In this document: in pieces, positions 1-64,000 of the stretch | How positions within the stretch are numbered: the stretch's first letter is position 1 | Layout of the letters: each line of letters opens with the position of its first letter | IMG/VR virus record: IMGVR_UViG_3300020718_000011 | Location: 1 to 64,000 of that record | Reading direction: 5' to 3' (one strand) | Origin: a virus | Lineage: Duplodnaviria; Heunggongvirae; Uroviricota; Caudoviricetes | DNA length: 64,000 bases | Notes under the pieces: generated by a model | Databases searched by the model: none | What the model was told of the DNA's origin: nothing | The model's input: the letters and a program-made list of their open reading frames with translations, nothing else | Made by a program: the position numbers and the translations under genes

Positions 1-150
1 TCTATACTTTACCCGGTTGGGAATTATCAACTGGTATCAAAGGGGAGATAGAATTCTGTAAAGCCCACGGCATTGAGGTCATCTATCTCGAAGAGGATAC
101 CTCCTTACCCTATGAAATGAAAATGACCCAATGAAAATGATTGAATATTA

Positions 151-208
151 TGCACTTGGTCATTAATTTGGTCGATTTTAAGCATAAAATTTAAACACCA
201 AAATTGAC
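151..208. repeat. intergenic element copy 1 (TTGGTCGATTTTAAGCAT family)
   Basis: cacttggtcattaatttggtcgattttaagcataaaatttaaacaccaaaatt; related copies at about 39005-39048 and 59471-59520. Confidence 0.55.
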
Positions 209-276
209 TTTAATCATTACATATTATATCACTTTTTTGGTATGTTATTGAGCAAGTATTTTAACCATTTTTAAAT

Positions 277-531
277 ATGTTTAATATTATTTTTCTTGGG
301 CTTTTTATAGTATCATGTATTTCTATATTTCTAATACCAAAAAAATTAATAGAAAAGATTGATAATTTATTGTCACCTAAGTATTATATTTCAATAAAGG
401 ATGAGATTAAGATGGGTAAGATAAAGGATTATGAAATTCATCTAAAAAATGATCTGGATCCTCTTCCATTAGAAATACAAAAAAAAGGAGAGAAATTAAC
501 TAAAGCTTATCATCTACTAAAAAGGAAATAG
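277..531 (+). CDS. small membrane protein, KLTKAxxLLKRK C-tail family
   Basis: 84-aa ORF; N-terminal TM helix; C-terminus GEKLTKAYHLLKRK matches the tail motif shared by about 10 ORFs in this window. Confidence 0.45.
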   Translation: MFNIIFLGLFIVSCISIFLIPKKLIEKIDNLLSPKYYISIKDEIKMGKIKDYEIHLKNDLDPLPLEIQKKGEKLTKAYHLLKRK

Positions 532-532
532 A

Positions 533-832
533 ATGTTTGATGAAATAGAAGATATAGATAGGGCAATATCAAAATTGAGGGATAGAGAAGCCGATTTATT
601 TATTCAATTGGACAAGGAGAGAAAAAGGAATATGTCCAATAAGGATCCCATAGAGGAAAAGATGGCCCGTGAAATGAAACTCCAGATGGATGCCGGTGCT
701 ATAATTTATGCTATCTCTGGATATGAAGAATCCAAACGTTACATATTAAAGAATCGTGCTCTTCGGAGATGGCTCTATTGTATTGTTGGTTTATCAATAC
801 TTGGTTTATATGTAATCATAAAACATTTATAG
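533..832 (+). CDS. hypothetical protein with C-terminal TM segment
   Basis: 99-aa ORF starting 1 nt after the previous stop; coiled-coil-like N-terminus and hydrophobic C-terminus. Confidence 0.4.
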   Translation: MFDEIEDIDRAISKLRDREADLFIQLDKERKRNMSNKDPIEEKMAREMKLQMDAGAIIYAISGYEESKRYILKNRALRRWLYCIVGLSILGLYVIIKHL

Positions 833-949
833 TTATGTTTTTAAATTCAACACAAGGATTACCAAATATGGGAATTTTTAATGATCTATTTATATTCTTA
901 GGAATTGTTATGATAATTTCTTATTTATGGATTAAATCAAACACTAAAA

Positions 950-1201
950 ATGGGAATGAAAAAGAAAACACCAGCGGAGGAATCGAATGATACAAAAATT
1001 TTGAGTGCAATACCAATGACTCTTCATGAGTTTCATTTGGAGCAATTTCCCAATAATGTGATGATTAGTCAGCCATTCACACACGGATACAAGGTCACTT
1101 ATGCAGATGGGTATATTTCATGGTGTCCAAAAGATATTTATAATCGTTTAAATCAAACTAATGAAAAAGCAAATGTTTCTCTTCCTACTACTCTTGCTTA
1201 G
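950..1201 (+). CDS. hypothetical protein
   Basis: 83-aa ORF in the plus-strand block; overlaps neighbouring ORFs, so start and reality are uncertain. Confidence 0.3.
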   Translation: MGMKKKTPAEESNDTKILSAIPMTLHEFHLEQFPNNVMISQPFTHGYKVTYADGYISWCPKDIYNRLNQTNEKANVSLPTTLA

Positions 1202-1442
1202 TGGATGTAGTGGTGAATTAGATCCAAGCAAGGATTGGAGAATATCCAAAAAAACTATTTATACCGAATACGTAAGTCAGTTGGGATTATCTTCTTATAA
1301 GGTTACTGATGGTACCAATTCAGAGATTTTTGATGACTCCACCTATAAATACCATGTAGGAGATACTATTGGGCATCATAAATTTATTCCTGAACCTACT
1401 GTTGATAGCTCGAGGCGGGACAGTTTGAAACTATTAAAATAA
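1161..1442 (+). CDS. putative lipoprotein
   Basis: N-terminus MKKQMFLFLLLLLSGCSG is a signal peptide with an L-S-G-C lipobox. Confidence 0.4.
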   Translation: MKKQMFLFLLLLLSGCSGELDPSKDWRISKKTIYTEYVSQLGLSSYKVTDGTNSEIFDDSTYKYHVGDTIGHHKFIPEPTVDSSRRDSLKLLK

Positions 1443-1449
1443 TCCGGAT

Positions 1450-1611
1450 ATGAAATTACTAATCACAATAGTCTTAATCCTAGCTATTATATTTTCGGTA
1501 ATACAAATTATCGTAACTATTAATTGCTTCAGGAATAAATGGTCACAAAACTTTTTTGCCCTGATAATGGCAGCAATTTTTTGGGGTATATTTTACTACC
1601 TCAAAAGTTAA
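1450..1611 (+). CDS. small membrane protein (53 aa, below ORF-track cutoff)
   Basis: Read by hand: ATG..TAA ORF encoding two hydrophobic helices (MKLLITIVLILAIIFSVIQIIV...), in otherwise ORF-free DNA. Confidence 0.3.
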   Translation: MKLLITIVLILAIIFSVIQIIVTINCFRNKWSQNFFALIMAAIFWGIFYYLKS

Positions 1612-1823
1612 ATAGATATTTTATGTTTGGAATGTTAATGCGTCCCTCTGCCGCCACTGAAGAGGAATATGAAAAAATTTGGCAGTAGTCAAATTTCTGG
1701 ACTGGTGAGGATTTCCGAGGTTTCTATAACAAATATATTACCGCATCTCAACATGTTATTGAGTGCGCCAAAATATATTGTATTAAGAACTGGGAGAAAA
1801 TAACAGACTGGACTGATCTGGAT

Positions 1824-2579
1824 GTGGCAATTCACGATAACACCGGTACCTCTACCGAGTATTACAATTATGTTCCTAATCCTCGCCTGGATCTTAAGCC
1901 TTCTCCTAATAGGGGCGGTACAGATGCAGAAAGGGGTATTAAAAGACCTCGTCCAGTTAGAAGTGATGTTCTGGATAAAATGCTTCGGGGATTAGATGCT
2001 AGGGATAAGGCTAAACATAATCCAATAGTTTCTATTACTAGGGTAGTTTTGGATCCTACTGATGGAGATTTTTCCTTAACTATAAATGGAAAGGATCATT
2101 TATGGATTGATGGGGAAGCTATTATTGTGATTGCAGATTATATAGAACAAAAATTAAAGATTGAAGTTAAGAAAGAGATATTAAAACCGAAACTCCCTGA
2201 GTCAATTACCGAGTTTACCAGGGATATGTTTAACCTTAACAATAAGGTTAAAATTTCATTGGGTGGTAATCCTTCAATAACATATGATGTTGCAAGAGAC
2301 CTCAAGGAAATAATAGATAAGAAACATCCGGATTGGAAAATAGTTAAAAAGATTTGGGGGTTGGATGAACATCCAACCCATTATATTTTGGATGTTCGTG
2401 GTTTTAATGCAGAGGAGTTTGTAGAAGAAATATTAGAGGTGAGTAAATCTGAACATGAATCAGACGGAGGATATCTTATTCATATAGAAAATGTAAATGG
2501 GAAATTCGTAAATTGGGAAGAAAGAGAGGTCTATTCAATATTGTGGAACCAAAGATGTAAATTTTTCAGTAGAAGATAA
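1824..2579 (+). CDS. hypothetical protein (GTG start)
   Basis: 251-aa ORF whose track start codon is GTG; no recognisable motif. Confidence 0.45.
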   Translation: MAIHDNTGTSTEYYNYVPNPRLDLKPSPNRGGTDAERGIKRPRPVRSDVLDKMLRGLDARDKAKHNPIVSITRVVLDPTDGDFSLTINGKDHLWIDGEAIIVIADYIEQKLKIEVKKEILKPKLPESITEFTRDMFNLNNKVKISLGGNPSITYDVARDLKEIIDKKHPDWKIVKKIWGLDEHPTHYILDVRGFNAEEFVEEILEVSKSEHESDGGYLIHIENVNGKFVNWEEREVYSILWNQRCKFFSRR

Positions 2580-2599
2580 GAAATTGATAAATATTTAAT

Positions 2600-3256
2600 A
2601 TGGAAGAATTTATTTTATTAGACGACTTTACAAAAGATATATTTGGCATCAAAGAATTCGGGGTAATTATTGACATTAGTGATGATACCGATTCTATCAA
2701 TAAGGAAATGTATAATGCTTTCCTGGGGTTTTTGGATAAGCATGATATTGGTTATAATCTCATTAGACAATCCAATGACGGGTTATATCAATTTAAGATT
2801 ACCAACTATAATGCGGAGGAACTAAGAAAGCTACTTCCAAAAATTGTCAATGATGAGGATGAAAAGGGAGTAGATGATATTACCATTCATGGGGAATGTG
2901 CTATTGTTCCTTCCGGAACAGGGGCTCTAGGAAAAAATCAAATAGATGCCTCAATAAAGTATAATATTTATTGGAATAGGGAAACTGGATTTTATAAAAT
3001 GTGGGATTGGCGTTGGGATCTTGAAAGCTCTATTTATAGTGGTAATGGTTCTTCTGGATCATCAGGAAGTGCTGGTACTTCTGGAAGTTCTGGTACTTCT
3101 GGGATGTATAGAGTCAATACAAGTACTTCCGGGACAGGAACTGTTAGCGGATCTAGCGGAACTAGCGGAACTAGCGGATTTTTGCTAAAAGATTTAGCGT
3201 TATTAGAAAGGTTAGTTAAGTTTATTGAAAAACCAATTACTTTCTTAAATGGATAA
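2600..3256 (+). CDS. hypothetical protein with Gly/Ser-rich linker
   Basis: 218 aa; low-complexity GSSGSSGSAGTSGSSGTSG...SGTSGTSG tract encoded by nucleotide tandem repeats around 3040-3190. Confidence 0.5.
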   Translation: MEEFILLDDFTKDIFGIKEFGVIIDISDDTDSINKEMYNAFLGFLDKHDIGYNLIRQSNDGLYQFKITNYNAEELRKLLPKIVNDEDEKGVDDITIHGECAIVPSGTGALGKNQIDASIKYNIYWNRETGFYKMWDWRWDLESSIYSGNGSSGSSGSAGTSGSSGTSGMYRVNTSTSGTGTVSGSSGTSGTSGFLLKDLALLERLVKFIEKPITFLNG

Positions 3257-3701
3257 TAAGATAAATGGTAAAAAAACAATATCTACAAATAGTGGATTAA
3301 TTGTAAAATCTAGTTATTTTACTGCTGCTCTTTTTGGATTAGAATATAGGGTTCATATTTCCTTTAATTATTGTGAAGTTGGGCCTAGGTATTTTGAAGA
3401 AGGATGGAGAGATGGTATTAATGCTATTGTTTACCAACAAATAGTTGATCTAATAGATACGCATTGTGATAGGCCTGAATTAACAGGACTTAATTCAACT
3501 ACATTTCGTTATAGCTTTATTGGGATTACTCCCGAAACATTAATTAATAAGTTGCCTTTAGTTGAACGTCAAAGCGACATCAATATAAAAGTAGTAGAAG
3601 CATTTCAAGGGGATCTATGGATTTATTGGAGACCTGATATTGGATTATATCGTAGCAAAACAAGAAGACATATTTGGGGCAACAATAGAGATTTTATATG
3701 A
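3249..3701 (+). CDS. hypothetical protein, tandem paralog A
   Basis: Shares FTAALFGLEYRVHI... and IYWRPDIGLYRSKT motifs with the next ORF. Confidence 0.5.
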   Translation: MDNKINGKKTISTNSGLIVKSSYFTAALFGLEYRVHISFNYCEVGPRYFEEGWRDGINAIVYQQIVDLIDTHCDRPELTGLNSTTFRYSFIGITPETLINKLPLVERQSDINIKVVEAFQGDLWIYWRPDIGLYRSKTRRHIWGNNRDFI

Positions 3702-4081
3702 AACTAAGTCCATTTACGGCTGTGTTATTTGGATTGGAAAAACAAATCCATATCTATTATCTTGGTTATAATAGATATGGTTCAAGGGATTATGAAAACG
3801 ACCATACACAAACCATATCTAAAATAATTGATTCAGTAATTCCGAGTTGGTTAATGGCTAATGCGGCTTATATCCATTTTATAGCGGAACAACCTTATAA
3901 TGATAGAAGGAGGGTTATTTATAATTTACCTGTTTGGGTAGATGAATTATATTATAGTTTACCGCTAATGGAAAATCAAGAATATCAATATCAATTGAGG
4001 ATGGCTCAGGTTGGTGATACCGGGTATAAAGATTACTATGTATATTGGAGAGAGGATTTCGGTCTTTATAGAACTACCTAA
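3698..4081 (+). CDS. hypothetical protein, tandem paralog B
   Basis: ATGA overlap with upstream gene; FTAVLFGLEKQIHI and VYWREDFGLYRTT motifs match paralog A. Confidence 0.5.
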   Translation: MKLSPFTAVLFGLEKQIHIYYLGYNRYGSRDYENDHTQTISKIIDSVIPSWLMANAAYIHFIAEQPYNDRRRVIYNLPVWVDELYYSLPLMENQEYQYQLRMAQVGDTGYKDYYVYWREDFGLYRTT

Positions 4082-4176
4082 ATATTACAATAAAATTAAT
4101 ATCTCAAGAACTGAAACATTGTTCAAATTTCTTGATAAAATTGTTATCTCTGTAACACCTAGGTTATGATGTATGT

Positions 4177-4866
4177 CTAAGAGCCCAAATTGAATTTCTC
4201 AAAACTTATCAAATGATTCAAGTTTTCATTGGGCATATCGCTTCGAGTCACCATATTATCAGTCGCAACTAGTTCAAGCGCTTTGACAGGAATTGCTTTA
4301 TTAGTCATATATGCTTCGTCCCCTACTGTATCATCATACCCATGTGGATCTTCTTCCCATTCACACATAGCGATTTTATTATCTATAAGCCAAATGTCAA
4401 AATTCTTGGCTCTAGAGATACAAATCTTATTAATTCTGGAATTTAATCTTCTTTCCAATTCCATCATATCTTCACTATATCCAAAGCTAGCAATTTTTTG
4501 TTGATGCTCGTTTCCCCTCATTCTTTCGTCATGCTCTGACTTAAATCTTGCTCTTTCTCCATCAAAATCAATATCCTCCTTCCCTTCCTGTACAATCTCT
4601 TCGTATTCTTCATCGGTAAACCCATGAACAATAAGAGGAACTGGAAATACTCTATTTCTAACATCAATTATATCATACGCATCTAAATCATTTCCCATAG
4701 GAACACCGAATATCTTGGGCTCCCCCAAACTTGCATGTAATTCTTCACGCTGCTCCTTATCAAATTGTTTACTCTCTATCACAGCCTTAGGTACCAATCC
4801 ATTCTCCAATATAGATTCCCTATTTTCATTAGATGAGATGTGCAAATAATATCTACTTTCCATATC
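4177..4866 (-). CDS. acidic hypothetical protein
   Basis: Track ORF runs to 4914, but its first 16 codons are the reverse complement of the conserved promoter element at 4886-4940; start moved to the internal Met (MESRYY). Confidence 0.5.
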   Translation of the reverse strand, partial: DMESRYYLHISSNENRESILENGLVPKAVIESKQFDKEQREELHASLGEPKIFGVPMGNDLDAYDIIDVRNRVFPVPLIVHGFTDEEYEEIVQEGKEDIDFDGERARFKSEHDERMRGNEHQQKIASFGYSEDMMELERRLNSRINKICISRAKNFDIWLIDNKIAMCEWEEDPHGYDDTVGDEAYMTNKAIPVKALELVATDNMVTRSDMPNENLNHLISFEKFNLGS

Positions 4867-4885
4867 GTATTTATCTTTTATATTT

Positions 4886-4940
4886 TCTTTAACATTTAGT
4901 ATTTTTTTTGTCAAAGACTTTTTATTATATTTGTATGTTT
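4886..4940 (+). promoter_or_regulatory. class-A phage promoter (TCTTTAACA...TATATTTG)
   Basis: ttctttaacatttagtattttttttgtcaaagactttttattatatttgtatg; -7 box TATATTTG = Bacteroidota TAnnTTTG; about 15 nt before ATG 4955. Confidence 0.6.
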
Positions 4941-4954
4941 AAAAAATGTATTAA

Positions 4955-5290
4955 ATGAAACGACTATTTATACCATTACTGCTATTAATAGGAGCATGTA
5001 ACAATCCAGTAGCCCAGACAAATTTTGACAAGGTTAAGGCAGAACATCCAGCCGGGCGAATATTCTCGGAGCAGCCACAAGTAAATGGAAAAGACTGGGT
5101 TGTCCGGGAAGGGGATGCTATTTACAATGTAGAAATGGATCAAAATGGTGTCCCAAAATCTACATTATTAATTGAAAGGTGGAATCCAGCCTGGGATACT
5201 GCAACACCAAAGAAAGACACAGTTCCAGCAGATGCTCCTCCATTGGATAGTATTAAGAAACTAAACAATGATTCCATAACACACAAATAA
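4955..5290 (+). CDS. putative lipoprotein
   Basis: MKRLFIPLLLLIGACNN signal peptide and lipobox; preceded by canonical phage promoter. Confidence 0.5.
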   Translation: MKRLFIPLLLLIGACNNPVAQTNFDKVKAEHPAGRIFSEQPQVNGKDWVVREGDAIYNVEMDQNGVPKSTLLIERWNPAWDTATPKKDTVPADAPPLDSIKKLNNDSITHK

Positions 5291-5297
5291 TACCAAA

Positions 5298-5603
5298 ATG
5301 AGTTTACCAAAGAAAAGTTCGAACAATGCCAAAGGCATATCGTTAATCGCTTTCCTCCTTATTGGGGGATCAATTTTATTGTGGCAATGTACAGGAAATT
5401 ACCGAGCAAGGTATTTGGGTGGTAGCCAAACAATCAACCTTCCTGCCGGCCAGAAACTGATGAATGTTACCTGGAAGGACAATGAGATCTGGTATCTCAC
5501 ACAGCCAATGTCTCCGAATGAAGTTCCTGTAACTTCTACCTTCCACGAAAAATCTTCTAAGGGAGTTTTGGAGGGTACAATTATTATTAACGAGTCTAAA
5601 TAA
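5298..5603 (+). CDS. membrane protein
   Basis: 101 aa with an N-terminal TM helix (ISLIAFLLIGGSILLW); 8 nt after the upstream gene. Confidence 0.45.
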   Translation: MSLPKKSSNNAKGISLIAFLLIGGSILLWQCTGNYRARYLGGSQTINLPAGQKLMNVTWKDNEIWYLTQPMSPNEVPVTSTFHEKSSKGVLEGTIIINESK

Positions 5604-6025
5604 TTATTAGGGAAACCTGGAAAAAGTGGGTTATGTGGATTCCAGTGGCGGGGTTTTTAACCGTATCTAATCCCGACATAAAAAGGATACTGGATGATAA
5701 GAAATATCTATCCTGGATATATGGAATTTGGCAAGCCCTTGCAATTATTGGAATTATAATTTTAATGCAATATCCGCATGTTGGGAAGTAAACTAAAATG
5801 TGCTTCTGAGGTAATAATGGAACATTGAAAATTACTGATGGGGAATACAAAAATAAGGATAAGGGGAAATTCTATTTTGCTATTGATCCAGTAAATAAAG
5901 ATGCTAAAATCCAACTTTTACCAAAAATTGATGTGACAAGTAGATTTGTTAAAATGGAGCTGATAAAAATACTTTTATCTCAACCGGTAATAGAATAATA
6001 GAACAACTTTTAAAAGATAGAATCA

Positions 6026-6673
6026 ATGCTAAATAAGGATTCCACAAAGGAGGAGATATACCAGGAACTCCTAAAACGTACTGGATATAAAGACGACCAA
6101 GTAATCGAGGCTTATATGTACGGGTCTCGTGTATATGGTAATTCTCGGTCTGATTCGGACTGGGATTTTATTGTTATTATTAAAGCCAACCAAATTCATA
6201 CCGAACAATTTTCAGACAATTTAATAAACGTTAATTTCTATTACTTACACCAACATCACCAGAGGATTAATGAACACGAACCTTCTGCCCTGGAGTGCGT
6301 GTTTTTACCAGAAAAATTCATTCTTAAATTAAAGGACCCAAATTTTTATAAGTCCTTTAAACCAGACCTAGTTAAATTGAGACATGCTTTTTGTGCAAAG
6401 AGCTCTAATTCCTGGGTTAAGGCAAAGAAAAAATTAACAGTACCTGAATCATATAATGATAGCGTTGGAAAGAAATCATTATGGCATGCGATCCGTATAA
6501 TCTTTTATGGCATACAAATTTCTACGGAAGGAAAAATCACTAACTATGCCTGCTGTAATGGATTCTATGACAATGTTATGTATTGTAATGACTGGAGCGA
6601 ACTTTATGAAATATACAAAACCAAGTATAATGAGACACTAACAGAATTTCGTAAACACGCCAAAAAAGAATAG
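6026..6673 (+). CDS. Pol-beta-superfamily minimal nucleotidyltransferase
   Basis: YGSRVYGNSRSDSDWDFIVII fits the GS-x9-13-DxD nucleotidyltransferase signature; 215 aa. Confidence 0.5.
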   Translation: MLNKDSTKEEIYQELLKRTGYKDDQVIEAYMYGSRVYGNSRSDSDWDFIVIIKANQIHTEQFSDNLINVNFYYLHQHHQRINEHEPSALECVFLPEKFILKLKDPNFYKSFKPDLVKLRHAFCAKSSNSWVKAKKKLTVPESYNDSVGKKSLWHAIRIIFYGIQISTEGKITNYACCNGFYDNVMYCNDWSELYEIYKTKYNETLTEFRKHAKKE

Positions 6674-6674
6674 T

Positions 6675-6872
6675 ATGATTTTCACAGGAGGAAGGGATAA
6701 GCTTATGGAGGCTGCACAGAGACATCGTAATTTAGCTGGGAAATTACAACAGATTAAAGATCCAGACGAAAAAACTCTTCATAACATAGAAGCCCATATT
6801 CGCTGTGCTAATCGAATAACCTCATTATACGTATCTAAATATATTAGAAATTTACATAGCTCTGGATTATAA
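6675..6872 (+). CDS. small hypothetical protein
   Basis: 65 aa; TAATG-coupled to flanking genes. Confidence 0.35.
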   Translation: MIFTGGRDKLMEAAQRHRNLAGKLQQIKDPDEKTLHNIEAHIRCANRITSLYVSKYIRNLHSSGL

Positions 6873-7384
6873 TGGACACAAATAATATAGTTGAGAAAAT
6901 TGAGAAAATCCTAGGGATTAGGATAAAGAATATTGATCTCCAAACTCCTATTAAGGAAATTACCCATAAGGAAGCATTAACGGATTTGGATGCTGTTGAA
7001 AAGTATATCATTGAATTGCGTAGGGCTATCAAGAAAATGCCAGTAATAGTAGAGGCAGACCGAATACCTCCTGGGCTTGATCCACATCAGGTAATTTTGG
7101 AAACTGATAAGTGGCTCAAAGAAAGGAAAATGACAAATCCAGATTGGGAAATTCTTTGGATTCATCCTAAAACAGGACAAGTAGTATATTCCAAATATCT
7201 CTGCGATCCAGAAGACGATGGGTATATTAAAGGATTCCAAATAGCATTTGATATAAGCACTAATAAAATGATTTGCCGTAACTGCGATAATATTTGGGTA
7301 TCTTTAAATTCAAGGGGATTCGTAAGAGTAGAAGGCTCATTAGAAGAATTTAAAACAACTTATTCAAAATGGACAAACAAATAG
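6872..7384 (+). CDS. hypothetical protein
   Basis: 170-aa ORF; no recognisable motif. Confidence 0.5.
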   Translation: MDTNNIVEKIEKILGIRIKNIDLQTPIKEITHKEALTDLDAVEKYIIELRRAIKKMPVIVEADRIPPGLDPHQVILETDKWLKERKMTNPDWEILWIHPKTGQVVYSKYLCDPEDDGYIKGFQIAFDISTNKMICRNCDNIWVSLNSRGFVRVEGSLEEFKTTYSKWTNK

Positions 7385-7993
7385 AAGTAAGTATTCCTGT
7401 AAATTTTATTGGCATACTGGGAGAGGATGGTAGATGGCTAAGAACAGAAGGCTATGGAAGGATTTGGGTTGATGATATAACAAAAGGGGCTATTAAGAAC
7501 CCTGTCCATATAAGAACCTTACAAAGAAAACTGTAAAGGGGTATGAAAGAAAATACCTATCCATATTCAGAAGGAGTAAATCCCCAAGTAGTTAGGATAA
7601 AAGAAGTAATAGTTGAAATAATAGAACCTAGATTCACACTCACTGATTGGTTGGATTTTTTAGAAGAAGTAAGAAATGGAGAATTCTAATTTAAGGCATT
7701 CATGTAAAGAGTGTCCATGGACTAATGATTCTAAGAATAATAGAACTATGATAGAATCTATTAATAGATGGTGTGAAAATGGGGGTAGAAAGAATACTGA
7801 GCATAGGTGTCATATGATTAGTACAAACATATGGAATACAACAACACCTGAAAATATTTGTATTGGATCATTAAATAATACATCACATTAAGAAAGTGAA
7901 GGATAATGAAAGTGGTTTCTATAAAATAGATTATTATTTAGGATTACTTTCTAACACCACCATTTAGTAAATAAGAATAAAAACACAACCTTT

Positions 7994-8644
7994 ATGATTC
8001 GCATTGGTATTACAGCCGGAATTGGCGCAGGAAAAACAACAGTATGTCAGGAATTTGAAAAAGTGATGAAAATTCCTGTGTACTATTCAGATCATTGGGC
8101 CAAGTGGCTGATGGTGAATGATCCACAGGTTAAACAAGACATCATCAATCTCCTTGGTGCTGACTCCTATCAACCCGATGGTCTTTTAAATCGTAAACAT
8201 ATTGGAGATCTAATATTTAATAATCTGGAGCTGGAAAAGAAGGTTCAGATAATATTAAAGGAGCCATTCAAAAAGCATTTAGACAATTGGTGTAAAGAAC
8301 AGGAAGAGAATATGAGTGATTGCCATTATGCCCTTATTGAATCTGCAATTTTCTACGAAACAAATACATCTAACCAAGTTGATCTTATGGTTGGTGTGGA
8401 TGCCCCATTGAATATGAGGATTGCTAGAGCCATGAAAAGGGATATGGTAACCGAAGCAGAAGTAATGCGTCGTATTAAACTCCAAAAACATGATGAGAAT
8501 ATGAAGTATTGCGACTTTATCATCCATAATAGCAATAAGGAGGAGATGGTAAAGCAAACAAGGGGTCTTCATATTACACTAATTAAAATAGCATATCTTG
8601 CATTAGGTATTAGCGTTAATTGCGGAGGAGTTTCTATTCGATAA
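7994..8644 (+). CDS. dephospho-CoA kinase-like P-loop kinase
   Basis: N-terminal IGITAGIGAGKTTV Walker A at the CoaE position, plus CoaE-like downstream pattern (DxD region, RD.V..E). Confidence 0.55.
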   Translation: MIRIGITAGIGAGKTTVCQEFEKVMKIPVYYSDHWAKWLMVNDPQVKQDIINLLGADSYQPDGLLNRKHIGDLIFNNLELEKKVQIILKEPFKKHLDNWCKEQEENMSDCHYALIESAIFYETNTSNQVDLMVGVDAPLNMRIARAMKRDMVTEAEVMRRIKLQKHDENMKYCDFIIHNSNKEEMVKQTRGLHITLIKIAYLALGISVNCGGVSIR

Positions 8645-8655
8645 GAATAATTTTT

Positions 8656-9255
8656 CTAGTTAATCCTATTACTCTTTTTAATATTATCAATTTTCCATAA
8701 TGGTTGAAAATTACTATAATGATTTAATTTAATAAGATCCTCTTCATTTAAAGCCGAACTAATAGGTATTATATGATCATATTCCCATTCACCATAATTA
8801 TTCCATGACATCCCATCCACGAATTTATTCTCTATCCATATTTTAAATTCTTTATACGAACAACCCAAGATTCTATATGTTTTTGATGTTTTTGTATATC
8901 CTTGATTTTTAATAGCATTTCTTATAAGATTTCTAATGTTACTACTCATTTTAAAAATAGGATCAATATTTCGTTTTTCGTTCACATAATTGTTTCTCTT
9001 TTTTCTAATTTTTGTTAGCTCTATTTCAGATTTTTTAATTGAACTTTTATCTTTAATTTTTACTTTTTCTCTATAATAATTTTTTGCATATTCGTTTAGT
9101 TTTTTTCTGTTATTTTTACTATATTGATTAGAATAATTTTTCCTTCTCCCTAACTCTTCGGGGTCCTTATGAGTTTCTAAATATAATTTAGTTCTATTAG
9201 AGATAGTTTCCTTGTTCTTTTTATAATATTCCTTATAATATTCTTTCCTATCCAT
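8656..9255 (-). CDS. HNH homing endonuclease
   Basis: C-terminal ILGCSY..W..DHIIPISSA...NHYSNFQPLW..DN..KSN His-Me finger motifs; Lys/Tyr-rich YYKEYYKKNKE N-terminal repeats. Confidence 0.8.
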   Translation of the reverse strand: MDRKEYYKEYYKKNKETISNRTKLYLETHKDPEELGRRKNYSNQYSKNNRKKLNEYAKNYYREKVKIKDKSSIKKSEIELTKIRKKRNNYVNEKRNIDPIFKMSSNIRNLIRNAIKNQGYTKTSKTYRILGCSYKEFKIWIENKFVDGMSWNNYGEWEYDHIIPISSALNEEDLIKLNHYSNFQPLWKIDNIKKSNRIN

Positions 9256-9257
9256 TA

Positions 9258-9268
9258 TCTATATATCA
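9258..9268 (-). promoter_or_regulatory. class-B ATATATA box
   Basis: Minus strand reads gatatatagataATG, immediately before the HNH gene start at 9255. Confidence 0.3.
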
Positions 9269-9291
9269 AATAGCTTTTAAGATTTTATATA

Positions 9292-9346
9292 ATCTTTAAC
9301 ATTTAGTATTTTTTTATTCAAAAACAATTTATTACTTTTGTCTTAT
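9292..9346 (+). promoter_or_regulatory. class-A phage promoter
   Basis: atctttaacatttagtatttttttattcaaaaacaatttattacttttgtcttata; -7 box TACTTTTG; drives 9359. Confidence 0.6.
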
Positions 9347-9358
9347 AAATTTTAATCA

Positions 9359-9868
9359 ATGAGTGAGATTATAAAAAACTTAAAGAAAGGTTCCTTACTG
9401 ATAGCAGAACCCGATATGATTGATCCTGTCTTTTCCCAATCGGTTATATTAATTTGTAACCATGACGAGGATGGAACATTGGGATTGATTCTTAATCAGG
9501 TGTTTCCTCAAACGATGGAAGCTATGACTGGTATGACAATCCATTCAGGTTTTCCTGTTAATGTTGGAGGCCCAATGACAGAGGGTGGCGGAATAATGCT
9601 CCATCATGATAACTCCCTCTATGGTGGTGATGAAATAGCCAATGGAATTTATATTGGAACGAAGGATTCCCTCAGAGCATTAGAGGGATTTATATCACAC
9701 CAGGATGCCAACAAGAACAAGGCAAAAATATACGTGGGATATGCCGGTTGGGGTAAGGGCTCTTTGGAGTTAGAAATCCTTGACGGCAATTGGGCGGTAA
9801 AAGAAAGTACCGTAGACATAGTTTTTAATTCAAATGCAGATACGCTCTGGACAACATTATCCAAATGA
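9359..9868 (+). CDS. YqgE/AlgH (UPF0301) family protein
   Basis: GSLLIAEP.M.DP.F..SVILIC.H...G..GLILN...GGP.....I.LH....GYAGWG.G.LE.EIL.G.W matches YqgE/AlgH across its length. Confidence 0.6.
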   Translation: MSEIIKNLKKGSLLIAEPDMIDPVFSQSVILICNHDEDGTLGLILNQVFPQTMEAMTGMTIHSGFPVNVGGPMTEGGGIMLHHDNSLYGGDEIANGIYIGTKDSLRALEGFISHQDANKNKAKIYVGYAGWGKGSLELEILDGNWAVKESTVDIVFNSNADTLWTTLSK

Positions 9869-10344
9869 CTATAGACAAATTCTTCGAAACCTTAGACAAA
9901 TTCTACACAAAAGTAGGACATACTCCTTGTTGTATAAAATTCTATGCACAACAGAGTACCTTCAGCTTTGAGGTTCATGACAGCACACAAACTTGTTATA
10001 CTGATGAATCCTTAATCTATGAATCTCAGGTTTATTGGTGGAGATCACCAAAGGATATGGACAAGATTATTAAGAATATCAGGTCTTTCTGTAACGACTT
10101 TAAAGAGAAAGCAAAGAAATGGCCAGTTTGGGTTGGAGCATTACCAGATAATGCTCCAGATGGGCCAGTACATTATAATCCATTACCTACCAAAAGGGCT
10201 GAAGTTTATACCGGAGAGAATGCAATTCCCTTCTTCTATACGGAAAAGGCTTGCCAAAACTGGTGTGATAATCATACCTACCAGGGCGAATGGCTATGGG
10301 AAGGAAAAGATCATAGACACAAAAAACCGAAGGTAAAAAAATGA
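9865..10344 (+). CDS. hypothetical protein
   Basis: 159 aa, Cys/Trp-rich with basic C-terminus; ATGA overlap upstream. Confidence 0.45.
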   Translation: MTIDKFFETLDKFYTKVGHTPCCIKFYAQQSTFSFEVHDSTQTCYTDESLIYESQVYWWRSPKDMDKIIKNIRSFCNDFKEKAKKWPVWVGALPDNAPDGPVHYNPLPTKRAEVYTGENAIPFFYTEKACQNWCDNHTYQGEWLWEGKDHRHKKPKVKK

Positions 10345-10970
10345 TGTGGAACGAACAAGAAGCTGATGTTTACCTAGAAAAGGTATTAACAAATCTCGAA
10401 AGAATTAAACCATTTGAGGTAACAGTTCTTACTGGAGCCAATGGTTCTGGTAAATCATTAGTTCGTAAGGTCCTACCACAAAGGATGGCAGAGGAATTAA
10501 ATATACCAAAGGAAAGGGTTATAGGATCTACCTCGATGGAAAGAAGAATGGGAACACCATTCCTAAGTGATAGCCCATGGCAGCCAACCTCTATGGAAAC
10601 ATGGAATCAGATACGCCAAATCTTAAATCAACTGGATCGTTATATTGTTATAGATGAACCGGAAATTGGTACTGACGAGGATGTCCAAATGGCAATCATA
10701 GGTAAAATAAATGATGCGGTAAAGGAAGTTTATGACAAAGGGGATTTTAAAGGTTGCCTTATCATTACCCATAGCAAATTATTTGTTCGCCTTATCAGAC
10801 ATCACCAATTTATAAACCTTAATGGTTTAAGTGAGGATGAATGGCTAGATCGGTTACCAGTAAGAGCAGATCTGGAAGAATTAAAACATAATACTCACGA
10901 ATTAAAACATAATACTCACGAATTATTTCTGGCGGTAGAACGTCGAATTAAAGCTAATAAAGATAAGTAA
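10341..10970 (+). CDS. P-loop ATPase (ABC/AAA-like)
   Basis: Walker A LTGANGSGKS, Walker B YIVIDEPEIGTDED, H-loop IITHS; C-terminal in-frame ELKHNTH tandem duplication. Confidence 0.55.
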   Translation: MMWNEQEADVYLEKVLTNLERIKPFEVTVLTGANGSGKSLVRKVLPQRMAEELNIPKERVIGSTSMERRMGTPFLSDSPWQPTSMETWNQIRQILNQLDRYIVIDEPEIGTDEDVQMAIIGKINDAVKEVYDKGDFKGCLIITHSKLFVRLIRHHQFINLNGLSEDEWLDRLPVRADLEELKHNTHELKHNTHELFLAVERRIKANKDK

Positions 10971-11530
10971 TGGACCAAGAAAATACACTTCATTTAGTAA
11001 AAATATTTGCCGATATTGCTCATGGCGAGCAAAAACGGAAGTATACAGGAGAAAGGTATATTGTTCATCCAGTTCGTGTAATGGAAATTTGCAAAACGGT
11101 TACGGATGATATTCCAACATTAGTTGGTGCATTATTACATGATGTGTTTGAAGATACTACTACAACCGAGGCTGAGGTAAGAAAATTTCTAAGGGAATTA
11201 ATGACAGAGGAAGAGACCGAAGAAGTAATATTGATCATCCACGAACTTACCGACGAATTCATCAAAGAAAAATACCCTCAGTGGAATAGGGAAAAAAGGA
11301 AAAAATTCGAGGCGGAAAGACTCGGAACGATTACTGCAAAATCCCAGACTATTAAATATGCGGATGTGTATGATAATACAGAGGACATCCTTGCCTATGA
11401 TCGCAAATTTTCCTTTACCTATGTTCCAGAGGCTATGGATATGATGACCCAAATGAAACGGGGCAATAAAACATTACGAAAGAAAGCGCTGGAAGGCATA
11501 ATGGTAGCACTTGAAAAACTAGATCTCTAA
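10970..11530 (+). CDS. HD-domain (p)ppGpp hydrolase-like protein (SpoT/Mesh1 type)
   Basis: AHGEQKRKYTGERYIVHPVRV ... ALLHDVFEDT matches the SpoT/RelA hydrolase HD motifs. Confidence 0.65.
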   Translation: MDQENTLHLVKIFADIAHGEQKRKYTGERYIVHPVRVMEICKTVTDDIPTLVGALLHDVFEDTTTTEAEVRKFLRELMTEEETEEVILIIHELTDEFIKEKYPQWNREKRKKFEAERLGTITAKSQTIKYADVYDNTEDILAYDRKFSFTYVPEAMDMMTQMKRGNKTLRKKALEGIMVALEKLDL

Positions 11531-11531
11531 T

Positions 11532-12281
11532 ATGGCAGAGGAATATAAAGTTATCTTATACTTACAACCCGGTAATGAATTGCTGGCCAAGAGGAATGAG
11601 ATTTCTTATGCCGAACTAACTGTACTTGGGTGGGAACATCTAACGCACGATATTCGTGGTGTTCTTTCTGGTCGTCTTGAATTAGTTACATCCAGTGGAA
11701 CATTAAAGAAAGATAGCCTATTGGAAATACATCCAAGGGATCTAAAATCTGGCCATATACGTAAGGTAGAAATAATACCAACAAAAATTACAAAGGAATG
11801 GAAATCTTGGGGATTATCCTCTACCTTTATTGAATTTGACCCAAATTTATTAATGCCATTTAATACTCAAAGACTTCAGACTTGCAAATGTTTATACGAA
11901 CACCATACGGGATTACCTCGTACTAAAAATTGTATGAAAAGATGCGAAGCCCAAATAAACGCAACTAAAGAAAGAATTATGTTACCGCTTGAAAATCTTT
12001 TGGAAAAAGAAGACCTCACAATAGAGGAATTGAAAAAAAGACTGGACCATATTGAGAATTTGGTCAAAGATTTTAATGGTAGTCCGCGTAGGTATTATCG
12101 TATGAAAACACCTCCATCTGATATGGAAGGTGTTATAAGGGAAGCAGCTACGGTTTTATTTCCTGATATGAAGGTTGATAATCCTGTAGTTGTAGAATGG
12201 ATAATGGAATTTTATCCTGTTGACAAAAAAATTGAAATTTGGCCAGACGGAAGTGCCTGGGTAAGAACAATATTAGTATAA
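11532..12281 (+). CDS. hypothetical protein
   Basis: 249-aa ORF starting 1 nt after the upstream stop. Confidence 0.5.
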   Translation: MAEEYKVILYLQPGNELLAKRNEISYAELTVLGWEHLTHDIRGVLSGRLELVTSSGTLKKDSLLEIHPRDLKSGHIRKVEIIPTKITKEWKSWGLSSTFIEFDPNLLMPFNTQRLQTCKCLYEHHTGLPRTKNCMKRCEAQINATKERIMLPLENLLEKEDLTIEELKKRLDHIENLVKDFNGSPRRYYRMKTPPSDMEGVIREAATVLFPDMKVDNPVVVEWIMEFYPVDKKIEIWPDGSAWVRTILV

Positions 12282-12330
12282 GAGTGTTTATTTTTAACAA
12301 TCATCAATTAACCAAAACAAGTTAACGCGT

Positions 12331-13188
12331 ATGAAACGATTAAAGTTAGGGCTATTCGCAGCAATGGCCATCGCGTCCTTAGCAGGATGTTCCGGAGTAT
12401 CACCAGGAGGTGATGAGGAAGCAGTATTAATAGAGAAACCATGGATCTGGGGGCATGGAGGTGTTGATGATGAGCCAGTCACTTCTGGTAATTCTTGGGT
12501 GGCACTATCAACAGACGCCGTCAAGTTTAAAATTACCCCTGCTAAGTACACCGAGGAATTTGATAACTTGATGACCTCGGACAATAACCCGGTAACCTTT
12601 TCGGTGTACATTACACTCCAGGTACAAAAAGGAAAAACTCCCATACTTTATAAAGGCTGGGGCGACAAATGGTATGAGAATAGCCTACAGGCTCAGGTGC
12701 GTACGATGGTAAGAGACAAAGCCAGCCCATTCAAAATGTTTGATCTCACAACAAAAAGGGAAATTTCATCTACAATTGAGCAGGATCTTACAAAAAACAT
12801 CAATTCCCTTATTACCAGTATAAAGGATAAGGATGGTAAATCACTACCCGTTACTCTTATTAACGTAGCCGTTGGTGCTATTACTCCGCCGAAAGAGGTG
12901 ATAGATGAAACGAGCAAGACCGCTGCGCAGAACCAGGCCAAGCTTACCCAGGATGCCAGAATTGCAGTGGAGCAATCCCGTAAGAAGGCCGACATCGAAA
13001 AGGCCAATGCGGATATAGCCTATATGCAAACGATGAACTTTACACCCGACCAGTATTTACGGTTGAGGGAACTGGAAATTCGTAAGGAGACAATTGAGCT
13101 TGCCAAAGACGGTAAAGCTCCTCTATCTCTTAATGTCATAATGGGACAGGGGCAGAATATTACACCGACCGTACAGGTAGGTAAATAA
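12331..13188 (+). CDS. SPFH/band-7 domain lipoprotein
   Basis: MKRLKLGLFAAMAIASLAGCSG lipoprotein signal; C-terminal TPPKEVIDETSKTAAQNQAKL..ARIAVEQS..ADIEKANADIA resembles the SPFH/prohibitin region; GC noticeably above genome background; strong terminator follows. Confidence 0.6.
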   Translation: MKRLKLGLFAAMAIASLAGCSGVSPGGDEEAVLIEKPWIWGHGGVDDEPVTSGNSWVALSTDAVKFKITPAKYTEEFDNLMTSDNNPVTFSVYITLQVQKGKTPILYKGWGDKWYENSLQAQVRTMVRDKASPFKMFDLTTKREISSTIEQDLTKNINSLITSIKDKDGKSLPVTLINVAVGAITPPKEVIDETSKTAAQNQAKLTQDARIAVEQSRKKADIEKANADIAYMQTMNFTPDQYLRLRELEIRKETIELAKDGKAPLSLNVIMGQGQNITPTVQVGK

Positions 13189-13208
13189 TCAATACTGATA
13201 TTACAATT

Positions 13209-13245
13209 AACCTCGGCCAGCTGTGAGTTGGCCGAGGTTTGTGGT
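13209..13245 (+). terminator. intrinsic terminator after SPFH lipoprotein gene
   Basis: aacctcggccag-ctgtgagt-tggccgaggttt: 11-bp GC-rich stem, 9-nt loop, then TTTGTGGTT. Confidence 0.7.
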
Positions 13246-13260
13246 TGAAAATATTTCCTT

Positions 13261-13479
13261 ATGTCTAGTCATACAGTACTATTCTTTATTTGTGCGTTCC
13301 TTGTTTGGTATTCAATAATTTATATCTCACTATATGCACTCTTTTATAAAACCTTCGATCTAAGAAAGTGGATTCCAGACAAATATCTCGTCTGGATATT
13401 ACTAGCAGTAGCCCTAATCATTGACTACTTCTTATTCCCGTACGCCATGCTACTCTTGCTCCTACTAAATTTAATCTAA
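13261..13479 (+). CDS. small membrane protein
   Basis: 72 aa, two hydrophobic helices. Confidence 0.35.
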   Translation: MSSHTVLFFICAFLVWYSIIYISLYALFYKTFDLRKWIPDKYLVWILLAVALIIDYFLFPYAMLLLLLLNLI

Positions 13480-13484
13480 CTAAT

Positions 13485-13784
13485 ATGCGTACCGAAGAAG
13501 AAATAAAGGTGAAGCTGATCTCTCTTAGAGAGGTTGCTCATGATATACAGAAGAGAAGCGATAAACTATTTAGGGAAATGAGTGAAGGTCTTGGTCATCT
13601 GCCAATGGAAAGATTAGAATCCATTAATGAAGAAATTGGCATGATGAGGAATAGAGCTTTTGAACTTTTGGCAAACGCACGAGCCATGAAATGGTGTCTT
13701 GGTGAAATTGACGATATTGATTTCGCGATGAATACCGCTGCTGGAATCATAGAAAACGCACAGGATGGCTTTGATACTTTATAA
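13485..13784 (+). CDS. hypothetical protein
   Basis: 99-aa ORF. Confidence 0.4.
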   Translation: MRTEEEIKVKLISLREVAHDIQKRSDKLFREMSEGLGHLPMERLESINEEIGMMRNRAFELLANARAMKWCLGEIDDIDFAMNTAAGIIENAQDGFDTL

Positions 13785-13785
13785 A

Positions 13786-13845
13786 TTCTTTAACACTTGG
13801 AATTTTTTTATTCAAGAACAATTTATTACATTTGTCTTATATAAA
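13786..13845 (+). promoter_or_regulatory. class-A phage promoter
   Basis: ttctttaacacttggaatttttttattcaagaacaatttattacatttgtcttatat; TACATTTG; drives 13851. Confidence 0.6.
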
Positions 13846-13850
13846 ATTAT

Positions 13851-14072
13851 ATGAAAGAGTCAATAGTTAATATACTTGGAAAGAACCATAAGCATACAAT
13901 AGGCTTCAAGGAAACCCAAGAAATTAGTGGACTCTATACATACAAGGGAGAGATTTATTGTATCCATGCTGGTGAGGATTTTCCATTTGAGAATGTTTCA
14001 GAAGCTGGTAAAAAGAAAATACATCAAGCCATTTTAGATGGTAAATATAAAATCGATAGGACTATACAATGA
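13851..14072 (+). CDS. hypothetical protein
   Basis: 73 aa directly downstream of canonical promoter 13786-13845. Confidence 0.45.
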   Translation: MKESIVNILGKNHKHTIGFKETQEISGLYTYKGEIYCIHAGEDFPFENVSEAGKKKIHQAILDGKYKIDRTIQ

Positions 14073-14608
14073 CACCGGAACAAAGGAAACATTATTTTAA
14101 GGGGGGCAAATTTATTGCTATCTATGGTCCTGTAAAGCTAGATATAGCTTGGGAGTCTAAAATGATGATCGGGAAGAAAATTGAGGTCTATCAGAATTGT
14201 TTAAATACTCCTATGGAGAATGGGCAATTCAGATTTAATTCACCTGCTATTTATGGATGGTTTCCAGAAGAGGATATTAAGGATTTGGAAATTATTGACG
14301 AATTTATAGATTTTCCAGAACCTACTACACAATATTGTTATAGGATGACTCTCACTGATCCAGTAGCCATATTCAAAAATTTTGGTAAAGGCAATTGGGG
14401 AAAGAAAGTAATTACTACCCGGGAATATAATACAGACCAGGATGATTACGTTCTAAATAAGTTACTGGATCCTATGCCTGATACCATTGAAAAAAGGATT
14501 TTAGATTTAACCGTACCCGAAAATGAATATCCGGCATGGGAAGAAATCTATCCTCCTAAAATTAAGTCGAATATTAAATTAGAAGATATAAATGAGCAAG
14601 CCAACTAA
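14069..14608 (+). CDS. hypothetical protein
   Basis: 179 aa; ATGA overlap upstream. Confidence 0.5.
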   Translation: MTPEQRKHYFKGGKFIAIYGPVKLDIAWESKMMIGKKIEVYQNCLNTPMENGQFRFNSPAIYGWFPEEDIKDLEIIDEFIDFPEPTTQYCYRMTLTDPVAIFKNFGKGNWGKKVITTREYNTDQDDYVLNKLLDPMPDTIEKRILDLTVPENEYPAWEEIYPPKIKSNIKLEDINEQAN

Positions 14609-15020
14609 ACAAGTTATAGTTTGGAATAATGGGCTAAGGAATAAGTCTGGAGGAAAAATACGTGCAGGTAAATTCGCTGCCCAAATAAGCCATGCGAGTA
14701 TGGCATTTATAACACGGGGTGGATATTTTACAAAGCCTACTATGGTTGATGGTGCTATCTTTATGAACCCCAATATGTCTAATCCTGCCGAGGCAGAGGA
14801 TTGGATGGAAAATTCATTTACGAAAGTAGTACTAAAGGTTAATTCCGACGAGGAGCTTTTGGAAATTTATAACAAGGCAAAGTCTGCAGGTTTAGAGGTA
14901 CATTTAATAACAGATGCAGGCCGAACAGAATTTAATGGCCCTACAAGAACATGTGTTGGAATAGGACCAAATTATTCCGAACTTGTAGATGCTATCACTG
15001 GACATTTAGAACTCATGTAA
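14592..15020 (+). CDS. pth2: peptidyl-tRNA hydrolase, PTH2 family
   Basis: GKFAAQISHASMA and TKVVLKVNSDEELLEIYNKAKSAGL..HLITDAGRTEF..PTRTCVGIGP match the PTH2 signatures (GKxAAQxxHA, DAGxT..LAIGP). Confidence 0.75.
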   Translation: MSKPTKQVIVWNNGLRNKSGGKIRAGKFAAQISHASMAFITRGGYFTKPTMVDGAIFMNPNMSNPAEAEDWMENSFTKVVLKVNSDEELLEIYNKAKSAGLEVHLITDAGRTEFNGPTRTCVGIGPNYSELVDAITGHLELM

Positions 15021-15394
15021 TGGAAGAAGAAATAAAAACACTACCGGAAGGAATTGAAGAGGTAATACCTGCAAAGGTTCAGCCTGAAGTAATAATAGAA
15101 CCTTTGCAAGCACCTCTAAAGTTTGTGGCAGAATATGAATTTGCCCTAGTGGAAGTTCCAAAAGGAACTATGAAGTATTTTGAAACTTCTAGGGTCAAGG
15201 ATGAATTGGCAGATTGGTTAGTGAAAAATGGGTATCCTGATACTGGAGATTTTTATAAAAATTTTCGTTGTCTTCGTGATGTTTTAGGATTTAAACATGT
15301 AATGACTCAACTAAGACATAAATCCAAGGACAACATACAAACCTATACCGCAGAAATAAAAGAAAACTTAAAAGTGGAAAAAGAAACAGACTAA
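15020..15394 (+). CDS. hypothetical protein
   Basis: Track ORF starts at 14951 inside pth2; the TAATG-coupled Met (MEEEIKTL) is the likely start. Confidence 0.45.
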   Translation: MEEEIKTLPEGIEEVIPAKVQPEVIIEPLQAPLKFVAEYEFALVEVPKGTMKYFETSRVKDELADWLVKNGYPDTGDFYKNFRCLRDVLGFKHVMTQLRHKSKDNIQTYTAEIKENLKVEKETD

Positions 15395-15406
15395 AAAATA
15401 CTAACT

Positions 15407-15751
15407 ATGGATAAGGAAAATATGCGGAAATATGCCAATGATGTTTTAGAACTTACAAAAGGTATATCTAGAAACAATGCCAGTAATGAGTTAAGGGCAT
15501 TGGATGATCTTTCCGGATTCGTCTTGGAATTAACCCAAGAGCCTTATAAGAAATTGGAAGCAATTACTGACGAGGATGCTATAAAGGCATCAGAAATTCT
15601 TGGTGGTGTTGGTCATATATCAAATGAAGCAAAAATACACCAATTGAAGGAATTACTATCTAAATATCATAATGGCCAAACTAATATTCCTGGGTATAAT
15701 TGGTATAAGTTATTTCAATTTTTGGAGAAGGAGCTTTATATAATCGACTAA
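15407..15751 (+). CDS. hypothetical protein
   Basis: 114-aa ORF. Confidence 0.45.
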   Translation: MDKENMRKYANDVLELTKGISRNNASNELRALDDLSGFVLELTQEPYKKLEAITDEDAIKASEILGGVGHISNEAKIHQLKELLSKYHNGQTNIPGYNWYKLFQFLEKELYIID

Positions 15752-15762
15752 AAATATTAACT

Positions 15763-16230
15763 ATGGGATGGTGGGGATTTGGAATAATGGAAGGTGATTC
15801 ACCTCTTGATATGGAAGCAATCATATTTGATACTCTTAAGATAGATCAGTATGATCAAGCACAGCAGGATAAAATTGGTCCTGCTCTGACAGAGCAGCAG
15901 GAAAAAATCTTCCATATGATAAAGAACCATAAGAAAATTATGGCCGAGACCAAATGTATTGGACATCAGGTTCTGGCTTATCTTATGATGAAGCATGGAT
16001 CTACAATGAAGCCAGAGGTAAAAGAGCTTCTTATTAAATCCATCCAAAAAGATGATTGGGCTAAAGGTGATGACAAGCGGAAGAAAAAAATTTCTAAATT
16101 ACTTACTGCAGTAGTTGGATATGAAAATACCCAAATAGAATTACCACAAAAGGGATTATTTGAGGTTTTGGGGGAACATCTCAAAAGTGGAAAGTCTGGA
16201 TTAATAAACGTGATTCCAAAAACAAATTAG
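15763..16230 (+). CDS. hypothetical protein
   Basis: 155-aa ORF. Confidence 0.45.
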   Translation: MGWWGFGIMEGDSPLDMEAIIFDTLKIDQYDQAQQDKIGPALTEQQEKIFHMIKNHKKIMAETKCIGHQVLAYLMMKHGSTMKPEVKELLIKSIQKDDWAKGDDKRKKKISKLLTAVVGYENTQIELPQKGLFEVLGEHLKSGKSGLINVIPKTN

Positions 16231-16259
16231 TTTTATTTTTAAACCAATAAATAGTAAAA

Positions 16260-16622
16260 ATGAAAATTCTAAAATTGGCTGCATTGACAGCTATAGCCGT
16301 AAATGGCTCGAACACAGCAATCCCTGAATGGGCAAAAGAAAGTATTTGGGATCTTACAACAGAAGGTTATATAGCCCCACGGGTTATTGCTGCTGTTTCG
16401 GTAGATCCCCCGGGATACGTAGTAACAGAAAAAGGGCAGAAGCTGGTATCTATGTTGGAGGCATGTTCTGACTATTTCGGGGTGCACCAGGATCTAAAAG
16501 AGGGTGCAGCAGAAGCATACTCCGCAGCCAAAGAGGATACAGGAAAAATTATTAACGAGGGAAAGAAGAAGTTTAACAGTATGTTGGATTTTCTGAAAAT
16601 TCCATTACATGAAGAAAAATGA
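16260..16622 (+). CDS. putative secreted protein
   Basis: N-terminal MKILKLAALTAIAVNGSNTA signal-like segment; TGA/ATG coupling to rtcB. Confidence 0.45.
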   Translation: MKILKLAALTAIAVNGSNTAIPEWAKESIWDLTTEGYIAPRVIAAVSVDPPGYVVTEKGQKLVSMLEACSDYFGVHQDLKEGAAEAYSAAKEDTGKIINEGKKKFNSMLDFLKIPLHEEK

Positions 16623-17836
16623 CAGAAAAACAAATTGCAGTAGATTATTTCTGCGAACCTGATAAGATTGATGAGAATGCTAAAGCCCAATTAGACCAGT
16701 ATAGTAAAATGCCGGGATTGGAGAAGCTTTGTGCTTTCCCTGACATCCACTTTTGTGACGAGAAAGCCATTCCAGTAGGTGTGGCTTTCTCTACTCGGGG
16801 TATATTCTATCCACTCGTAACCGGCAAAGATGTTGGGTGTGGTGTTGGCTATGCCCGAATAGGAAAAAAGTATTTACTAAAACCTTTTGATAAGAGCAAA
16901 CATTACAATGCTTTGGAACGGGCTCATCGTGATATGACCGACGAAGGATTGGGGGGAGGAAATCATTTTCTATCTTTGGAAGAGGATGACGAATATCTTT
17001 ATGTCATTTGCCATACTGGTACAAGGAATAGGGGTATAGCTCTTTACCAAGAAGGCTATCAAATGGTAAAAGAATACTCCAATGAAATTGGGGAGGAGGT
17101 TAAGTATGTTTCCTGGGAATGGATGAGAGAGAAACATCCAGAATACTTAATGAGCGTTTTGAGAATTCCGGATTATGCAACCAAGCGCAGGGCGGATTTC
17201 GTATTCAAAACAATAACCTTCCTTCAAAAGAATGGGTATCTGGAAAACACAAAGCCCATAGAAAAAGATTACTTGTCCCGAGATTATTGGATTAAATCAA
17301 TAATGGATGAATACCATCCTGATCTTGGTATACCAGGGAAGGAGTGGCTCCCAAAGACAAAAAGGACTCCAATTGAAATAAATGGGATACCTTATGAGTG
17401 GCATGATTCGATGCACAATCATTTAGAATTCAAAGAAGATGGATCAATAATACACAGGAAAGGAAGTACGGAAATAAATCCTGGCGATGAGGTAGCTATT
17501 CCCCTTTCGATGACCAGGGGAACATTGATAGTAAAGGTTCATCCGTTTCATGATATAACAGGAGCACTTAATTCTTGTTCTCATGGAGCAGGTAGAAAGC
17601 TATCACGATTTGATTCCATGAAACATTGGCGAACAGTACTGAAGGCTAAGGAAAGAAAAGCATATGAGGAAAGGTTTTCGGAGCTACTTGATAAGAGTGG
17701 GAAATTTCCTTCTGGATACCTCCAGGAATTTGACTACGCATACAAAGATTCGTCGGACATTCTGACGATGCAACCATATTTAAGAAAGGTAACTCAAACA
17801 ATACCTATTGTAACTATTAAATACACAGAAATCTAA
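16619..17836 (+). CDS. rtcB: RNA-splicing ligase RtcB
   Basis: GKDVGCGVGYA, GGGNHFLSLEED, ICHTGTRNRG, WHDSMHNH and SHGAGRKLSR line up with RtcB metal/GTP motifs (GvDIGCGm, GGGNHF, HSGSRG, HNhA, HGAGR); 405 aa. Confidence 0.75.
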   Translation: MTEKQIAVDYFCEPDKIDENAKAQLDQYSKMPGLEKLCAFPDIHFCDEKAIPVGVAFSTRGIFYPLVTGKDVGCGVGYARIGKKYLLKPFDKSKHYNALERAHRDMTDEGLGGGNHFLSLEEDDEYLYVICHTGTRNRGIALYQEGYQMVKEYSNEIGEEVKYVSWEWMREKHPEYLMSVLRIPDYATKRRADFVFKTITFLQKNGYLENTKPIEKDYLSRDYWIKSIMDEYHPDLGIPGKEWLPKTKRTPIEINGIPYEWHDSMHNHLEFKEDGSIIHRKGSTEINPGDEVAIPLSMTRGTLIVKVHPFHDITGALNSCSHGAGRKLSRFDSMKHWRTVLKAKERKAYEERFSELLDKSGKFPSGYLQEFDYAYKDSSDILTMQPYLRKVTQTIPIVTIKYTEI

Positions 17837-18121
17837 TTTGATGATAGAGAAGATATTAATATGTTTTATTGTTCCTATCTTATATGTAGTAATAATGAAA
17901 ACAATTATAAAAATAGATGCAGATCGACAGCCACATCTATTATATATATCCTTTATTATTACTCTGTTTATTCAAATGGCTGTAGTTTATCATTTAAAAT
18001 GATGTAATGAAAAAGGTAGAAGTCAACGCAGGGAATTTCCAAAAACAATTGGCCATTACGAATATTATTGATACCGAATATTATAAAAATAACGACACTT
18101 ACTTTAATTTAGTAGAACAAG

Positions 18122-18871
18122 ATGGCACAGATAACTAATTTAGATACAATGACCTTAGATATTACGAAGCCTTTAGTTCTGCAAGATCAGGAATTAGAGT
18201 TTCGTAAGTTATCATTATTGACTGGTTATAATGGGGCAGGTAAATCTTTTATTCAGGTAAGTGCATTTGTTCTATGCCAGGTAGGAAATGTGATAGTAGC
18301 TGGGGGAAAGGACGAGGAATTAAAAATGTCTGCCCAATTCATCATTGATACCTGTTTTGATAGTAAGGAGATTACAGGATTACTTAGCTGTAAGTTTGAT
18401 AATGATGCCCTACTCCGCATAGTAATGGCCGAAGGAAAGGTAGTTTATGTTTACTTCGATGGATTCGCGGATGTAAAATATATTCCTTCTGTTACCTATA
18501 TGTCCTCTGCAATGAGAACTTTCAATGCAATTAAAAGTTATCTTGTTGCACGGAAGATGGTAATGAAAGCTGTGAATGGTGACATGAATCAATTGGTCGG
18601 AACATTAGTAGAGGACTTCAAACTATATGATGTAATGTATATTGAAGGCCTCATTATGAAGATGCCAAAGGTTGCGGATGAAAAGGTGATGAAATTCTTA
18701 GATTCATTTGAGCTAAAAACAAAGGTTGATGTTGTGTCATTCGGTGTTGACCTGGAAAAATCCGAATTCTATCTAATTGAAAAAAAGGACGGAGAAGAAA
18801 AAACAACTTACTTGTCTCAGATGAGCGTAGGTAATCAGGCTATTTATAATATGATGTTAGCAAACGCTTAA
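18122..18871 (+). CDS. P-loop NTPase-like protein (Walker A, ABC-signature-like, no clear Walker B)
   Basis: LLTGYNGAGKSF Walker A; C-terminal YLSQMSVGNQ resembles the ABC LSGGQ signature; no hhhhDE seen. Confidence 0.45.
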   Translation: MAQITNLDTMTLDITKPLVLQDQELEFRKLSLLTGYNGAGKSFIQVSAFVLCQVGNVIVAGGKDEELKMSAQFIIDTCFDSKEITGLLSCKFDNDALLRIVMAEGKVVYVYFDGFADVKYIPSVTYMSSAMRTFNAIKSYLVARKMVMKAVNGDMNQLVGTLVEDFKLYDVMYIEGLIMKMPKVADEKVMKFLDSFELKTKVDVVSFGVDLEKSEFYLIEKKDGEEKTTYLSQMSVGNQAIYNMMLANA

Positions 18872-18873
18872 TT

Positions 18874-19173
18874 ATGGAGAATAAATTTCCCGAGATAGAG
18901 GGTATTGATTATGGAAAAATTAACGAGACAATCAATAAGTTTGTTGAGCTCCTAAAAGCTAAAGATTATGAAAATGCTATTCCAGTAAGGAATGATATAG
19001 TAGAAATGTTAAAACCATTTAAGGCTTTAATGGTAGTTAATTCTTTCAATAACAAGAACAATCAATATGTTAATGAGGAAACTAAAGAGCTATTAAAACC
19101 TATTGATGAGTATATTAGAACTTTATCCGTGGAGGAGAAGGAAAAAATTAAATTAATACTAATAGGAAAATAG
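18874..19173 (+). CDS. hypothetical protein
   Basis: 99-aa ORF. Confidence 0.4.
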   Translation: MENKFPEIEGIDYGKINETINKFVELLKAKDYENAIPVRNDIVEMLKPFKALMVVNSFNNKNNQYVNEETKELLKPIDEYIRTLSVEEKEKIKLILIGK

Positions 19174-19178
19174 TTTAT

Positions 19179-19433
19179 ATGGCAACCTTTGTAGCAGATA
19201 AGTACGATTGGAAAAATGATCCAGATCTTCCAAAGGCAGGAAGCATCATTAATGATGGCAAATGGGAAGTAGTAAAAGCCGAAGCCGTCACAGTAGAAAA
19301 ATTAATGGCTTGGGCAGAAGATTCTGGAGGTAGGGAACCCGATTTAGTAGAAGGTTCAGGAGCGGTTACTATTATGGACCATTCATCTAGACCCTTCCTT
19401 AAATATATTGTTTGGTATAAAAATGTAACATAA
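19179..19433 (+). CDS. hypothetical protein
   Basis: 84 aa on the plus strand; the overlapping minus-strand ORF 19175-19447 is treated as shadow. Confidence 0.4.
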   Translation: MATFVADKYDWKNDPDLPKAGSIINDGKWEVVKAEAVTVEKLMAWAEDSGGREPDLVEGSGAVTIMDHSSRPFLKYIVWYKNVT

Positions 19434-19792
19434 TGGCGAAGGATCACTTAATGCTTTATACAATGTATCCCGCTGAAAATCTGACAGGAGAATTAACTAC
19501 TACGTTAGACTTATGCGAATGTGGATTAAGAACAGCTACAACTCGTAGTTATCCATTAGGAAAGGTTGGAGAGATTATTACATTTAATAAAAGGCCACAG
19601 CAATATAGGATAACAGAAGTAGTCAAATTGGATACAGTAAATACGATTGATCCAATTTGGATTGAACAATGGTCTAATAAAGAACAGTGGACAATTAATC
19701 ATTTTCATAAAGTAATGGGAGGAAAAACCGTACATCTTGGATCGTGGCAAACCTCCTTTGAAAAAATACCAATGTCAAAACCTTTAATGTAA
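19433..19792 (+). CDS. hypothetical protein
   Basis: 119 aa; TAATG coupling. Confidence 0.45.
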   Translation: MAKDHLMLYTMYPAENLTGELTTTLDLCECGLRTATTRSYPLGKVGEIITFNKRPQQYRITEVVKLDTVNTIDPIWIEQWSNKEQWTINHFHKVMGGKTVHLGSWQTSFEKIPMSKPLM

Positions 19793-19796
19793 ATAT

Positions 19797-20270
19797 ATGA
19801 CTGAATTTGATTTAAGAGAACTAGCAAATGTAACTCATTCCATTTCTCATTTCCATAGCTTACATGCACAACTTATACAATTAGCCTCTCATGAGACACC
19901 AATTCAGGATGGGTTAAAAGATTATTGGACAAGAAGAGTTATGCCGCATACCAAAAATAAAAGTATGGGTTGGCTCGAGCCAGGATATGAGACCTCTTTA
20001 TGGAGACAATGTAATATACATATTATAATCCAAAATTGGGGTAGTACATCTGGTGGCTGGGGTGGAATAGGAGGTGCTGCAATGACAGATTCCTATACTA
20101 CCATTATAGAAAACAAAATTTTCTATATTGCTGGTGTATACTATGGAGGAAGGTTGGCTTATCTTGTAGAGATTAATGATGCCTATATGGAATATAAGAA
20201 AGTGGGGTTTATTAGTATGCCAGCAATGGATTCAACCAGTGGATTAAAAATTCTTTATAAAAGTAAGTAA
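19797..20270 (+). CDS. hypothetical protein
   Basis: 157 aa; Gly-rich WGSTSGGWGGIGGA segment. Confidence 0.45.
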   Translation: MTEFDLRELANVTHSISHFHSLHAQLIQLASHETPIQDGLKDYWTRRVMPHTKNKSMGWLEPGYETSLWRQCNIHIIIQNWGSTSGGWGGIGGAAMTDSYTTIIENKIFYIAGVYYGGRLAYLVEINDAYMEYKKVGFISMPAMDSTSGLKILYKSK

Positions 20271-20277
20271 TTTTAAT

Positions 20278-20652
20278 ATGGTACGATCAGATTTATTTTT
20301 GCCTCAAGAGTTATCTAATTTATTAATTAGTAAAGGATTTGATTGGGAGGTTATTGGAATTTATGGGGGATCCACTGGAATAATGCTATCTAGTGCGAGT
20401 GTTGGATTTAAATCTGCTCACCATTATTATGAAAAGAACGGAGCAATTCTTTGGTATCAGGCGGAAGGATTTTTACGACAAAAAGGATACTCAGTAGAGA
20501 TTTCTTCTTCTTATAGTAATAGGTATAAAACCATTATATACGTATGGGAAATTCGTGTAGCAGGTAAGGTATTTGCAAATCCACGTATTGAACATAATGA
20601 CCATGATAAATGTTTACATGAGGGAATAATCGAGTGTATAAAATTATTATAA
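20278..20652 (+). CDS. hypothetical protein
   Basis: 124-aa ORF. Confidence 0.45.
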   Translation: MVRSDLFLPQELSNLLISKGFDWEVIGIYGGSTGIMLSSASVGFKSAHHYYEKNGAILWYQAEGFLRQKGYSVEISSSYSNRYKTIIYVWEIRVAGKVFANPRIEHNDHDKCLHEGIIECIKLL

Positions 20653-20731
20653 TCTAGTTTCAGTTTGAATAGAAATCTATTAACTATTACATACTTAATT
20701 TCATTATAATAATTGGTAATATATACAGGAT

Positions 20732-21445
20732 ATGAAGAACCTTAAAGATATAAACGAATTCCTTAATGAGAACGAAGAATCTGTAACCTTTACGGGTGCG
20801 GATATGATTAATGGTACCAAAAAATGGGAAATTTGCGGTGAATATTTTGGAAGTTTGATGGGATTAAGTGAAAGGGAAAAGGCAGTTGCTGGTGAATTCG
20901 AATATCTTATATCAGAGGGGAAAGAACAATGGGATGATAAATGGGATGACTATGAAGATACGTTAGATGATGATGAGATAGATCTCAGTGAATACGTTCA
21001 AATGGAAACAGATGAAGAATTATTGGGCCATATGATCTGGAATACCGGGGATCAAGTCCATGATGGAGCATATACAGAAGAGGAAAATCCAGATGGAGGA
21101 TGGTTTAGTGAGGAGGATTTTGATATCGTTATGGAAAAATATGTTTTAGTACCGGGATTATCTAGACCAGACCATATAGAATTTTATTACCTAACTGGAA
21201 TGGCTTTTGTCAATTATATGATGGATAGAAATCCAGTCTTTTGTTGGAAATATTTAGGAAAGGACCAAGTTATTGATAGTATTAAGTCTAATGTAGAAAA
21301 AGGAGTTCCTATGGATTATCTCCAAATTATCAAAATGATGAATACCAAAATACCCAATATTAAACAAATCATGATTAAGAAAGGGATTAATATGGAACGA
21401 ATTAATAAATTATCTAAAGGCTTTCGTCTTCTCCAAAGAAAGTAA
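20732..21445 (+). CDS. acidic protein, MKxLK / KLxKAxxLLKRK family
   Basis: N-terminus MKNLKDINEFLNE and C-terminus GINMERINKLSKGFRLLQRK match the family motifs; highly acidic middle; ATATATA box upstream. Confidence 0.55.
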   Translation: MKNLKDINEFLNENEESVTFTGADMINGTKKWEICGEYFGSLMGLSEREKAVAGEFEYLISEGKEQWDDKWDDYEDTLDDDEIDLSEYVQMETDEELLGHMIWNTGDQVHDGAYTEEENPDGGWFSEEDFDIVMEKYVLVPGLSRPDHIEFYYLTGMAFVNYMMDRNPVFCWKYLGKDQVIDSIKSNVEKGVPMDYLQIIKMMNTKIPNIKQIMIKKGINMERINKLSKGFRLLQRK

Positions 21446-21488
21446 TATATGGAAGGAAACTTATGAAAAGATTCAATCTATAACATTT

Positions 21489-21905
21489 ATGAAGTTAACG
21501 ACTAGAAGAGAAAAGAATGCCAAATTAACATCTGATGAACTGGATGATAATTTTCTTTATCTTGAGAGCTTGTTTAAAACCCGGGGGAGTGTAACAATTT
21601 CTATTGAAGAATATAACAATCTTTTCCGATATAAGGAACAAATAGATAAAGGTTTAGTATCTGTTACTATCACTCATAAAAATGAAAAAGGGGACGATGT
21701 AAGTGTAGATAATACATTAATGCTCCAAAGAAATATTACCTCCCCGATAACAGAAATACTGAATGCCAATAGGAATATGTTAAAATTATTAGAAGGAAAG
21801 AATTCTGAAATACTAAATTCCTATAAAAATGGTAAACTCCCATACAAAAGACCAAGCTTATGGCAGCATATCAAAGATTGGTTTAAAAATTCCCTTTGGC
21901 AATAA
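21489..21905 (+). CDS. small protein with fibre-type N-terminal motif
   Basis: MKLTTRREKNAKLTSDELDDNFLYL resembles the N-termini of fibre proteins 25616-27442 and 27773-29506. Confidence 0.5.
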   Translation: MKLTTRREKNAKLTSDELDDNFLYLESLFKTRGSVTISIEEYNNLFRYKEQIDKGLVSVTITHKNEKGDDVSVDNTLMLQRNITSPITEILNANRNMLKLLEGKNSEILNSYKNGKLPYKRPSLWQHIKDWFKNSLWQ

Positions 21906-21916
21906 ATTTTATATTA

Positions 21917-21970
21917 TCTTTAACATTTGGTATTTTTTTATTTAGAAACTTTTTATTATATTTGTATTCA
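21917..21970 (+). promoter_or_regulatory. class-A phage promoter
   Basis: atctttaacatttggtatttttttatttagaaactttttattatatttgtattca; drives 21982. Confidence 0.6.
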
Positions 21971-21981
21971 ATTAATTGAAT

Positions 21982-22302
21982 ATGAAAGATAAGGATTATA
22001 CATGGGATTCAGAATTTGCAGGCTATGTTAGCATGGGATCTACCCATGAATTTGCTATAGTCCAAATAAAGGATAAGTTCTTCATTGAAGATATTAGGGG
22101 TGAGGATCTTATGAATGCTCCTAGGTTACCATTGATAAAAGAATTAGCCAATCTCTATATAAATCAATTACAAGCATATTTAGATCAGGACCCTGATAAT
22201 CAGGAAAGCGAAAGACTTTATAATGGGGGCCTATTCAACAATATGTGTATTGAGTATTTTAAAGAAAACGCAGAAGAAAAACGAATTTTAGATAGTATAT
22301 GA
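21982..22302 (+). CDS. hypothetical protein
   Basis: Track start 21976 is TTG; the ATG (MKDKDY) 6 nt downstream follows promoter 21917-21970. Confidence 0.45.
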   Translation: MKDKDYTWDSEFAGYVSMGSTHEFAIVQIKDKFFIEDIRGEDLMNAPRLPLIKELANLYINQLQAYLDQDPDNQESERLYNGGLFNNMCIEYFKENAEEKRILDSI

Positions 22303-22511
22303 AAAAGGTAACAAATACACTCCTAATTGTAGTTGGAGGAATATTATTAATAGGACTAGGAATTACCGGTGGTGGGTTAGTAACTCAGGCTTTTAAAATA
22401 GAAGTACCTGAAAGAGTTGGAACCACCATTGAAAATACCAAACCAAATATTGACACTATACATTATCCAGCAATTAATCCACATGATTTGGATATGTGTG
22501 ATAACTATTAA
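22299..22511 (+). CDS. small membrane protein
   Basis: 70 aa; N-terminal TM helix LLIVVGGILLIGLGITGGGL; ATGA overlap. Confidence 0.4.
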   Translation: MKKVTNTLLIVVGGILLIGLGITGGGLVTQAFKIEVPERVGTTIENTKPNIDTIHYPAINPHDLDMCDNY

Positions 22512-22514
22512 TCC

Positions 22515-22838
22515 ATGGCTAAAAATAAAGAACGAATACTCTGTGCAGCTATACTTTTTAATGGAAGATTAGTAGCTGGGTATCGACATAGTGATTGCTA
22601 TGAATTAATAGAATCTTTGATCCCAGATTTAAAGTTACCAGAAAGCCTTCCTCATGGATTTCTTACATCTCATAAACGTTATGTGAGTAGGGAGGAAGGA
22701 TATTTGATTGCCAAGGAGAATGACCAATTGTTACTTAAACCAAAATTGGATGATAGAGGAGAAATACTAACCTCTGAGGATCTTTATTTTGATCCAGAGG
22801 ATTTCTTTGGATTAACAAAAAAAGTATATGTTGGTTAA
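22515..22838 (+). CDS. hypothetical protein
   Basis: 107-aa ORF. Confidence 0.45.
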   Translation: MAKNKERILCAAILFNGRLVAGYRHSDCYELIESLIPDLKLPESLPHGFLTSHKRYVSREEGYLIAKENDQLLLKPKLDDRGEILTSEDLYFDPEDFFGLTKKVYVG

Positions 22839-23061
22839 TTTTGCACCACTTACCCAAAATACATATAACATTATAAATATAATGGTTAATGATGGTGTTG
22901 TAGCAGATTATAAGAAATTGATTGGATTGGTTGAAAGTGACCTACCTGGTATAGATATAAGAAATGAAATGATTAGAAGGGGATTTGATTTCGAGAAGGC
23001 CATGAAATTAACTAGGGCCAAAATGATTCTAAAACGAAACCCTAATTCGTTTACCGAGTAA
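22828..23061 (+). CDS. hypothetical protein
   Basis: 77 aa; last gene of the plus block. Confidence 0.4.
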   Translation: MLVNFAPLTQNTYNIINIMVNDGVVADYKKLIGLVESDLPGIDIRNEMIRRGFDFEKAMKLTRAKMILKRNPNSFTE

Positions 23062-23305
23062 GTTTCTTATTATTTCCCAGCTGTACAAATATATCATGTG
23101 CATTACTATATGCTTCGTCAGTTGGACAATATGTGTGCCCATCTGGCATTAATTCTCCATAGCCGTTATTAGCAAACATATAAACCAGTGATGGCTTACT
23201 AGGCATTGTAGTTCTATTCGATACTATGGAGATTCCATTTATTACTAAGCTCCAAGAGGTTAGATCCATGGAAAATGTTAATGTGTAATAACTAGGTGAT
23301 GACAT
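23051..23305 (-). CDS. hypothetical protein (fibre module, distal)
   Basis: 84 aa, last gene of the minus-strand fibre operon. Confidence 0.4.
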   Translation of the reverse strand: MSSPSYYTLTFSMDLTSWSLVINGISIVSNRTTMPSKPSLVYMFANNGYGELMPDGHTYCPTDEAYSNAHDIFVQLGNNKKLTR

Positions 23306-23643
23306 TATAATATAGTTAGATTAGATATTTTTCCGGAAATGGTATCATAATTAAAAGAAACCTTAGTTTGTTTTAATATTAATTTACCCTTCTGATCCTT
23401 TGTAAGTACTTCTTTATTATATTGAATAGTACGAGCTGGACTAGTTTCTTCAAGTGTAATCGAAGTGGGAATTATATTAGATTCATATTTAGTATCAATA
23501 AATACAAATCCATTAGGTAGATCTGATTCTTTAAAAAATATATTGGGTTGTAATGGATCAGAAGATGCATCAACCAATATACTACCAGATTTGGTAATTT
23601 TATTATAGCTTAATATTATTCCTGTATATGCTTTTGCTGCCAT
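23305..23643 (-). CDS. hypothetical protein (possible fibre assembly/accessory)
   Basis: 112 aa immediately downstream of the 500-aa fibre-like gene. Confidence 0.45.
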   Translation of the reverse strand: MAAKAYTGIILSYNKITKSGSILVDASSDPLQPNIFFKESDLPNGFVFIDTKYESNIIPTSITLEETSPARTIQYNKEVLTKDQKGKLILKQTKVSFNYDTISGKISNLTIL

Positions 23644-23656
23644 TTTTTATTTTTTA

Positions 23657-25159
23657 TTAATCATAATAGTAATCTAATACCACATTATAGGCGAGTAGAT
23701 TTCCAGTATAATTTCCATCTACATCTTTTTCTCTCCAGAAACTAATCTCTCCTCCTTGCCCTCTATTTCCTATAGAAAATGGATCGGTTATAGGAGTTCC
23801 ATCATACCAAGTAGCTCCCCAGTTTCCAGGACCGAAATATTGGATTGTTCCAGCAGGAACTGTTATTTTAAAGTAATCAGGTAGCCACTGAAAGTTAGCA
23901 ATTACCCAAACCGTTGTATCTGAGGTTCCATCTCCTCCACCAATTACTATTTCTCCTGTCCAGTGTGAATATTGGTCAATATTTGCATCTATTAGAAATC
24001 CGTCCTGTATATAAAAAGTTCTTCTTAATGTACTTATACCTTCTGTCAAATTTACTGTTCCATAAAATGGCTGGTCTAAATAAATTACATCCCAATTCCA
24101 AGGTCTCCCAGTAAATGTACCAGATACTACTTGTCCTGCTTGCAAAGCACTTACGTCTAATATAACCTGATTATTTAATTCTACTCCATTTAATGAACAG
24201 TAAGATCCATTTGAGTTTATATATGAATATCCCCTAAAAGCAGATGCCTCCATAGATATATTAGCATTAACATAATTACTTCCTCCATCCTGTGAAAGAT
24301 CATTATCCCAAAAATTATCATTATTGAAAGGAAATGGATTATCGCTATAATGTGTTGACTTATTGTTATTAGAATCCCATTCTAATGAAGGTGAGGAAGA
24401 TTGGTCTTGTCCCCAAATTCCCCCATCTAAAAAATATTTTACGTTTCCAAAATAACCAAATGACAACGGAGGGGTATCTCCAGATTCTACTACCAATGTA
24501 ATTATAGTTGTACTATAATTTGTCTGGTCTATTGTATTCATCTCATATAGGTAGATATTGGTATTGTAATCAGTATACCAATTATCTTGATATCCATTAG
24601 TAAAATTACTAATTAACGTTGTCAATAGATTTGTTGATTGGTCAAATTCTATAGTATTTGATATTTGTGTTGATCCTATCATTAGATGGAATGCCCCGCT
24701 AGTATCTCCAGAATAACCACCTATTATTATTTCCCCTGGAATATATAAGGGTCTCTTAATTAAAATATTTTGATTAACTAACCCTTGTTTTACGTCTACG
24801 TAAATTCCAGAGCCAAAATCAGAGAAGATATCAGTAATATTATATTTACCATTAGCATAAAAACCCAAATTCTCAAATTGAGAAAGTGTTAGAGGAATAT
24901 ACCCATCATAAGTTAGAATCCTCTTTGAAAGGGATCTACTATAAGTTCCATCATATAGTAGTGTTAACTGATCACTATTATTTCCATCATACCTCGCAAT
25001 TAAATTAACGTTACCATCATCTATTAATATCTGATTAGAACTTATTGAATTGACATTAGCTGATTGGACCATTATCTGAATTCCATTAGCTGGTACTAAA
25101 GTAAATGGAAATCCCGAATTAGGTGCATTGTTAATTTGATTTATTATATATGTTGGCAT
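23657..25159 (-). CDS. tail fibre / receptor-binding-like protein
   Basis: 500 aa, Asn/Gly/Ser/Thr/Tyr-rich beta-rich composition typical of fibres; in the fibre operon. Confidence 0.5.
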   Translation of the reverse strand: MPTYIINQINNAPNSGFPFTLVPANGIQIMVQSANVNSISSNQILIDDGNVNLIARYDGNNSDQLTLLYDGTYSRSLSKRILTYDGYIPLTLSQFENLGFYANGKYNITDIFSDFGSGIYVDVKQGLVNQNILIKRPLYIPGEIIIGGYSGDTSGAFHLMIGSTQISNTIEFDQSTNLLTTLISNFTNGYQDNWYTDYNTNIYLYEMNTIDQTNYSTTIITLVVESGDTPPLSFGYFGNVKYFLDGGIWGQDQSSSPSLEWDSNNNKSTHYSDNPFPFNNDNFWDNDLSQDGGSNYVNANISMEASAFRGYSYINSNGSYCSLNGVELNNQVILDVSALQAGQVVSGTFTGRPWNWDVIYLDQPFYGTVNLTEGISTLRRTFYIQDGFLIDANIDQYSHWTGEIVIGGGDGTSDTTVWVIANFQWLPDYFKITVPAGTIQYFGPGNWGATWYDGTPITDPFSIGNRGQGGEISFWREKDVDGNYTGNLLAYNVVLDYYYD

Positions 25160-25644
25160 TTTAAATGGTCATAAATTATATTCACTATATTATTTTCTTT
25201 TATACCTTTATTTGGATACTTTGCCCAGGCTAGGTTAGTTACATCTATATATAGATCATCTACTACAACCCAATTTTCTACCTCATTATTTTGTAGCCAA
25301 TTCAAGATTTCTAATTTCCTATTTTCCTGTATAGATAAACCATTAAATCTAATTATAGGAGTAAATCCTATTGGTCTTTTAATAACCCCTTGTTTTATAT
25401 AAAAATCCCCCATATAATCCAGGGATACTCCAAATCTCCAATCAGAGGATATTACTATCTCACTATTTGTTTCTTCTAATATTCGATTTAATATTTTAAC
25501 TGCATCCTTATCAAAATCTTCAAATTTATTATGGCCTTTTAATTCGGAATATGTTGGAAGACTTGTTTTCTCCCTTATGATTTCCTTATTACTAAGACAC
25601 ATAATGCCATAATGGTCAAGAAATAAAACATTCATAATTTTCAA
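25144..25644 (-). CDS. HAD-fold-like protein (motif I degenerate)
   Basis: NVLFLDHYGIM (DxDG-like, second Asp missing) and WVVVDDLYID (HAD motif IV-like); overlaps the 3' end of the Hint-containing fibre gene. Confidence 0.35.
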   Translation of the reverse strand: MKIMNVLFLDHYGIMCLSNKEIIREKTSLPTYSELKGHNKFEDFDKDAVKILNRILEETNSEIVISSDWRFGVSLDYMGDFYIKQGVIKRPIGFTPIIRFNGLSIQENRKLEILNWLQNNEVENWVVVDDLYIDVTNLAWAKYPNKGIKENNIVNIIYDHLKCQHI

Positions 25645-27442
25645 ATTTTAATAAATTGTTAACATATTTTTCTATAGCAGATAAATCAAATACTTGTTCT
25701 GCTAATCTAAGCCCTTCATAATATTTATTTGGTATGTTTTCAAATTCATTCCTTTCTCTCATATTCCTGTTATCTTTAATAAATTTCATATTCTCTATAG
25801 GGTAAATATTATTATATCTGCATGAAGTTAATATATCATTTCCAAATAGATTTATGTGACCAGAAGTAATAATATTATAGTATTCTACATCCTCATTTAT
25901 AACTTCTTTACTTATTAGTTTAATTTCTTTACTATGTGAATTGAATGTGGTTGTTCCAATTGGAGTATCCTCTGTCATGGGGTATGTAAACATCCCCCTC
26001 TCTTTATTAAAAATCCTATGTTGACTAATGGTTTTTAATTCAGTCCCGTCACTAAAGGTCAATAGGTTATATTTGTTAGAAGTTCCTGGTAATTTAATCC
26101 ATAATGGCTTTGCAGAATCAAATCTTCCTTCATCAAAGTTCCAAACCATTAATGCATCCTCATAAGTAATATCTTCAATATTCTTATAGGAATAGTTAGA
26201 AAGTAATATTCTCGTACCTTTGGCTAAACATAATTCTAATATATTAATAATACCACAATATTGATAACCACTAAGATCTAATGTAGTTCCTGATAAAACT
26301 TGATCAATATAAAGGTTTACCGAGAAGGTAGAAATAGTATTGGTTAATACACATTTAGAATAGCTAATATCTGTAGGGAATGTGAAAACGCTCATATCAT
26401 TTGAATAAGAACACTCATAATGAGAGGTATCATTATTTAAAGAAATAGTACTAAAAGACCATCCATACCCGAATCCATTAAACTCGCAGTGCATAACATC
26501 ACCTTGGTTATTATAATGACTTACATAGGAATTGTTTTTATAGGTTGCATAAATTTCACCAGAATTACTATCTGCCCAGAAATATGATGTATCCTCTACA
26601 TATATTACTATAGTTCCGCTATTATTATTCGTTTGTATTCCTGAACTAAATCCCCTAACGTGACCTTCTATAGATCCAGTATTATAAGGAGCATAATAAG
26701 CCTGATAGTTGCCATTAACATCAACAAATATACTTCCCTGGTTACTATATAGATATACGTAAGCAGATGTTCCAGTTATCGTCCCAGTTATCGTCCCAGA
26801 ATTATTTAATGTGTCTATAGTTACTTCGTAAGTATTTATAATAAAATCGTGTATATTATCATCTCCCCATTGGAAATTAGTTAAATTACTACCACCTAAT
26901 GGTATTCTATTCCCTCTCTTATCTTCTCTCCAATATAATACATCCGATCCAAAATTATATTGTACTTTATCCCAATCCAAAATATATCCTTCCGTTAAAT
27001 TAGCAGTGAGTATACTATAAGCATTTCCGTTCTGATCTGGGGGTGTACCATTTATAGAAGTAATATCAACTACTTCATAATGAGAATTGTTCCATATAAC
27101 AATATCAGCATTATTATATCCGCTCTCTGAAAGTTGTTTCCAGACACCCCTAATATTGGAAGACAATTGACCCACCAGCTGAAAATCTGCTACATAAAAA
27201 CTTGCTATTGCATTCTCATCAATCGTATTAGGGGTTGTACAAAAAGCTATTAGCCCCGCATCTCCTCTATCCGAAATAAATATATGATAACCAGCAGGCA
27301 ATAGATTATTACCCTGGGTAGTTACCCAGTTTGCATAGGTATCGCTAATGATACCACCACCAGAGGATAATAATTCAAAATTATTATCTAAATCCGCCAT
27401 AGTTAATCTTGATCCCTTATCCCTTTTTAATATTAGACTCAT
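25616..27442 (-). CDS. tail-fibre-like protein with C-terminal Hint/intein-like domain plus 68-aa C-terminal module
   Basis: N-terminal MSLILKRDKGSRLTMADLDNNFELL fibre motif; Asn-rich repeats; aa 405-540 CLAKGTRILL..DGTELKTISQHRIF..VEYYNIITSGHINLFGNDILTS-C match intein/Hint blocks A, B, F, G. Confidence 0.6.
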   Translation of the reverse strand: MSLILKRDKGSRLTMADLDNNFELLSSGGGIISDTYANWVTTQGNNLLPAGYHIFISDRGDAGLIAFCTTPNTIDENAIASFYVADFQLVGQLSSNIRGVWKQLSESGYNNADIVIWNNSHYEVVDITSINGTPPDQNGNAYSILTANLTEGYILDWDKVQYNFGSDVLYWREDKRGNRIPLGGSNLTNFQWGDDNIHDFIINTYEVTIDTLNNSGTITGTITGTSAYVYLYSNQGSIFVDVNGNYQAYYAPYNTGSIEGHVRGFSSGIQTNNNSGTIVIYVEDTSYFWADSNSGEIYATYKNNSYVSHYNNQGDVMHCEFNGFGYGWSFSTISLNNDTSHYECSYSNDMSVFTFPTDISYSKCVLTNTISTFSVNLYIDQVLSGTTLDLSGYQYCGIINILELCLAKGTRILLSNYSYKNIEDITYEDALMVWNFDEGRFDSAKPLWIKLPGTSNKYNLLTFSDGTELKTISQHRIFNKERGMFTYPMTEDTPIGTTTFNSHSKEIKLISKEVINEDVEYYNIITSGHINLFGNDILTSCRYNNIYPIENMKFIKDNRNMRERNEFENIPNKYYEGLRLAEQVFDLSAIEKYVNNLLKFENYECFIS

Positions 27443-27453
27443 TTTAACTTCTT

Positions 27454-27780
27454 TTATTTAACTACTGCCATAAAAGGGGAATTGTTTACCTTATGTCCAA
27501 TATCACCTCTAACAATATCTCCAACTTTTAATTGATAGTTAACATCGATAACAATATCACCATTAACTGTTATCTCATAATTTTTTATCATATTAACTGC
27601 ATCTTGTAATGGAATAGATATTAATTCTGCAACAAAATTAGGAAATGCTTCAATAGACAATCTCCTTGTCTTATCTGTTACCTTTGGGTAATATTTTTTA
27701 TACTTACTATTAAAATCCCTTCTTATCTGATCCTTTTGTTGGGCTTTAGATAAAATACCGGATCCATTTGAATTAGTCAT
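27454..27780 (-). CDS. small protein, possible S4-like fold
   Basis: C-terminal ITVNGDIVIDVNYQLKVGDIV resembles the S4 motif (VNG..V....L..GD.I); sits between two fibre genes. Confidence 0.3.
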   Translation of the reverse strand: MTNSNGSGILSKAQQKDQIRRDFNSKYKKYYPKVTDKTRRLSIEAFPNFVAELISIPLQDAVNMIKNYEITVNGDIVIDVNYQLKVGDIVRGDIGHKVNNSPFMAVVK

Positions 27781-29506
27781 TTATATAAGAGTAATTTATA
27801 TTCTTTAGTGTGATCTCATAATATATTGTACCACCTGTTATTGTATTTGTTGCTACTGATGCTAATATTTGTTGGTAATTATCAGCAGGATTAACAGTAT
27901 AGCTAACTTCACCATTAGACAAATCAAAATACCAAATTTTGTTATTAAGATTACTAAATACACCATTTGTTGAATTAACAATGCAAGATGAATTACCAAC
28001 ACTAAGTCCCATTGTAAATACTGGATCATCCCCATCTGCCTTAGTGCCATCTATTAATTGTATTACTCCCCTTTCTATATAAAATCCATATGGTACTGGG
28101 ATTAATGGAATAGTTACAGAACCGATTGACCCTGCTCCACTATCACCATTAAACCCGAATTGTCCTTGATATCTTATAGTATTATAATGATAGTCGGTTG
28201 ATGAAAAAGTAAGATTATTGATTGTACCAAAATCACCCATATATAAATAAAAACCTTGTAAGGATTGATTATTTATATATAAATTAGTTCCCACTATGGT
28301 ACTAAGTCCAGAACCAATAAGAGTACTCAATTCAAAACTACTACTAGTTATGTTTATTCCATAAATATAACTTCCATTGGTAGTAATACTATCCATATTA
28401 CTATTTGTTAATGTTATATTATTCCAATAACTACTATTAGTTAATTCTAAATAATAAACATTTGAATTGGATAGGGTTGTACCCTGAAAACTAGACTCAT
28501 TATTCATATTAAGATTATAAATACTTGACCCAGTAAAAGTACAATTATAAAATTGGGAATAATTATTTATTGTTATTTGGTAGATACTTGTATTTGTTAA
28601 ATTGAGTTCCCCCAGATCAGAATTATTGTTAATGGAAATATTATATAAGGATGAACTATCTATAGTAAGACCAACAATAGAAGAACCATTTGTTACTAAT
28701 ATATCTTCTAGATATGGATTACTACCAATTAATTGATATGCTCCAAAGATAGAATAGTTTAATAGTGTTATTGCTTGTATAGAACCAGTAATATTGTTTA
28801 GGCATTCAAAATAGGAGTCCTCTATATTACAAGAACCAATACCCCTTGATCCATTATAAGGATCCCCCCACCTAAAAACAGCTATTGGATTAAATCCACA
28901 AAAAAACCAGTTTCTTGTTTCATAAGTAATAGAAACTCTATTATTAGAAACAATTTCATGCCTGGATGAGATGAAGTCATCAGCAAAGTCATAGGTAATT
29001 TCATCCCATGAAATATTATAATAAGAAGATATATTATCCCCCGTCGGAGGTAGAGAAATCCAGTCAGTAGTTTCAAGAGTAAAATAATCAACACTAGTTC
29101 CAGTAGATCCTGTTAAATTTTGCCATAATGTTCCACCATAGATAACAACATCATTTATATTATAAGATCCATTATAATCCCAAACCGGAAAATTTAAATA
29201 TTGGGGATTATAAAATTGACCAATCCCATTTGGAGAAAACTGATTTGTAGATAAACCATTAATTAAAATATTAGTACCCCCATACAAAGAAATATCTACC
29301 CCTGATATTATATAAATTTGTCCTGGAATAACACTTGAATTGGATACAAGGGTTTGGGCATCAGTTAATGATAGAGAAGTTATTCCTATAAAGGAAGAAT
29401 CATCATCGGTTATATAGTTAATACAATCCCTTAAATAGGTAAAATTACCATCCATTTCCACGTATGTAAGCTTTGAACCTTTATCTTGTCTTAATATTAG
29501 ACCCAT
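27773..29506 (-). CDS. tail fibre / tailspike-like protein with Asn-rich beta-helix-type repeats
   Basis: N-terminal MGLILRQDKGSKLTYVEMDGNFTYL; long run of N-x-S/T repeat units (NISINNNSDLGELNLTNTSIYQITINNYS...). Confidence 0.55.
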   Translation of the reverse strand: MGLILRQDKGSKLTYVEMDGNFTYLRDCINYITDDDSSFIGITSLSLTDAQTLVSNSSVIPGQIYIISGVDISLYGGTNILINGLSTNQFSPNGIGQFYNPQYLNFPVWDYNGSYNINDVVIYGGTLWQNLTGSTGTSVDYFTLETTDWISLPPTGDNISSYYNISWDEITYDFADDFISSRHEIVSNNRVSITYETRNWFFCGFNPIAVFRWGDPYNGSRGIGSCNIEDSYFECLNNITGSIQAITLLNYSIFGAYQLIGSNPYLEDILVTNGSSIVGLTIDSSSLYNISINNNSDLGELNLTNTSIYQITINNYSQFYNCTFTGSSIYNLNMNNESSFQGTTLSNSNVYYLELTNSSYWNNITLTNSNMDSITTNGSYIYGINITSSSFELSTLIGSGLSTIVGTNLYINNQSLQGFYLYMGDFGTINNLTFSSTDYHYNTIRYQGQFGFNGDSGAGSIGSVTIPLIPVPYGFYIERGVIQLIDGTKADGDDPVFTMGLSVGNSSCIVNSTNGVFSNLNNKIWYFDLSNGEVSYTVNPADNYQQILASVATNTITGGTIYYEITLKNINYSYIND

Positions 29507-29518
29507 TATATCCTTATT

Positions 29519-29701
29519 TTATTCTACGTAACCATCATCTACATATCCATCTACAATGTAATCGGATCCTTGTCCATATCCAGTAATTGCATATGTTAGT
29601 AATATTTCATTCCTATAAAGAACATATTTTCTCTCAATCTCTTGTTCAGAAAGATCCAGATACAAAAATTGCTCCTTAAATCTATCTAATGTAGGTACCA
29701 T
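29519..29701 (-). CDS. small hypothetical protein (first gene of fibre operon)
   Basis: 60 aa; ATATATA box just upstream. Confidence 0.3.
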   Translation of the reverse strand: MVPTLDRFKEQFLYLDLSEQEIERKYVLYRNEILLTYAITGYGQGSDYIVDGYVDDGYVE

Positions 29702-29747
29702 GATAGTATTATATATCTGTTATATAATATTCCTTTTTGTCAGTATT

Positions 29748-30539
29748 TTATTTTCTCTTTAGTAATTTGTTAGCCTTATCTAATTTAGTTAATCTTTCCA
29801 TTTCTATGCCTCTTGATCCCATTTTACTCTCTATATCAGGAATAGCTTGCTTAAATAAATTAATTATAAATCCATAATCTAACATAGTTCCCTGGTCAGA
29901 AATCTCTTTTAATTGGTCCAATACTAGATTTACCCCGGTATTTTCTCCGATACCTCCAACTAATTCATCCAATTTTTGAATTATGTGTACTGCGTCCCGA
30001 TTTTTATATAGTTCAGTCTTAAAGAAATGGTCAGTTATGAAAGTTCTCATTCTACCTGTTTTAGTTGCTCCCAAAAATATAAAATGTTTGGTTCTAGCTT
30101 CCATTTCAATAATAAACTTACCAACTGTGGGTGGAAGAGGTGGCTCCCATTCATTAAATGTCCTACCACCATTTAGACTATGGTGTGGAGAAACATCGTC
30201 AATCGTCATAAAAAAGAAGATCCTTTTATAAATTTCGCTCTGGCATCCTCTTTCCCAATCTTCCTCAGCCTTTTCCATACATTCATTGTATTCATCTGTA
30301 CCCTCTTCAAATTCAATAAAATCCCCGTCTACATCATCAAAAAATATGGTTGAAATATCAGCGGGGGTGCCTTTTTGTGGTTTTTCTTCAGAAAGTGGAT
30401 ATAGTGTAAAAAGCATACCACCGGTCTCATCATTCCCTTGGGGAACGCCCCACCAACAGTAGCTATTAATCCACCTTTTATTAGAGGGGGCTACTTCTGA
30501 CTCATTTAAGAAATTATCCCAATTAATTATTTTTCCCAT
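29748..30539 (-). CDS. acidic protein, KLTKAxxLLKRK C-tail family
   Basis: C-terminus SRGIEMERLTKLDKANKLLKRK; N-terminus MGKIINWDNFLNE resembles 20732-21445. Confidence 0.55.
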   Translation of the reverse strand: MGKIINWDNFLNESEVAPSNKRWINSYCWWGVPQGNDETGGMLFTLYPLSEEKPQKGTPADISTIFFDDVDGDFIEFEEGTDEYNECMEKAEEDWERGCQSEIYKRIFFFMTIDDVSPHHSLNGGRTFNEWEPPLPPTVGKFIIEMEARTKHFIFLGATKTGRMRTFITDHFFKTELYKNRDAVHIIQKLDELVGGIGENTGVNLVLDQLKEISDQGTMLDYGFIINLFKQAIPDIESKMGSRGIEMERLTKLDKANKLLKRK

Positions 30540-30542
30540 AAG

Positions 30543-30552
30543 GTATATATAG
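30543..30552. promoter_or_regulatory. palindromic TATATATA box in 27-nt divergent intergenic region
   Basis: aggtatatatagaaaaataatcaagc lies between divergent family genes 30539(-) and 30567(+). Confidence 0.3.
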
Positions 30553-30566
30553 AAAAATAATCAAGC

Positions 30567-31229
30567 ATGAAACATTTAAAACAATTCTTATTAAATGAGG
30601 GAAAAATATCTAAAGATATTTTAAATTCTATTATTAGTTTAGATAGATGGGGAGCATTTGAGCTTTATATTAAATGTATTACACCTGATACAGAAGAAGG
30701 AATAGCAATACAAAAAGAAATGATAAGCTGTTTTAGCCAAGGAAAAGGGGAATGGGATGTAGGTACAGATCTATATAGAGAGGATGAATTGGAAAATATT
30801 CAAAATGGTACATATGTACAGGATCAGAATGATATGGAATTAATTATCAATATCTGGCAATCAGTTATTGATAATGCCGATGTTGATAATAATTTTGGAA
30901 ATGTTGAAATCCATTCAAATGATGCGGAAAAATTCGGAGAAGAATATATGTACGATTCTAATGATTCCTTTATAGCAGAATTAGAGCCCCTCGAATTCTT
31001 AGAAGAAGTAATAATTAGGATAGATCCAGAAATAGAAAAATTAATAAATTCAGGATCCATTAAAAATGCAGTGGGAATGGGTATTATAGTAGATTATGAT
31101 CTACTATTACCGATTATTTTTAAACTTTACCCACCAATAGAGAAGAAATTTAGATTAGAGGGTGTAGATGTAGAAAGAATGAATAAATTAACAAAGGCAT
31201 CAAGAATTTTGATTAGAGGAAAAAATTAA
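30567..31229 (+). CDS. acidic protein, MKxLK / KLTKAxxIL family
   Basis: N-terminus MKHLKQFLLNEG; C-terminus GVDVERMNKLTKASRILIRGKN; divergent from 29748-30539 with a shared palindromic TATATATA box between them. Confidence 0.5.
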   Translation: MKHLKQFLLNEGKISKDILNSIISLDRWGAFELYIKCITPDTEEGIAIQKEMISCFSQGKGEWDVGTDLYREDELENIQNGTYVQDQNDMELIINIWQSVIDNADVDNNFGNVEIHSNDAEKFGEEYMYDSNDSFIAELEPLEFLEEVIIRIDPEIEKLINSGSIKNAVGMGIIVDYDLLLPIIFKLYPPIEKKFRLEGVDVERMNKLTKASRILIRGKN

Positions 31230-31798
31230 AGCCCTATTCTCTTAATAAAGTCATTTACTTCTTGGTCGTGTTCTAAGATGATAAGCCAAATGAATAATAG
31301 TACAATATGAATTGTTTCGGGTATAGCCAAGCTTCCAATTAAATGAACACAAATTCCTGGTAAAAATACAGATAAAATTCCTATAAACATACTTAATTGG
31401 GCAATTCTAAAACTAATTTTGTGTATCTTCATACCAAAAAGGAAAATTAATACAGAGACCCCGATAAAATAAGCAAAAGCTACAAAATCATGTAGACTAT
31501 AGTTCATATTTATAACTGCAGTAGCTATGAGATTTCCAATAAGAAATTTATTAACCCATTGTAAAGTTCTAGAATCAGTAAATCTACTTATGGAATCCTT
31601 TATCTTATAATAAAGAAGTGCAGATACTAATAATAATCCTCCATTCCATATCCAGCCATTCTCATTAATCCCTAACATCGATAGAGACATCTTACTAAAT
31701 TTTAGATCCTTAGTATGAAAGGTGTAGACCAAAATACTAACGAATGCTAAAATAGAAACATATAAATGTATAGCTTTTATTAATCTAACCTTTTTCAT
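31226..31798 (-). CDS. polytopic membrane protein
   Basis: 190 aa with about 5 hydrophobic helices. Confidence 0.5.
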   Translation of the reverse strand: MKKVRLIKAIHLYVSILAFVSILVYTFHTKDLKFSKMSLSMLGINENGWIWNGGLLLVSALLYYKIKDSISRFTDSRTLQWVNKFLIGNLIATAVINMNYSLHDFVAFAYFIGVSVLIFLFGMKIHKISFRIAQLSMFIGILSVFLPGICVHLIGSLAIPETIHIVLLFIWLIILEHDQEVNDFIKRIGL

Positions 31799-31839
31799 AT
31801 TAATATCTATCCATGATAACTATTAATATCTTTTATATT

Positions 31840-31895
31840 TTCTTTAACATTTAGTATTTTTTTTATCAAAGACTTTTTATTATATTTGTATATAA
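31840..31895 (+). promoter_or_regulatory. class-A phage promoter
   Basis: ttctttaacatttagtattttttttatcaaagactttttattatatttgtatata; near-identical to the 4886 copy; drives 31908. Confidence 0.6.
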
Positions 31896-31907
31896 AATTA
31901 GGGAATT

Positions 31908-32330
31908 ATGATAGTAAACATATTAAAATTAACGTCCCATAATCTACTCTTATCCAGTGATATAATCACTGGAAACGGAGCATTACTACTAATAGTGGGA
32001 ATAGGTTTATTAGCCCTTTGGGGACTTTTTGAATTGATAGACAGAAATAAATACGAAATCTATAAAGAGGACGCGGAGATAATGGATCATTTATTTACGA
32101 ATGATTCTGCAGGGGAACAAATGACAGTAGGGATTGCTACTGGTGGGATGGTATCTGCTTCTACTGATACGTGGAGTTTAAAGATCCGGAAAAAAGATGG
32201 AAATATTATTAAGGTTGAAGTTGGACCTAAATATTATAATTCAATAAAGAATGGAGATAAGGTTCATATAGGTTGTAAGGTATTTTGGATATCAAAGAGG
32301 CGTTCGTCCTGGTCAATTTATCATAATTAG
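31908..32330 (+). CDS. membrane protein
   Basis: 140 aa; TM helix LLLIVGIGLLALWGLF; preceded by promoter 31840-31895. Confidence 0.45.
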   Translation: MIVNILKLTSHNLLLSSDIITGNGALLLIVGIGLLALWGLFELIDRNKYEIYKEDAEIMDHLFTNDSAGEQMTVGIATGGMVSASTDTWSLKIRKKDGNIIKVEVGPKYYNSIKNGDKVHIGCKVFWISKRRSSWSIYHN

Positions 32331-32331
32331 T

Positions 32332-32607
32332 ATGTCAAGGTATAAGAATTTTAGCTCGGATAGAAGATATGAGGTGGCATATGGATATGATCCAGTACCA
32401 ATGGGAGGTTATTTCTTTCAAGTATTCGATAGGAATGCAATTAATGAAACAAACGACGAGGGTGTAATAGTTGACGAAGGACTTATGCCAGGAATACCAA
32501 GTAATGAAATGTTAGCACATTTGGAAAATTTGGAAAAATGGAATATCAAACTTACGGACAGGATAGCACAGCACAAGGTATTAGTAGCGTTAGATATGCC
32601 GATATGA
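32332..32607 (+). CDS. hypothetical protein
   Basis: 91 aa; first of an ATGA-coupled chain. Confidence 0.4.
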   Translation: MSRYKNFSSDRRYEVAYGYDPVPMGGYFFQVFDRNAINETNDEGVIVDEGLMPGIPSNEMLAHLENLEKWNIKLTDRIAQHKVLVALDMPI

Positions 32608-32819
32608 GTCAAGCACCTAAAATACCCGATGTAGTAATAGTACCCTTTAAAAACTTCTATGTTATTAAAGGATTTACTGACGTGGCAAAAGAAAAGTTTA
32701 AACCTTCGGAAGGTCACAAATATGCTTACTATACCAGATCATTTGCTGCACTAAATACTATTATAGTTGTATGTCTAATGTCCGGACTTTCTTGGCACAA
32801 GGAAAAAGAAATAGAATGA
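32604..32819 (+). CDS. hypothetical protein
   Basis: Track ORF 32538-32819 trimmed to the Met (MSQAPKIPD) whose ATG overlaps the upstream TGA stop (ATGA). Confidence 0.35.
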   Translation: MSQAPKIPDVVIVPFKNFYVIKGFTDVAKEKFKPSEGHKYAYYTRSFAALNTIIVVCLMSGLSWHKEKEIE

Positions 32820-33073
32820 GTAAAAATGGAATAGAGAAAGCTCGTTATTTTGATTGGGGTCTTATTAGAATTATAAAGCCTAAACGAAGAAGGCAATTAA
32901 GAACCTTATATAATTCTCTCCGTGAATCCAACCAGGAATTTTTTCACAGGATGTATGGCTCTGATATAGATGCTATACCTAAAGAGAAGCTCCGAAGAGC
33001 AATTGAACAATGCCAGGTAACAATAAAAAAGGATATTGAAAATATAGAAGCGACATTCATACGAATAAAATGA
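32816..33073 (+). CDS. hypothetical protein
   Basis: Track ORF 32771-33073 trimmed to the ATGA-coupled Met (MSKNGIEK). Confidence 0.4.
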   Translation: MSKNGIEKARYFDWGLIRIIKPKRRRQLRTLYNSLRESNQEFFHRMYGSDIDAIPKEKLRRAIEQCQVTIKKDIENIEATFIRIK

Positions 33074-33624
33074 CAAAAGAAACCAGCCCTGCTTTAAATA
33101 AGATAAGGGATTTTAAAATAAAACTCCTAACTGACCTATACAATTCTATAGGTAAAGAGGATCAAATAATTTTCCAAGATTTGTTTGGGTTTCCAATCGA
33201 GGAAATCGAGGATATGGTATTTGAAACTGCAGTTACCATGTGTGAGGATGTGATTACTAAACAAAATGCAGTACTACGGGAAACTATATTAGCCAAACAA
33301 GAATTAAACCATCTTGGACTTCTTGGATATGATTACTTATCCTCTTGTATAACTGAAAATGGTAAAGGCGTTCTTTGGGTATTTAACCACGGCAGCTATT
33401 CTAAAATAAGACACCATCTCTGTGAGTTTATAGATAATGATCGTAAGTTCTCAGAGATAGAGGACTGGTTGATAGACACCTTTTATGATTATAAGTTTCC
33501 TGCAATCCCTACTATTACTTCGATAGAATCAGGGAATAAGGAGCAATATGACGGTAGTTTATTAATTAATTATCCGTCCGGTGAAATTGGTGAAGAATGT
33601 ATCAGGATAAATTTTAAATACTAA
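33070..33624 (+). CDS. hypothetical protein
   Basis: 184 aa; ATGA overlap upstream. Confidence 0.45.
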   Translation: MTKETSPALNKIRDFKIKLLTDLYNSIGKEDQIIFQDLFGFPIEEIEDMVFETAVTMCEDVITKQNAVLRETILAKQELNHLGLLGYDYLSSCITENGKGVLWVFNHGSYSKIRHHLCEFIDNDRKFSEIEDWLIDTFYDYKFPAIPTITSIESGNKEQYDGSLLINYPSGEIGEECIRINFKY

Positions 33625-33626
33625 TT

Positions 33627-33992
33627 ATGAGACCAACATATTTATTAGCCATTGCAATTATAATTCTATCGATTGCTAATTCCATACAAGATATGAGGAT
33701 TAGTAGGCTAAGAGATAGATTAAATCATACTAATGAATTACTATTAATGGTAGATGAGAAGGTAAATCTCATATACGAATCCCAAAAAGCAAATGATACA
33801 ATCTATTGGAGGAACTTTGCCTATCAGGATTCTGTTAATGATACTGTTGCCTATTATATAAGGACTCTTGATAATAGGGCCCTTAAACTATATGGTAATG
33901 ATACATTCTTAAAAAGGAAAATATATCAACTCTATGGTAATGATACTTTCTTAAAAAACGAAATAACTAAGCTTAAAAATAAACACGACTAA
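33627..33992 (+). CDS. membrane-anchored protein with in-frame tandem repeat
   Basis: N-terminal TM helix; LYGNDTFLK(R/N) unit repeated twice, encoded by a 39-bp tandem repeat (about 33888-33966). Confidence 0.4.
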   Translation: MRPTYLLAIAIIILSIANSIQDMRISRLRDRLNHTNELLLMVDEKVNLIYESQKANDTIYWRNFAYQDSVNDTVAYYIRTLDNRALKLYGNDTFLKRKIYQLYGNDTFLKNEITKLKNKHD

Positions 33993-33995
33993 ACA

Positions 33996-34559
33996 ATGGC
34001 AAAGACAACAAAAAACAGGAAGGCTCAAAAAGCCGAAGTAACAAAGGTTCAGTTTGACAAGGCACTTGGGGATTACAGCACTAATCTTCAAACCCTTACG
34101 GATATAACTTCCGCACGGGATGTCAAGATAAAGGCAATCATGGATGAGTATGCAGGACAGATTGGAAATCTCCAGTCAGTACAGGGTGCTCAATTTGAAA
34201 CCCTAAAGAACTTCTGCCTGCAGAACAAGGATACTCTCTTCTCCGAAAAGAAAAGGAGTATGAAAACCGCATTACTGATTCTTGGCCTACGAAAAGATAC
34301 ACCAAGTGTTGTCTTGAAAAGCGGAAAGAGGTGGGAAGATGTTATCAAGTTGATGAAGGAAAAACTTCCCGGTTTCATTCGTACCAAGGAGGAGCCCAAC
34401 AAAGATGAGATTTTGGCGAAGAGGTCAGAAATTGGCCTGCAGTTAAATGAATGCGGAATTACAATCAAGCAGGAGGAGAAATTCTTCATTACCCCAATAG
34501 GGAAAGAAGAAACTCCAATTGTAACATTGGCCCCGGAAGCGGTAGAGGAAGTAAAATAA
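33996..34559 (+). CDS. hypothetical coiled-coil protein
   Basis: 187 aa, basic N-terminus, helical-looking. Confidence 0.45.
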   Translation: MAKTTKNRKAQKAEVTKVQFDKALGDYSTNLQTLTDITSARDVKIKAIMDEYAGQIGNLQSVQGAQFETLKNFCLQNKDTLFSEKKRSMKTALLILGLRKDTPSVVLKSGKRWEDVIKLMKEKLPGFIRTKEEPNKDEILAKRSEIGLQLNECGITIKQEEKFFITPIGKEETPIVTLAPEAVEEVK

Positions 34560-34576
34560 TTAAATAATCCTATAAA

Positions 34577-34885
34577 TTGAGAGCTATGCAAATTTGTGAA
34601 TCCCCTTTTGATTTTTGGTATTGTTTTACAACCTTTTATATAGCTACTATTTTTCTGGCTGGAGAGTTTGTCAGAATGGAAGCTAAATATGAAGGATGGA
34701 AAAATCCAGAAGAAACAGAGTTAATATTCTTTTATTGGATACCAATTATCAATACCTGTCTATTGTTAATGTTTTATGCCAGCTTCCGATACGACCTTTA
34801 TATACTTAAACATCGTATGGTGAGGGAAGTAGAAAAGATAATAAGGGAAGATGATGGAGAGGATATTATAAACAAATTTCTATAA
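34577..34885 (+). CDS. membrane protein
   Basis: 102 aa with two hydrophobic helices. Confidence 0.4.
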   Translation: MRAMQICESPFDFWYCFTTFYIATIFLAGEFVRMEAKYEGWKNPEETELIFFYWIPIINTCLLLMFYASFRYDLYILKHRMVREVEKIIREDDGEDIINKFL

Positions 34886-35233
34886 ATGTCGGTATCCAAG
34901 AAAATTCAAGAGCTAGTAAAGGACTCGGTTGATTATGGCATTAATCAAGCTTTACCGGAATTTATGATTTTCTTTGTCCATGCTAAGGCAAGAAGATTGC
35001 CACAAAGGGGTTGGGCTGTTATCGGAGCAACTACCAAAAAAGAAGCGAAAGAGATAGCTCAAAATGATGGATGGCTACATACTGCACGGGTAGTATCTGT
35101 CTATACCTTTGAAGAGTATTGTAAGGGAATATGTTATATTGATAATCCGGACGAAGAGTATAATCGTTTGAAGAAACTTAAAAAATTACCCAAGAAGATT
35201 CGGGATTGGCACGAATTGGAATGGGGAATATAA
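34886..35233 (+). CDS. hypothetical protein
   Basis: 115 aa; starts 1 nt after the upstream stop. Confidence 0.45.
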   Translation: MSVSKKIQELVKDSVDYGINQALPEFMIFFVHAKARRLPQRGWAVIGATTKKEAKEIAQNDGWLHTARVVSVYTFEEYCKGICYIDNPDEEYNRLKKLKKLPKKIRDWHELEWGI

Positions 35234-35238
35234 ATATT

Positions 35239-35721
35239 ATGACGGACGCAATACAAAATGGTTATACCTGGATTAAGGTAAAACAATTCAAGGAGGAAGA
35301 CTATCCCACCTTAGAAGAAAAGTACGAAGCTCTCAAGGTTCATCACCAAAAGGAGACAGAGTTCTTGATTAAGAAGGTTAGGCAATTGGACAAAGAGGAA
35401 TCTGAGTCTCCTTGCCAAAATTTCATAATGTCCTTATTTGATGTAACCAGATTATGCCAAAGGTGTAAGGATTCCAAAACGGGAAAGTGCTCTGTTATTT
35501 CTAATGTGAAGGATGTAGCAAAAAGATTGCAGGAGGCTGCGGATGCATTGATATTTGATACAGACATTAACGATGCCATAAATGCAGTAGATGCACTGGA
35601 TAGTTTAAATAGCCTCAACGTTCTTGAAAAAGAACAAGCCGATACTCTAATAGAGAAACTAAAGGTCTCATTGAGATCTATTCGTAACCGTAACAAAATG
35701 GATAATGGCAAAAAAACATAA
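35239..35721 (+). CDS. hypothetical protein
   Basis: Track ORF 35206-35721 trimmed to the first non-overlapping Met (MTDAIQNG). Confidence 0.45.
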   Translation: MTDAIQNGYTWIKVKQFKEEDYPTLEEKYEALKVHHQKETEFLIKKVRQLDKEESESPCQNFIMSLFDVTRLCQRCKDSKTGKCSVISNVKDVAKRLQEAADALIFDTDINDAINAVDALDSLNSLNVLEKEQADTLIEKLKVSLRSIRNRNKMDNGKKT

Positions 35722-36433
35722 TAGTATTGATGAAGCCCTAAAGGCTGGCAATAAGCTCCACATCTTCCGCTCGGGTGGAGGATTACGTGTTATTAACATG
35801 TGGGATCGTAATGATGTAACCGAAGGATCTATTTATTATGGGGAATGCTTTAATTTAAAAGAGGCACTCCGCATATTAGGTGATGATATTAAAGCAGGCG
35901 GACGTAAATATAAAGAAGTGTATGGTCCAATAGAACCGCATTATCTAACTGGTGCATATTGGGAAGGTACGGACAAAGGAGATCGTTGGGTAGTACTTGG
36001 ACACACAATAGATGCCGAATGGTGTGATGAATTCAAAGGCCATGAACATATGGAAGTTACGCTGAAGGGTCTTTTGGATTACAGAAGAACCCCCAAAGAA
36101 ATAACTGGTCCTGCAGAGAAGGGAGAAACAATTTGGTGGAAATATACTGATTCCGAAATGGTATATCTCACCGAACAATTCATCTTTCCTGGTAATGGAG
36201 AAATTGGAGCATCAACTAAAACAATACTAAATCCATTAAAGGAAGAAGAGGTACGTTTTCCTAAAGCATTAGTCGTTGGCGAAGGGGATACTTTTCAATC
36301 CGCATTGGATGATGCCATAATAAAAGTGGAAATTCTCGAAGAAGAGAATAAGAATAAGCCATACGTAATTATGGATGGAGCAGACAGAAAAGCATATTTA
36401 CAAAAACATAAAAACCCAGAGGTAAAAGTATGA
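35705..36433 (+). CDS. hypothetical protein
   Basis: 242-aa ORF. Confidence 0.5.
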   Translation: MAKKHNSIDEALKAGNKLHIFRSGGGLRVINMWDRNDVTEGSIYYGECFNLKEALRILGDDIKAGGRKYKEVYGPIEPHYLTGAYWEGTDKGDRWVVLGHTIDAEWCDEFKGHEHMEVTLKGLLDYRRTPKEITGPAEKGETIWWKYTDSEMVYLTEQFIFPGNGEIGASTKTILNPLKEEEVRFPKALVVGEGDTFQSALDDAIIKVEILEEENKNKPYVIMDGADRKAYLQKHKNPEVKV

Positions 36434-36819
36434 CAGTACTAGTAATGGGAGGAGAGGAAAAGGAAAAACTCCACTCCCTGAAAGAATACGCAGAAGCTCA
36501 CGAGGTGTCGCTTGATGATCTATTTGACCAAATGAATGGTCATAGGCCTTCTGTTGGAACTATGCCAGAGTACACCAGGTATATCCCTGATAGTTTTAAA
36601 GTTGTCTATAGTATCGAACAACAGCCCAAAGCAGATGTTCGCCACTGTTCCATCTCGTGTAAAACCAAAGCTCCTGCCATCGAAGCAGTAGATATGATAA
36701 TGAAAGAGCTCGGTTATGAAAATACGCTCGAATCTGGGAATTGCCATGTATATCTCGAGGATATGGATGATGGAAAGAAAGCTGTCAATGTGATTGAGAT
36801 TATTCGAATGAGACCTTAA
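36430..36819 (+). CDS. hypothetical protein
   Basis: 129 aa; ATGA overlap upstream. Confidence 0.45.
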   Translation: MTVLVMGGEEKEKLHSLKEYAEAHEVSLDDLFDQMNGHRPSVGTMPEYTRYIPDSFKVVYSIEQQPKADVRHCSISCKTKAPAIEAVDMIMKELGYENTLESGNCHVYLEDMDDGKKAVNVIEIIRMRP

Positions 36820-36829
36820 GAATTTAGTT

Positions 36830-37399
36830 ATGACAGATAAAAAGATTAAGATACTAAATTACAAAGAAGAATTGGACAAATATATGGCTAATGAGGATTA
36901 CTACGAGCCACAAATGAACATCCTTCTTAATGCAGACAATCCACCACAAGGAGATTGGTATAAGGCTATCGGGAAAAGAATGTATGAACAATTCGGAGGA
37001 AACCTTCCAACCGCGTTAAAAAACTATGAGGATATTATAAAAGATACCTCATGGAAAGGGAGATTGAAAAGATTAACAGGTGATGTATATTCCCGGATGG
37101 CTATTATGTTCCTAACTAATACATTGGGTCCAACTTTACTAGAAGATATGTTTGGTAAGCCTCTTCTTCATAGTAAATTCGGAGAGGGGTTTGATCATGA
37201 TAGACACCAAGGAGAGCAATACGCATCATATTTTGTTGAGATACTTGGTATCAAAACGCATATAGGATATGATCACAGGGGAACATCAATTGAATTTGGC
37301 AAGTATAAAGATAAGATGGGAGGAGAGACTACACCAGCACCAACTATGTTAGCATATTGTATTGCCGAGTTAGTAGAAAGGGTAAAAGAAGTAAGTTAA
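36830..37399 (+). CDS. hypothetical protein
   Basis: 189-aa ORF. Confidence 0.5.
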   Translation: MTDKKIKILNYKEELDKYMANEDYYEPQMNILLNADNPPQGDWYKAIGKRMYEQFGGNLPTALKNYEDIIKDTSWKGRLKRLTGDVYSRMAIMFLTNTLGPTLLEDMFGKPLLHSKFGEGFDHDRHQGEQYASYFVEILGIKTHIGYDHRGTSIEFGKYKDKMGGETTPAPTMLAYCIAELVERVKEVS

Positions 37400-37418
37400 C
37401 AAATAAATAATATAAAAA

Positions 37419-37802
37419 ATGGCAGGAATTACATGGCTAATTGATACGGATCAATATACAAACAAACAATTAAAAAAATTGTCGGGTATACTTTATGATT
37501 ATGACTACTCTATCTCTAAACATATAGATCAAGAATTAGAGCAAAGAGCAGCTAAGGAAGAAGAATCCAAACGAATCCGAGATCAGGTAGCAAAAGTAGA
37601 GGCTGAAGAGGCAAAGAAACACCAGAGTAAAAAAGGAGAAGGTGGTATACCACTGGGGAGAAAACCAAAATGGACACCAGAAGCTATTCGCATAGAAGCA
37701 GTTAAACACAAACTTCGTTCAGATTTTTCGAAGGGAGCACCTGGTGCTTATTCGGCAGCTAAAGGTTTTGGAATGATGGAAGAATTATTTCCACTAAAAT
37801 AA
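37419..37802 (+). CDS. hypothetical protein, possible C-terminal HTH
   Basis: GRKPKWTPEAIRIEAVKHKLRSDFSKGAPGAYSAAKGFG loosely resembles transposase_8/InsN-type HTH; weak. Confidence 0.35.
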   Translation: MAGITWLIDTDQYTNKQLKKLSGILYDYDYSISKHIDQELEQRAAKEEESKRIRDQVAKVEAEEAKKHQSKKGEGGIPLGRKPKWTPEAIRIEAVKHKLRSDFSKGAPGAYSAAKGFGMMEELFPLK

Positions 37803-37810
37803 CAATAAAA

Positions 37811-38230
37811 ATGGCTAGAAGTAAATATAAAGAAATAAAAGACGCATCCCCATATTTTATTTTCTCTTTTGTGTTAATGATATTAACATTTTTGTTTATA
37901 ATTATAACTAAAGAAGAAAAAATGGAAATAAGTCATACCAGCTTATTCAAGTTAATTATTACTATTTCCCTTCTTTTTTCTATTTTTCTATTTTCAATAG
38001 GGGAATCATATGATCCAACATTAGATAGTGAGTATACCAAACTTAATCATATAAAGGATGGATTGGATTTTTTAATTGATGGTGATATAAGAAATTATAT
38101 AGAAACATCTCACAAATATTCTATTCCTAATTATGATAATTTAGTATTGAATTTAGCTAAAAAGAAAGGAATTGGGTTAAACATACTTAGAAAAAGAATT
38201 AAAGCTTCCAAAATATTAAATAGAAAATAA
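37811..38230 (+). CDS. membrane protein, weak member of the LLKRK C-tail family
   Basis: Two N-terminal TM helices; C-terminus GIGLNILRKRIKASKILNRK. Confidence 0.45.
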   Translation: MARSKYKEIKDASPYFIFSFVLMILTFLFIIITKEEKMEISHTSLFKLIITISLLFSIFLFSIGESYDPTLDSEYTKLNHIKDGLDFLIDGDIRNYIETSHKYSIPNYDNLVLNLAKKKGIGLNILRKRIKASKILNRK

Positions 38231-38253
38231 TTTATAAAAGTAGTATTGGATAG

Positions 38254-38706
38254 TTATTTATTAGAATTTTCTACATCTTCTAATTTCTTGAGTATATCCA
38301 GCATCATTTGATTCTGATTAGCTATCATTTCATTTTGGTTCTCAAGATGTTTTAGAATTGTTTCTACTTCTAACTCTGCTTTTTTGTTTATTTCAAAGTC
38401 TTCATCCGCCCTGGCTTCTGAATGGGCTGATTGTAGATTTTGTCCTATCATAATTAATGGTAGGAGTACCAATTGTAATAGAGATGAAGAGATAAACATA
38501 ATCACCGTCATTGTTGCAGGAAAAGCAACAGGAATCATTGTTAGGATAATAGTAAAGATAAAGAACCCGAATGTACCAACCTTACTTACAATCCACAAAG
38601 CAACCTTATTACCAATTGACATCCCTTCCCTTTGTTGGATATTAATATTTCTTATTGGTTCAATAATTGCTTTTATCTCATCAACACTTTTTGTTTTTTG
38701 GAACAT
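38254..38706 (-). CDS. membrane protein with C-terminal coiled coil
   Basis: Two TM helices then QNLQSAHSEARADEDFEINKKAELEVE..; the DUF1003 comparison is from memory and not an HMM hit. Confidence 0.4.
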   Translation of the reverse strand: MFQKTKSVDEIKAIIEPIRNINIQQREGMSIGNKVALWIVSKVGTFGFFIFTIILTMIPVAFPATMTVIMFISSSLLQLVLLPLIMIGQNLQSAHSEARADEDFEINKKAELEVETILKHLENQNEMIANQNQMMLDILKKLEDVENSNK

Positions 38707-39004
38707 AATTTTCTTTTATATTTTTAGTTTATTTTATTTAAAAGTTTCTCCTTGGACTATGGATTACATATTTGTTAAATCGTCTATTCCTTTCCAAAAT
38801 TCTATAGTCTAATAAAGGTAAGGGAACTAAATATATACATAATAAATAAAATTCTTTAATAAATATAATATGATACTCATTAACATTATTTATATACTAT
38901 CCGGGATTTCCTTCTCAACCTGGTTTATGAAGGAAGCTATTTATGACCAGTTTGGAAAATAGCTTTAATTCATTTAAAAATGATATAAAATATGCCCTTG
39001 GAAT

Positions 39005-39048
39005 GCACTTTTGGTCGATTTTAAGCATGAAATTTTAAATCCAAAATT
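39005..39048. repeat. intergenic element copy 2
   Basis: gcacttttggtcgattttaagcatgaaattttaaatccaaaatt; inverted ends ttttgg/ccaaaa. Confidence 0.55.
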
Positions 39049-39141
39049 ATTTTTAATATAAATCATTAGGGAGAAGAAATAGGATTGCTAACAAGCAACT
39101 ATATTAATTTAGTTATTTTTTAGCTATCTAGGTTTGGCCAA

Positions 39142-39717
39142 TTATTTTCTTAGTAATAATTTGGCTGCCCTTATTCTTTTTTCTATTCCTCCCAAATCTC
39201 CCCCTTCTTGAACCCACTTATCTTTAATTCTTTCTTCCCAATCTCTTATAAAAAATCCATTAAATATATCTACGTATTTACTTAAATTTGTTTTCAAAAG
39301 AGTTAAAGCATAATCCACATATAGTTCTTTATATTCTTCTGAATTGATAAGTTCCCAGAAACTACCCTTCGTATCTTGGCCATTATAATATTCCTCTTTC
39401 CATCTTGGTCCATAACCATATAGTTCATTTAGTTCCCCCGGATTTTTTTTACTTATTCTATAAGTAACAATTGTATCAACCCCATTCATTGGAGCATATA
39501 AACAAAATATATTCTCTCCCGTATAGTAATACCCCCATAATTTTTTACCCATTTCTCCATTTTTTGGTAAAATAAATTCTAATTGAGGATTTTTATCAAA
39601 CATTTCCTCAATCTCTGGGTATTGATTTAAAAAAGCCCAAAAATCATCAATTTGGGTAAACATATTCATTATGGGAGGATTAATAGACAACTCCTCATAT
39701 AGTTTTAAATGCTTCAT
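39142..39717 (-). CDS. MKxLK / LLLRK C-tail family protein
   Basis: Track ORF extends to 39882; the internal Met gives the family N-terminus MKHLKLYEEL and has an ATATATA box upstream; C-terminus GGIEKRIRAAKLLLRK. Confidence 0.5.
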   Translation of the reverse strand: MKHLKLYEELSINPPIMNMFTQIDDFWAFLNQYPEIEEMFDKNPQLEFILPKNGEMGKKLWGYYYTGENIFCLYAPMNGVDTIVTYRISKKNPGELNELYGYGPRWKEEYYNGQDTKGSFWELINSEEYKELYVDYALTLLKTNLSKYVDIFNGFFIRDWEERIKDKWVQEGGDLGGIEKRIRAAKLLLRK

Positions 39718-39996
39718 TATCCTTATATATTTCAATACTCCTTGGATAAATACTACCATGAAACATCTTTTAGAATGGGTAAAATATGTTAAGATCCATC
39801 GGAGGGATTTCGATCCGCCTAGAAGGATTAAATATGTCAAACCATATAATGATTTAGTACAGGATAAGGAATACGAAACCACATTTAAACATAAATCTCC
39901 AATAGACCATAAATGGTATTATCATATACCAGAATTAAATGGAGCATATAGAACTAATGCTTTTGTGGATATTTCGGTATAAATGACTTTAACATA

Positions 39997-40045
39997 TCTT
40001 TAACAAAGCTCTTCAATGCCATTCAGAATAAATGTCATATATTTG
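39997..40045 (+). promoter_or_regulatory. class-A phage promoter (variant)
   Basis: atctttaacaaagctcttcaatgccattcagaataaatgtcatatatttg; TATATTTG box; upstream of small ORF 40062. Confidence 0.45.
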
Positions 40046-40061
40046 CCTAAAGATAAATTGT

Positions 40062-40244
40062 ATGAACATACTCATATACGTTTGCCAAAAGGATATGATT
40101 ATCCCATTTGTTGATACTGACAGGGGAGGGGCAAAGAAGGATCCTACTTATAAAGGGATTAATAAAGGGATTTTATCGTTAAAGTTGATGGCAATCTTTG
40201 GTGGAAACCCGAAAAACAAGGAGATTCATTTCATTCACAGGTAG
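40062..40244 (+). CDS. small hypothetical protein
   Basis: Track ORF 40032-40244 begins inside promoter element 39997-40045; trimmed to Met MNILIY. Confidence 0.3.
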   Translation: MNILIYVCQKDMIIPFVDTDRGGAKKDPTYKGINKGILSLKLMAIFGGNPKNKEIHFIHR

Positions 40245-40298
40245 CTTCATTGGATGATATGCTAGATAACGAAGAATGGTTTAAAAGGAATTATTAAT

Positions 40299-40484
40299 AT
40301 GATCTGGATTATAATAGGAATATGGACTATAATAGCTATCGTCACAATGGCTATTACAAAGAACGAAAGACAAAAAAGTCAATTAATGAAAAATCACATG
40401 TGGTTATATAAAATATTAACTCTACCAATACAGATAGTGTTATTATTAATATTTGTTATAATTATACTATTTTCAGAAACATAA
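40299..40484 (+). CDS. small membrane protein
   Basis: 61 aa, two TM helices (IIGIWTIIAIVTMAI.., IQIVLLLIFVIIILF). Confidence 0.3.
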   Translation: MIWIIIGIWTIIAIVTMAITKNERQKSQLMKNHMWLYKILTLPIQIVLLLIFVIIILFSET

Positions 40485-40590
40485 AATTTAAAAATATGGG
40501 AAAGATAATAATGTTAGGCTTGATAGTAATAATTTTCCTTGTAGTTGCTTGGAAGAATGGATGGTTAAAAAACAATGGTGATGATAATAT

Positions 40591-41343
40591 TTGGCATTAA
40601 AAATAATTAGAATTTTTATGTTGTCTTGGTTCAAAAAATTTGGGGGAAAAGATAATTCACCTAAACCGGATTTAAGTGAATTATTTACTAGTAAAAAATA
40701 TCAGGATATCTTTCAATTGTTTGGAATCCATAGGGTGTATACGCCTGAAAAGATTAAGGATGATCCGAAAAATAAAGAGATGGGATGCTTAAAAATTGGG
40801 TGGTATTATTGTTATGAATTAGATAATGGAATTCTGGAAAATCCAGCCCTTTGGGGATTATTTTATCCTTTACTATTTCCAATTAAAGAAGCAGAAACTT
40901 TACAATTTGCTTCTATTATAGTTTATGGAAAAGAGAAGCGACGCCATATTATAAATAAGGCAACTCAAAGTATTACTGTTGGCCCTGCTTCTATAGAAGA
41001 ATTGGAAATGGCTATTTCCATACATTTCATTATGTGTATGAATGATCTAATAGAAAAGGGTAATATAATAAATTATTCCTGTATACCAAATCTAATTTAT
41101 GTTAGGATGATTGAGCATTGTTTATTATATCCCACTAGACCAGATGGATATAATCCGGTTGGAGTATTAATCTCAACATTGAATTCCTGTATACAAAAAG
41201 GAGATATATTGGATTATAAACATATAATAAAACAATCAGAAAAAATATGTACTAGTGATACTATTATCTCAGGAATCCAGGATATTAAAAGAATGGAGAA
41301 CTTAACAAAAGCGCACTCCCTCCTAAAAAGGAAACATAAATAA
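40591..41343 (+). CDS. KLTKAxxLLKRK C-tail family protein
   Basis: C-terminus GIQDIKRMENLTKAHSLLKRKHK; the IS element begins just after its stop; the true start may be Met-10 (MLSWFKKF). Confidence 0.5.
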   Translation: MALKIIRIFMLSWFKKFGGKDNSPKPDLSELFTSKKYQDIFQLFGIHRVYTPEKIKDDPKNKEMGCLKIGWYYCYELDNGILENPALWGLFYPLLFPIKEAETLQFASIIVYGKEKRRHIINKATQSITVGPASIEELEMAISIHFIMCMNDLIEKGNIINYSCIPNLIYVRMIEHCLLYPTRPDGYNPVGVLISTLNSCIQKGDILDYKHIIKQSEKICTSDTIISGIQDIKRMENLTKAHSLLKRKHK

Positions 41344-41346
41344 CTA

Positions 41347-42314
41347 TATAGGTATAGGCGTTTAGATCGCAATGCTGTAGCTTTGCCTTATGGAGAGGCG
41401 AATTACCTTTGCAGGTGTGAATTCAATTATGTTCCACCAACGGTTTAAAACAGACGACGACTGCCTGGAATATTTATCTGGCGTTAAATGGGAGAATGGA
41501 TTTAGCTGTAAGAGATGCAACAATGATAAATATTGTGCTGGTAAAAAGCCGTTCAACAGACGATGTACCAAATGTCGGTATGAGGAAAGTCCAACATCGG
41601 GTACTATGTTTGACAAGGTTAAATTTTCAATTTTAAAGGCATTTCACATTGCTTTTAAAATAAGTACAAAGAAGAAAGGGATGTCCAGTTTAGAGTTAAG
41701 CAATGAGTTTGACCTGCGCCAAAAGACTTGTTGGGAGTTTAAATGGAAACTACAGCAGGCCATGGCAAGCAGTCTAAAATACCCTTTAACAGGAACGGTA
41801 CACGTAGATGAGTGTTACATTGGGGGCCCCGAAGAGCAAAAAAGAGGTAGAAGTAAAGGCGATAAAAAACTCATTGTTTTAGTATTAGAGATTATTGATG
41901 GTGGTGTAGGCAGAGCATATGCTGAAGTGATAGAACATTCATCGGCTAAAGAATTGGGCGCATTTTTGAGGAAATATGTATCCAAGGATGCAAAGATTAT
42001 ATCGGATGAATGGCTCGGTTATACTCCCTTAAAAACAGAATTTACGAAATTGGAGCAAGTGGCATCGGATGACGGAAAAAACTTTAAAGACATACACATT
42101 CATATAATGAATATAAAAAGCTGGTTAAGAGGTATTCACCACCATTGCAGTAAGGAACGTATTCAAGGATACCTGGATGAATATCACTTTAGATATAACA
42201 GAAGACAAAAAATGGGGGTAATCTTTGATTCCCTTATAAAACGAATGGTCAAAAATGATCCAATACGCTTGTTATCAAAGGATTGATATTGCGACCTAAG
42301 TGCCTATACCTATA
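41347..42314 (+). mobile_element. IS1595-family insertion sequence (about 970 bp)
   Basis: Single transposase ORF flanked by 13-bp terminal inverted repeats TATAGGTATAGGC (41347-41359) / GCCTATACCTATA (42302-42314), and ACTA immediately outside both ends (candidate 4-bp target duplication). Confidence 0.65.
41390..42286 (+). CDS. IS1595-family transposase
   Basis: N-terminal zinc ribbon (CKRC...CTKC) and the hallmark VDECYIGGPEE (DEtyIGG) of ISXO2-like/IS1595 DDE transposases. Confidence 0.75.
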   Translation: MERRITFAGVNSIMFHQRFKTDDDCLEYLSGVKWENGFSCKRCNNDKYCAGKKPFNRRCTKCRYEESPTSGTMFDKVKFSILKAFHIAFKISTKKKGMSSLELSNEFDLRQKTCWEFKWKLQQAMASSLKYPLTGTVHVDECYIGGPEEQKRGRSKGDKKLIVLVLEIIDGGVGRAYAEVIEHSSAKELGAFLRKYVSKDAKIISDEWLGYTPLKTEFTKLEQVASDDGKNFKDIHIHIMNIKSWLRGIHHHCSKERIQGYLDEYHFRYNRRQKMGVIFDSLIKRMVKNDPIRLLSKD

Positions 42315-42649
42315 ACTATATTAATGTATTCCAAAAAGTTGCATAAGCATATCATCCGTTATTTCATTATTTCCCTTTGGTAATGGCTTATCTTCTTTAT
42401 ATGTTTCGACTAAAATTTTTTCAACCTTATAAACAATCTTCTCTTTTTGTTTTCACAAATTAGCTCATGTAGTCTTAACATTTCGTCATCTGTTGACATG
42501 TGTTTAACCCATCTTTTGGCATTATCCATGGATTCCTTATTGCTCTTAGCTGTATTAGCAACATCCCAACAAAACTGCATGCACTCCCCTTACATTTTAA
42601 TTGAGTACAAATCTATCCTATACTCTTGGGGAAGGATTAAATAATTAAT

Positions 42650-43048
42650 ATGGATTATAAATTAATAGCATACGAAAATAATATTCGCCTTACAGAGATT
42701 GGAGAATATGACGATGATGCTAATGAGTATCTAAACAGGAGTAGTTGCTGTGGTCATCTATATGGTGGGGAAGCAGAAATTATTTTGGGTGTTTATGAAG
42801 ACCAGGAATTAAAAGACCTTTCTTTCCTACATGAATTTGCCCATGTAAAATATACTTATTCTGATTGGAGTATTAATCACATACTAACTAGATATGAATG
42901 GGAGCTCCAAGTTTGGAATAATACTTATAAACTAGCCAATGAATATAAGTTCTATATTTCCCCTAATGCAATGAGATGGGCACATGAACAATTAGCTACC
43001 TATATAGGTTGGGAAGAAAGAGAAATTCGTAATTACAAAAGATATTAG
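42650..43048 (+). CDS. hypothetical protein
   Basis: 132-aa ORF. Confidence 0.45.
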   Translation: MDYKLIAYENNIRLTEIGEYDDDANEYLNRSSCCGHLYGGEAEIILGVYEDQELKDLSFLHEFAHVKYTYSDWSINHILTRYEWELQVWNNTYKLANEYKFYISPNAMRWAHEQLATYIGWEEREIRNYKRY

Positions 43049-43049
43049 A

Positions 43050-43313
43050 ATGCCATATATTAAACAAGAACAACGTCCAGAATTAGACGAAGCATTAAAA
43101 CCATTGATAGCAGCATTGAAAGCATCTGAAATGGATCAAGTAGATGGTAAATTAAACTATTCTATTACCAGAATACTAAAAGCAGTATATCCACGAAGCT
43201 ATTTCTCTATGAATAGGGCTCTTGGTGTATTGACTGCTATCCAATTAGAGTATTACAGAAGGGACGTAGCCCCTTACGAAGAGATTAAGGTTCGTGAAAA
43301 TGGTGATTTATAA
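43050..43313 (+). CDS. hypothetical protein
   Basis: 87 aa; 1-nt spacing upstream. Confidence 0.4.
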   Translation: MPYIKQEQRPELDEALKPLIAALKASEMDQVDGKLNYSITRILKAVYPRSYFSMNRALGVLTAIQLEYYRRDVAPYEEIKVRENGDL

Positions 43314-43321
43314 TTTTATAA

Positions 43322-43378
43322 TTTTTTTAACATTTGTAATTTTTTTAGTCAGATAATTTTGTTTATATTTGTATGAAC
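43322..43378 (+). promoter_or_regulatory. class-A phage promoter
   Basis: ttttttaacatttgtaatttttttagtcagataattttgtttatatttgtatgaa; drives 43398. Confidence 0.55.
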
Positions 43379-43397
43379 ATTAAATTTATAAAAAACT

Positions 43398-43775
43398 ATG
43401 AGCGATCCAAAAAACAAAAGGTCCAGCATTGGTTACTCTAAAGCGGACGACAAAATTATCAAGGAGCACGTAGCTGCTAATCCTGGTAACAAACAGGCAG
43501 CATTCAAATCCGCTGCCGCTATAATTGCCCGGAAATGGACGTCGATAAGCGCCCATTACTATGCACAGTTAGTAAAAAGTAAGAAGAACAAACCAAATGC
43601 TACATCAATTCCCACCCTAACAACTACACACGAACCCCAGGTACGTGTTATCCGAAGGGCTAAAAAGGGATACCCCGAACAGGAGATTGACCTCGGTGAG
43701 GTAGCTCTTTCCCTAATAATCCCAAAACTCAGCCAAAAGGCCAAGGCATCGCTTATCCGTAAGCTCCTGGCCTAA
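43398..43775 (+). CDS. basic hypothetical protein
   Basis: 125 aa, Lys/Ala-rich; preceded by promoter 43322-43378. Confidence 0.45.
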   Translation: MSDPKNKRSSIGYSKADDKIIKEHVAANPGNKQAAFKSAAAIIARKWTSISAHYYAQLVKSKKNKPNATSIPTLTTTHEPQVRVIRRAKKGYPEQEIDLGEVALSLIIPKLSQKAKASLIRKLLA

Positions 43776-43863
43776 TTAGTACTGAGCCTCTAAATAATGG
43801 AGTTCCCTAAAAAGGCTCCATTATTTAGTGTAAATGTATATGGGTTTCATCATATATACTTAT

Positions 43864-44541
43864 ATGAAGAACCTACTATTACTATTTGGGTTTATATTCC
43901 TAAGCCTGATAGCTTGCTCGTCCAAAAGAAGCTTTACGAAAGCAGTTCAAAAATCAACAAATTCGGTAGTAAGAGTAGTAGTCTATCTTCGAAATCCAAA
44001 TAACGATTCATTACAGGTTTACAAAATAGGATCAGCAATAGTAATCAAGAAGGAAGGATATATTGTTACCTGTAATCATATTATAGAATGTGCAGATAGT
44101 ATATTAGTGATAGCTAAATCTGATACACTAACTGCAAAAATAGTAAATCATAATCCTAAATTAGATATAGCTCTTCTAAAAGTTCATCAAGTCTCAAACT
44201 TGATCCCTATTAATATAGGAACTTCTAAATATTTAGAAGTCGGAGAACCAATTTTAAATATTGGATATCCTCTTTACTTAGGTAAAACAGTTACTTCCGG
44301 AATTGTTAGTGCAAGAATGAAATACCCAGATACTACTGTAGTTAATATGACTTATATCCAAACAGATGCAGTACTCAACCCCGGTAATTCTGGAGGAGCA
44401 CTTGTTAATATTGATGGAGAGTTAGTAGGAATAAATGGTATGCTCGTATCAATGACAGGATACTACATTGGATATTCCTTTGCAATTCCTATTGATGAAG
44501 TTCTTCCTACTTTAAATAAATGGATAGAGAAGGATAAGTAA
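43864..44541 (+). CDS. trypsin-like (S1) serine protease, lipoprotein
   Basis: MKNLLLLFGFIFLSLIACSS signal/lipobox; TCNHII..(His), DIALLKV (Asp), NPGNSGGALVN (Ser) catalytic-triad motifs in S1/HtrA order; start trimmed from 43834. Confidence 0.75.
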   Translation: MKNLLLLFGFIFLSLIACSSKRSFTKAVQKSTNSVVRVVVYLRNPNNDSLQVYKIGSAIVIKKEGYIVTCNHIIECADSILVIAKSDTLTAKIVNHNPKLDIALLKVHQVSNLIPINIGTSKYLEVGEPILNIGYPLYLGKTVTSGIVSARMKYPDTTVVNMTYIQTDAVLNPGNSGGALVNIDGELVGINGMLVSMTGYYIGYSFAIPIDEVLPTLNKWIEKDK

Positions 44542-44739
44542 CTTAAAGTGATTCCCTTAGAGCTTTAACTACTGCCTGTGTATGGGCTATTGTCTTTAAT
44601 CTCTTTACTTGATTGCTCCTATTTGGTTTTGGTGATTTGGGTGCCTTCTTTGCTTTTGCCATTGGATAAAATAATATTAGGCTATTTATCCTGATATTGC
44701 CTTGTTATTATTTTTACCATTCTATATACTAATTATATT

Positions 44740-45540
44740 TTAAAAAATTCCTTCTGGGTCTTCATCATCAGGAAGCCTATTGTCTAAATTCATAATTCGT
44801 AGATTCTCCTGATTCTTTAGTTCAATTCTTTCTGCTCTAGATAATACAACAGGACTATTCCTTTTCATTAAGTTTGCAGCAGCTGATAATTTTTTAGCTC
44901 TTTGAACATTCAATTTATTAAGTTCGGATGGTAATATTTTATTTTGGTCTATTAATTCCTTAAAAATAACTTCATAATTAATTAGAACCCCTGAATCTAT
45001 CATCTTTTTAATTGGACCTATCGCCATATCAGCGGAGTCAGGAAGTAACCAAATAAGTATATTTTTCGAAATTGGATTATCCCAAAATATTTTTTGGGAT
45101 AATAAATCTATAAATCCTATACCATTTTCTTTCATTGCAGTAATCTTATTCCTGTTATAGGTTCTTTTATTTTCATATCCATAAGCTACATTAGGATCAT
45201 TATCATTCTTAACCTTATTTAATTCAACTGCCGCCTGGTAGTAAACAAATTTACGAATACTAGTATTCCAATCATCTAAGGTTTCCATTTTAAGCCCATT
45301 AAGAATAATATACCTATCCTCTATTCTACCCTTCTTAGGGTAAAAAATATAAGTTCTTCCCATCAAATTTTCGTCTTTATGAAAAAATTCTACCTTTCTA
45401 GCACCAGAACCAGTCTCCTTATAAGGGACAAATCTCATTTCAAAACCTTTCCATACATCTTTCATGGCTGGAAGATTATTAAGTTGTTCGATAGTAGGAA
45501 TACTATCCCAATTTTCCGTTAATGGTATTAAATGTTTCAT
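44740..45540 (-). CDS. MKxL family-like protein with C-terminal extension
   Basis: Internal start gives MKHLIPLTENW; QRAKKLSAAANLMKRN tail motif followed by a 40-aa extension. Confidence 0.45.
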   Translation of the reverse strand: MKHLIPLTENWDSIPTIEQLNNLPAMKDVWKGFEMRFVPYKETGSGARKVEFFHKDENLMGRTYIFYPKKGRIEDRYIILNGLKMETLDDWNTSIRKFVYYQAAVELNKVKNDNDPNVAYGYENKRTYNRNKITAMKENGIGFIDLLSQKIFWDNPISKNILIWLLPDSADMAIGPIKKMIDSGVLINYEVIFKELIDQNKILPSELNKLNVQRAKKLSAAANLMKRNSPVVLSRAERIELKNQENLRIMNLDNRLPDDEDPEGIF

Positions 45541-45620
45541 ATATGAGGACATTTCAGTCCATTTAATTATATTCTATAAAGTAAGATACCTATCAAAATG
45601 GTTATAGGTTATTAAAAAAC

Positions 45621-46559
45621 TTATTTTCTCCTTAGTAGATGGAATGCCTTTGTTAATTTTTTTGCCCGTATCATATCATCACCATAGAACTTAACCTTTG
45701 GATATTCCTTTAACATCTCTATATAATCACAAAGGATACCATTCCTAATACCTTTATCGAAAAGATCCTGTAAATTAATACCCATTTTAATTAAGTCCTG
45801 TTCATTGTTACCAAGATCCGGTAACATCTTAAGCATAACACTATAGTATATTTCTACTATATCTTTAGGCCTATTAACCAATTGGATTAATTCTTCCTTT
45901 CTTTTTCCCAATTGGATTAAAGAATAAGTAATACTTCCATGATTTTTCTTTACGAATTCTTCCATATTAGATATAACTATTGGTCGTATACTATCTAATA
46001 AGACCTTTTTATCTATTCCAATGAATCCAACGATGTCATCCAACTTCATTTTAACCTGTCTTGGCCCATCTCTTACTATAATAATCTTCGTATACCCTTC
46101 AAAGTATCCAAGGAAAATGGGATTTAATGATTCTAATAATTCCTCTTTTGTAAATCCAAGAGTAATAAATCCATTGATATGATCTCCCAATGCTACTAGA
46201 CCGGCATGGGTATTAATTACCATCTGGGCATATTGTACAAGACTTGTTGTTACAAGCCCTTTAATTTTTTCTACCAATTCTCTTTCGGCAAAACCTAAAC
46301 TAATATATTCATTTTCCTTATTTTTTAAGGAATCTATTTTTTCGCCGTTGATAATAACGCTTTTGGCTTCCTTTGCAAAATCATTAAATACTAAATCCCT
46401 GATACCAGATAGTAATTTATCCCTATTAGCCCCATTTTTAATATAACCATTAATTTTTGCACGAAGAAGGCCGATCTTACCAAGGCCATTTGTGGTCTTA
46501 AAGAAGCTACGCAACTCATCAACATAGTCTATATCTTTATAGAACTTCAAATTCTTCAT
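45621..46559 (-). CDS. MKxLK / KLTKAxxLLRRK family protein with internal repeats
   Basis: N-terminus MKNLKFYKDIDY; C-terminus DDMIRAKKLTKAFHLLRRK; internal GFTKEELLESL.. repeats shared with 47579-48385. Confidence 0.55.
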   Translation of the reverse strand: MKNLKFYKDIDYVDELRSFFKTTNGLGKIGLLRAKINGYIKNGANRDKLLSGIRDLVFNDFAKEAKSVIINGEKIDSLKNKENEYISLGFAERELVEKIKGLVTTSLVQYAQMVINTHAGLVALGDHINGFITLGFTKEELLESLNPIFLGYFEGYTKIIIVRDGPRQVKMKLDDIVGFIGIDKKVLLDSIRPIVISNMEEFVKKNHGSITYSLIQLGKRKEELIQLVNRPKDIVEIYYSVMLKMLPDLGNNEQDLIKMGINLQDLFDKGIRNGILCDYIEMLKEYPKVKFYGDDMIRAKKLTKAFHLLRRK

Positions 46560-46580
46560 TACTCTATTTATCCATTATGT

Positions 46581-47075
46581 TTAGTGCAATATATGTAGTA
46601 AAATTGCTAATAGAAGAAGAGAAGAAAGCATACCCAGGGCAAACCAAATAAATTTGGCCAATCGTGGAGTTTTTTTATCCTCTACCTTGATGAGATCACT
46701 ATTTTTAGCATTGATATATTTTTCTAGCGTTTCCTGGTTAACCCCTGCCTTAAGAAGTAATTCCTTTTGAGTTATTAATGAGTTAACAATATCTCTGGAT
46801 ATTACTAGTTGATCCTCGTACTCCTTTTTTGCATAGGTGTATAGAGACTCAATTTTATTGGAAATTTTTCCGAGATCCCTACCCAATTCCTCCAGGTTTT
46901 TGCTATCTAATGGATTAGATTCTTGGAGATTCCAATCGGTTCCATAAGTATTCTTTTCTACTTGAGAAACTAGGGTACCAAGGAATTTTTCTACCTCTTC
47001 TTTGGAATTAAAGTTTCTCGTGATACTTAATTTTAACATGGTATCAGTAAATTTTGATGTTAACAATGAAAACAT
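46581..47075 (-). CDS. tail-anchored coiled-coil membrane protein
   Basis: 164 aa; C-terminal TM helix FIWFALGMLSSLLLLAILLHIL; canonical minus-strand promoter upstream. Confidence 0.45.
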   Translation of the reverse strand: MFSLLTSKFTDTMLKLSITRNFNSKEEVEKFLGTLVSQVEKNTYGTDWNLQESNPLDSKNLEELGRDLGKISNKIESLYTYAKKEYEDQLVISRDIVNSLITQKELLLKAGVNQETLEKYINAKNSDLIKVEDKKTPRLAKFIWFALGMLSSLLLLAILLHILH

Positions 47076-47079
47076 TTAA

Positions 47080-47135
47080 TAATATACAAATGTAATGAAT
47101 TGTTTTGACATAAAAAAATACCAAAAGTTAAAGAT
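47080..47135 (-). promoter_or_regulatory. class-A phage promoter on minus strand
   Basis: Reverse complement reads ctttaacttttggtatttttttatgtcaaaacaattcattacatttgtatatta; drives 47075 and probably 46559. Confidence 0.55.
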
Positions 47136-47282
47136 TTTATAAAGTAGCTTTAATTTATATAAACGATAAAATAGAATATCCATCTATTCCCGAAATTTTA
47201 TAGCAATAAAAAGCAAAGGAAATAGAACGTCTCTTGGTCTTTAAAACCTCTCCTGTTTCTGGATTAAATAAATCTAATGTGC

Positions 47283-47582
47283 TCACATTAAAATCATATT
47301 TACGTCCAATATATCCGGAATTTTTTGTTTGCTAACGGTTGTAAAAATTCTAATCACATCATATGGTTTAATTCCTTCATCAAATTCTGCAACAAAATAT
47401 CTATCATTTTGATACAAAACATTAAACATAAAGGAACCCTTCCCTTCAAAATGTTTTATAATATAAGGAAGTAAGTCCTCCGGAATGCTTGAATTTGTGG
47501 TAGATATCATGATATAATTACCAAGACTAAATAGTGCTTTAGTCCAATCACTTAATTGTTCATATATCTTTAGATACTTCAT
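47283..47582 (-). CDS. small protein with family N-terminal motif only
   Basis: MKYLKIYEQLSDW N-terminus but no LLKRK tail; ATGA-coupled to the upstream gene. Confidence 0.4.
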   Translation of the reverse strand: MKYLKIYEQLSDWTKALFSLGNYIMISTTNSSIPEDLLPYIIKHFEGKGSFMFNVLYQNDRYFVAEFDEGIKPYDVIRIFTTVSKQKIPDILDVNMILM

Positions 47583-48385
47583 TTTCTTTTTAGTAATTTG
47601 TATGCCTTGGTTAATTTGTTTGCTTTGTCCAATTCCTCTGGAGTAATTTCAATAGAAGGATATTTAGCTAACAATTCTTTGTAATCCATCAAAAACCCTT
47701 TCCTTATTCCACCTATAATAATATACTCTGACTTATCTATAATATCCTTCCTGTATTGTGGTAGTTTTAGGTATTCATCAAATAGGATATCATAAAAAGA
47801 ATCCATTAATCTATTTGGAGTATTAACTAATTCTAATAATTCACCCAATTTCCTTTTAATATACACAAATGGAGAAATTGAATTAATCATCATCTTAATA
47901 TACCTATCCATTCCTTCTATGACCAAATCCTCTATTAATCCCTTTAGATGTGATCCTTCTATACCAAGATCTTTATTCCAAGAATTAATTTTTAACTTGA
48001 CGTAAAAAGGTCCATTTGAACCTTTTAACATCATATTAGTGTAATCTATAAATCCTTGATCTATAATAGGTATTGCTCTGGTTATTAATTCATCTCCATT
48101 AAATCCAAGATTTATAAAATCATCCAATTTATTTTTTATAAATCTAGTATTGTCAGTCGATCCAATCATCATCTTGACATATTTTTCGAACCACTCTAGA
48201 ACTATATCATGAATACTGTCCAATAGATCTTCTTTTGGTATTCCAGCTTCTATGAAAATTTCCATATTTTGTTTAATGTATTTACTCGCATTGCTAGAAC
48301 CTATAAACATCCTGGTATATCTTATAAATTCTTGTATTCGTGGGTCTTCTGGATTGAAAGTCTCAAATATCTGGATATATTTCAT
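47579..48385 (-). CDS. MKxLK / KLTKAYKLLKRK family protein with internal repeats
   Basis: N-terminus MKYIQIFETF; C-terminus EELDKANKLTKAYKLLKRK; three internal Y..MMIGS..FIK.KL..F..LGF..EL repeats. Confidence 0.55.
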   Translation of the reverse strand: MKYIQIFETFNPEDPRIQEFIRYTRMFIGSSNASKYIKQNMEIFIEAGIPKEDLLDSIHDIVLEWFEKYVKMMIGSTDNTRFIKNKLDDFINLGFNGDELITRAIPIIDQGFIDYTNMMLKGSNGPFYVKLKINSWNKDLGIEGSHLKGLIEDLVIEGMDRYIKMMINSISPFVYIKRKLGELLELVNTPNRLMDSFYDILFDEYLKLPQYRKDIIDKSEYIIIGGIRKGFLMDYKELLAKYPSIEITPEELDKANKLTKAYKLLKRK

Positions 48386-48420
48386 TACTTATATATATTC
48401 GATATCTACCTTAAATATTT

Positions 48421-48480
48421 CTTAACGTTTCATTAACAATACATATTTTTTTCGTCAGAACTTTTTATGTACTTTTGTGT
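48421..48480 (+). promoter_or_regulatory. class-A phage promoter (variant)
   Basis: ttcttaacgtttcattaacaatacatatttttttcgtcagaactttttatgtacttttgtgtatat; TACTTTTG box; drives 48509. Confidence 0.45.
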
Positions 48481-48508
48481 ATATTCTCACATTAAAAAAC
48501 ACAATCGT

Positions 48509-49366
48509 ATGGGTATCAATTTAAAAAAAGAGCTCGACCAAAGTAAGGAGCAGCAATTAGAACGTTCCGTTAATGAGAGGGATTCTGTCCAGGAGGTAAA
48601 ACTGCTATTGGCAGGAGAGGACCAGGAAGATAAAAGGATCCTTCGCAATCTCGGTAGCAATTCCACCGTAATGCAGCTGGAAAACTTCAAGGGTGATAAC
48701 ATTCAATGGGAGAACCTGGAAAAGGAATATGGCCAAGTCTTTACTATAGACCAAATTAAACAATTGGCAGTAGACTACAGACTCCGCTTTCTTAATTCCA
48801 ATCACTTTGTTGGCGATATGGATCGAGAGGTAACCGCCAAGATAAAAGAATTCTCTAAGGCTACTGGAGTAAAATTGGACGATTCCACCTTACGCTATAA
48901 TTTCTATATCCTTTCTGTACCCAGCAGTTTTTCATTGACTACTGTTCGGGCAACCCGCTTTGAAGAGTGGAAGGAAAGGAGAAGGTTAGCAGCACTTGAT
49001 CCAGTACTCTTCTATAAAATAGACGATACGCACTATCGCCTGATTCACCAATGGGGCAAAGAGTTCACTACCTGGAGAAGAATTCTCGGGTATCGCTGGA
49101 GAAATCATAATACTTACCGAACTACAAACTTCTTTTTCCTGGTTCCAACATTCTCATTATTGATGGCTTTGATATTCCCTGGTGCTATTTGGAATAACCC
49201 GATATTAACCCCGTTCTGGATTCTTTTGGCGTCTGCCTTTTCTGCCTGGGTATTGAATATCAAGGTAATTAAGGAAAATGGGCATTTTTCTGAAGGTACT
49301 ACTGAATATCACGAAAATTTCTTCACCCCAACAAATTGGAACAGCACAGAAAAGCTGGTAGGATAA
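48509..49366 (+). CDS. membrane protein
   Basis: Track start 48467 lies inside promoter-like DNA; Met MGINLKK chosen; C-terminal half has 2-3 TM helices. Confidence 0.45.
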   Translation: MGINLKKELDQSKEQQLERSVNERDSVQEVKLLLAGEDQEDKRILRNLGSNSTVMQLENFKGDNIQWENLEKEYGQVFTIDQIKQLAVDYRLRFLNSNHFVGDMDREVTAKIKEFSKATGVKLDDSTLRYNFYILSVPSSFSLTTVRATRFEEWKERRRLAALDPVLFYKIDDTHYRLIHQWGKEFTTWRRILGYRWRNHNTYRTTNFFFLVPTFSLLMALIFPGAIWNNPILTPFWILLASAFSAWVLNIKVIKENGHFSEGTTEYHENFFTPTNWNSTEKLVG

Positions 49367-49367
49367 T

Positions 49368-49736
49368 ATGAAAAAGATAATCATACCATTAACATTTACT
49401 GGGCTTCTTTTAATCTCTGGAAGCTTCTTATACCTGTCGGAATTAAGGCACTTTAAAAATCAGCCGCAGTTCACATTAGATACCAAGGAAAGGCCTCTTT
49501 CTTTGGCAGAGGTTAAATTGACCAGCGTCAAGATACAACCAAATGTTAACTATTCCATTAAATATGCAATAGAAACAATGGTAATTACTACTGGATGGAA
49601 AATACATTCTCATTCCGATACGACATCAATCTGGATGCAGGCCGAATCTGAAACCGATGGTAATGGTAAAGCACTTACGCAGCCATCACTTCCAAAGGGT
49701 GGCAATTTTAATTGGGGAACATTAAACTTTAGATAA
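49368..49736 (+). CDS. putative secreted protein
   Basis: MKKIIIPLTFTGLLLISGSFLYL signal-anchor. Confidence 0.45.
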   Translation: MKKIIIPLTFTGLLLISGSFLYLSELRHFKNQPQFTLDTKERPLSLAEVKLTSVKIQPNVNYSIKYAIETMVITTGWKIHSHSDTTSIWMQAESETDGNGKALTQPSLPKGGNFNWGTLNFR

Positions 49737-50087
49737 TTGGATGCTATTGTAGTAGAAAATGAAATACCAAAGAGTATTGGGTATTTCTTGGACCAAAGAT
49801 TGGGGACAGAACCAGAATTATCTGATTGGAAGGTTGTTTTATATTCTAGAGTATCTCCGGAGAGAGCTGCATATGATCCTAACTACATAACGATCCATTT
49901 TAAATATATTGGTTTAAAATACCAACGTGTTCATGATGTGGATTTTCTGGCTGCTAAAATGGCATTACTTAGATTGTTTAATGCTGACCTTATCTGGTTT
50001 CAGATTAGTGAAACTAATGAGCATAGAGATTTCTGGGCTATCATTCGAGATATTGACCATTCTAAATCTTGGACTAGGTTTAAATAA
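49737..50087 (+). CDS. hypothetical protein
   Basis: 116-aa ORF. Confidence 0.45.
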   Translation: MDAIVVENEIPKSIGYFLDQRLGTEPELSDWKVVLYSRVSPERAAYDPNYITIHFKYIGLKYQRVHDVDFLAAKMALLRLFNADLIWFQISETNEHRDFWAIIRDIDHSKSWTRFK

Positions 50088-50092
50088 TTGCT

Positions 50093-50446
50093 ATGGTAAA
50101 TGAATTAGTAAAACATAAAACCCTATCAATGGGTATAGGATGTATAGCAAAGGTATACAAGAAACACTATACTGTTAATTGGGGACTTGATTCTCATTCT
50201 AAGGTTCTCCAAAAGGACGTAGAACTAATAGATACATCTCTTTGTCCTACTGTTAAGTTTAGCGATTATAAGAACAGGATCCTAATGGCAGATCCAGTAA
50301 CCAAAAATCTCAATGAAGTTATCCTCGGTAATGTTGTACAACGCTTCGTTGGTATTGGTTGGATTAATAGAAAGGTAGTAGACGAGAAAGACCTCAAAAA
50401 AATACCTAGAGTAGTAGCAGATGAATTATGGACACGGTTTAAATAG
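50093..50446 (+). CDS. hypothetical protein
   Basis: 117 aa; last gene before the 730-bp non-coding region. Confidence 0.45.
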   Translation: MVNELVKHKTLSMGIGCIAKVYKKHYTVNWGLDSHSKVLQKDVELIDTSLCPTVKFSDYKNRILMADPVTKNLNEVILGNVVQRFVGIGWINRKVVDEKDLKKIPRVVADELWTRFK

Positions 50447-50520
50447 CCCAGTATTCCCCAACCACATGACCCCCACCTAGTATACACACCCATCCCCCCG
50501 GGAGACCCCCTGCGTGTCTA
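50447..50520. repeat. C-tract-rich island (G-quadruplex potential on minus strand)
   Basis: cccagtattccccaaccacatgacccccacctagtatacacacccatccccccgggagaccccctgcg: six C-runs of 3-6 in an otherwise AT-rich genome. Confidence 0.5.
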
Positions 50521-50571
50521 TCTATAGTAAATAATTAAACCTCGAATTATTCTCCCCTAAATACTTAAAAC

Positions 50572-50603
50572 TTCCGAACCAAGAAATATTACTTGGTTCG
50601 GAA
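50572..50603. repeat. 12-bp perfect inverted repeat (hairpin)
   Basis: TTCCGAACCAAG-aaatatta-CTTGGTTCGGAA in the 730-bp non-coding region. Confidence 0.7.
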
Positions 50604-51074
50604 TAAATATGTGGATAAAATAACCAAAAGTGTTAGAACCTACAAAGACCGGAGTTAAGAAAAGTATATCACAATCTACAAGGATGGTAAAAATTACATA
50701 TAATGGAATTTCTATGTTAGCAGTAGCAATTAGTTTTGTTAGTGGAGCATATTATATGGAAAAATATTATCTACTACAAGATGGTAATATAGGTTTAGAG
50801 TATGGGGATTTTGATTCTATAGTTGGCATGAATCCATCCGAATTATTTAATAGTAAAATGTAATCTATTATAGATTTACCTTCATTATAATAGATAGAAA
50901 TTAATTAGGATTATCCCATAATCCCACCTCCGGTTTATGGATCCGGAAAAAGGAATCCCCTTCAATAGTTTGCGGGAAAACATTAAAGGTTTGTTAATGA
51001 CATTTGCATTCAGGTTTACAAAAAAAATGCAAACTCGCCCGAAGCACCCCCGCGGAATTTTCGGAGAACATATT

Positions 51075-51155
51075 TAACAAAGATTTAACAATGGAATTTT
51101 TTTTATTCAAGAACTATTATTATCGCGGGCGTGTGTGCGGGCTTCTTATTATTAT
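51075..51155 (+). repeat. promoter-like element with the -7 box replaced by a GC-rich block
   Basis: agatttaacaatggaatttttttattcaagaactattattatcgcgggcgtgtgtgcgggc; upstream half is class-A promoter, downstream half is a GC island related to the 56491 and 56615 blocks. Confidence 0.5.
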
Positions 51156-51177
51156 AAAAATTCAAGGAGTTTCTTAA

Positions 51178-51795
51178 CTATATAATTTTATTACTCTTTT
51201 TTAAATTATCTAATTTCCATAATGGTTGTAGATTTGTATAATGGTTTAATTTAATAACCTCTTCGAATGTTGTCGCACTATCTAATGGTATTATGTGGTC
51301 TATATGCCATTTTCCATAATTTTCTATAGTCATTCCATCTACAAATTTAGATTTAATATACTCTACGAAAAATTCAGGTGTACAACCTAATATATCAAAT
51401 GTCTTACTTTCTTTAACTAATCCTTTCCTCTTAAAAGAACCATATACTAAGTTTCTAGTATTGGCTTTAAATTTATACAATGGGTCAATTTTCATTCTGT
51501 TCTTACGGTACTCTTTCATTTCTTCCTTTACTTCAGAATATGGCTTTCTCTTTTTTGGTTTAATCTTATAGTATTCGTTTTGCTTTTTATTAAGTTCTTT
51601 TCTCTTTTCTGGTTCCTTTCTATTTTCTAGTATACTCCCTTTATTTTTTAGATAGTAACTATTAGACTCTTCCTTTATCTTATCCTCATTCTTTTTGTAA
51701 TACTCCTTTTTATATTTCCTAATTTTCTCTTTATTAAGTTCTCTATATTTTTTCTGGTACTCACTCATATTTTGAGTCTTATTGGGTTCTTTCAT
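51178..51795 (-). CDS. HNH homing endonuclease
   Basis: DPLYKF...ILGCTPE..W..DHIIPLDSA..NHYTNLQPLW..DN..KSN; KEYYKKNEDKIKEE N-terminal repeats; ATATATA box upstream. Confidence 0.8.
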   Translation of the reverse strand: MKEPNKTQNMSEYQKKYRELNKEKIRKYKKEYYKKNEDKIKEESNSYYLKNKGSILENRKEPEKRKELNKKQNEYYKIKPKKRKPYSEVKEEMKEYRKNRMKIDPLYKFKANTRNLVYGSFKRKGLVKESKTFDILGCTPEFFVEYIKSKFVDGMTIENYGKWHIDHIIPLDSATTFEEVIKLNHYTNLQPLWKLDNLKKSNKII

Positions 51796-51820
51796 GTCTA
51801 TTATATTTTATCTATATATC

Positions 51821-51830
51821 TGAGTTATTG
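51821..51830 (-). promoter_or_regulatory. class-B ATATATA box
   Basis: Minus strand reads gatatatagataaaatataatagacATG before HNH 51795. Confidence 0.3.
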
Positions 51831-51891
51831 CCTAATTTTTAGAAAACTTATTACGCATAACGAAAACGCACACAATTAAATTCCTTAACAA

Positions 51892-51950
51892 ATCTTTAAC
51901 TTAAAAAATTTTTTTATCTTGAAAACATGCTTTATATTTGCTTTATCAAT
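51892..51950 (+). promoter_or_regulatory. class-A phage promoter
   Basis: aatctttaacttaaaaaatttttttatcttgaaaacatgctttatatttgctttatca; drives 51984; this sequence block is duplicated at 56850. Confidence 0.55.
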
Positions 51951-51983
51951 TTAATTATTAACAATTAAACAAGTTTAAAAAAA

Positions 51984-52526
51984 ATGGAAAAGACAGCATC
52001 GGCCAACACGGCCACAGACACAAAAACAACCGGAGCACAGGGTGCAGAGGTTGTAGTAACAGAGCAGCCTGCTGCAAGCAGCGTTAGCATCGTTCCAACA
52101 GCGGTAGCCGTAGAGGTACCAAAAGTTCGCCTGTTCTGGCAGAAAGCGTGCGGATCTATGAAGGATTCTACCCTTACGCCAATTAAAGACGACGAAGTAT
52201 TTGTAAGGACCTCTCACCAGGTAGGCGTTATCCCTGCCGGCGCACCGGATGGCACTGCACCAGTTGCAGAGACCGTTTACAGCATGAAGCGCGGTAAAAG
52301 GATCTACTACACACCTTCTTCTTTCATTACCGATGCACAGCGTCTCGCTGCTGATACCGCGACTGACCTCAAGGTAAAAGAGAAAGAGGCAGCAGCCAAG
52401 GTAAAGGCTGATGAAAAAGCCAAGAAAGAGCAGGCGAAAAAGGATGCGGCAGCAGCCGGTCCAAAAGTAGTAGCTGGCCCAACAGTGGTAGCGGCTCCGG
52501 CAACAATTACCGAAAAATCTCTCTAA
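51984..52526 (+). CDS. Ala/Lys/Thr-rich protein, paralog A of a duplicated pair
   Basis: Core VPKVRLFWQKACGS..TLTPIKDDEVFVRT.H.VGVIPAGA..GTAPV..VYSMKRGKRIYYTPSSFITDAQR with AKVKADEKAKKEQAKKDAAAAGPKVVAG tail; GC and codon usage above background; own promoter and bidirectional terminator. Confidence 0.55.
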   Translation: MEKTASANTATDTKTTGAQGAEVVVTEQPAASSVSIVPTAVAVEVPKVRLFWQKACGSMKDSTLTPIKDDEVFVRTSHQVGVIPAGAPDGTAPVAETVYSMKRGKRIYYTPSSFITDAQRLAADTATDLKVKEKEAAAKVKADEKAKKEQAKKDAAAAGPKVVAGPTVVAAPATITEKSL

Positions 52527-52543
52527 AGGGGTACATCGGAATT

Positions 52544-52582
52544 AAAAGAAAAACATCAGCTTAGTGCTGGTGTTTTTCTTTT
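52544..52582. terminator. bidirectional intrinsic terminator between convergent genes
   Basis: aaaagaaaaacatcagc-ttagt-gctggtgtttttctttt: about 17-bp stem with A-rich 5' arm and U-rich 3' arm, between 51984-52526(+) and 52561-53394(-). Confidence 0.6.
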
Positions 52583-53394
52583 GTCCAATTTAATTTATTT
52601 CGTTTGCTTTGATTATCAGGAGCCCATAATGGCTGGAAATTTGTATAATGGTTCAATCTTATAATTTCTTTTTGGGTAGTAGCGGAACTAGATGGTATAA
52701 TATGATCAATTTGCCATAGATTTCTATTATCCCACGACATTCCTTCCCAAAATTGAGATTCTATATGAATTTTAAATTGTTCTATGGTACATCCTAATAT
52801 TTCTTGGGAACGTGAATTTTTACTAAATCCATTATTTTTTAGGGATTGCCTTATTAGGTTACTTGTCTCTTTAGAAAACTTAAATAAGGGATCTCTTTTT
52901 AATCTCTCTTTTATATAATTACCATTTCTTTTAGCGATGGCTTTTTTATTTTCTATATAATATTGTTTTTTATCAATGGAGACTTTATTCTTGTTTTTTA
53001 GATATTTCTCTTTATCCTTTTCTATCCTTTTCTCCTTATGTAATTGATATGATTTTTTGTTATTAGATAATATTTTCTCTTTATTTAATTGATAGAGCTC
53101 TCTTCTACGTGCTAATTTTTCTTCCCTATTTGCTTGATAGAGTTCTTTTTTACGAGTTAATTCCTTATCCTTATTTAGTTTATAATATTCTCTTTTATTG
53201 GAATTTATTTCATCCCTTTTTAATTGTCTATTTTCTCTCCTTCTTTTTAATTTCTCTCCCTTGTTTAATTTATAAAGCTCATTTCTATTAGATAATTTTT
53301 CCTCGTGTGTCATATAGTATTTTATATTAACTATATATTTAAGTTTCAACCGGGGTATGCTTGTGTTTATCCAATCCATCTTTGATCGATTCAT
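52561..53394 (-). CDS. HNH homing endonuclease
   Basis: DPLFKF..ILGCTIE..W..DHIIPSSSA..NHYTNFQPLW..DN..KRN; long Lys/Glu/Tyr repeat N-terminus; likely true start MTHEEK (about 53313), which is preceded by an ATATATA box. Confidence 0.8.
   Translation of the reverse strand: MNRSKMDWINTSIPRLKLKYIVNIKYYMTHEEKLSNRNELYKLNKGEKLKRRRENRQLKRDEINSNKREYYKLNKDKELTRKKELYQANREEKLARRRELYQLNKEKILSNNKKSYQLHKEKRIEKDKEKYLKNKNKVSIDKKQYYIENKKAIAKRNGNYIKERLKRDPLFKFSKETSNLIRQSLKNNGFSKNSRSQEILGCTIEQFKIHIESQFWEGMSWDNRNLWQIDHIIPSSSATTQKEIIRLNHYTNFQPLWAPDNQSKRNKLNWTKEKHQH
53329..53340 (-). promoter_or_regulatory. class-B ATATATA box
   Basis: Minus strand reads aaatatatagttaatataaaatactatATG before the probable internal start of HNH 52561-53394. 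Confidence 0.3.
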
Positions 53395-53468
53395 TGGTCG
53401 AGGGAGCGCCCCGCAATTCAGTAAGAAATTTAATAAAATCAGTAAAAGTGGAAAGATATATAGGGTAT

Positions 53469-53822
53469 ATGAAAACTATAAAAGAATTTGATAACTATAC
53501 TCCTCTTAATGAGGATGAAACTACCGGTGGCTCTTTTGACGTAGCTAGGTTTAGTATTGCTGTTAAAAGGTGTGCAGCAGCATTGGAAGAACATGATATA
53601 GGTAAATTTGTTAGTATCTACAGCAGCCAGATAAAGAGTGTAATTAATAGTCCAGAAGCTCGTCAGAGAACGGATTTAATTAAACAATTGGCAGAAAGTA
53701 TCGAGATAGCAAAGGAAGGAATGAGCCCAGAAGAAAAGAGAGAGGTATTTGTTCTTATTATGCCTAAACTAACAGAGCAAATAGATAAAGATCCTGAGTT
53801 AAGGGCTAAGTACGAAATATAG
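53469..53822 (+). CDS. hypothetical protein
   Basis: Track ORF 53361-53822 overlaps the HNH gene start; trimmed to Met MKTIKEFDNY. Confidence 0.4.
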   Translation: MKTIKEFDNYTPLNEDETTGGSFDVARFSIAVKRCAAALEEHDIGKFVSIYSSQIKSVINSPEARQRTDLIKQLAESIEIAKEGMSPEEKREVFVLIMPKLTEQIDKDPELRAKYEI

Positions 53823-53861
53823 GTTAGAGATCCCCCTGGAGGCCCCTTGTGTAAGAGAAGA

Positions 53862-54317
53862 TTAATGTATTCTTTGGAAGTCTGGTTCTGGCCAGACTTT
53901 TTTATTGTAGGCTTCCATTAGAATTTTCACTACGTGTTCAAATATAAATGGGATTTCTCCCATTTCAAAGGTTCTTATAGTAGAAGGTACCAAAGGATCT
54001 AATTCCGTTGCGTTGTATTCCTGTCCTTGTAAAACATTAAAAAACCAATTAGATTTTTCTATATCATAATATAGTATACATAAAACACCTACATCTTTAT
54101 AGATATCCTCTTCTGTGGAGTTCCCATATACATATGTGGATTGTGTCCAAAGAGAATTTGGATTAGGTAAAATATAATCAACCCTAGTTGTTATATGAAC
54201 AGCAGGCATTACCCACTTAGTCATAGCTGCTTGTGCATTCCTATAATGAGATAGCATAAAAAGAATGAGGATAATAATAAACACATTAGTCCCCCCTATG
54301 GGCCCCTTGTGTTCCAT
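53862..54317 (-). CDS. hypothetical membrane-anchored protein flanked by direct repeats
   Basis: 151 aa; N-terminal TM helix; the CDS is bracketed by near-identical 22-bp direct repeats containing GGCCCCTTGTGT. Confidence 0.45.
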   Translation of the reverse strand: MEHKGPIGGTNVFIIILILFMLSHYRNAQAAMTKWVMPAVHITTRVDYILPNPNSLWTQSTYVYGNSTEEDIYKDVGVLCILYYDIEKSNWFFNVLQGQEYNATELDPLVPSTIRTFEMGEIPFIFEHVVKILMEAYNKKVWPEPDFQRIH

Positions 54318-54580
54318 TATACCGTTACTTTAATGATGAGGATTTTATCTTTATATTTGTCCGTAGATTGCTCTAAGGTTTCGACGCGGAAGGTCTCGTT
54401 GGGCTTTGCTACGTGTTTATTAAGAAACTCTCCGACTGAGATTTTAGTTCCCTTATGTTCACCAGTAAACCCTATATCATCGAGTGCGTCTTTATGAGAT
54501 TTGATTAGTCTTAGTTGCGCCCAGTTCTCTGATTTACCCTGGACTCTTGTTACACGAAAGGTCTCGATTTTAACTGCCAT
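54317..54580 (-). CDS. hypothetical protein
   Basis: 87 aa with internal ETFRVTRVQG / ETFRVETLEQ repeat. Confidence 0.4.
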   Translation of the reverse strand: MAVKIETFRVTRVQGKSENWAQLRLIKSHKDALDDIGFTGEHKGTKISVGEFLNKHVAKPNETFRVETLEQSTDKYKDKILIIKVTV

Positions 54581-54908
54581 GGTTCGTGGTAGATTTAATT
54601 AGTTAGATAATTGTAATGGGGTTATTTCTTCTTTACGAAGTACTTATAGTATAGAACCGCACAAATGATAATTGCTACTACCATATATGCTTGAGGTTCC
54701 GTTTCTGCCTGTAGAAATAATGGACTTCGGATATGGAGAGTGGAAACTTGCATATTGGTATCGTTTTTGAGGATAAGTCAATAAAATGATATTAACAAAA
54801 TCTTAGAGCAAATTTAATGAAAAGTTAACAAATAAAAAAATCCAAAATGTTAAATTTGCGTTAAAGAATTTTAACATCTCCCGGCTTAATTCTGTATACT
54901 TATTTCCT

Positions 54909-54919
54909 GATATATAGAT
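54909..54919 (+). promoter_or_regulatory. class-B ATATATA box (T4-late-like)
   Basis: gatatatagat ends 3 nt before the ATG of GIY-YIG gene 54922. Confidence 0.3.
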
Positions 54920-54921
54920 TT

Positions 54922-55734
54922 ATGAAAGGTTATATTTATAAAATAACAAGCCCATCTGGTAAAGTTTATATAGGTCAAACTAAAAATATTTCTAATAGGA
55001 AGAATAGTTATAAAGGATTTAATACTCCTAGCACTTCTATAAAAGCTCAAATTAAATTATATAATAGTCTTAGTAAATATGGATGGGATAATCATAAATT
55101 TGAAGTTATAGATGAATGTCAATTTTGTGGTATTAATAATTGGCTATTGGATTCTTTAGAAATTCATTGGATAAATGAATATGATAGTTTTAATAATGGA
55201 TTAAACTGTACTAAAGGTGGATCTGGCCAGTGCGGACATAAACATTCAATAGAAGCTAAACTAAAAATGGGTAACTCAATGAAGGGAAGGGTTATGTCAG
55301 AGCAAACTAAACAAAAAATAAGTAATTCAAACAAAGGAATACTTATTCACACAAAAAGAAAACCTCTTTCTGATGAGACCAAACAAAGAATAAGTAATTC
55401 AAATAAAGGAAGAACTCATGCTAAATACGAGAGAACCCCTCATTCAGAGGAAACTAAACAAAAGATGAGTAATTCTCAAAAGGGTAGGGTACCATCAGAA
55501 GAAACTAAAAAGAAAATAAGTAATTCTAAAAAAGGAACGGTATGTTCAGAAGAAACTAAACAAAAGATGAGTAATTCTCAAAAGGGTAGGGTTACATCAG
55601 AAGAAACTAAACAAAAAATAAGTAGTTCACACAAAGGAAAGAAACAAATCCCGCATTCAGAAGAAACTAAAAAGAAAATAAGTAATTCTCTTAAGTCAAA
55701 GAAAACTAATTTGAATAATCTACTTCTATTCTAA
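54922..55734 (+). CDS. GIY-YIG homing endonuclease with NUMOD3-like repeats
   Basis: MKGYIYKITSPSGKVYIGQT (GIY-YIG), KYGWDNHKFEVI, NGLNCTKGG; about 7 repeated SEETKQKISNS(N/Q)KG(R) modules; ATATATA box upstream. Confidence 0.8.
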   Translation: MKGYIYKITSPSGKVYIGQTKNISNRKNSYKGFNTPSTSIKAQIKLYNSLSKYGWDNHKFEVIDECQFCGINNWLLDSLEIHWINEYDSFNNGLNCTKGGSGQCGHKHSIEAKLKMGNSMKGRVMSEQTKQKISNSNKGILIHTKRKPLSDETKQRISNSNKGRTHAKYERTPHSEETKQKMSNSQKGRVPSEETKKKISNSKKGTVCSEETKQKMSNSQKGRVTSEETKQKISSSHKGKKQIPHSEETKKKISNSLKSKKTNLNNLLLF

Positions 55735-56344
55735 AATTTGATATAGGTTGGTCTTCAATAATAAGGAGTAACTTAGATATAAGTTCTGCCCTATTTAGTG
55801 AACCTGCTAATGAGAATGTTACCTGGGAGTGAACTGGTACAGTTTCAATTGGTGGTGCCGGAGGTTGTATTGGTCCTTGGTGCTGTATAATTGGACTAAC
55901 ATCCAAGATAATAGTTTCTTGGTCTTTGGTCTTTACCTGTACTTGTTGTTTGGCTTTTGCTCTTTCATCGAGTATAGCCTGTCTTTCACGTTTCTCTTTT
56001 TCTTTGTGTTCCTTTTTGGCCTTCTTGAGTTTGTATTCCTCAGACGAATAATATGTGTAAGCCTTTTGATTAAGTTCGTAGATCGCTCCAGTTACTCTGG
56101 TAGCCAAATGAACTGCAGTTGTATTAGAAGGTTTGGAGTACTTCCAATCAAATACAAAGCCACCTAGTTTTGAGCTTTCCAATATTTCCAATACTCCCAT
56201 CTCTTCTAATACCTTAAAGAAGCGAGCATCTAATTTATGGTCTTCTATAAATGCGGTTTTTTTAATGGGAACCACCTTCTGTACCATATCCTGTAGTACA
56301 TTTAGTGCGTCTGTGTAATTTTCTATACTAAGTTGTTGTGACAT
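55706..56344 (-). CDS. hypothetical protein
   Basis: Track ORF starts at 56380; Met MSQQLSIENY chosen; Lys/Glu-rich coiled-coil middle and Pro-rich segment. Confidence 0.45.
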   Translation of the reverse strand: MSQQLSIENYTDALNVLQDMVQKVVPIKKTAFIEDHKLDARFFKVLEEMGVLEILESSKLGGFVFDWKYSKPSNTTAVHLATRVTGAIYELNQKAYTYYSSEEYKLKKAKKEHKEKEKRERQAILDERAKAKQQVQVKTKDQETIILDVSPIIQHQGPIQPPAPPIETVPVHSQVTFSLAGSLNRAELISKLLLIIEDQPISNFRIEVDYSN

Positions 56345-56443
56345 TTTTAAGAAAGAATTTAATATAACGTAAATATACATAAAATATTTTAAGGTTAAAA
56401 ATCAATAGCTGTAATATTTTGTTAAAGAAATTATTTATACACA

Positions 56444-56625
56444 TTAACAACTCCCTAACAATTTATTCAAAAACTATTGTTTATTATTCGCGCTCGTGCG
56501 CCCACCCGCGCGAGGAGAATTTCGCAGAGGCACCCCCGCGCATGATATTACAATGAGTTTAAAAGCTTTAACAACTCCCTAACAATTTATTCAAAAACTA
56601 TTGTTTATTATTCACACGAGCGTAC
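56444..56625. repeat. two 47-bp perfect direct repeats, each abutting a GC-rich quasi-palindrome
   Basis: TTAACAACTCCCTAACAATTTATTCAAAAACTATTGTTTATTATTC at 56444-56490 and 56568-56614; followed by gcgctcgtgcgcccacccgcgcg and, inverted, cacgagcgtacgcgcacgc. Confidence 0.7.
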
Positions 56626-56701
56626 GCGCACGCACTTTTTTATATTTATATCAAAAATTCAAAGAGTTTACACAAAGAGTTGGGTCTCTACTCTTTTAAT
56701 T

Positions 56702-56775
56702 TTCTTTAACATTACCTTAACAACATTTATTTTTTTATTTTGAAACGATTCTTTAAATTTGCTTCAACAATTTAA
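56702..56775 (+). promoter_or_regulatory. class-A phage promoter (upstream copy of a tandem pair)
   Basis: ttctttaacattaccttaacaacatttatttttttattttgaaacgattctttaaatttgcttcaaca; TAAATTTG box. Confidence 0.45.
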
Positions 56776-56849
56776 TTATTAACAATACAAAAAATAATTA
56801 AAATGGAGTATAAAAAAACGAAACGAAACTCTATTAAATTCATTAACAA

Positions 56850-56910
56850 ATCTTTAACTTTAAAAATTTTTTTATCTTAAAACGATTTCTTAAATTTGCT
56901 TTATCAATTT
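56850..56910 (+). promoter_or_regulatory. class-A phage promoter
   Basis: atctttaactttaaaaatttttttatcttaaaacgatttcttaaatttgctttatca; drives 56940. Confidence 0.55.
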
Positions 56911-56939
56911 AATTATTAATAATCAAAAATCAAAAAAAA

Positions 56940-57653
56940 ATGAGCAACAACAAACACAGTAAAGGACGCGGCGCAGCCGGTCACACAACAGGCAGCGAGC
57001 ACACTTCTGCTGAACACACTGACACTGCAATCGACACTGCAATCGACACTGCAGAACACACTGACACCGCAACGGAAGAAACCAAAACGGAAACTACCGA
57101 GGCCAGCGCAGAACACACCGACCCCGCAACAGAAACTGCAGAACACACAGAGCCAGCACCAGAAGTGAAAGTTACTGAAACACCTGCTGCTTCTACCCTG
57201 TCTATCGTGCCAACCGCAGTGGCCAAGGAAGTACCAAAAGTTCGTCTCTTCTGGCAGAAAGCGTGCGGATCAATAAAAGAAAGCACTCTCACCCCTATCA
57301 AGGATGATGAAGTATTCGTTCGCACTGCCCACACCGTAGGTGTCATCCCTGCAGGTGCAGCAGAAGGTACTGCACCTGTTATCGAAATCGTTTACAGCAT
57401 GAAGCGCGGTAAAAGGATCTACTACACACCTTCTTCTTTCATTACCGATGCACAGCGCGTTGCAGCCGACCTGGCCACTAATACGAAGAACGCAGAAAAG
57501 GAAACCGCAGCCAAAGTAAAGGCTGATGAAAAACTGAAAAAAGAGCAGGCGAAAAAGGACGCAGCCGCAGCCGGTCCTAAGGTAGTAGCGGGAGCAACAA
57601 TAGTTGCCGCACCAGCAGCAGCCACAGAAACCGCTACCGAAGAAGTAAAATAA
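56940..57653 (+). CDS. Ala/Lys/Thr-rich protein, paralog B
   Basis: Same conserved core and AKVKADEKLKKEQAKKDAAAAGPKVVAG tail as 51984-52526, plus N-terminal AEHTDTAIDTAIDTAEHTDTA repeats; tandem promoters upstream; terminator downstream. Confidence 0.55.
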   Translation: MSNNKHSKGRGAAGHTTGSEHTSAEHTDTAIDTAIDTAEHTDTATEETKTETTEASAEHTDPATETAEHTEPAPEVKVTETPAASTLSIVPTAVAKEVPKVRLFWQKACGSIKESTLTPIKDDEVFVRTAHTVGVIPAGAAEGTAPVIEIVYSMKRGKRIYYTPSSFITDAQRVAADLATNTKNAEKETAAKVKADEKLKKEQAKKDAAAAGPKVVAGATIVAAPAAATETATEEVK

Positions 57654-57711
57654 GAATATCCCATTTCGGGTATCATATTAAAGATGTCCGTGGCGGATTA
57701 GGTTAGAGAAC

Positions 57712-57748
57712 AAAACCCCGGCGGCGTAAGCTCGCTGGGGTTTTCTGT
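57712..57748 (+). terminator. intrinsic terminator after paralog B
   Basis: aaaaccccggcggcgtaagctcgctggggttttctgtg: stem AAAACCCC/GGGGTTTT with an extended inner stem, then a T-run; followed by the 14-bp palindrome tgtgtagctacaca. Confidence 0.6.
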
Positions 57749-57812
57749 GTAGCTACACATCTTAAAAAATCATATATTATTAAACACTGGACCGATGGGT
57801 TGTAGAGGGCGC

Positions 57813-58400
57813 CTACAAAATTTTATTACTTTTCCATATGTTATCAGAAGCCCATAATGGTTGAAAATTACTGTAATGGTTTAATTTAATTATCTCATCC
57901 TCGTTGGTTGCACTATCTATTGGTATGATATGGTCAAAATGCCATTTACCATAATTAGACCAATCCATTCCTTCCGTAAATTTATTCTCAATCCATATTT
58001 TAAATTCCTCATAAGAGCAGCCAAGTATTTGGTAAGTAGAGGATTTTTTCGTATAACCATTTCTACGAATACTTTGTGCTATGGTTCTTTTAATCTTTTG
58101 GTGTAATTTATAAAGTGGATCTACCTTCATTCTTTCTCTAAGACGTAATTTCCTTCTACTACTTCTCTCTTCTTTTGTTAGTGGTATTTTAGGTTCCTTT
58201 TTTGGAAGTTTTTCGTAGCATCTCTTTTTGGCAGCTACGCATTTCTCTTTATTGTTTTTATAATACTCTTTTTGGTATTCCTTCTTACTTTCCTTATTTC
58301 TTTCATACCATTCTGCCATTCCAGTCCTTTTGTGCATAATTTTTATTTTTATATATCTAATGTTTACGTCTCGAAAACCAGGAATTCTGTGTTTATACAC
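57813..58400 (-). CDS. HNH homing endonuclease
   Basis: DPLYKL..ILGCSYEEFKIW..DHIIPIDSA..NHYSNFQPLW..DN..KSN; true start probably an internal Met (MHKRTG/MAEWYER), which is preceded by an ATATATA box. Confidence 0.75.
   Translation of the reverse strand: MYKHRIPGFRDVNIRYIKIKIMHKRTGMAEWYERNKESKKEYQKEYYKNNKEKCVAAKKRCYEKLPKKEPKIPLTKEERSSRRKLRLRERMKVDPLYKLHQKIKRTIAQSIRRNGYTKKSSTYQILGCSYEEFKIWIENKFTEGMDWSNYGKWHFDHIIPIDSATNEDEIIKLNHYSNFQPLWASDNIWKSNKIL
58349..58360 (-). promoter_or_regulatory. class-B ATATATA box
   Basis: Minus strand reads agatatataaaaataaaaattATG before the internal start of HNH 57813-58400. Confidence 0.3.
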
Positions 58401-58403
58401 ATT

Positions 58404-58461
58404 CTTTAACGTTATCTTAACAAATAGTATTTCACAATACAGAAACGATTTGTTATATTTG
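58404..58461 (+). promoter_or_regulatory. class-A phage promoter with no downstream protein gene
   Basis: ttctttaacgttatcttaacaaatagtatttcacaatacagaaacgatttgttatatttg; TATATTTG; about 190 nt later an intrinsic terminator, no substantial ORF. Confidence 0.45.
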
Positions 58462-58464
58462 CTT

Positions 58465-58661
58465 TTTAATAATAATTATTTAAGCGTACCTAAATTGTTT
58501 GACTATGATAAGGAATAAAGGTTCTCCATAAGTAGTAACTTATTTATTATATTATATTTAGATTATGTCCGAAGACCGAATAAGTCCAGAGTAGGAAAAG
58601 ATTAATTTAGTTTGAGAATGGCAGGATAGAATTAGTTACTATTCTGCCATTTTTGTTTTTT
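58465..58661 (+). ncRNA. candidate about 190-nt non-coding transcript (promoter to terminator, no ORF)
   Basis: Class-A promoter 58404-58461 followed by only tiny ORFs (under 12 codons) and the strong terminator at 58617-58661. Confidence 0.3.
58617..58661 (+). terminator. plus-strand intrinsic terminator
   Basis: tggcaggatag-aattagtta-ctattctgcca: 11-bp stem (one G.U), then TTTTTGTTTTTT; overlaps the 3' end of minus-strand GIY-YIG gene. Confidence 0.6.
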
Positions 58662-59330
58662 AGAGTGAGCTATCTTTAATGAATTACTCATCTTTTGTTT
58701 GGCTTCAGGAGTATTAAATTTTTCCTTCATCATAAGTTTTAATTTTAACTTATGCTCATCAGATAATGGTTTTCTTTTAGCCCTATTATTACCTTCCCTA
58801 ATTTTTTGTTTAGTCTCTTCAGATATAGGATTTCTAGTTTTACCCTTTAATGAGATGGATATTTTCTTCTTAGTTTCATCCGTAACAAATTTACGTTTAT
58901 CTATTTTTGGTTGATCTATTTTAGCCTTAGCTATTTTTGGTTTACTATCTCTATCTTTTATTAATCCCAATAAATTTCTATTTTTATTTCCTTTTAATGA
59001 ATTGGATATTTTTATTTTCATCTCTTCGGATATACTAGTAGTTCCACCACCTCCTTCCGTACAATTTAATCCATCCTTAAATGAGTTAAATTTAGAAATC
59101 CAGTATATCTCTCTTTCAAAAAGTATAGGGTCCTTATTATTATCCAATGTGAGTTCTTCTATTACTTCTTTAGTATGATTCTCCCATCCATATTTATTTA
59201 CGGACCAATATAATTTATGTTGTTTCCTATCAACTCCATATTTATATCTTTCGTTTATACTATTTTTAGTTGTACACCCTATATAAATACGTCCGGTTGG
59301 GCTAGTAATTTTATAGATAAGTCCTTTCAT
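58632..59330 (-). CDS. GIY-YIG homing endonuclease with NUMOD3-like repeats
   Basis: MKGLIYKITSPTGRIYIGCT, KYGWENHTKEVIEEL, DGLNCTEGGGG; repeated SEEMKIKISNSLKG / TDETKKKISISLKG / SEETKQKIREGN modules. Confidence 0.8.
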   Translation of the reverse strand: MKGLIYKITSPTGRIYIGCTTKNSINERYKYGVDRKQHKLYWSVNKYGWENHTKEVIEELTLDNNKDPILFEREIYWISKFNSFKDGLNCTEGGGGTTSISEEMKIKISNSLKGNKNRNLLGLIKDRDSKPKIAKAKIDQPKIDKRKFVTDETKKKISISLKGKTRNPISEETKQKIREGNNRAKRKPLSDEHKLKLKLMMKEKFNTPEAKQKMSNSLKIAHSKKQKWQNSN

Positions 59331-59332
59331 GT

Positions 59333-59345
59333 TACTATATATTGC
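59333..59345 (-). promoter_or_regulatory. class-B ATATATA box
   Basis: Minus strand reads caatatatagtaacATG before GIY-YIG 59330. Confidence 0.3.
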
Positions 59346-59470
59346 TCTTACTTATACATCATTGCCTGGGTGTTAAGTAGATAACAATTTTAGCAGAGTT
59401 TTTCATTTTAGTTCCAGCTATTAATACATATTTGTTTTTCTTATATTACTCAACAAAATGCCCTATAATA

Positions 59471-59520
59471 ATCACTTTGGTATATCACTTTGGTCGATTT
59501 TAAGGCATATTTAAAGCGAC
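59471..59520. repeat. intergenic element copy 3
   Basis: tcactttggtatatcactttggtcgattttaaggcatatttaaagcgaccag; arms tttggtcg/cgaccag. Confidence 0.55.
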
Positions 59521-59620
59521 CAGAAGTAATTATAATATCATCAATAATGCCCCCGGGGTGGTGCTGAAATTTTGACACCAAAATAAAGACCTTCTGTGGT
59601 CAGGTAAAAATACTTTATAA

Positions 59621-59680
59621 TTTCTTTAACGATGGTAATTTTTTTATTTGATAACTATTTATTACATTTGTCTTATAATT
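59621..59680 (+). promoter_or_regulatory. class-A phage promoter
   Basis: ttctttaacgatggtaatttttttatttgataactatttattacatttgtcttata; drives 59687. Confidence 0.6.
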
Positions 59681-59686
59681 TTTTAT

Positions 59687-60031
59687 ATGAAACTTTCAAA
59701 GATAGTAGACCACATACAAACGATGCCACAGGGACTTAATGCCGAGGCACGTGATAAACATTGGTCCAAGCTAAAATTAACCGAAAACGAGATGCTATTA
59801 GCAGAGCGTTACTATAATGTAGAATGCTATGTTAGCTTACCAGATTGGGGAAGGTTTTGGTTAATGTGGGATATGTCTAACGGTCACAAGGGAGGTAAAG
59901 GTTATATGTGGGTGTTCCGTACTAAAAAGGAAGCTCTTGACCATAAGAGAGACCAGAAAAAAAGAGGTGGTGCTTCTTTAAGTTTACCACAAAAGGTGGA
60001 AATACCAAACCGTAAGAATATTTACAATTAA
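59687..60031 (+). CDS. hypothetical protein
   Basis: Track ORF begins with a TTG inside promoter 59621-59680; ATG Met MKLSKIVDH chosen. Confidence 0.45.
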   Translation: MKLSKIVDHIQTMPQGLNAEARDKHWSKLKLTENEMLLAERYYNVECYVSLPDWGRFWLMWDMSNGHKGGKGYMWVFRTKKEALDHKRDQKKRGGASLSLPQKVEIPNRKNIYN

Positions 60032-60044
60032 CTACTTTATATAA

Positions 60045-60098
60045 TCTTTAACGCTGGTAATTTTTTAATTTGAATACTATTTATTACATTTGTATTAA
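60045..60098 (+). promoter_or_regulatory. class-A phage promoter
   Basis: aatctttaacgctggtaattttttaatttgaatactatttattacatttgtattaag; drives 60114. Confidence 0.6.
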
Positions 60099-60113
60099 GA
60101 AAAAAATATAAAG

Positions 60114-60314
60114 ATGTTTGAATTAGACGAAATACCGGATTGGATGGTACAATACATCCCAGAAATTACAGATGGTTCTCATACTACCATCGAAGGGATT
60201 AAAGAGGATGTGAGAAAACTAAAACCCCTACATATGGAAGGTGGAATGGTAGTTATGCTCAACTCTCGGATAGCTCTTTTAAATAACCTCAAAAAGGCAG
60301 ACAACTTAAAATAG
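60114..60314 (+). CDS. small hypothetical protein
   Basis: 66 aa after promoter 60045-60098. Confidence 0.4.
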   Translation: MFELDEIPDWMVQYIPEITDGSHTTIEGIKEDVRKLKPLHMEGGMVVMLNSRIALLNNLKKADNLK

Positions 60315-60320
60315 TTAACT

Positions 60321-60737
60321 ATGTACGACAGGAACAAGGAAATAGAACGCGTATCAGAAGAACTCAAATACTATGCAAATAGTTGGGGTGTAGCAGTGGC
60401 AGAGGAGGGTGAGAAGAACGCAAAGTTGATATTCCAGAAATTGGTACACGAAGCTCGTATGCTTGGACTGGAAGCTACAAAAACATTTCCTGATGGTACT
60501 CCTGTATTCAAAACCATGATACTACAAATACCTGAAGAGCTAATAGGTGCAGACAATTCTGGTGCGGTACAAAGAGCTATTAATTCTTTATGTAAGGGTA
60601 TTCAAATTGGTTGGGTTTCTACATTGACAAGAAGGTTTGATGGGAACCAGGATTACCAAATCGAGTATCGTGAATTGAACCTCGAAGAGAAAAAACAACT
60701 CTCCATAAGGAGAACTTATAAGAAACATAATAAGTAA
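60321..60737 (+). CDS. hypothetical protein
   Basis: 138-aa ORF. Confidence 0.5.
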   Translation: MYDRNKEIERVSEELKYYANSWGVAVAEEGEKNAKLIFQKLVHEARMLGLEATKTFPDGTPVFKTMILQIPEELIGADNSGAVQRAINSLCKGIQIGWVSTLTRRFDGNQDYQIEYRELNLEEKKQLSIRRTYKKHNK

Positions 60738-60804
60738 ACATATGCTTAACTGGATTGATGTTGATGACCCTTATACGTCACACATCTATTAAATCGATAA
60801 CGAA

Positions 60805-61269
60805 ATGACCAACCAATTGCAATATCTACAATCCGTTGATGGCTTTTATAAGTACAAGGTCAATCATGAGTTACAAAGGATTACGCGTATCAGTAATAAT
60901 AAGCGTACCTTTCCCGAGTGGACAGAGTTGGATGAGATAATGAATAATACTACCAAGTTGTCCAAACAGAAATGGCGTATGGTAGAAAATACGTTCTACA
61001 TATCTCAAAAATGGGAATGGGAATATAATGGTGAAAGGTATCGTATATCTGATATACCATTCGAAAAGGAACAACTCCAACCTAATCCTAATTGGCAAAA
61101 TGGAGGAGGTTATCCTTCACTCGCTTTTAATAATGGACAGATATGGGAAACCGCAATTTGCGGTAACTACTTTCCCCAAATGCCACTAATCAGAACGGAC
61201 AAGGATGGTAAGGTAATTCGCAGATGGACTAATATTAAATATGTTCTCAACTTTGAAAAAATTTCGTAA
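60805..61269 (+). CDS. hypothetical protein
   Basis: 154-aa ORF, Trp-rich. Confidence 0.5.
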   Translation: MTNQLQYLQSVDGFYKYKVNHELQRITRISNNKRTFPEWTELDEIMNNTTKLSKQKWRMVENTFYISQKWEWEYNGERYRISDIPFEKEQLQPNPNWQNGGGYPSLAFNNGQIWETAICGNYFPQMPLIRTDKDGKVIRRWTNIKYVLNFEKIS

Positions 61270-61424
61270 TGACAATAGAACTGAAACCAATTTATCCACC
61301 ACAACCAAAATCAATGGTACCTCGCAAAGCTACCATCATTGTGGTTCAACCCGTAACTTCACCACGGGGAGACAAGGGGACAGCGTTTATAGGTGATATT
61401 CCAAACCAGCAAACAAGTTAAGTT

Positions 61425-61745
61425 ATGCCAGACCAGGAACAAAAATTAACGGACGACAAAATCCTCAACATCAAGAGCTATACCGAAAGGAGTTTTCTTG
61501 TTTGGGGTAAGGAAGCAACCATGTTACACAAGACCATGTTAATGGATCATGGTGGACAATATGGTAAGTTCTGGAAACAACAGAAACTCCAGGACAGAGG
61601 ACTTACACACGAGATACCTGATGACCGCAAGGAGAACAAAGGTGAAAACCTGAAAGGGTATATGTTCCCTGCCACCAAAAGGAGTGCGTTGATAACTAAC
61701 CTCATTATGATGGACATCAATTATACCGACTGGGATGCCCGTTAA
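61425..61745 (+). CDS. hypothetical protein
   Basis: 106-aa ORF. Confidence 0.45.
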   Translation: MPDQEQKLTDDKILNIKSYTERSFLVWGKEATMLHKTMLMDHGGQYGKFWKQQKLQDRGLTHEIPDDRKENKGENLKGYMFPATKRSALITNLIMMDINYTDWDAR

Positions 61746-62022
61746 GCCACTAAGCCAGAACATGCTGGACGTCAATGAACTAATGGTTCAGATTGACAAT
61801 TTAAGTACTGAGCTTAAGGATACGTGGACAGAGTATAATAGGCTCAATGGGAGGTTAAGGGAACTATTTGATACCAGAGTAGACGTTGAGTGGAGAGATA
61901 CCTGGAAATCCAAAGAGTCAGCCGATACCAAAATAAAAGACCTACGAAAAGTTATTCGTGAGAAGAAGCAACTCGCAGTAACCATTATAGACGGTTTAGA
62001 TAAAAAAATATATGAGCAGTAA
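61735..62022 (+). CDS. hypothetical coiled-coil protein
   Basis: 95 aa overlapping the upstream gene by 11 nt. Confidence 0.45.
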   Translation: MPVKPLSQNMLDVNELMVQIDNLSTELKDTWTEYNRLNGRLRELFDTRVDVEWRDTWKSKESADTKIKDLRKVIREKKQLAVTIIDGLDKKIYEQ

Positions 62023-62305
62023 TAAGGGTGGAACAACTGGCGGTACAAGTAACTTCGCAGACCTCGCAGACATACTTGCCAGAACATCAAAGGATGGTGT
62101 GGAATGCAGGGTTCATACTAATGCAAGTTGCGTTAATTGTGGGGTCATTCATAAAACAATGGTGCGGGTTGGAGCATTTATAATGTGTAACCCATGTTGG
62201 GAACACAACTTCAATGTGGACTTAATTCCTATGGAAGGTCCACTCCGAGAAAAGTATTTAGTATTCTTAAAAAGATACCAAAATGAAGTCGACAAAGAAG
62301 AGTAA
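62012..62305 (+). CDS. small Cys-rich (zinc-ribbon-like) protein
   Basis: C..C (CVNCGVIH) and C..C (CNPCWEH) pairs. Confidence 0.45.
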   Translation: MSSNKGGTTGGTSNFADLADILARTSKDGVECRVHTNASCVNCGVIHKTMVRVGAFIMCNPCWEHNFNVDLIPMEGPLREKYLVFLKRYQNEVDKEE

Positions 62306-62597
62306 AATTAAACATGGTGATATAGTATCCTGTATGTCAACCTCTGACCCTGGTAGTCTTGCCAATGGCGTTAAGAGAAGAGTGTTCTGTGTAGCACTCT
62401 ATGTGGACATACAAAAGAACCCAGGATTTATGGGTGGTGAAAAGAGTGGACTCTATTTATTCAGGGGTCAGTGGTATGGAAACAATAAGTTAAACAGTAG
62501 GAGCTACGGAAAGTGTTATGGTATGGTCTCCGAAGGATGGTACAAACCCATGTATCGTGTAGGTCATGCTAATAATTGGACAACTAATTTAAACTAA
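62283..62597 (+). CDS. hypothetical protein
   Basis: 104-aa ORF. Confidence 0.45.
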   Translation: MKSTKKSKIKHGDIVSCMSTSDPGSLANGVKRRVFCVALYVDIQKNPGFMGGEKSGLYLFRGQWYGNNKLNSRSYGKCYGMVSEGWYKPMYRVGHANNWTTNLN

Positions 62598-62598
62598 T

Positions 62599-62829
62599 AT
62601 GAGCTTTGTATTTACACCAATAGCAGGTTTACAATGTGAGGATAGCTACTTACATGGAGCAGGAAATCGGGACACAATGGGATATTCTGGATTTATCGAA
62701 TATGTTGGACCAGATTATTTCATACTAAGAATTTTTAGTGCACCTGACGAGTTACCAATAATAGTATACAAAAAAAGCTATCACGCAATACAGGAAAACG
62801 ATTTTGAACCTTCAAGAAGTAAAGGATGA
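62599..62829 (+). CDS. hypothetical protein
   Basis: 76-aa ORF. Confidence 0.4.
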   Translation: MSFVFTPIAGLQCEDSYLHGAGNRDTMGYSGFIEYVGPDYFILRIFSAPDELPIIVYKKSYHAIQENDFEPSRSKG

Positions 62830-63101
62830 AGAGATATAAAGTAATCTCCCCTAATTTTGGTGGAGTCGATAAGTTCGATGAAGATTGGTTGTTTCTGGTC
62901 ATGGGTATTAAAATAGAAATGACCAATATCGTAATGACCCGATTAAAAAAACTACCGGGTACTGACGTTAAGGAGATACAGGATGATGGTGTTGTCCAGG
63001 ACATAACCTCTTTCTATGCTAACCTAAACGAAAAACAATTGGAACAAATAAGAGCATTAGGTTTCTACTGCTCTGAACAACATGGTGCATTTAATCCTTA
63101 A
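62826..63101 (+). CDS. hypothetical protein
   Basis: 91 aa; ATGA overlap. Confidence 0.4.
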   Translation: MKRYKVISPNFGGVDKFDEDWLFLVMGIKIEMTNIVMTRLKKLPGTDVKEIQDDGVVQDITSFYANLNEKQLEQIRALGFYCSEQHGAFNP

Positions 63102-63150
63102 CAAATTCTTAACAAAGACTATTAAAACTATTCTTTATATTTGTATCTAA
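63095..63150 (+). promoter_or_regulatory. class-A phage promoter (short-spacer variant)
   Basis: cttaacaaattcttaacaaagactattaaaactattctttatatttgtatcta; drives 63163. Confidence 0.45.
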
Positions 63151-63162
63151 AATTAAATTTCT

Positions 63163-63477
63163 ATGTCAGTAAGAATTCGATCCACCTGCGATAAGCATGC
63201 AGGTCGCGCACTGGGTATCTCCGATGAACGTATCCAACAATTTGAAGAGGTAATTCAAAACATCCTCCAAAAGAACGAGAGGATTTGTTACACCAGAATA
63301 GGTGAGATCGTATCCCAACAACTCGACCTGAACGAGAAGGAGCTATTCTTCGTTGGTATGATGATTGGTGGTCTCGCCCAGTTCAACATGATAGTAGAAG
63401 GTGCAATACGTGCCAGCGAGATGATGAACATCGACGATTCTCCTGTACCTGTTGTAAAACAAATGGCTTACGCATGA
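63163..63477 (+). CDS. hypothetical protein
   Basis: 104 aa after promoter 63095-63150. Confidence 0.45.
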   Translation: MSVRIRSTCDKHAGRALGISDERIQQFEEVIQNILQKNERICYTRIGEIVSQQLDLNEKELFFVGMMIGGLAQFNMIVEGAIRASEMMNIDDSPVPVVKQMAYA

Positions 63478-63776
63478 AACGTAAACTAAAGAAATGGCTA
63501 TATGGTCCGAGTGTGTATGTACACAAGGGTAATAATCTTTGGGTACTTCGAGAACCTAATGTACCCAAGCCAACAAAACCATTATTTAAAACATTATGGT
63601 ATTTTGGTATGGGTATTCTAACTCAAATAGTTCTCATAAGTTTCGCAGGTTACTTATTTGGGAAACACGAATACCTTATTTGGTTAATAATGTTAGTACC
63701 TATTTCCATTCTTCTTGGTTCACTTAGGGAACTATTCAAAGAGTTTAAACATTATCTTTACTACCACGCTTTTTAA
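63474..63776 (+). CDS. membrane protein
   Basis: 100 aa, two TM helices; ATGA overlap. Confidence 0.45.
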   Translation: MKRKLKKWLYGPSVYVHKGNNLWVLREPNVPKPTKPLFKTLWYFGMGILTQIVLISFAGYLFGKHEYLIWLIMLVPISILLGSLRELFKEFKHYLYYHAF

Positions 63777-63915
63777 TTTCTCATCCCCCATAAACCTCCT
63801 GGCATTCTCCGTAAAGAGTGCCTTTTTTTTGACCAATTATATTATAAATATGAAGATATATTTTTTGCGGGGGTGCCTCACCTATATTTTAAATACAAGC
63901 AAACTACTTTATAAA

Positions 63916-63972
63916 ATCTTTAACAAATCTATTTGACAAACTTATTAAATTATTTCATACATTTGTATTAAT
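63916..63972 (+). promoter_or_regulatory. class-A phage promoter
   Basis: aatctttaacaaatctatttgacaaacttattaaattatttcatacatttgtattaat; a truncated ORF (MRMIK) starts at about 63986. Confidence 0.5.
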
Positions 63973-64000
63973 AAAATTAGGAATTATGAGAATGATAAAA

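Follow-up and report, generated by a model that had tools for sequence, protein, structure and literature searches.

A C-terminal Hint cassette with predicted self-processing activity ends unrelated phage and bacterial proteins and is often accompanied by a HAD-like partner

Results

A Hint domain and conserved tail terminate a 608-residue phage protein

Within a 64,000-nucleotide stretch of a Caudoviricetes genome (hereafter the window), the 608-residue protein encoded at 25616–27442 (minus strand; stop codon 25616–25618) ends in a Hint domain followed by a conserved 67-residue tail. These two parts (residues 405–608, about 200 residues and ∼23 kDa) are together termed the cassette, which, as judged by sequence comparison, is one C-terminal unit ending hundreds of unrelated, uncharacterized phage and bacterial proteins. 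The cassette is probably an autoprocessing module, removed via a thioester at Leu404–Cys405 that would release the preceding body. Hint domains are the only protein modules known to convert a peptide bond, independently of ATP, to a reactive thioester; the outcomes described so far comprise splicing, attachment of cholesterol to Hedgehog, and ubiquitin-like conjugation independent of E1 and E2. The open reading frame is present in the ORF list of the window with the sequence first quoted for it, and comprises, all on the minus strand, the N-terminal body (residues 1–404; 26231–27442), the predicted mature product, ending at Leu404, the Hint domain (residues 405–541; 25820–26230), and the tail (residues 542–608; 25619–25819).

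The Hint fold and its invariant active-site residues

Single-sequence searches of Pfam, PHROG, NCBIfam, and PDB sequences returned sub-threshold hints only (in Pfam, Hom_end_hint at E 0.04, residues 405–432), and a family profile and structure prediction were therefore needed. The Pfam Hint-type search suggested in the original prediction yielded nothing above threshold, whereas a profile of 40 family sequences aligned end to end with the Hint domain of BIL2 (6y75/6tmm; E 1.3e-3), with weaker matches to the AceL NrdHF, PI-SceI, and VMA1 inteins. The structure prediction, likewise suggested at the outset, produced the Hint β-fold: the AlphaFold model (mean pLDDT 92.7, pTM 0.86) matched BIL2 in Foldseek with E 3.4e-10 and TM 0.83, and the best 50 of 63 PDB matches at E ≤ 1e-3 all belonged to the Hint superfamily (inteins, BILs, and Hedgehog). 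By family profile, predicted model, and Foldseek comparison, residues 405–541 are confirmed as a genuine Hint domain, far beyond chance, as had been proposed from the window alone.

Cys405 (codon 26228–26230, minus strand), the predicted thioester nucleophile, is invariant in 312 of 312 aligned unique modules, and the block B histidine, His475 (codon 26018–26020, minus strand), in 320 of 320. The TxxH motif originally read in block B (T471-I-S-Q-H475) is present, although the alignment reveals a conserved one-residue insertion, Gln474, within it. The block F aspartate is replaced throughout the family by an invariant Asn523, and the residue at position −1 is Leu404 here and Ile, Leu, Val, or Pro in the family. 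Invariance of Cys405 and His475 is hard to square with a non-catalytic domain and was counted in favor of a catalytic Hint. A contrasting explanation is that the Hint fold does not cleave and persists in the mature protein, where it would form a binding or structural tip at the distal end, in keeping with the C-terminal tips of phage fibers commonly being receptor-binding domains. However, receptor-binding tips normally diversify, whereas Cys405, His475, and other active-site-type residues are absolutely conserved at an overall identity of 55–74%, and the cassette is also carried by a glycosyltransferase as well as by TAT-exported bacterial proteins. An inert tip was considered unlikely and set aside on the basis of active-site conservation and this range of carriers.

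The Hint domain ends in Ser-Cys and precedes a tail that belongs to the element

Inteins end in a C-terminal Asn, usually as His-Asn, followed by a +1 Cys, Ser, or Thr. By register with BIL2 and Hedgehog, the His-Asn positions are filled in the cassette by Ser540-Cys541 (C-terminal residues T539-S540-C541; Cys541 codon 25820–25822, minus strand), indicating that Cys541 is the last Hint residue rather than the +1 extein residue it was initially taken for. Residue 541 is Cys in 255 of 320 unique modules (∼80%) and Asn in 15 of 320, while residue 542 is Arg in 296 of 320, including the protein in the window. Absence of the terminal His-Asn renders canonical splicing impossible and N-terminal cleavage the expected chemistry, in agreement with the original prediction of an N-cleaving Hint. 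Neither splicing nor C-terminal cleavage would take place, given the missing terminal Asn and the missing +1 nucleophile (Arg542). An automated alignment to the Hedgehog C-terminal domain (MAFFT --add; Hedgehog sequence verified against PDB 6td6), at low sequence similarity, equated C1, H72, and C143 with Cys405, His475, and Cys541. With hhalign, the family profile and one Hedgehog-C sequence aligned in block A alone, and hmmsearch performed little better; the C143–Cys541 register rests for this reason on the MAFFT alignment together with the register against BIL2 and the members that carry Asn at position 541.

The cassette resembles a class 1 mini-intein in its fold, its 137-residue Hint size, Cys at position 1, and recognizable blocks A, B, and F/G (similarity in A and F/G being weak), as would be expected if it were excised with ligation of the 404-residue body to the 67-residue tail. 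In contrast to inteins, it has no terminal Asn, no +1 nucleophile, no block F Asp, no homing endonuclease domain, and no conserved host protein around it. Comparison for an empty site likewise went against an intein: the body homolog P0006 and the adjacent 577-residue body paralog (27773–29506, minus strand; BLASTP), a natural comparison without cassette, both stop at the junction with neither tail nor C-extein, and no empty/occupied-site pair with a C-extein was found. A bona fide intein, contradicted by the C-terminal residues, by conservation of the tail, and by these cassette-less homologs, was rejected as having almost no probability.

Tail residues N545, Y547, R579, and E582 are essentially invariant, with N545, R579, and E582 matching the catalytic Cys in this respect, and the tail is modeled as a β-hairpin followed by three helices. 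It was never seen without the Hint domain and is constant across proteins with unrelated bodies, and is therefore part of the element and not of the host protein. This pattern does not support the separate module or releasable cargo of 68 residues envisaged in the original prediction. In polymorphic toxins, a pretoxin Hint precedes a variable C-terminal toxin, and the cognate immunity gene lies downstream. A Hint just upstream of a C-terminal segment and a small gene immediately downstream are reminiscent of that arrangement, in which the last 67 residues would be released as an effector and the neighboring gene would confer immunity. However, the constancy is the reverse of that in polymorphic toxins (constant C-terminal segment, variable N terminus), PT-HINT (PF07591) has a single match among 40 members (E 0.14), the Asn for C-terminal cleavage is absent, and the downstream gene encodes a conserved HAD-fold protein that is sometimes fused to the cassette. 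A toxin-like payload is thus highly improbable and was rejected as contradicted by the conservation pattern.

One cassette behind unrelated N-terminal bodies

The cassette family comprises at least 825 protein clusters at 50% identity, and its profile gave 4,453 hits. Similarity between the 608-residue protein and other proteins starts exactly at residue 404/405 and extends to the C terminus, and of 235 scanned proteins, nearly all end in the cassette (median of 5 residues after it), at odds with the embedded domain or mini-intein first described. The N-terminal bodies are mutually unrelated (Fn3, collagen, Mtd_N, YadA-like, GT25 glycosyltransferase, and TAT-signal proteins). Carriers reach 1,926 residues, derive from freshwater, gut, and marine-sponge metagenomes, and include proteins exposed on the surface of uncultivated phages, which are often huge, as well as a bacterial subgroup of TAT-exported proteins. 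The family is covered by neither a Pfam nor an NCBIfam model, and a tblastn search of 50,697 deposited phage genomes gave no cassette match. Nor is it described in the searchable literature, where searches on Hint or intein-like modules in phage fibers or jumbo phages turned up nothing beyond true inteins of terminase and RNR genes. The family is previously unannotated and is kin to known Hint systems.

Among these systems, type A BILs have a conserved C-terminal His-Asn (PMC4031507, PMC7765530), and the Clostridium thermocellum BIL and Tetrahymena BUBL BIL2 differ in this from the Ser-Cys (Thr-Ser-Cys) end of the cassette. Like BILs, the cassette occurs in variable, non-conserved, often secreted proteins and is expected to favor cleavage over splicing; unlike BILs, which are internal with C-terminal flanks, it is terminal and has its own conserved tail and partner gene. 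Pfam Hint_2 (PF13403), which we take to correspond to type B BILs, matches 15 of 40 members, all sub-threshold (best E 0.0046). A functional analogy may be drawn with Peptidase_S74, a conserved self-cleaving C-terminal intramolecular chaperone of unrelated phage tailspikes and tail fibers that uses a Ser-Lys dyad, since both are C-terminal modules common to otherwise unrelated phage fiber or spike proteins. The two are nonetheless unrelated in fold and chemistry (Cys thioester versus Ser-Lys dyad), and Pfam searches, including those with 40 members, detected no sequence or profile similarity between them.

A HAD-like partner with altered motif I

The gene downstream of and overlapping the precursor gene (25144–25644, minus strand; 163–166 residues) encodes a clear member of the HAD_SAK_2 phosphatase-like domains (PF18143; 68.2 bits versus a gathering cutoff of 27.5). 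The overlap, originally put at 29 nt, has that length from a TTG start, but is 20 nt from the ATG at 25635 used in the public gene call; at other loci the cassette and HAD genes overlap mostly by 1–4 nt. Of 116 loci, 44 have a HAD_SAK_2-like gene directly downstream of the cassette gene; no other neighbor is as well conserved, and at least seven proteins are in-frame fusions of cassette and HAD domain (P0172, P0182, P0185, P0193, P0218, P0227, and L082). Neighborhood, overlap, and fusions support the HAD-like gene as a dedicated partner of the cassette, translationally coupled or fused, as had been suspected. The upstream 108-residue and downstream 500-residue genes are not conserved as neighbors across loci. 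About 60% of loci, including those of all TAT-signal bacterial members, are without the partner.

Motif I of HAD phosphatases is DxDx(T/V), in which the second Asp (D+2) is the general acid/base. The partner in the window has F-L-D-H-Y-G instead of the usual DxDG, and D-H-[Y/Q/F/G]-G is found in 35 of 37 cassette-linked partners, such that the D+2 acid/base is lost while the nucleophile Asp and motifs II–IV (SSDW[K/R], R/E, and DD) are retained. Wider relatives keep DxDG, and such canonical relatives are not adjacent to Hint genes. A joined model of cassette and HAD protein, computed from an input alignment in which MAFFT had misplaced the HAD N termini, reached a pTM of 0.69 with no confident interface, and its best 50 Foldseek matches were all Hint. 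Separately, when cassettes having a partner were compared with those lacking one, divergence in the distal tail was somewhat greater (0.39 versus 0.27), a result confounded by phylogeny and therefore given no weight.

Proposed mechanism of processing

The fold, conservation pattern, terminal position, modularity, and partner linkage of the cassette are directly established and form the basis of the mechanism proposed here. Cleavage itself, we infer, would begin in the folded precursor with attack of the Cys405 thiol on the Leu404 carbonyl (N-to-S acyl shift), assisted by Thr471 and His475 of block B, leaving the 404-residue body linked to the cassette as a thioester. In the protein of the window, and in ∼80% of the family, a second transfer may move the acyl group to Cys541; absence of Cys541 from 20% of members indicates that such a relay is not essential to the family. 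Resolution of the thioester by a nucleophile would free the body, with the cassette discarded or recycled. Tail and co-translated HAD-like protein alike would be accessories within this unit, either acting as chaperones while the body assembles, ahead of removal, or choosing the nucleophile. Weighing against autoprocessing are the bulky Leu, Ile, or Val at position −1, which is Gly in Hedgehog, the many loci without a partner, and the unconvincing joined model.

Two of the possible outcomes of autoprocessing were considered in particular. Plain hydrolytic release, with the cassette serving as a self-removing maturation or assembly module, has a reasonable chance of being correct, though somewhat below even; transfer of the body to a specific acceptor has a smaller one. 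If the cassette only cleaves itself, it would represent a new and widespread step, comparable to the action of the S74 chaperone, in the maturation of virion proteins in phages, and the annotation and expression of such "fiber" genes would change. If instead the cargo is transferred, the cassette and its dedicated partner would represent a new system of post-translational ligation.

Transfer of the Hog or BIL2 type, in which a specific acceptor rather than water resolves the thioester, would leave the body C-terminally modified or covalently anchored and is a tentative reading. The tail, the HAD-like partner, or both might hold a small molecule as acceptor, much as cholesterol is held by the sterol-recognition region in Hedgehog; alternatively, a lysine of another virion protein might serve, as with Tetrahymena BIL2. 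In Hedgehog, Asp46 activates the sterol hydroxyl and Gly occupies position −1. The Hog domain is C-terminal, behind variable cargo, and consists of Hint followed by an adduct or sterol-recognition region (PMC2362128), and Hedgehog C143 closes the Hint module and carries a branched thioester (PMC12054796). The cassette shares the architecture of Hog (placement at the extreme C terminus behind interchangeable cargo, Cys1 and block B His, a Hint ending in Ser-Cys, with C143 equated to Cys541 by the automated alignment, and a conserved non-Hint extension of ∼65 residues), and many of its carriers are exported or surface proteins. Also consistent with transfer, BIL2, the nearest structural relative, makes isopeptide bonds and thereby exemplifies use of a Hint thioester for ligation to other proteins (PMC8616854); the strictly conserved tail and second cysteine would be superfluous for simple N-cleavage; a partner that keeps the nucleophile Asp and DD but has lost D+2 fits ligand binding over turnover; and canonical DxDG relatives show no linkage to Hint genes.

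Transfer is opposed by the absence of Cys541 from 20% of members and of the partner from about 60% of loci, and by the joined model. In addition, the column of Hedgehog D46 (position 451) is Lys, Arg, or Gln in the cassette, and the tail has neither similarity nor a structural match to the sterol-recognition region of Hedgehog. Other differences from Hog are the prokaryotic and phage distribution, Leu or Ile at position −1, the extra Gln in block B, the frequent separate HAD-like partner, and matches to PF01079 that are sub-threshold (15 of 40 members, best E 3e-4). The fuller proposal of a phage or prokaryotic Hog counterpart, with a Cys405-to-Cys541 relay, an acceptor presented by the tail and the remodeled HAD partner, and a fiber C terminus that becomes esterified with a small molecule or joined by an isopeptide bond to another protein of the virion or cell surface, is doubtful. 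On that reading, the family might also be the long-sought bacterial kin that gave rise to the Hog domains of eukaryotes. Its Ser-Cys ending is relevant to the question of how the Hedgehog autoprocessing domain originated. Under the favored autoprocessing explanation, a compact self-cleaving tag of 200 residues with an optional helper protein could find use in biotechnology.

The N-terminal body and its phage context

The body (residues 1–404) looks repeat-rich and fiber- or adhesin-like, but has no match in Pfam, PHROG, or PDB, and the tail-fiber identity given in the original prediction is thus an inferred label that these searches do not support. Body homologs P0002–P0006 were found, of which P0006 is without cassette. 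The 577-residue neighbor is paralogous to the body over ∼200 N-terminal residues (BLASTP E 2e-9), and a pentapeptide-repeat-like region was noted in it at sub-threshold level (Pfam). Identical copies of the 608-residue protein occur on eight metagenome contigs of up to 474 kb. Neighbors of the cassette gene at related loci include the gene for a major head protein (phrog_138, E 1e-99) as well as proteins matching PHROG virion structural and tail fiber families.

The Hint fold and its terminal position

The 608-aa ORF at 25616-27442 on the minus strand was recovered with the sequence first quoted for it, and the codon coordinates of Cys405, His475, Ser540 and Cys541 were checked against the window sequence. 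Searched alone against Pfam, the protein yielded only one signal, below threshold (Hom_end_hint, E 0.04, residues 405-432), and a single-sequence search matched its block F/G faintly to a PolB split intein in the PDB. A profile from a 40-sequence family alignment aligned end to end with the 153-aa Hint domain of BIL2, a Tetrahymena bacterial intein-like (BIL) domain (6y75/6tmm; E 1.3e-3); its alignments to the AceL NrdHF, PI-SceI and VMA1 inteins were weaker. Hint-type Pfam matches were present among the 40 members (Hom_end_hint in 24, Hint (PF01079) in 15, Hint_2 in 15), but no Pfam or NCBIfam model reached threshold on the cassette. The AlphaFold model (mean pLDDT 92.7, pTM 0.86) recovered a Hint fold, and the Foldseek matches listed were Hint-superfamily structures throughout, with BIL2 the best (E 3.4e-10, TM 0.83). 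The family-profile alignments, model and Foldseek matches establish the Hint fold of the cassette, bearing out the original prediction.

A search of 5.8 billion proteins returned 407 relatives of the window protein, almost all sharing only residues ~404-601, at 55-74% identity; BLAST similarity sets in at residue 404/405 and extends to the C terminus of the subject protein. Exhaustive profile search over 1.84 billion cluster representatives matched 825 clusters at E<=1e-30 and, with the cut-off relaxed to E<=1e-3, 4,453, the longest matched protein with a cassette having 1,926 aa, and a median of 5 residues follows the module. The N-terminal bodies are mutually unrelated and include Fn3, collagen, Laminin_G_3, Mtd_N and YadA-like heads. 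P0006, homologous to body residues 3-397, ends there with no cassette, as does the adjacent 577-aa gene, a paralogue of the first ~200 body residues. Hint and tail are thus a single mobile C-terminal module rather than, as had been proposed, an embedded Hint followed by a separate module, and the tail is no C-extein; it is constant with the Hint, and the two cassette-less proteins end at the junction, leaving no empty site of the intein type. In P0182 (758 aa) the cargo is not a fibre but a GT25 glycosyltransferase, followed by Hint, tail and HAD in one chain, so that enzymes as well as structural proteins could be processed by the cassette. Only in P0168 (1065 aa) does a large non-HAD region clearly lie beyond the cassette: ~370 aa of DUF285 (BspA-like) repeats come after the tail. 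The gene call may have fused two genes here, or the cassette may be truly internal.

One subgroup carries textbook twin-arginine signals, 'KLSRRDALKIIGAAAGA'. These bacterial proteins (P0061, P0062, P0065, P0069, P0072, P0073, P0082, P0086 and P0104) consist of twin-arginine signal, Ig-like domain, Hint and tail, with no HAD partner; P0061 (locus L035) lies on an apparently ordinary Chloroflexi chromosome, where a toxin-antitoxin pair and a methylase/Vsr pair are its neighbors. In most family members, the window protein not among them, a motif 'Y-x-R-A-[YF]-A-T-N-x-x-G-T-x-Y-G' is conserved upstream of the catalytic Cys (residues -15 to -9). It closes a small Ig/Fn3-like domain directly before the cassette in many members, and the released product would end with this motif.

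Conserved residues and predicted mechanism

Conservation was counted over 320 unique modules. Cys405 is present in 312/312 aligned modules and His475 in 320/320, with Asp429 (317/320), Trp434 (319/320), Asp437 (317/320), Thr539 (314/320) and Ser540 (317/320) nearly invariant; in the tail the same holds for Asn545 (320/320), Tyr547 (318/320), Arg579 (317/320) and Glu582 (318/320). Cys541 occurs in 255/320 (80%), with Asn (15), Met (13), Ser (8), Leu (7) and Ile (6) among its replacements. Alignment of Ser540-Cys541 with His-Asn143 of BIL2, and the agreement of the 15 Asn-541 variants with that register, argue that Cys541 closes the Hint domain and is not the +1 residue originally proposed; residue 542 is Arg. 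Block B reads T-x-x-Q-H, with a one-residue insertion, and the block-F Asp position is held by an invariant Asn523. Having neither a terminal Asn nor a +1 nucleophile, the window protein cannot undergo canonical splicing or Asn-driven C-terminal cleavage. The intein reading, including the mini-intein first offered as an option, is contradicted by these same features and by a terminal cassette with its own tail; the polymorphic-toxin reading is also contradicted by the data. Asn-541 members ('LTS-N-RFNN'; e.g., L009, L010, L012, L014, P0152, P0158, P0214 and P0230) end the Hint as inteins and BIL-A domains do and could, in principle, cleave at the C-terminal side as well.

Drosophila Hedgehog-C (identical to PDB 6td6_B residues 258-471) was added to a 119-sequence family alignment by MAFFT --add. 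In this register, Hedgehog C1 and His72 correspond to Cys405 and His475, and N137-S-V-A-A-S-C143 to N535-D-I-L-T-S-C541, while D46 falls on a K/R/Q column. The Hedgehog active site comprises C1, D46, T69/H72 and C143, the last of which accepts the cargo in a branched thioester that cholesterol then attacks (PMC12054796). The Hog domain places Hint and a sterol/adduct-recognition region behind a variable N-terminal cargo (PMC2362128). The cassette shares this architecture and the Ser-Cys ending but lacks D46, Gly-1 and profile membership. It would thus function as Hog or BIL domains do, although it belongs to neither family. Profile alignment and structure comparison detected no similarity between its tail and the sterol/adduct-recognition region.

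In the best-supported reading, a prediction only, Thr471/His475 would assist an N-to-S acyl shift at Leu404-Cys405, and the acyl group may then be relayed to Cys541; resolution of the thioester would then free the 404-aa body from the 204-aa cassette, which would not be part of the mature protein. In Hedgehog, the Hint thioester is esterified to a bound small molecule. Elsewhere it is hydrolyzed, as in BIL cleavage (PMC4031507), or ligated to another protein through an isopeptide bond, as in BIL2 (PMC8616854); these three are the documented fates. We tentatively favor hydrolytic release, in which the cassette would remove itself in the course of maturation or assembly, a function comparable to that of the S74 intramolecular chaperone in tailspikes. 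Transfer to a specific acceptor, in which the tail, the HAD-like partner or both would take part, is only somewhat less probable, and the remaining probability falls to no cleavage or to other readings.

A HAD-like partner

The cassette gene shares its 3' end with an overlapping gene (25144-25644, minus strand) that encodes a clear HAD_SAK_2 protein (68 bits). In 44 of 116 fetched loci (33 of 81 non-redundant cassettes) a homologue follows the cassette gene immediately on the same strand, with an overlap of 1-4 nt in most of them apart from the locus in the window; no other neighbor comes close to it in conservation, and it was never found elsewhere in those loci. Body, Hint, tail and HAD form one polypeptide in six distinct cluster representatives and in L082, with differing junctions, and these in-frame fusions are independent evidence of linkage. 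The guess that this gene is a dedicated partner was therefore upheld. It is nonetheless accessory rather than a core part, being missing from ~60% of loci, including all twin-arginine-type bacterial members examined.

Motif I reads F-L-D-H-[Y/Q]-G in 35/37 partners. Cassette-linked partners keep the nucleophile Asp, SSDW[K/R] and DD but lose the D+2 acid/base, whereas wider HAD_SAK_2 relatives retain DxDG, and none of three such relatives checked has a Hint gene beside it. Judged from these motifs and neighborhoods, the partner is a specialized HAD_SAK_2 offshoot that probably does not act as an ordinary phosphatase. In jumbo phages, canonical relatives have been annotated within T4-Pnk-like genes (PMC7765460). 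L093 and L094 hold the only two cassette-linked partners with canonical DxDG (F-I-D-I-D-G), and position 541 of their cassettes is Ile or Val. In a joined cassette-partner model, built like the natural fusions, both parts fold (pLDDT 89), but the pTM of only 0.69 makes the model uninformative about an interface.

Genomic setting, occurrence and novelty

No account of the cassette or its HAD linkage was found in the searchable literature, and one NCBI record names a member merely 'Hint domain-containing protein'; the cassette is a new subfamily of Hint domains, and its terminal architecture and its partner are likewise new. A search of 50,697 deposited phage genomes found no copy. The window gene also occurs on freshwater-metagenome contigs of up to 474 kb, and related cassettes on 88 IMG/VR contigs of up to 573 kb and in 29 GTDB species representatives, all 29 of them MAGs. 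In several related loci a major head protein gene (phrog_138, E 1e-99) lies ~0.8 kb from the cassette gene, and neighboring proteins match PHROG families whose annotation is virion structural protein or tail fiber protein. These neighbors make 'virion surface protein' a reasonable label for what had been called fibre-like; 'tail fibre' specifically is unproven, since the body matches nothing in Pfam, PHROG or the PDB.

ORFs are densely packed in the window, and most of them are orphans. The orphan genes flanking the cassette gene, encoding 108 aa (27454-27780; weak S4-like match) and 500 aa (23657-25159), both on the minus strand, are not conserved beside other cassette genes. Plus-strand genes for an RtcB RNA ligase (16619-17836), a nucleotidyltransferase (6026-6673), an SPFH/Band-7 protein (12331-13188), Mu Gam (33996-34559) and a T4 Y16D-like protein (22515-22838) suggest an RNA-repair and end-protection set. 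A GIY-YIG homing endonuclease with four NUMOD3 repeats (54922-55734, plus strand; Pfam NUMOD3 E 1e-30) is free-standing, apart from the Hint cassette, and an IS1595-family (ISXO2-like) DDE transposase with a zinc ribbon (41390-42286, plus strand) sits in this apparent huge-phage genome. Cassette genes also occur on IMG/VR contigs with the giant-virus MAG label 'GVMAG' (L082, L087 and L108), and two copies (L031/L032) share a 454-kb contig binned as a Clostridia MAG; contigs so labeled may be mis-binned huge phages.

Follow-up and report, generated by a model that had tools for sequence, protein, structure and literature searches.

The locus considered here lies within a stretch of 64,000 nucleotides of viral DNA (hereafter the window), in which a transposase gene bounded by inverted repeats is found in the midst of phage-like genes. 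It raises the question of whether this gene belongs to a complete insertion sequence (IS) that can still move, where such an element would begin and end, and in what kind of replicon it has come to reside. Our comparisons make it very likely that the window consists of carrier DNA plus a complete, single-gene IS of 964 bp, which belongs to a Bacteroidota-dwelling lineage of the IS1595 family and is probably still functional.

The boundaries of the element were established by comparing its junctions with those of about 50 bacterial copies. In this line-up, the bacterial copies always start with TAGGTATAGGC and always end with GCCTATACCTA, with an 8-bp duplication outside, and nucleotide homology between the window and the bacterial copies begins and ceases at these ends. 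On this basis the IS spans positions 41349-42312 (964 bp, which is among the commonest lengths within a lineage whose members measure 954-980 bp). The left inverted repeat (41349-41375, plus strand) opens with TAGGTATAGGC; its 11 terminal bp are repeated perfectly, and over its full length of 27 bp it matches the right repeat at 24 positions. The latter (42286-42312, minus strand; plus-strand end GCCTATACCTA), recovered both by a repeat finder and by family comparison, shares the last base of the transposase stop codon. The same terminal sequence is present in copies from dozens of Bacteroidota genomes. Within the 64 kb, the 17-nt end sequence is confined to the two tips of the IS, compared to 0.13 occurrences expected by chance, which indicates that the inverted repeat is more than a chance pairing. 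The element is flanked on its left (41341-41348) and on its right (42313-42320) by the target-site duplication TAACTATA, the phase of which is set by the bacterial copies. Perfect 8-bp duplications are found in 46 of these relatives; they are 90% A+T and yield the consensus TAAATTTA (T-A-A-A-T-T-T-A), with which TAACTATA agrees at six of the eight positions. The repeat finder also reported a 10-bp direct repeat, ATAACTATAT, at 41340-41349 and 42312-42321, which overlaps the tips of the inverted repeats.

An earlier note on this DNA had described an intact IS1595-family element at 41347-42314, bounded by 13-bp inverted repeats (TATAGGTATAGGC), with ACTA directly outside as a candidate target duplication. 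The family and the intactness of the element are upheld, but its ends are now placed at 41349 and 42312. The 13-bp repeat is present as described at 41347-41359, with its reverse complement at 42302-42314, and ACTA is likewise found at 41343-41346 and 42315-42318; the two outermost bases of the repeat (TA), however, belong to the duplication, and the true duplication is the 8-bp TAACTATA, of the length that is the family norm. Since each base by which the junction is moved outward adds one to the apparent inverted repeat and takes two from the apparent duplication, the 13-bp repeat with ACTA represents the same junction shifted by two bases. A foreign origin cannot be read from base composition: the IS has a GC content of 38.1%, a value reached by 79 of 631 segments taken within the 64 kb, and this sign was therefore rejected.

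The single gene, tnp (41390-42286, plus strand), codes for a transposase of 298 aa, which was previously noted to contain the hallmark motif HVDECYIGGPEEQKRG and an N-terminal zinc ribbon; both are confirmed by this open reading frame and its Pfam matches. The match to PF12762 (DDE_Tnp_IS1595, E value 1.1e-26, profile positions 2-153 of 153) places the catalytic domain at residues 133-270, and the match to PF12760 (Zn_ribbon_IS1595, E value 1.2e-7, 32 bits against a cut-off of 25.4) covers residues 20-64. The NCBIfam model NF033547, "IS1595 family transposase", is matched with 162.9 bits (cut-off, 75). Examination of a MAFFT alignment of 120 homologues, 73-98% identical to the window transposase, shows that the CxxC...CxxC pattern of the zinc ribbon (C41-x2-C44...C59-x2-C62) is invariant, as are D140 (in HVDE) and D206 (in SDEW). 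The catalytic triad of the family consists of D, D and E, N or H, followed downstream by a basic residue; N241 (in HIMN.K.W.RG) and E264 are the candidates for its third member. In this alignment 130 columns are at least 97% conserved, among them the four zinc-ribbon cysteines, D140, D206 and the HIMN.K.W.RG.HHHC block, and the window transposase deviates at none of them. The pN/pS ratio of the transposase versus its relatives is 0.06-0.14, which argues that the IS lineage is under selection for function.

The distance between the left end of the IS and the ATG of tnp is 41 bp, and an octamer that ends 4 nt before this ATG, TAGCTTTG (41378-41385, plus strand), is a candidate promoter. It matches TAnnTTTG, the -7 promoter consensus of Bacteroidota, known from promoter studies in Bacteroides and Flavobacterium. 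TAnnTTTG is present within the first 70 nt in 36 of 52 unique left ends; when the left ends are read by eye, it stands just before the start of tnp, and most of the other ends are one base off. An enrichment of TAnnTTTG across the whole window was tried as a sign of a Bacteroidota host and rejected as not significant (99 observed versus 88 ± 8.5 expected), so that only the conserved position of the motif carries weight. This position suggests an IS-borne promoter at TAGCTTTG and a leaderless or nearly leaderless tnp mRNA, wherein the Bacteroidota-type -7 box inside the left end of the IS would drive the gene. A scan for sigma-70 promoters and terminators revealed nothing above chance, and an Rfam scan of positions 40500-43100 returned noise only. 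A hairpin, UUUGCCUU-AUGGA-GAGGCGAA, can be drawn at 41382-41402 with the tnp start codon in its loop. Its z-score is -1.1, and although a similar 6-bp stem is retained by 12 diverged left ends, these show almost no covariation; the small hairpin may represent a translational or DNA-binding element, but we claim no function for it.

The modular arrangement of the transposase would account for the observed ends as follows. The N-terminal zinc ribbon would recognise the terminal repeats (TAGGTATAGGC), and the RNase-H-like, DDE-type domain would, judging from the chemistry of the family, join the ends of the IS to staggered cuts 8 bp apart. The target would be AT-rich, with a preference close to TAAATTTA, and repair of the gaps would produce the 8-bp duplication, which is itself observed.

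The window is part of a far longer contig, ERZ27271905 k141_26427 of the ENA (473,921 bp), in which it was found by exact-protein look-ups and where it corresponds to about 361,021-425,020 in reverse orientation. The genome comes from lake water, and circumstantial evidence makes it likely that this replicon is a huge phage. About 130 genes were called in approximately 62 kb (~2.1 per kb), their products averaging close to 140 aa, and about 13% of them have a Pfam match (~87% are without), versus roughly 73% collection-wide according to the tool description. Among the products with PHROG matches are Mu Gam, two GIY-YIG homing endonucleases, endonuclease VII, RtcB, a nucleotidyltransferase and a primase-type N-terminal domain. 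The reading frames for the Mu Gam-like end-protection protein (33996-34559), the RtcB-type RNA ligase (16619-17836) and the endonuclease VII-like protein (51178-51795) fit a large phage of the virulent type. The two GIY-YIG/NUMOD3 homing endonuclease genes (54922-55734, plus strand, and 58632-59330, minus strand) both match PHROG 314 (E values 3e-42 and 9e-27, respectively) and represent a second class of mobile element in the same region. In addition, a block of large ORFan genes on the minus strand (23657-29506) codes for proteins of 500, 166, 608 and 577 aa. The C-terminal part of the 608-aa protein (25616-27442, minus strand) is a Hint-like module of about 200 residues (404-601). Hundreds of proteins of tail-fibre architecture (with Mtd_N, fn3 and collagen modules) end in a sequence that is 55-74% identical to this module; one of these homologues is located in a block of very large, structural-looking genes. 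The 608-aa protein is best read as a probable tail-fibre module whose C-terminus would cleave itself. A tblastn search of the INPHARED phages with the 500-aa and 608-aa proteins gave no match. A paralogous pair of genes is also present in the window (51984-52526 and 56940-57653), with ~78% nucleotide identity over roughly 400 bp in a secondary BLAST match.

The main alternative, which we consider rather unlikely, is that the IS is real but sits in a megaplasmid, in some other kind of extrachromosomal element or in an unusual island of a Bacteroidota chromosome. A search of the window and of 7-8 kb on either side of it (~79 kb of the 474-kb contig) revealed no virion hallmark gene (capsid, portal or terminase), and the earlier description of a phage genome is to be read as probable. 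A carrier of another kind would be consistent with this result, with the 474-kb length of the contig, with the exact-sequence probes of IMG/VR, which found nothing, and with several cellular-looking genes (DegP-like protease, Band_7, PRK/CoaE and DUF179). The first of these genes was rejected as a clue to the nature of the replicon, its matches being mostly bacterial contamination in phage records. The gene density, the short products and the scarcity of Pfam matches argue for a phage instead, as do the GIY-YIG homing endonucleases, endonuclease VII, Mu Gam and the tail-fibre-like protein with its Hint module, and genes for conjugation, partition or housekeeping functions were not seen in the ~79 kb. 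If the carrier were not a phage, the presence of an IS in it would be entirely ordinary. The huge phage remains our preferred reading of the carrier.

Within this phage-like replicon, the IS occupies a spacer of ~94 bp between convergent genes, and no open reading frame is broken. The stop codon of the upstream frame (40618-41343 as called) is a TAA at 41341-41343, in accord with the earlier observation that the element lies immediately after a stop, and its bases are the first three of the left duplication. The duplication regenerates this stop codon, and the upstream product is therefore unchanged. On the other side, the 335 bp (42315-42649) that precede the gene at 42650 had been taken for a promoter-less stretch of about 330 bp; they hold a 56-aa reading frame on the minus strand (42410-42580), called by two of three gene callers (JGI and Logan assemblies), and the strand skews turn negative there. 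Neither PHROGs nor Pfam contains a homologue of this 56-aa frame. A match to TAnnTTTG, TAGATTTG (42608-42615, minus strand), is found 28 nt upstream of its ATG. The location in a convergent-gene spacer, together with the regenerated stop codon, indicates that the insertion is near-neutral, and the proposal that it disrupted local regulation finds no support, both neighbouring frames being whole. An unlikely further reading is that transcription continuing out of tnp is antisense to the 56-aa gene that faces it, and that a regulatory effect of this kind has favoured retention of the insertion.

Both junctions are 100% identical in five assemblies (ERZ27271905, JGI 3300020716 with a contig of 74 kb, JGI 3300021139, Logan SRR4029378 and Logan SRR398176), and two more assemblies cover the right junction only and break inside the IS, for a total of seven assemblies from three pipelines. 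Two of the assemblies compared (L085 and L086) begin at the same window position, 40737, inside the upstream reading frame. The contigs L087 and L088 start inside the IS, at window positions 42167 and 42146, respectively, and breaks of this kind suggest that other variants of the IS are present in those samples. When the IS is taken out in silico together with one of the two duplicated octamers, the empty site ...AAACATAAATAACTATATTAATGTATTCC... (also written ...GGAAACATAAATAACTATATTAATGTATTCC...) is obtained. A search for this site, which had been proposed as a comparison with related phages, was negative in all seven assemblies, and its exact pattern is absent from IMG/VR. The filled left-junction pattern is likewise absent from IMG/VR, and neither the left-flank pattern nor the lineage-specific left end of the IS was found in JGI metagenome contigs; the carrier genome is evidently not in those collections. 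The upstream gene (40591-41343), which the earlier note had assigned to a gene family, has no paralogue in the window (BLASTP), no relatives in IMG/VR and no homologue outside the carrier genome, matching only itself among 5.8 billion proteins. It thus gave no related phages, and the comparison of empty sites is impossible by this route. On our reading, the IS would have transposed into the replicating DNA of a very large, phage-like replicon inside an IS-bearing Bacteroidota cell and would have landed, at little or no cost, in the convergent spacer, where it is now present in every assembly of the carrier genome that was found.

The lineage to which the IS belongs, apparently unnamed, is widespread in Bacteroidota. 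A scan of one genome per species yielded 378 stretches that encode relatives, nearly all of them in this phylum, and the lineage is both mobile and multicopy, with many copies per genome at different sites. Flavobacterium sp. NK2020 (CP051546), for example, harbors at least 24 copies (74-76% amino acid identity). At two loci of this genome (L025, 1933-3923, and L032, 1934-3923), two related copies are arranged in tandem, 62 bp apart, and both copies in L025 are flanked by separate 8-bp duplications. The relatives in Chitinophagales and Ferruginibacter metagenome-assembled genomes (MAGs) are 80-83% identical, and those in the freshwater Bacteroidetes MAGs T7_bin-146 and Kiruna_bin-03880 reach 95-96% at the amino acid and 91-93% at the nucleotide level. 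Of the closest reference-genome copies, one adjoins a protein with a T9SS C-terminal sorting domain and another adjoins RecQ, neighbours which indicate that these copies sit in genuine Bacteroidota chromosomes. The search of host genomes for identical copies, as recommended earlier, was therefore productive in part: multicopy relatives were recovered from Bacteroidota, but none with more than 93% nucleotide identity in bacterial reference genomes. DNA searches of INPHARED with the IS and both flanks gave nothing useful, and tblastn of the transposase against known phages detected only two relatives, 26-27% identical, in unannotated faecal contigs.

Closer copies are found in metagenomes. Hundreds of contigs of ~965-1100 bp, identified through the protein database, encode transposases that are 74-98% identical, and contigs of this length are typical of a repeat at whose ends assemblies break off. 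In another ENA assembly (ERZ27229598 k141_50462), a copy in different flanks is identical at 963 of 964 nucleotides, and the single difference is a synonymous change. The 8-bp flanks of this copy do not match each other, and the contig may be a collapsed repeat, or else another part of the 474-kb genome itself. Copies that are 96.8% identical were found on three more contigs, again in different surroundings, and one of these contigs comes from the metagenome of a Swedish lake. The near-identical copy in different surroundings points to a very recent transposition of this exact lineage, in keeping with the earlier suggestion of recent residence in a host that carries this IS.

A second phage contig also harbors the lineage. 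The sole match in IMG/VR, IMGVR_UViG_3300029268_000006 (132 kb), contains a copy of 868 bp at 4909-5776, with the same ends and a perfect duplication, TAATTCTA (locus 4901-5784), from which ~96 bp of the zinc-ribbon region have been deleted. The neighbours of this copy code for a T4-type topoisomerase II and a nucleoside deoxyribosyltransferase, and the IS is the only sequence shared between this contig and the window. A copy in an unrelated, T4-like contig implies that the lineage has entered large phage genomes at least twice.

The decayed state of this second copy, in a phage contig with an IS of the same family, would agree with the view that the transposase in the window is a defective relic or a domesticated phage gene rather than part of a mobile IS, as would the presence of the insertion in all seven assemblies with no empty site among them, which may mean that it is old in its lineage. 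We nevertheless regard this as very unlikely, since both inverted repeats and the perfect 8-bp duplication are intact, the reading frame is full length with all conserved residues kept, and a copy that differs by a single nucleotide in 964 is found in other flanks. A domesticated gene had been named in advance as the outcome that would overturn the IS interpretation, and the abundance of repeat-bounded homologues with 8-bp duplications in bacterial genomes speaks for an IS. It is hardly credible that the junctions are an assembly artefact, in which a multicopy host IS was threaded wrongly into a phage contig: the repeat does break assemblies, as in the contigs that start inside it (L087 and L088) and in the short IS-only contigs with mismatched flanks, but both junctions are the same in five assemblies from the JGI, ENA and Logan pipelines and from different runs, phage sequence runs on at both sides, and a perfect, AT-rich 8-bp duplication is not something that a chimera creates.

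With a functional IS in a probable huge phage as the favoured interpretation, the element also bears on the biology of its carrier. Transposition requires that donor and target be in one cell, and the IS therefore points to a Bacteroidota host for this 474-kb, ORFan-rich replicon. Its relatives provide a lead to that host, the freshwater Bacteroidota MAGs being nearest, followed by Chitinophagales and Ferruginibacter. The corrected boundaries, the 8-bp duplication and the consensus TAAATTTA should aid the annotation of such elements and account for assembly breaks; existing knowledge of how IS1595 elements work is unchanged. The two cases, in the window and in the T4-like contig, are relevant to the question of whether transposable elements are selected against less strongly in phages with larger genomes. 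In this regard, a functional IS may be stably carried by the ~474-kb phage, which would then serve as a vehicle between Bacteroidota hosts in lakes. We consider this unlikely; if true, it would run contrary to the view of phages as poor shuttles of IS, and, given the second, unrelated large phage contig, IS cargo would seem to be less constrained in phages with large genomes.

As judged from its sequence features, the element would be classed among known systems with the IS1595 family, the catalytic domain, the zinc ribbon, the inverted repeats, the 8-bp duplication and the multicopy mobility of the lineage all being of the expected kind. Named groups within that family are ISPna2, ISH4, IS1016, IS1595, ISSod11, ISNwi1 and ISNha5. 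To our knowledge, the inverted repeat of the element (TAGGTATAGGCGTTTAG) matches no subgroup consensus of the family, and even the nearest relatives annotated on plasmids do not exceed 44% identity. Like the members of the family (Siguier, Gagnevin and Chandler 2009, cited in PMC12561309), the element is ~1 kb long and multicopy, with a single transposase gene in which a zinc ribbon is followed by an ISXO2-like, DDE-type domain, with short terminal inverted repeats and with an 8-bp, AT-rich target duplication. Duplications in the family are 8 bp and A/T-rich, with 7-9 bp in some subgroups (PMC12561309).

A known relative is ISApl4 of Actinobacillus pleuropneumoniae, a member of the IS1016 subgroup of 712 bp with a transposase of 217 aa and the inverted repeat GGGGCTGTACTAGA (PMC12561309). 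The two elements share a DDE transposase with the DE-Y-G motif, perfect inverted repeats, 8-bp direct repeats that are A/T-rich by preference and many copies per genome. Unlike ISApl4, which belongs to Gammaproteobacteria, the window element belongs to Bacteroidota, is longer (964 bp and 298 aa) and has a different inverted repeat; near the third catalytic residue it reads HIMNIKSW, whereas ISApl4 reads HINGIENFW. The Bacteroidota relatives have the same terminal sequence and a reading frame of the same length, measure 954-980 bp overall, and also show the 8-bp duplication and, in front of the ATG, the -7-like box; those copies are located in bacterial chromosomes, whereas the window copy is located in a huge, phage-like replicon.

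The location itself has precedents. In a phage survey summarised by PMC3429520, 92% of the phages are without an IS and the average is one copy per 346 kb, in agreement with the earlier remark that a bacterial IS in a phage is uncommon. As in the surveyed cases, the window holds a bacterial IS in a phage genome at a site where no gene is broken. At one IS per 346 kb, a single copy in 474 kb is unremarkable; its presence in a phage of 40 kb would be more of a surprise. The presence of an IS in a phage-like genome is uncommon, not new.

Follow-up and report, generated by a model that had tools for sequence, protein, structure and literature searches.

Does a structure-rich gap in the genome of a huge phage mark an origin of replication, a packaging site, or something more ordinary? 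The question is raised by positions 50447-51177 of the window, by which we mean the whole 64,000-nt (64-kb) stretch of DNA that was analysed, itself part of a 473,921-bp contig of a freshwater huge phage whose genome is about 474 kb long. A first-pass annotation had described this region as 730 bp of non-coding DNA, rich in C-runs with G-quadruplex potential, hairpins and GC-rich promoter-like sequence, and had proposed it as a candidate origin, packaging site or regulatory hub. The flanks are as it described them: the plus-strand ORF upstream ends in a TAG stop whose last base is 50446, and an HNH-type ORF occupies 51178-51795 on the minus strand. About one third of the supposedly non-coding region is, in fact, a real gene. 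We read the region, with a probability of about 0.62, as a mosaic that combines a gene boundary with regulatory elements, situated where the ~474-kb genome is hypervariable and rich in ORFans; two rearrangements, the HNH insertion and the insertion of two genes on its left, account for part of its large size.

The locus and its relatives

The comparisons were made against four related genome fragments (L012, L013, L021 and L023), to which L020 was added for the small ORF discussed below; only three or four related genome types were recovered. A megablast search of 49000-53500 against a phage database gave no match, and scans of IMG/VR with the 117-aa protein on the left, the 180-aa protein on the right and the pattern of a dispersed motif that we call the C-box returned only chance matches to GC-rich actinophage coding sequence, the lineage not being recovered by these queries. 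Exact-protein look-ups led to contigs 100% identical over 50001-51900, which are hence uninformative on conservation. Pfam, PHROG and PDB held no match for the 180-aa, 237-aa, 77-aa and neighbouring proteins. The genes adjoining 50447-51177 are hypothetical ORFans without replication domains, and are neither replication nor terminase genes.

In L012 and L013 the gene order is a 299-aa gene, a 115-aa gene, a terminator, the C-box, a hairpin, the small ORF and a variant promoter-like module, continuing with a canonical promoter and a 179-aa gene, without the HNH gene. Comparisons of this kind show conservation, paralogy, the insertion and purifying selection directly; biochemical roles are throughout inferred from position and conservation.

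A dispersed motif at gene boundaries

The element that most clearly recurs outside the region is the C-box, present in the window as follows.

50490-50518, plus strand: C-box copy 1, CCATCCCCCCGGGAGACCCCCTGCGTGTC, belonging to a GC-rich motif that is dispersed and has a partly palindromic core
53830-53852, plus strand: C-box copy 2, between convergent genes
54289-54311, plus strand: C-box copy 3, 5 nt past the stop of a minus-strand 87-aa gene

Searches with nhmmer and regular expressions found this motif of about 28 nt 3 times in the window and 12 times across five genome fragments, the chance expectation by shuffling being 0.045 per window. Its orientation is identical in 12 of 12 copies, whatever the strand of the genes around it, and for 8 of them a stop codon, on either strand, is no more than about 10 nt away; both regularities rest on roughly 4-7 independent sites, because many of the copies are orthologous or paralogous. 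The core of copy 1 is invariant at L012 11067 and L013 9808. Copy 2 lies 7 nt past the stop of the plus-strand gene and 10 nt past that of the minus-strand gene, and has an orthologue at L023 5075; copy 3 is 5' of M21, the residue at which the next minus-strand gene probably begins, and its orthologous or paralogous counterparts are found at L013 13168, L023 5522 and L021 698. What lies to the left of the copy 1 site varies: L012 and L013 have a 115-aa gene with a terminator, L023 has a 244-aa gene, and this phage has a 117-aa gene. Conserved motifs adjoin the points at which the 116-aa and 117-aa genes and the HNH gene were inserted.

Several more familiar identities were considered for the C-box. 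An RNA hairpin or intrinsic terminator was rejected for want of a U-tract, and a stable stem-loop is not formed because the arms of the palindrome are just 0-2 nt apart. Inspection by eye for a RegB-like GGAG cleavage site or an ECF-type promoter revealed features that are not common to all copies, and both were set aside. A small peptide encoded in the C-box region of the relatives, also sought by eye, showed no evident start codon, and the substitutions alone were not decisive. We infer that the C-box may be a DNA-level protein-binding or boundary element, a site where gene cassettes with no other relationship are joined.

The C-rich island

Copy 1 of the C-box forms the right end of a C-rich island that begins directly after the upstream gene.

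50447-50489, plus strand: left half of the C-rich island, not conserved, with runs CCC, CCCC and CCCCC

The C-runs of 3-6 nt noted in the first pass are real and located at 50447-50510. With 36 C against 10 G, the segment 50447-50524 is richer in C than any other of its length (78 nt) in the window (z = 5.8). It holds four runs of at least C4 within 75 nt; runs of at least G4 never exceed two per 75 nt. Only the right end of the island (50490-50518, the C-box) is conserved. The left half lies at the position of an intrinsic terminator in the relatives, where L012 and L013 carry GAGCCC..GGGCTC followed by a T-run and have no C-runs; by this comparison, the relatives' terminator has been lost here through rearrangement. 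Readthrough of the TAG at 50444 into an in-frame Pro-rich tail of 26 codons was also considered, and was rejected because TAG is an ordinary stop (10 of 68 long ORFs) and the orthologues stop at the same residue.

Rut sites of Rho-dependent terminators are C-rich, G-poor stretches of about 80 nt that are followed by a pause. The island could be such a site on the plus-strand transcript, replacing the intrinsic terminator of the relatives and using the 12-bp hairpin downstream for pausing. Its composition, unsurpassed for C in the window, resembles that of a rut site, as do its start directly at the operon's last stop, the absence of the terminator that relatives have at the equivalent spot and the strong hairpin 55 nt downstream. 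Yet this support is compositional in kind, and conservation does not extend over the entire C-rich stretch: its conserved part, the C-box, co-occurs with intrinsic terminators in the relatives and is also found 3' of minus-strand genes, where the RNA would be G-rich, while the left half could be mere rearrangement debris. Rho-dependent termination is therefore an unlikely account of the island, which we prefer to see as a gene boundary altered by rearrangement.

A position-conserved hairpin and a small gene

Downstream of the island the following features were found.

50572-50603: perfect 12-bp hairpin, TTCCGAACCAAG-N8-CTTGGTTCGGAA, just upstream of the small gene's ancestral start codon
50609-50623, plus strand: remnant of the small gene's ancestral start, ATG TGG ATA AAA TAA
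50630-50863, plus strand: gene for a conserved small protein (77 aa) that has the motif SG(A/P)YYMEKYYLLQD and a single hydrophobic segment
50864-51035: poorly conserved spacer with weak dyads
50908-50924: dyad GGATTAT-CCC-ATAATCC
50930-50946: CCGG dyad
51003-51033: TTTGCAT dyad

The perfect inverted repeat seen in the first pass is real and far beyond chance, none of 200 shuffles being equally good. It folds with -18.8 kcal/mol on the plus strand (z -5.7) and -21.1 kcal/mol on the minus strand (z -6.9). On the minus strand it is followed by the tail GTTTTAAG, and a terminator scan flags 50603-50572 on that strand with 12 pairs and the tail GTTTTAAGTA, in which the U-tract is short; the tail after the hairpin on the plus strand is, in the same scan, TAAATATG. 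Relatives have a hairpin at the same position that differs in sequence and is weaker (-7.8 and -7.7 kcal/mol on the minus strand against -5.1 and -5.3 on the plus strand), G-U pairing being possible on the minus strand, and their minus-strand hairpins are followed by UAUUUU. The strong form is unique to this genome, the relatives reaching only -5 to -8 kcal/mol. The hairpin may serve as the structure of a transcript end or of a 5' end, and the minus strand is the likelier of the two for it to act on.

The earlier view that no convincing ORF lies in the region does not hold for the 77-aa ORF. It has orthologues of 82 aa in L012 and 84 aa in L013 (identity 61% and 53%), and a distant 80-aa homologue occurs in another context in L020. 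Its dN/dS is 0.14, with 22, 12 and 39 differing sites at codon positions 1, 2 and 3, respectively. By this substitution pattern it is a genuine gene under purifying selection, and its product is probably a small membrane protein. The ATG remnant at 50609-50623 is in frame with the present GTG start at 50630 and aligns with the starts in L012 and L013 (ATGGATATGAAACAT...). A further 46-aa ORF, at 50937-51077, has no called gene at its position in L012 or L013. The weak CCGG and TTTGCAT dyads of the first pass are present, and no weight is placed on them.

Promoter repeats and a variant module

The right-hand part of the region belongs to a family of promoter-like repeats, the members of which relevant here are listed below.

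51036-51055, plus strand: GC-rich block CGCCCGAAGCACCCCCGCGG, whose paralogue, with the 11-mer GCACCCCCGCG in common, is the tail of module A (56522-56541)
51073-51123, plus strand: variant promoter-like module, with two TTAACA boxes, a T-tract, ATTCAAGAAC and then TATTATTAT, lacking the TAnnTTTG -7 box
51124-51143, plus strand: GC-rich tract CGCGGGCGTGTGTGCGGGC, with an 11-nt alternating purine/pyrimidine run at 51129-51139
51144-51177, plus strand: AT-rich module tail (..AAAAATTCAAGGAGTTTC), conserved with 56637-56669, the HNH insertion following directly
51859-51983, plus strand: canonical promoter and conserved 5' leader of the 180-aa gene, with TTAACA boxes, a T-tract and the -7 box TATATTTG (family D8)
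56440-56669, plus strand: modules A and B, a paralogous pair of the variant type within another large intergenic region

The canonical promoter repeat occurs in at least 14 copies in the window, directly 5' of start codons, and carries a TAnnTTTG box that lies 15-45 nt 5' of the start codon; Shine-Dalgarno sequences are not apparent in these copies. TAnnTTTG is the -7 box of sigma-A promoters in Flavobacteria, as established by the transcription start site map of Flavobacterium psychrophilum, and the canonical copies resemble Bacteroidota sigma-A promoters in carrying it (PMC9723704). The promoter type suggests a Bacteroidota host. The paired upstream TTAACA boxes, in contrast, are specific to this phage. 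The copy at 51859-51983 is, with its leader, near-invariant across five loci and precedes the 180-aa gene at 51984-52526.

The GC-rich promoter-like element of the first pass (51073-51143) is likewise borne out, as a member of this repeat family. The variant module (family D3) aligns with the canonical copies, and has its TTAACA boxes at 51074-79 and 51085-90, 11 nt apart. In contrast to Bacteroidota sigma-A promoters, this copy has no TTTG half of the box, nor have its orthologues and paralogues, and a GC-rich alternating purine/pyrimidine tract is there instead; TATTATCGCGGG occupies the slot that TAnnTTTG has in the canonical copies, and no ORF follows. Identity to L012 11672-11727 and L013 10411-10466 is 84%. 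Paralogues at 56446 and 56570 bring the occurrences in the window to three, and modules A and B are followed by two canonical promoter copies and then by the 237-aa paralogue. All GC-rich alternating runs of at least 10 nt in the window, L012, L013, L021 and L023 fall within the variant module, where they are 10-25 nt long, and the alternating tract is kept in the variant modules despite their differing sequences.

The variant module is conserved upstream of the 180-aa gene family in seven loci, and in all relatives it lies 50-140 nt upstream of that family's canonical promoter. Since it is tied to the promoter region of one gene family in all relatives, it points to gene regulation; it may be a second promoter for the 180-aa gene family, or a factor-binding site without promoter activity.

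An HNH-type gene inserted into a regulatory spacer

51178-51858, minus strand: free-standing putative HNH endonuclease gene (coding part 51178-51795) and its upstream sequence

This gene matches the endonuclease VII family PHROG 1035 (4.2e-13) and, weakly, Pfam HNH (E 0.0088; 16.6 bits, under the cut-off of 21.4). Three paralogues are present in the window (family D2), and GIY-YIG/NUMOD3 genes and several HNH paralogues occur within 10 kb. It is absent from L012, L013, L021, L023 and the window's paralogous 56-kb locus, and is an insertion because all relatives lack it; they have an uninterrupted intergenic spacer at the site. The insertion stands between the variant module on one side and the canonical promoter with the 180-aa gene on the other and, judging by this distribution, is recent. 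A group I intron around the gene was rejected, there being neither an Rfam match nor a split host gene.

Other readings of the region

It is improbable that the C-box and the module without a -7 box have DNA-level roles that go beyond ordinary transcription signals, the C-box as a polar boundary or recombination element, the module, with its conserved Z-DNA-prone tract, as a supercoil-sensing switch or R-loop-primed origin. If they did, the C-box would organise cassette exchange as a polar element.

Transcription-primed origins are known in phages, among them oriF and oriG of T4 and the primary origin of T7. An origin of this promoter-primed kind would treat the variant module as a promoter without a gene of its own, the GC-rich initial transcript of which would form a persistent RNA-DNA hybrid that primes replication, with the Z-DNA-prone purine/pyrimidine tract and the C/G-rich island aiding the opening of the DNA. 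The likeness to the T4 and T7 origins consists in a promoter-like element without its own ORF that adjoins DNA of unusual composition: the module has promoter-like upstream boxes with no ORF directly 3' and occurs three times in the window, and a conserved GC-rich tract stands just 3' of the TATTATTAT element. The window's only perfect DnaA box (TTATCCACA, 50610-50618) is 460 nt from the module, and a local minimum of the cumulative skew is near 51-53 kb. Unlike those origins, the module accompanies the promoter region of a single gene family in every relative, at the distance from the canonical promoter expected of a second promoter or regulatory site, and the plus strand of the tract is G-rich in this copy only and not in L012, L013 or L021. 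The search for iterons in 50300-51300 yielded only short two-copy repeats, and matches to the DnaA box with at most one mismatch are at chance level in the window (24 observed, 25.8 expected) and form no cluster. The GC skew, which could be followed over 64 of the ~474 kb, tracks gene orientation at the kb scale, and the cumulative skew has shallow local minima at 58-60 kb as well as at 51-53 kb; replication genes are not nearby. L012 and L013 lack the DnaA box, most of the C-runs and the hairpin in its strong form. We thus regard an origin at this site, as first proposed, as highly improbable, and the proposal of a packaging site found no support, the neighbours not being terminase genes.

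We give still less credence to a structured non-coding RNA (an sRNA, a riboswitch-like leader or an HNH-associated group I intron) in the non-coding parts. Several GC-rich segments do stand out from the AT-rich background, and the minimum free energy fold contains an imperfect long-range GC-rich inverted repeat that pairs 51036-51054 with 51124-51142; but neither L012 and L013 nor the 56-kb paralogue preserves this pairing, and the whole region folds no better than its shuffles (z -1.35 and -1.41). Rfam at gathering thresholds gave 0 matches in the window, and at E values up to 10 only microRNA-type noise, on the hairpin. The HNH gene is free-standing, with no interrupted host gene visible.

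As to the G-quadruplex proposed for the minus strand, the six C-runs of at least 3 nt are there, and G4Hunter finds its longest and strongest segment of the window at 50446-50518 (73 nt, mean -1.29, exceeding the cut-off of about 1.2). A canonical motif (four runs of at least G3 with loops of 1-7 or 1-12 nt) is, however, absent from both strands of the whole window by regular-expression search, a four-run structure in the island requiring loops of 10 and 14 nt. The four-run array lacks conservation: in the relatives just two C-runs (C6-7 and C4) are left, too few for an intramolecular quadruplex, and the other C-box copies have two or three. A functional minus-strand quadruplex regulating replication or transcription is the least credible of the readings considered.

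Discussion

The reading as a mosaic gene-boundary and regulatory region is close to one part of the original proposal, since the notion of a regulatory hub is broadly right: the C-box, the hairpin kept in position and the variant promoter module are recurring conserved cis-elements. In the arrangement that we envisage, the plus-strand operon would end at a site that has lost its terminator and retains a C-rich spacer ending in the conserved gene-boundary C-box. The hairpin would then act at a transcript end or 5' end, and the 77-aa gene would provide its probable small membrane protein. The distal variant module would keep the standard upstream boxes, its GC-rich purine/pyrimidine tract replacing the -7 box, and would have been parted from the canonical promoter and its gene by the recent insertion of the putative HNH homing endonuclease.

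A structure-rich "non-coding" gap thus seems to be made up of a small gene that had been overlooked, regulatory motifs that recur and an inserted homing-endonuclease gene, and to be ordinary rather than an origin. The promoter consensus, the dispersed C-box and the variant purine/pyrimidine module may aid the annotation of this uncultivated ~474-kb lineage, and the locus shows clearly how a regulatory spacer looks before and after an HNH insertion.

In large phages, free-standing homing endonucleases of the HNH family spread by intronless homing, as do genes of the T4 mob and seg type. The gene described here resembles these in being a putative HNH-family ORF with paralogues nearby and a patchy presence among close relatives, and in its insertion in an intergenic spacer beside a conserved gene; it differs in that its Pfam HNH match is under the curated cut-off, and it may have spread by homing.

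Another close parallel is given by the PeSL (promoter-early stem-loop) cassettes of T4-type phages, short repeated conserved motifs of intergenic spacers that sit at junctions of gene insertion, deletion and replacement in hyperplastic, ORFan-rich regions (Arbiol et al., 2010, PMC2839356; Comeau et al., 2014, PMC4122927). The sequences are unrelated, and the present phage has Bacteroidota-type promoters. PeSL cassettes combine a terminator stem-loop with an early promoter; the C-box is no such composite, the promoter repeats being separate elements, and a role in recombination is deduced here from few junctions. Like PeSL cassettes, nonetheless, the C-box and the promoter repeats are flanked by genes that vary between genomes, and they stand at the boundaries of insertion, deletion and replacement.

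Genomic setting and related loci

Within a hypervariable stretch of a huge phage genome, the region 50447-51177 forms a typical mosaic spacer, made up of one small gene that had been missed, two lineage-specific cis-motifs with putative roles, and a recent endonuclease insertion. What the first-pass annotation observed is largely confirmed, its coordinates and sequences for the region being correct. The features of the region and its right flank are:

50447-50524: C-rich island
50490-50518: C-box, the conserved right end of the island
50572-50603: 12-bp hairpin, more stable on the minus strand
50610-50618, minus strand: perfect DnaA box
50630: GTG start of the 77-aa ORF
51073-51123: variant module, a promoter-like repeat copy
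51178-51795, antisense: HNH gene
51859-51983: canonical promoter and leader
51984-52526: 180-aa gene

Exact-protein look-ups placed the window on a 473,921-bp metagenomic contig (ENA ERZ27271905 k141_26427), as well as on JGI and Logan contigs, so the window comes from a huge phage that is uncultivated. Its GC content is ~33%, it is crowded with short ORFs, mostly without a Pfam or PHROG match, and it holds no tRNAs or Rfam families; it also encodes RtcB, a GIY-YIG/NUMOD3 endonuclease, several HNH-type genes and an IS1595-family transposase (zinc ribbon plus DDE domain, 41390-42286) that is present in every identical contig. A 48-nt repeat, TTTGGTCGATTTTAAGCAT... (family D15), occurs in three copies (167-214, 39010-39057 and 59489-59536) at 67-85% identity.

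Contigs carrying identical flanking proteins are 100% identical to the window throughout the region and are therefore uninformative on conservation. Comparison of 49000-53500 with the deposited phage collection gave no match, and three IMG/VR queries recovered no relative. Homology search with the upstream 117-aa protein retrieved proteins of 84-85% identity on the contigs L012 and L013, which are related huge phages, and search with the 180-aa protein yielded two further loci: L021, which is the second, paralogous locus and comes from the metagenome that also yielded L012, and L023, a more distant relative. BLAST and alignments give an ancestral order of a 299-aa gene, a 115-aa gene (orthologue of the window's 122-aa gene), a strong intrinsic terminator, the C-box, the hairpin and the small ORF, followed by a ~230 nt spacer, the variant module, a ~50-80 nt spacer, the canonical promoter and a 179-aa gene. 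Left of the region, the 116-aa and 117-aa genes are insertions by comparison with L012 and L013, and they stem from a tandem array of ~115-aa paralogues. Such arrays of ~115-125-aa paralogous proteins lie at window 49368-50446, L012 6557-9096 and 10627-10974, and L023 316-3071; the window members end in a W..(F/L)(K/R) motif, and copy number and order vary among the related genomes. The array probably drives rearrangement left of the C-box.

The C-rich island

The island is a genuine outlier: among all 78-nt stretches of the window its C count is the maximum (36 C, with 10 G; z 5.8). It holds four runs of at least C4 within 75 nt, and runs of G4 or longer never number more than two in any 75-nt stretch. 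It is also the longest G4Hunter segment in the window (73 nt, mean -1.29), and a canonical four-run G4 motif is absent from the window with loops of up to 12 nt allowed. The suggested G-quadruplex role is not supported, and is unlikely because the relatives and the other C-box copies have only two or three runs.

Conservation is confined to the right end of the island, the C-box (CCATCCCCCC-GGG-GACCCC), which is invariant in L012 and L013. The left half (50447-50489) is without counterpart in these two contigs, which carry at its position a canonical terminator, GAGCCC..GGGCTC, and then a T-run. Rearrangement debris could account for the added C-richness of the left half; alternatively, going by its composition, this half could serve for Rho loading in place of the lost terminator.

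A conserved small gene and the hairpin upstream of it

The earlier statement that the region holds no convincing ORF is wrong. The 77-aa ORF aligns with ORFs of 82 aa in L012 (61% identity) and 84 aa in L013 (53%), sharing with both an invariant YYMEKYYLLQD core, and comparison with L012 gives a dN/dS of 0.14, with 22/12/39 differing sites at codon positions 1/2/3. By these measures of coding sequence it is a gene. Its protein has one hydrophobic segment, and the contig L020 has an 80-aa homologue in unrelated surroundings. Four codons on from the ancestral ATG, the window has an in-frame TAA (50609-50623), and conserved coding restarts at the GTG. The L013 orthologue appears locally frame-shifted at 10020-10050 and then back (RGPNNSGCNL vs GVPMIAVAIC), which could be an assembly error or a genuine indel pair.

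The 12-bp hairpin picked out in the first-pass annotation proved highly significant (-18.8 and -21.1 kcal/mol, z -5.7 and -6.9); the whole region folds no better than shuffled sequence (z -1.35 and -1.41), and the weaker dyads add nothing. The relatives have a hairpin of different sequence and far lower stability at the same place, 5-12 nt upstream of the small-ORF ATG. Stability is greater on the minus strand, where G-U pairs are possible, in all three genomes, a preference that with three sequences is only suggestive. A U-rich tail follows the hairpin on that strand, and a terminator scan flags it there. It may terminate transcription on the minus strand or in both directions, or may form a structure at the 5' end of the small-gene mRNA.

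Probable promoter repeats and the variant module

At least 14 copies of a ~80-nt repeat lie immediately upstream of start codons in the window, each laid out as two TTAACA boxes 11 nt apart, a T-tract, ATTCAAnAAC and then TAnnTTTG. Since Flavobacteria and Bacteroidota have TAnnTTTG as their sigma-A -7 box (PMC9723704), these repeats are very likely promoters, and the host probably belongs to the Bacteroidota. The GC-rich promoter-like element noted in the region is a copy of the repeat, at 51073-51123, with every upstream part kept. In the expected place of the -7 box stand TATTAT and then CGCGGGCGTGTGTGCGGGC; no ORF follows.

Judged by its recurrence, this variant module is not a decayed copy, since it is found twice more at 56446-56669 (65% identity over 146 nt, E 1e-6) and again in L012, L013, L021 and L023; in every case the canonical promoter and leader of the 180/237-aa gene family, themselves nearly invariant, lie downstream of it. 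In each sequence the variant module alone has GC-rich stretches of at least 10 nt (10-25 nt) in which purines and pyrimidines alternate; the runs differ in sequence, and the alternation itself, which is Z-DNA-prone, seems to be what is conserved. We infer a second promoter or factor-binding site regulating the 180/237-aa gene family. Since the module is invariably tied to the promoter region of one gene, an R-loop-primed origin is less likely.

Another large intergenic region (56381-56939, 559 nt) has a tandem series of four promoter-like modules, spaced at ~124-137 nt: first two variant (GC-rich, no -7 box), then two canonical, the first canonical copy being trailed only by a 12-codon mini-ORF, with the 237-aa paralogue next. 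The paralogous genes at 51984-52526 and 56940-57653 have 50-56% GC within a 33% GC genome, and their Ala/Lys/Thr-rich products, which contain internal tandem repeats (family D9, 56990-57165), match nothing in Pfam, PHROG or PDB. Both genes are flanked by HNH genes, and their promoter regions are the most elaborate in the window. Upstream of the canonical promoter of the 180-aa family, and downstream of the variant module or C-box, a small hairpin recurs, GAGTT..AACTC with ACTC(G)ACTC after it (L012 11775-11800; L021 ~3245-3275; L023 3875-3895 and 8200-8225; window 56667-56695); at the window's 51-kb locus its position is taken by the HNH insertion.

The endonuclease insertion

With 51178-51795 left out, the window aligns with four other loci from the variant module through the canonical promoter. 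The HNH ORF matches PHROG endonuclease VII (4e-13), has three paralogues in the window and is absent from this site in every relative compared (L012, L013, L021 and L023); on this comparison it is a recent, free-standing, antisense insertion, probably of homing type. It now parts the distal variant module from its gene, and a transcript from the module would cross the HNH gene antisense. Homing-endonuclease-like genes are very dense in the window (8656-9255, 51178-51795, 52561-53394, 54922-55734, 57813-58400 and 58632-59330), comprising four HNH paralogues whose repeated N-termini are rich in Lys, a GIY-YIG protein that has eight NUMOD3 repeats, and one other NUMOD3 protein; no size-matched genes for these six were called at the corresponding positions of the same four relatives.

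Discussion

The proposal of a replication origin is not supported: the region has no iterons and no DnaA-box cluster (the window has 24 matches with at most one mismatch against 25.8 expected, a chance frequency), GC skew in the window tracks gene strand, and no replication or terminase genes adjoin the region. The sole perfect DnaA-box 9-mer of the 64-kb window (TTATCCACA) lies across the small gene's remnant start codon and is absent from L012 and L013. A packaging site is likewise not supported. "Regulatory hub" is acceptable if taken modestly.

The C-box occurs three times in the window (50490, 53830 and 54289), against 0.045 per window predicted by shuffling, and a profile from six copies found more in L021 and L023, for a total of 12 in five genome fragments. 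Its core is a C4-5/G3-4 partial palindrome, with arms 0-2 nt apart and thus too tight for a stable hairpin, then CCCC-TT, and no U-tract lies downstream of the core. Orientation is identical in all copies, and a stop codon, on either strand, lies within ~10 nt in 8 of the 12. Copy 2 (53830) is between convergent genes and copy 3 (54289) after the stop of a minus-strand 87-aa gene. The L013 orthologue of the 151-aa ORF at 53862-54317 (minus strand) begins at the position of M21 (MLSHY); the called start is probably too far upstream, and with a start at M21 copy 3 would be intergenic, not coding. At the 50490 site the window has a 117-aa gene on the left, L012 and L013 have a 115-aa gene with its terminator, and L023 has a 244-aa gene and differs on the right side too. 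Because the C-box is dispersed, in one orientation, near stops and among variable neighbours, we infer an element that acts at gene boundaries at the level of DNA and may be bound by a protein. Its behaviour appears to resemble that of the PeSL junction motifs of T4-type phages (PMC2839356, PMC4122927).
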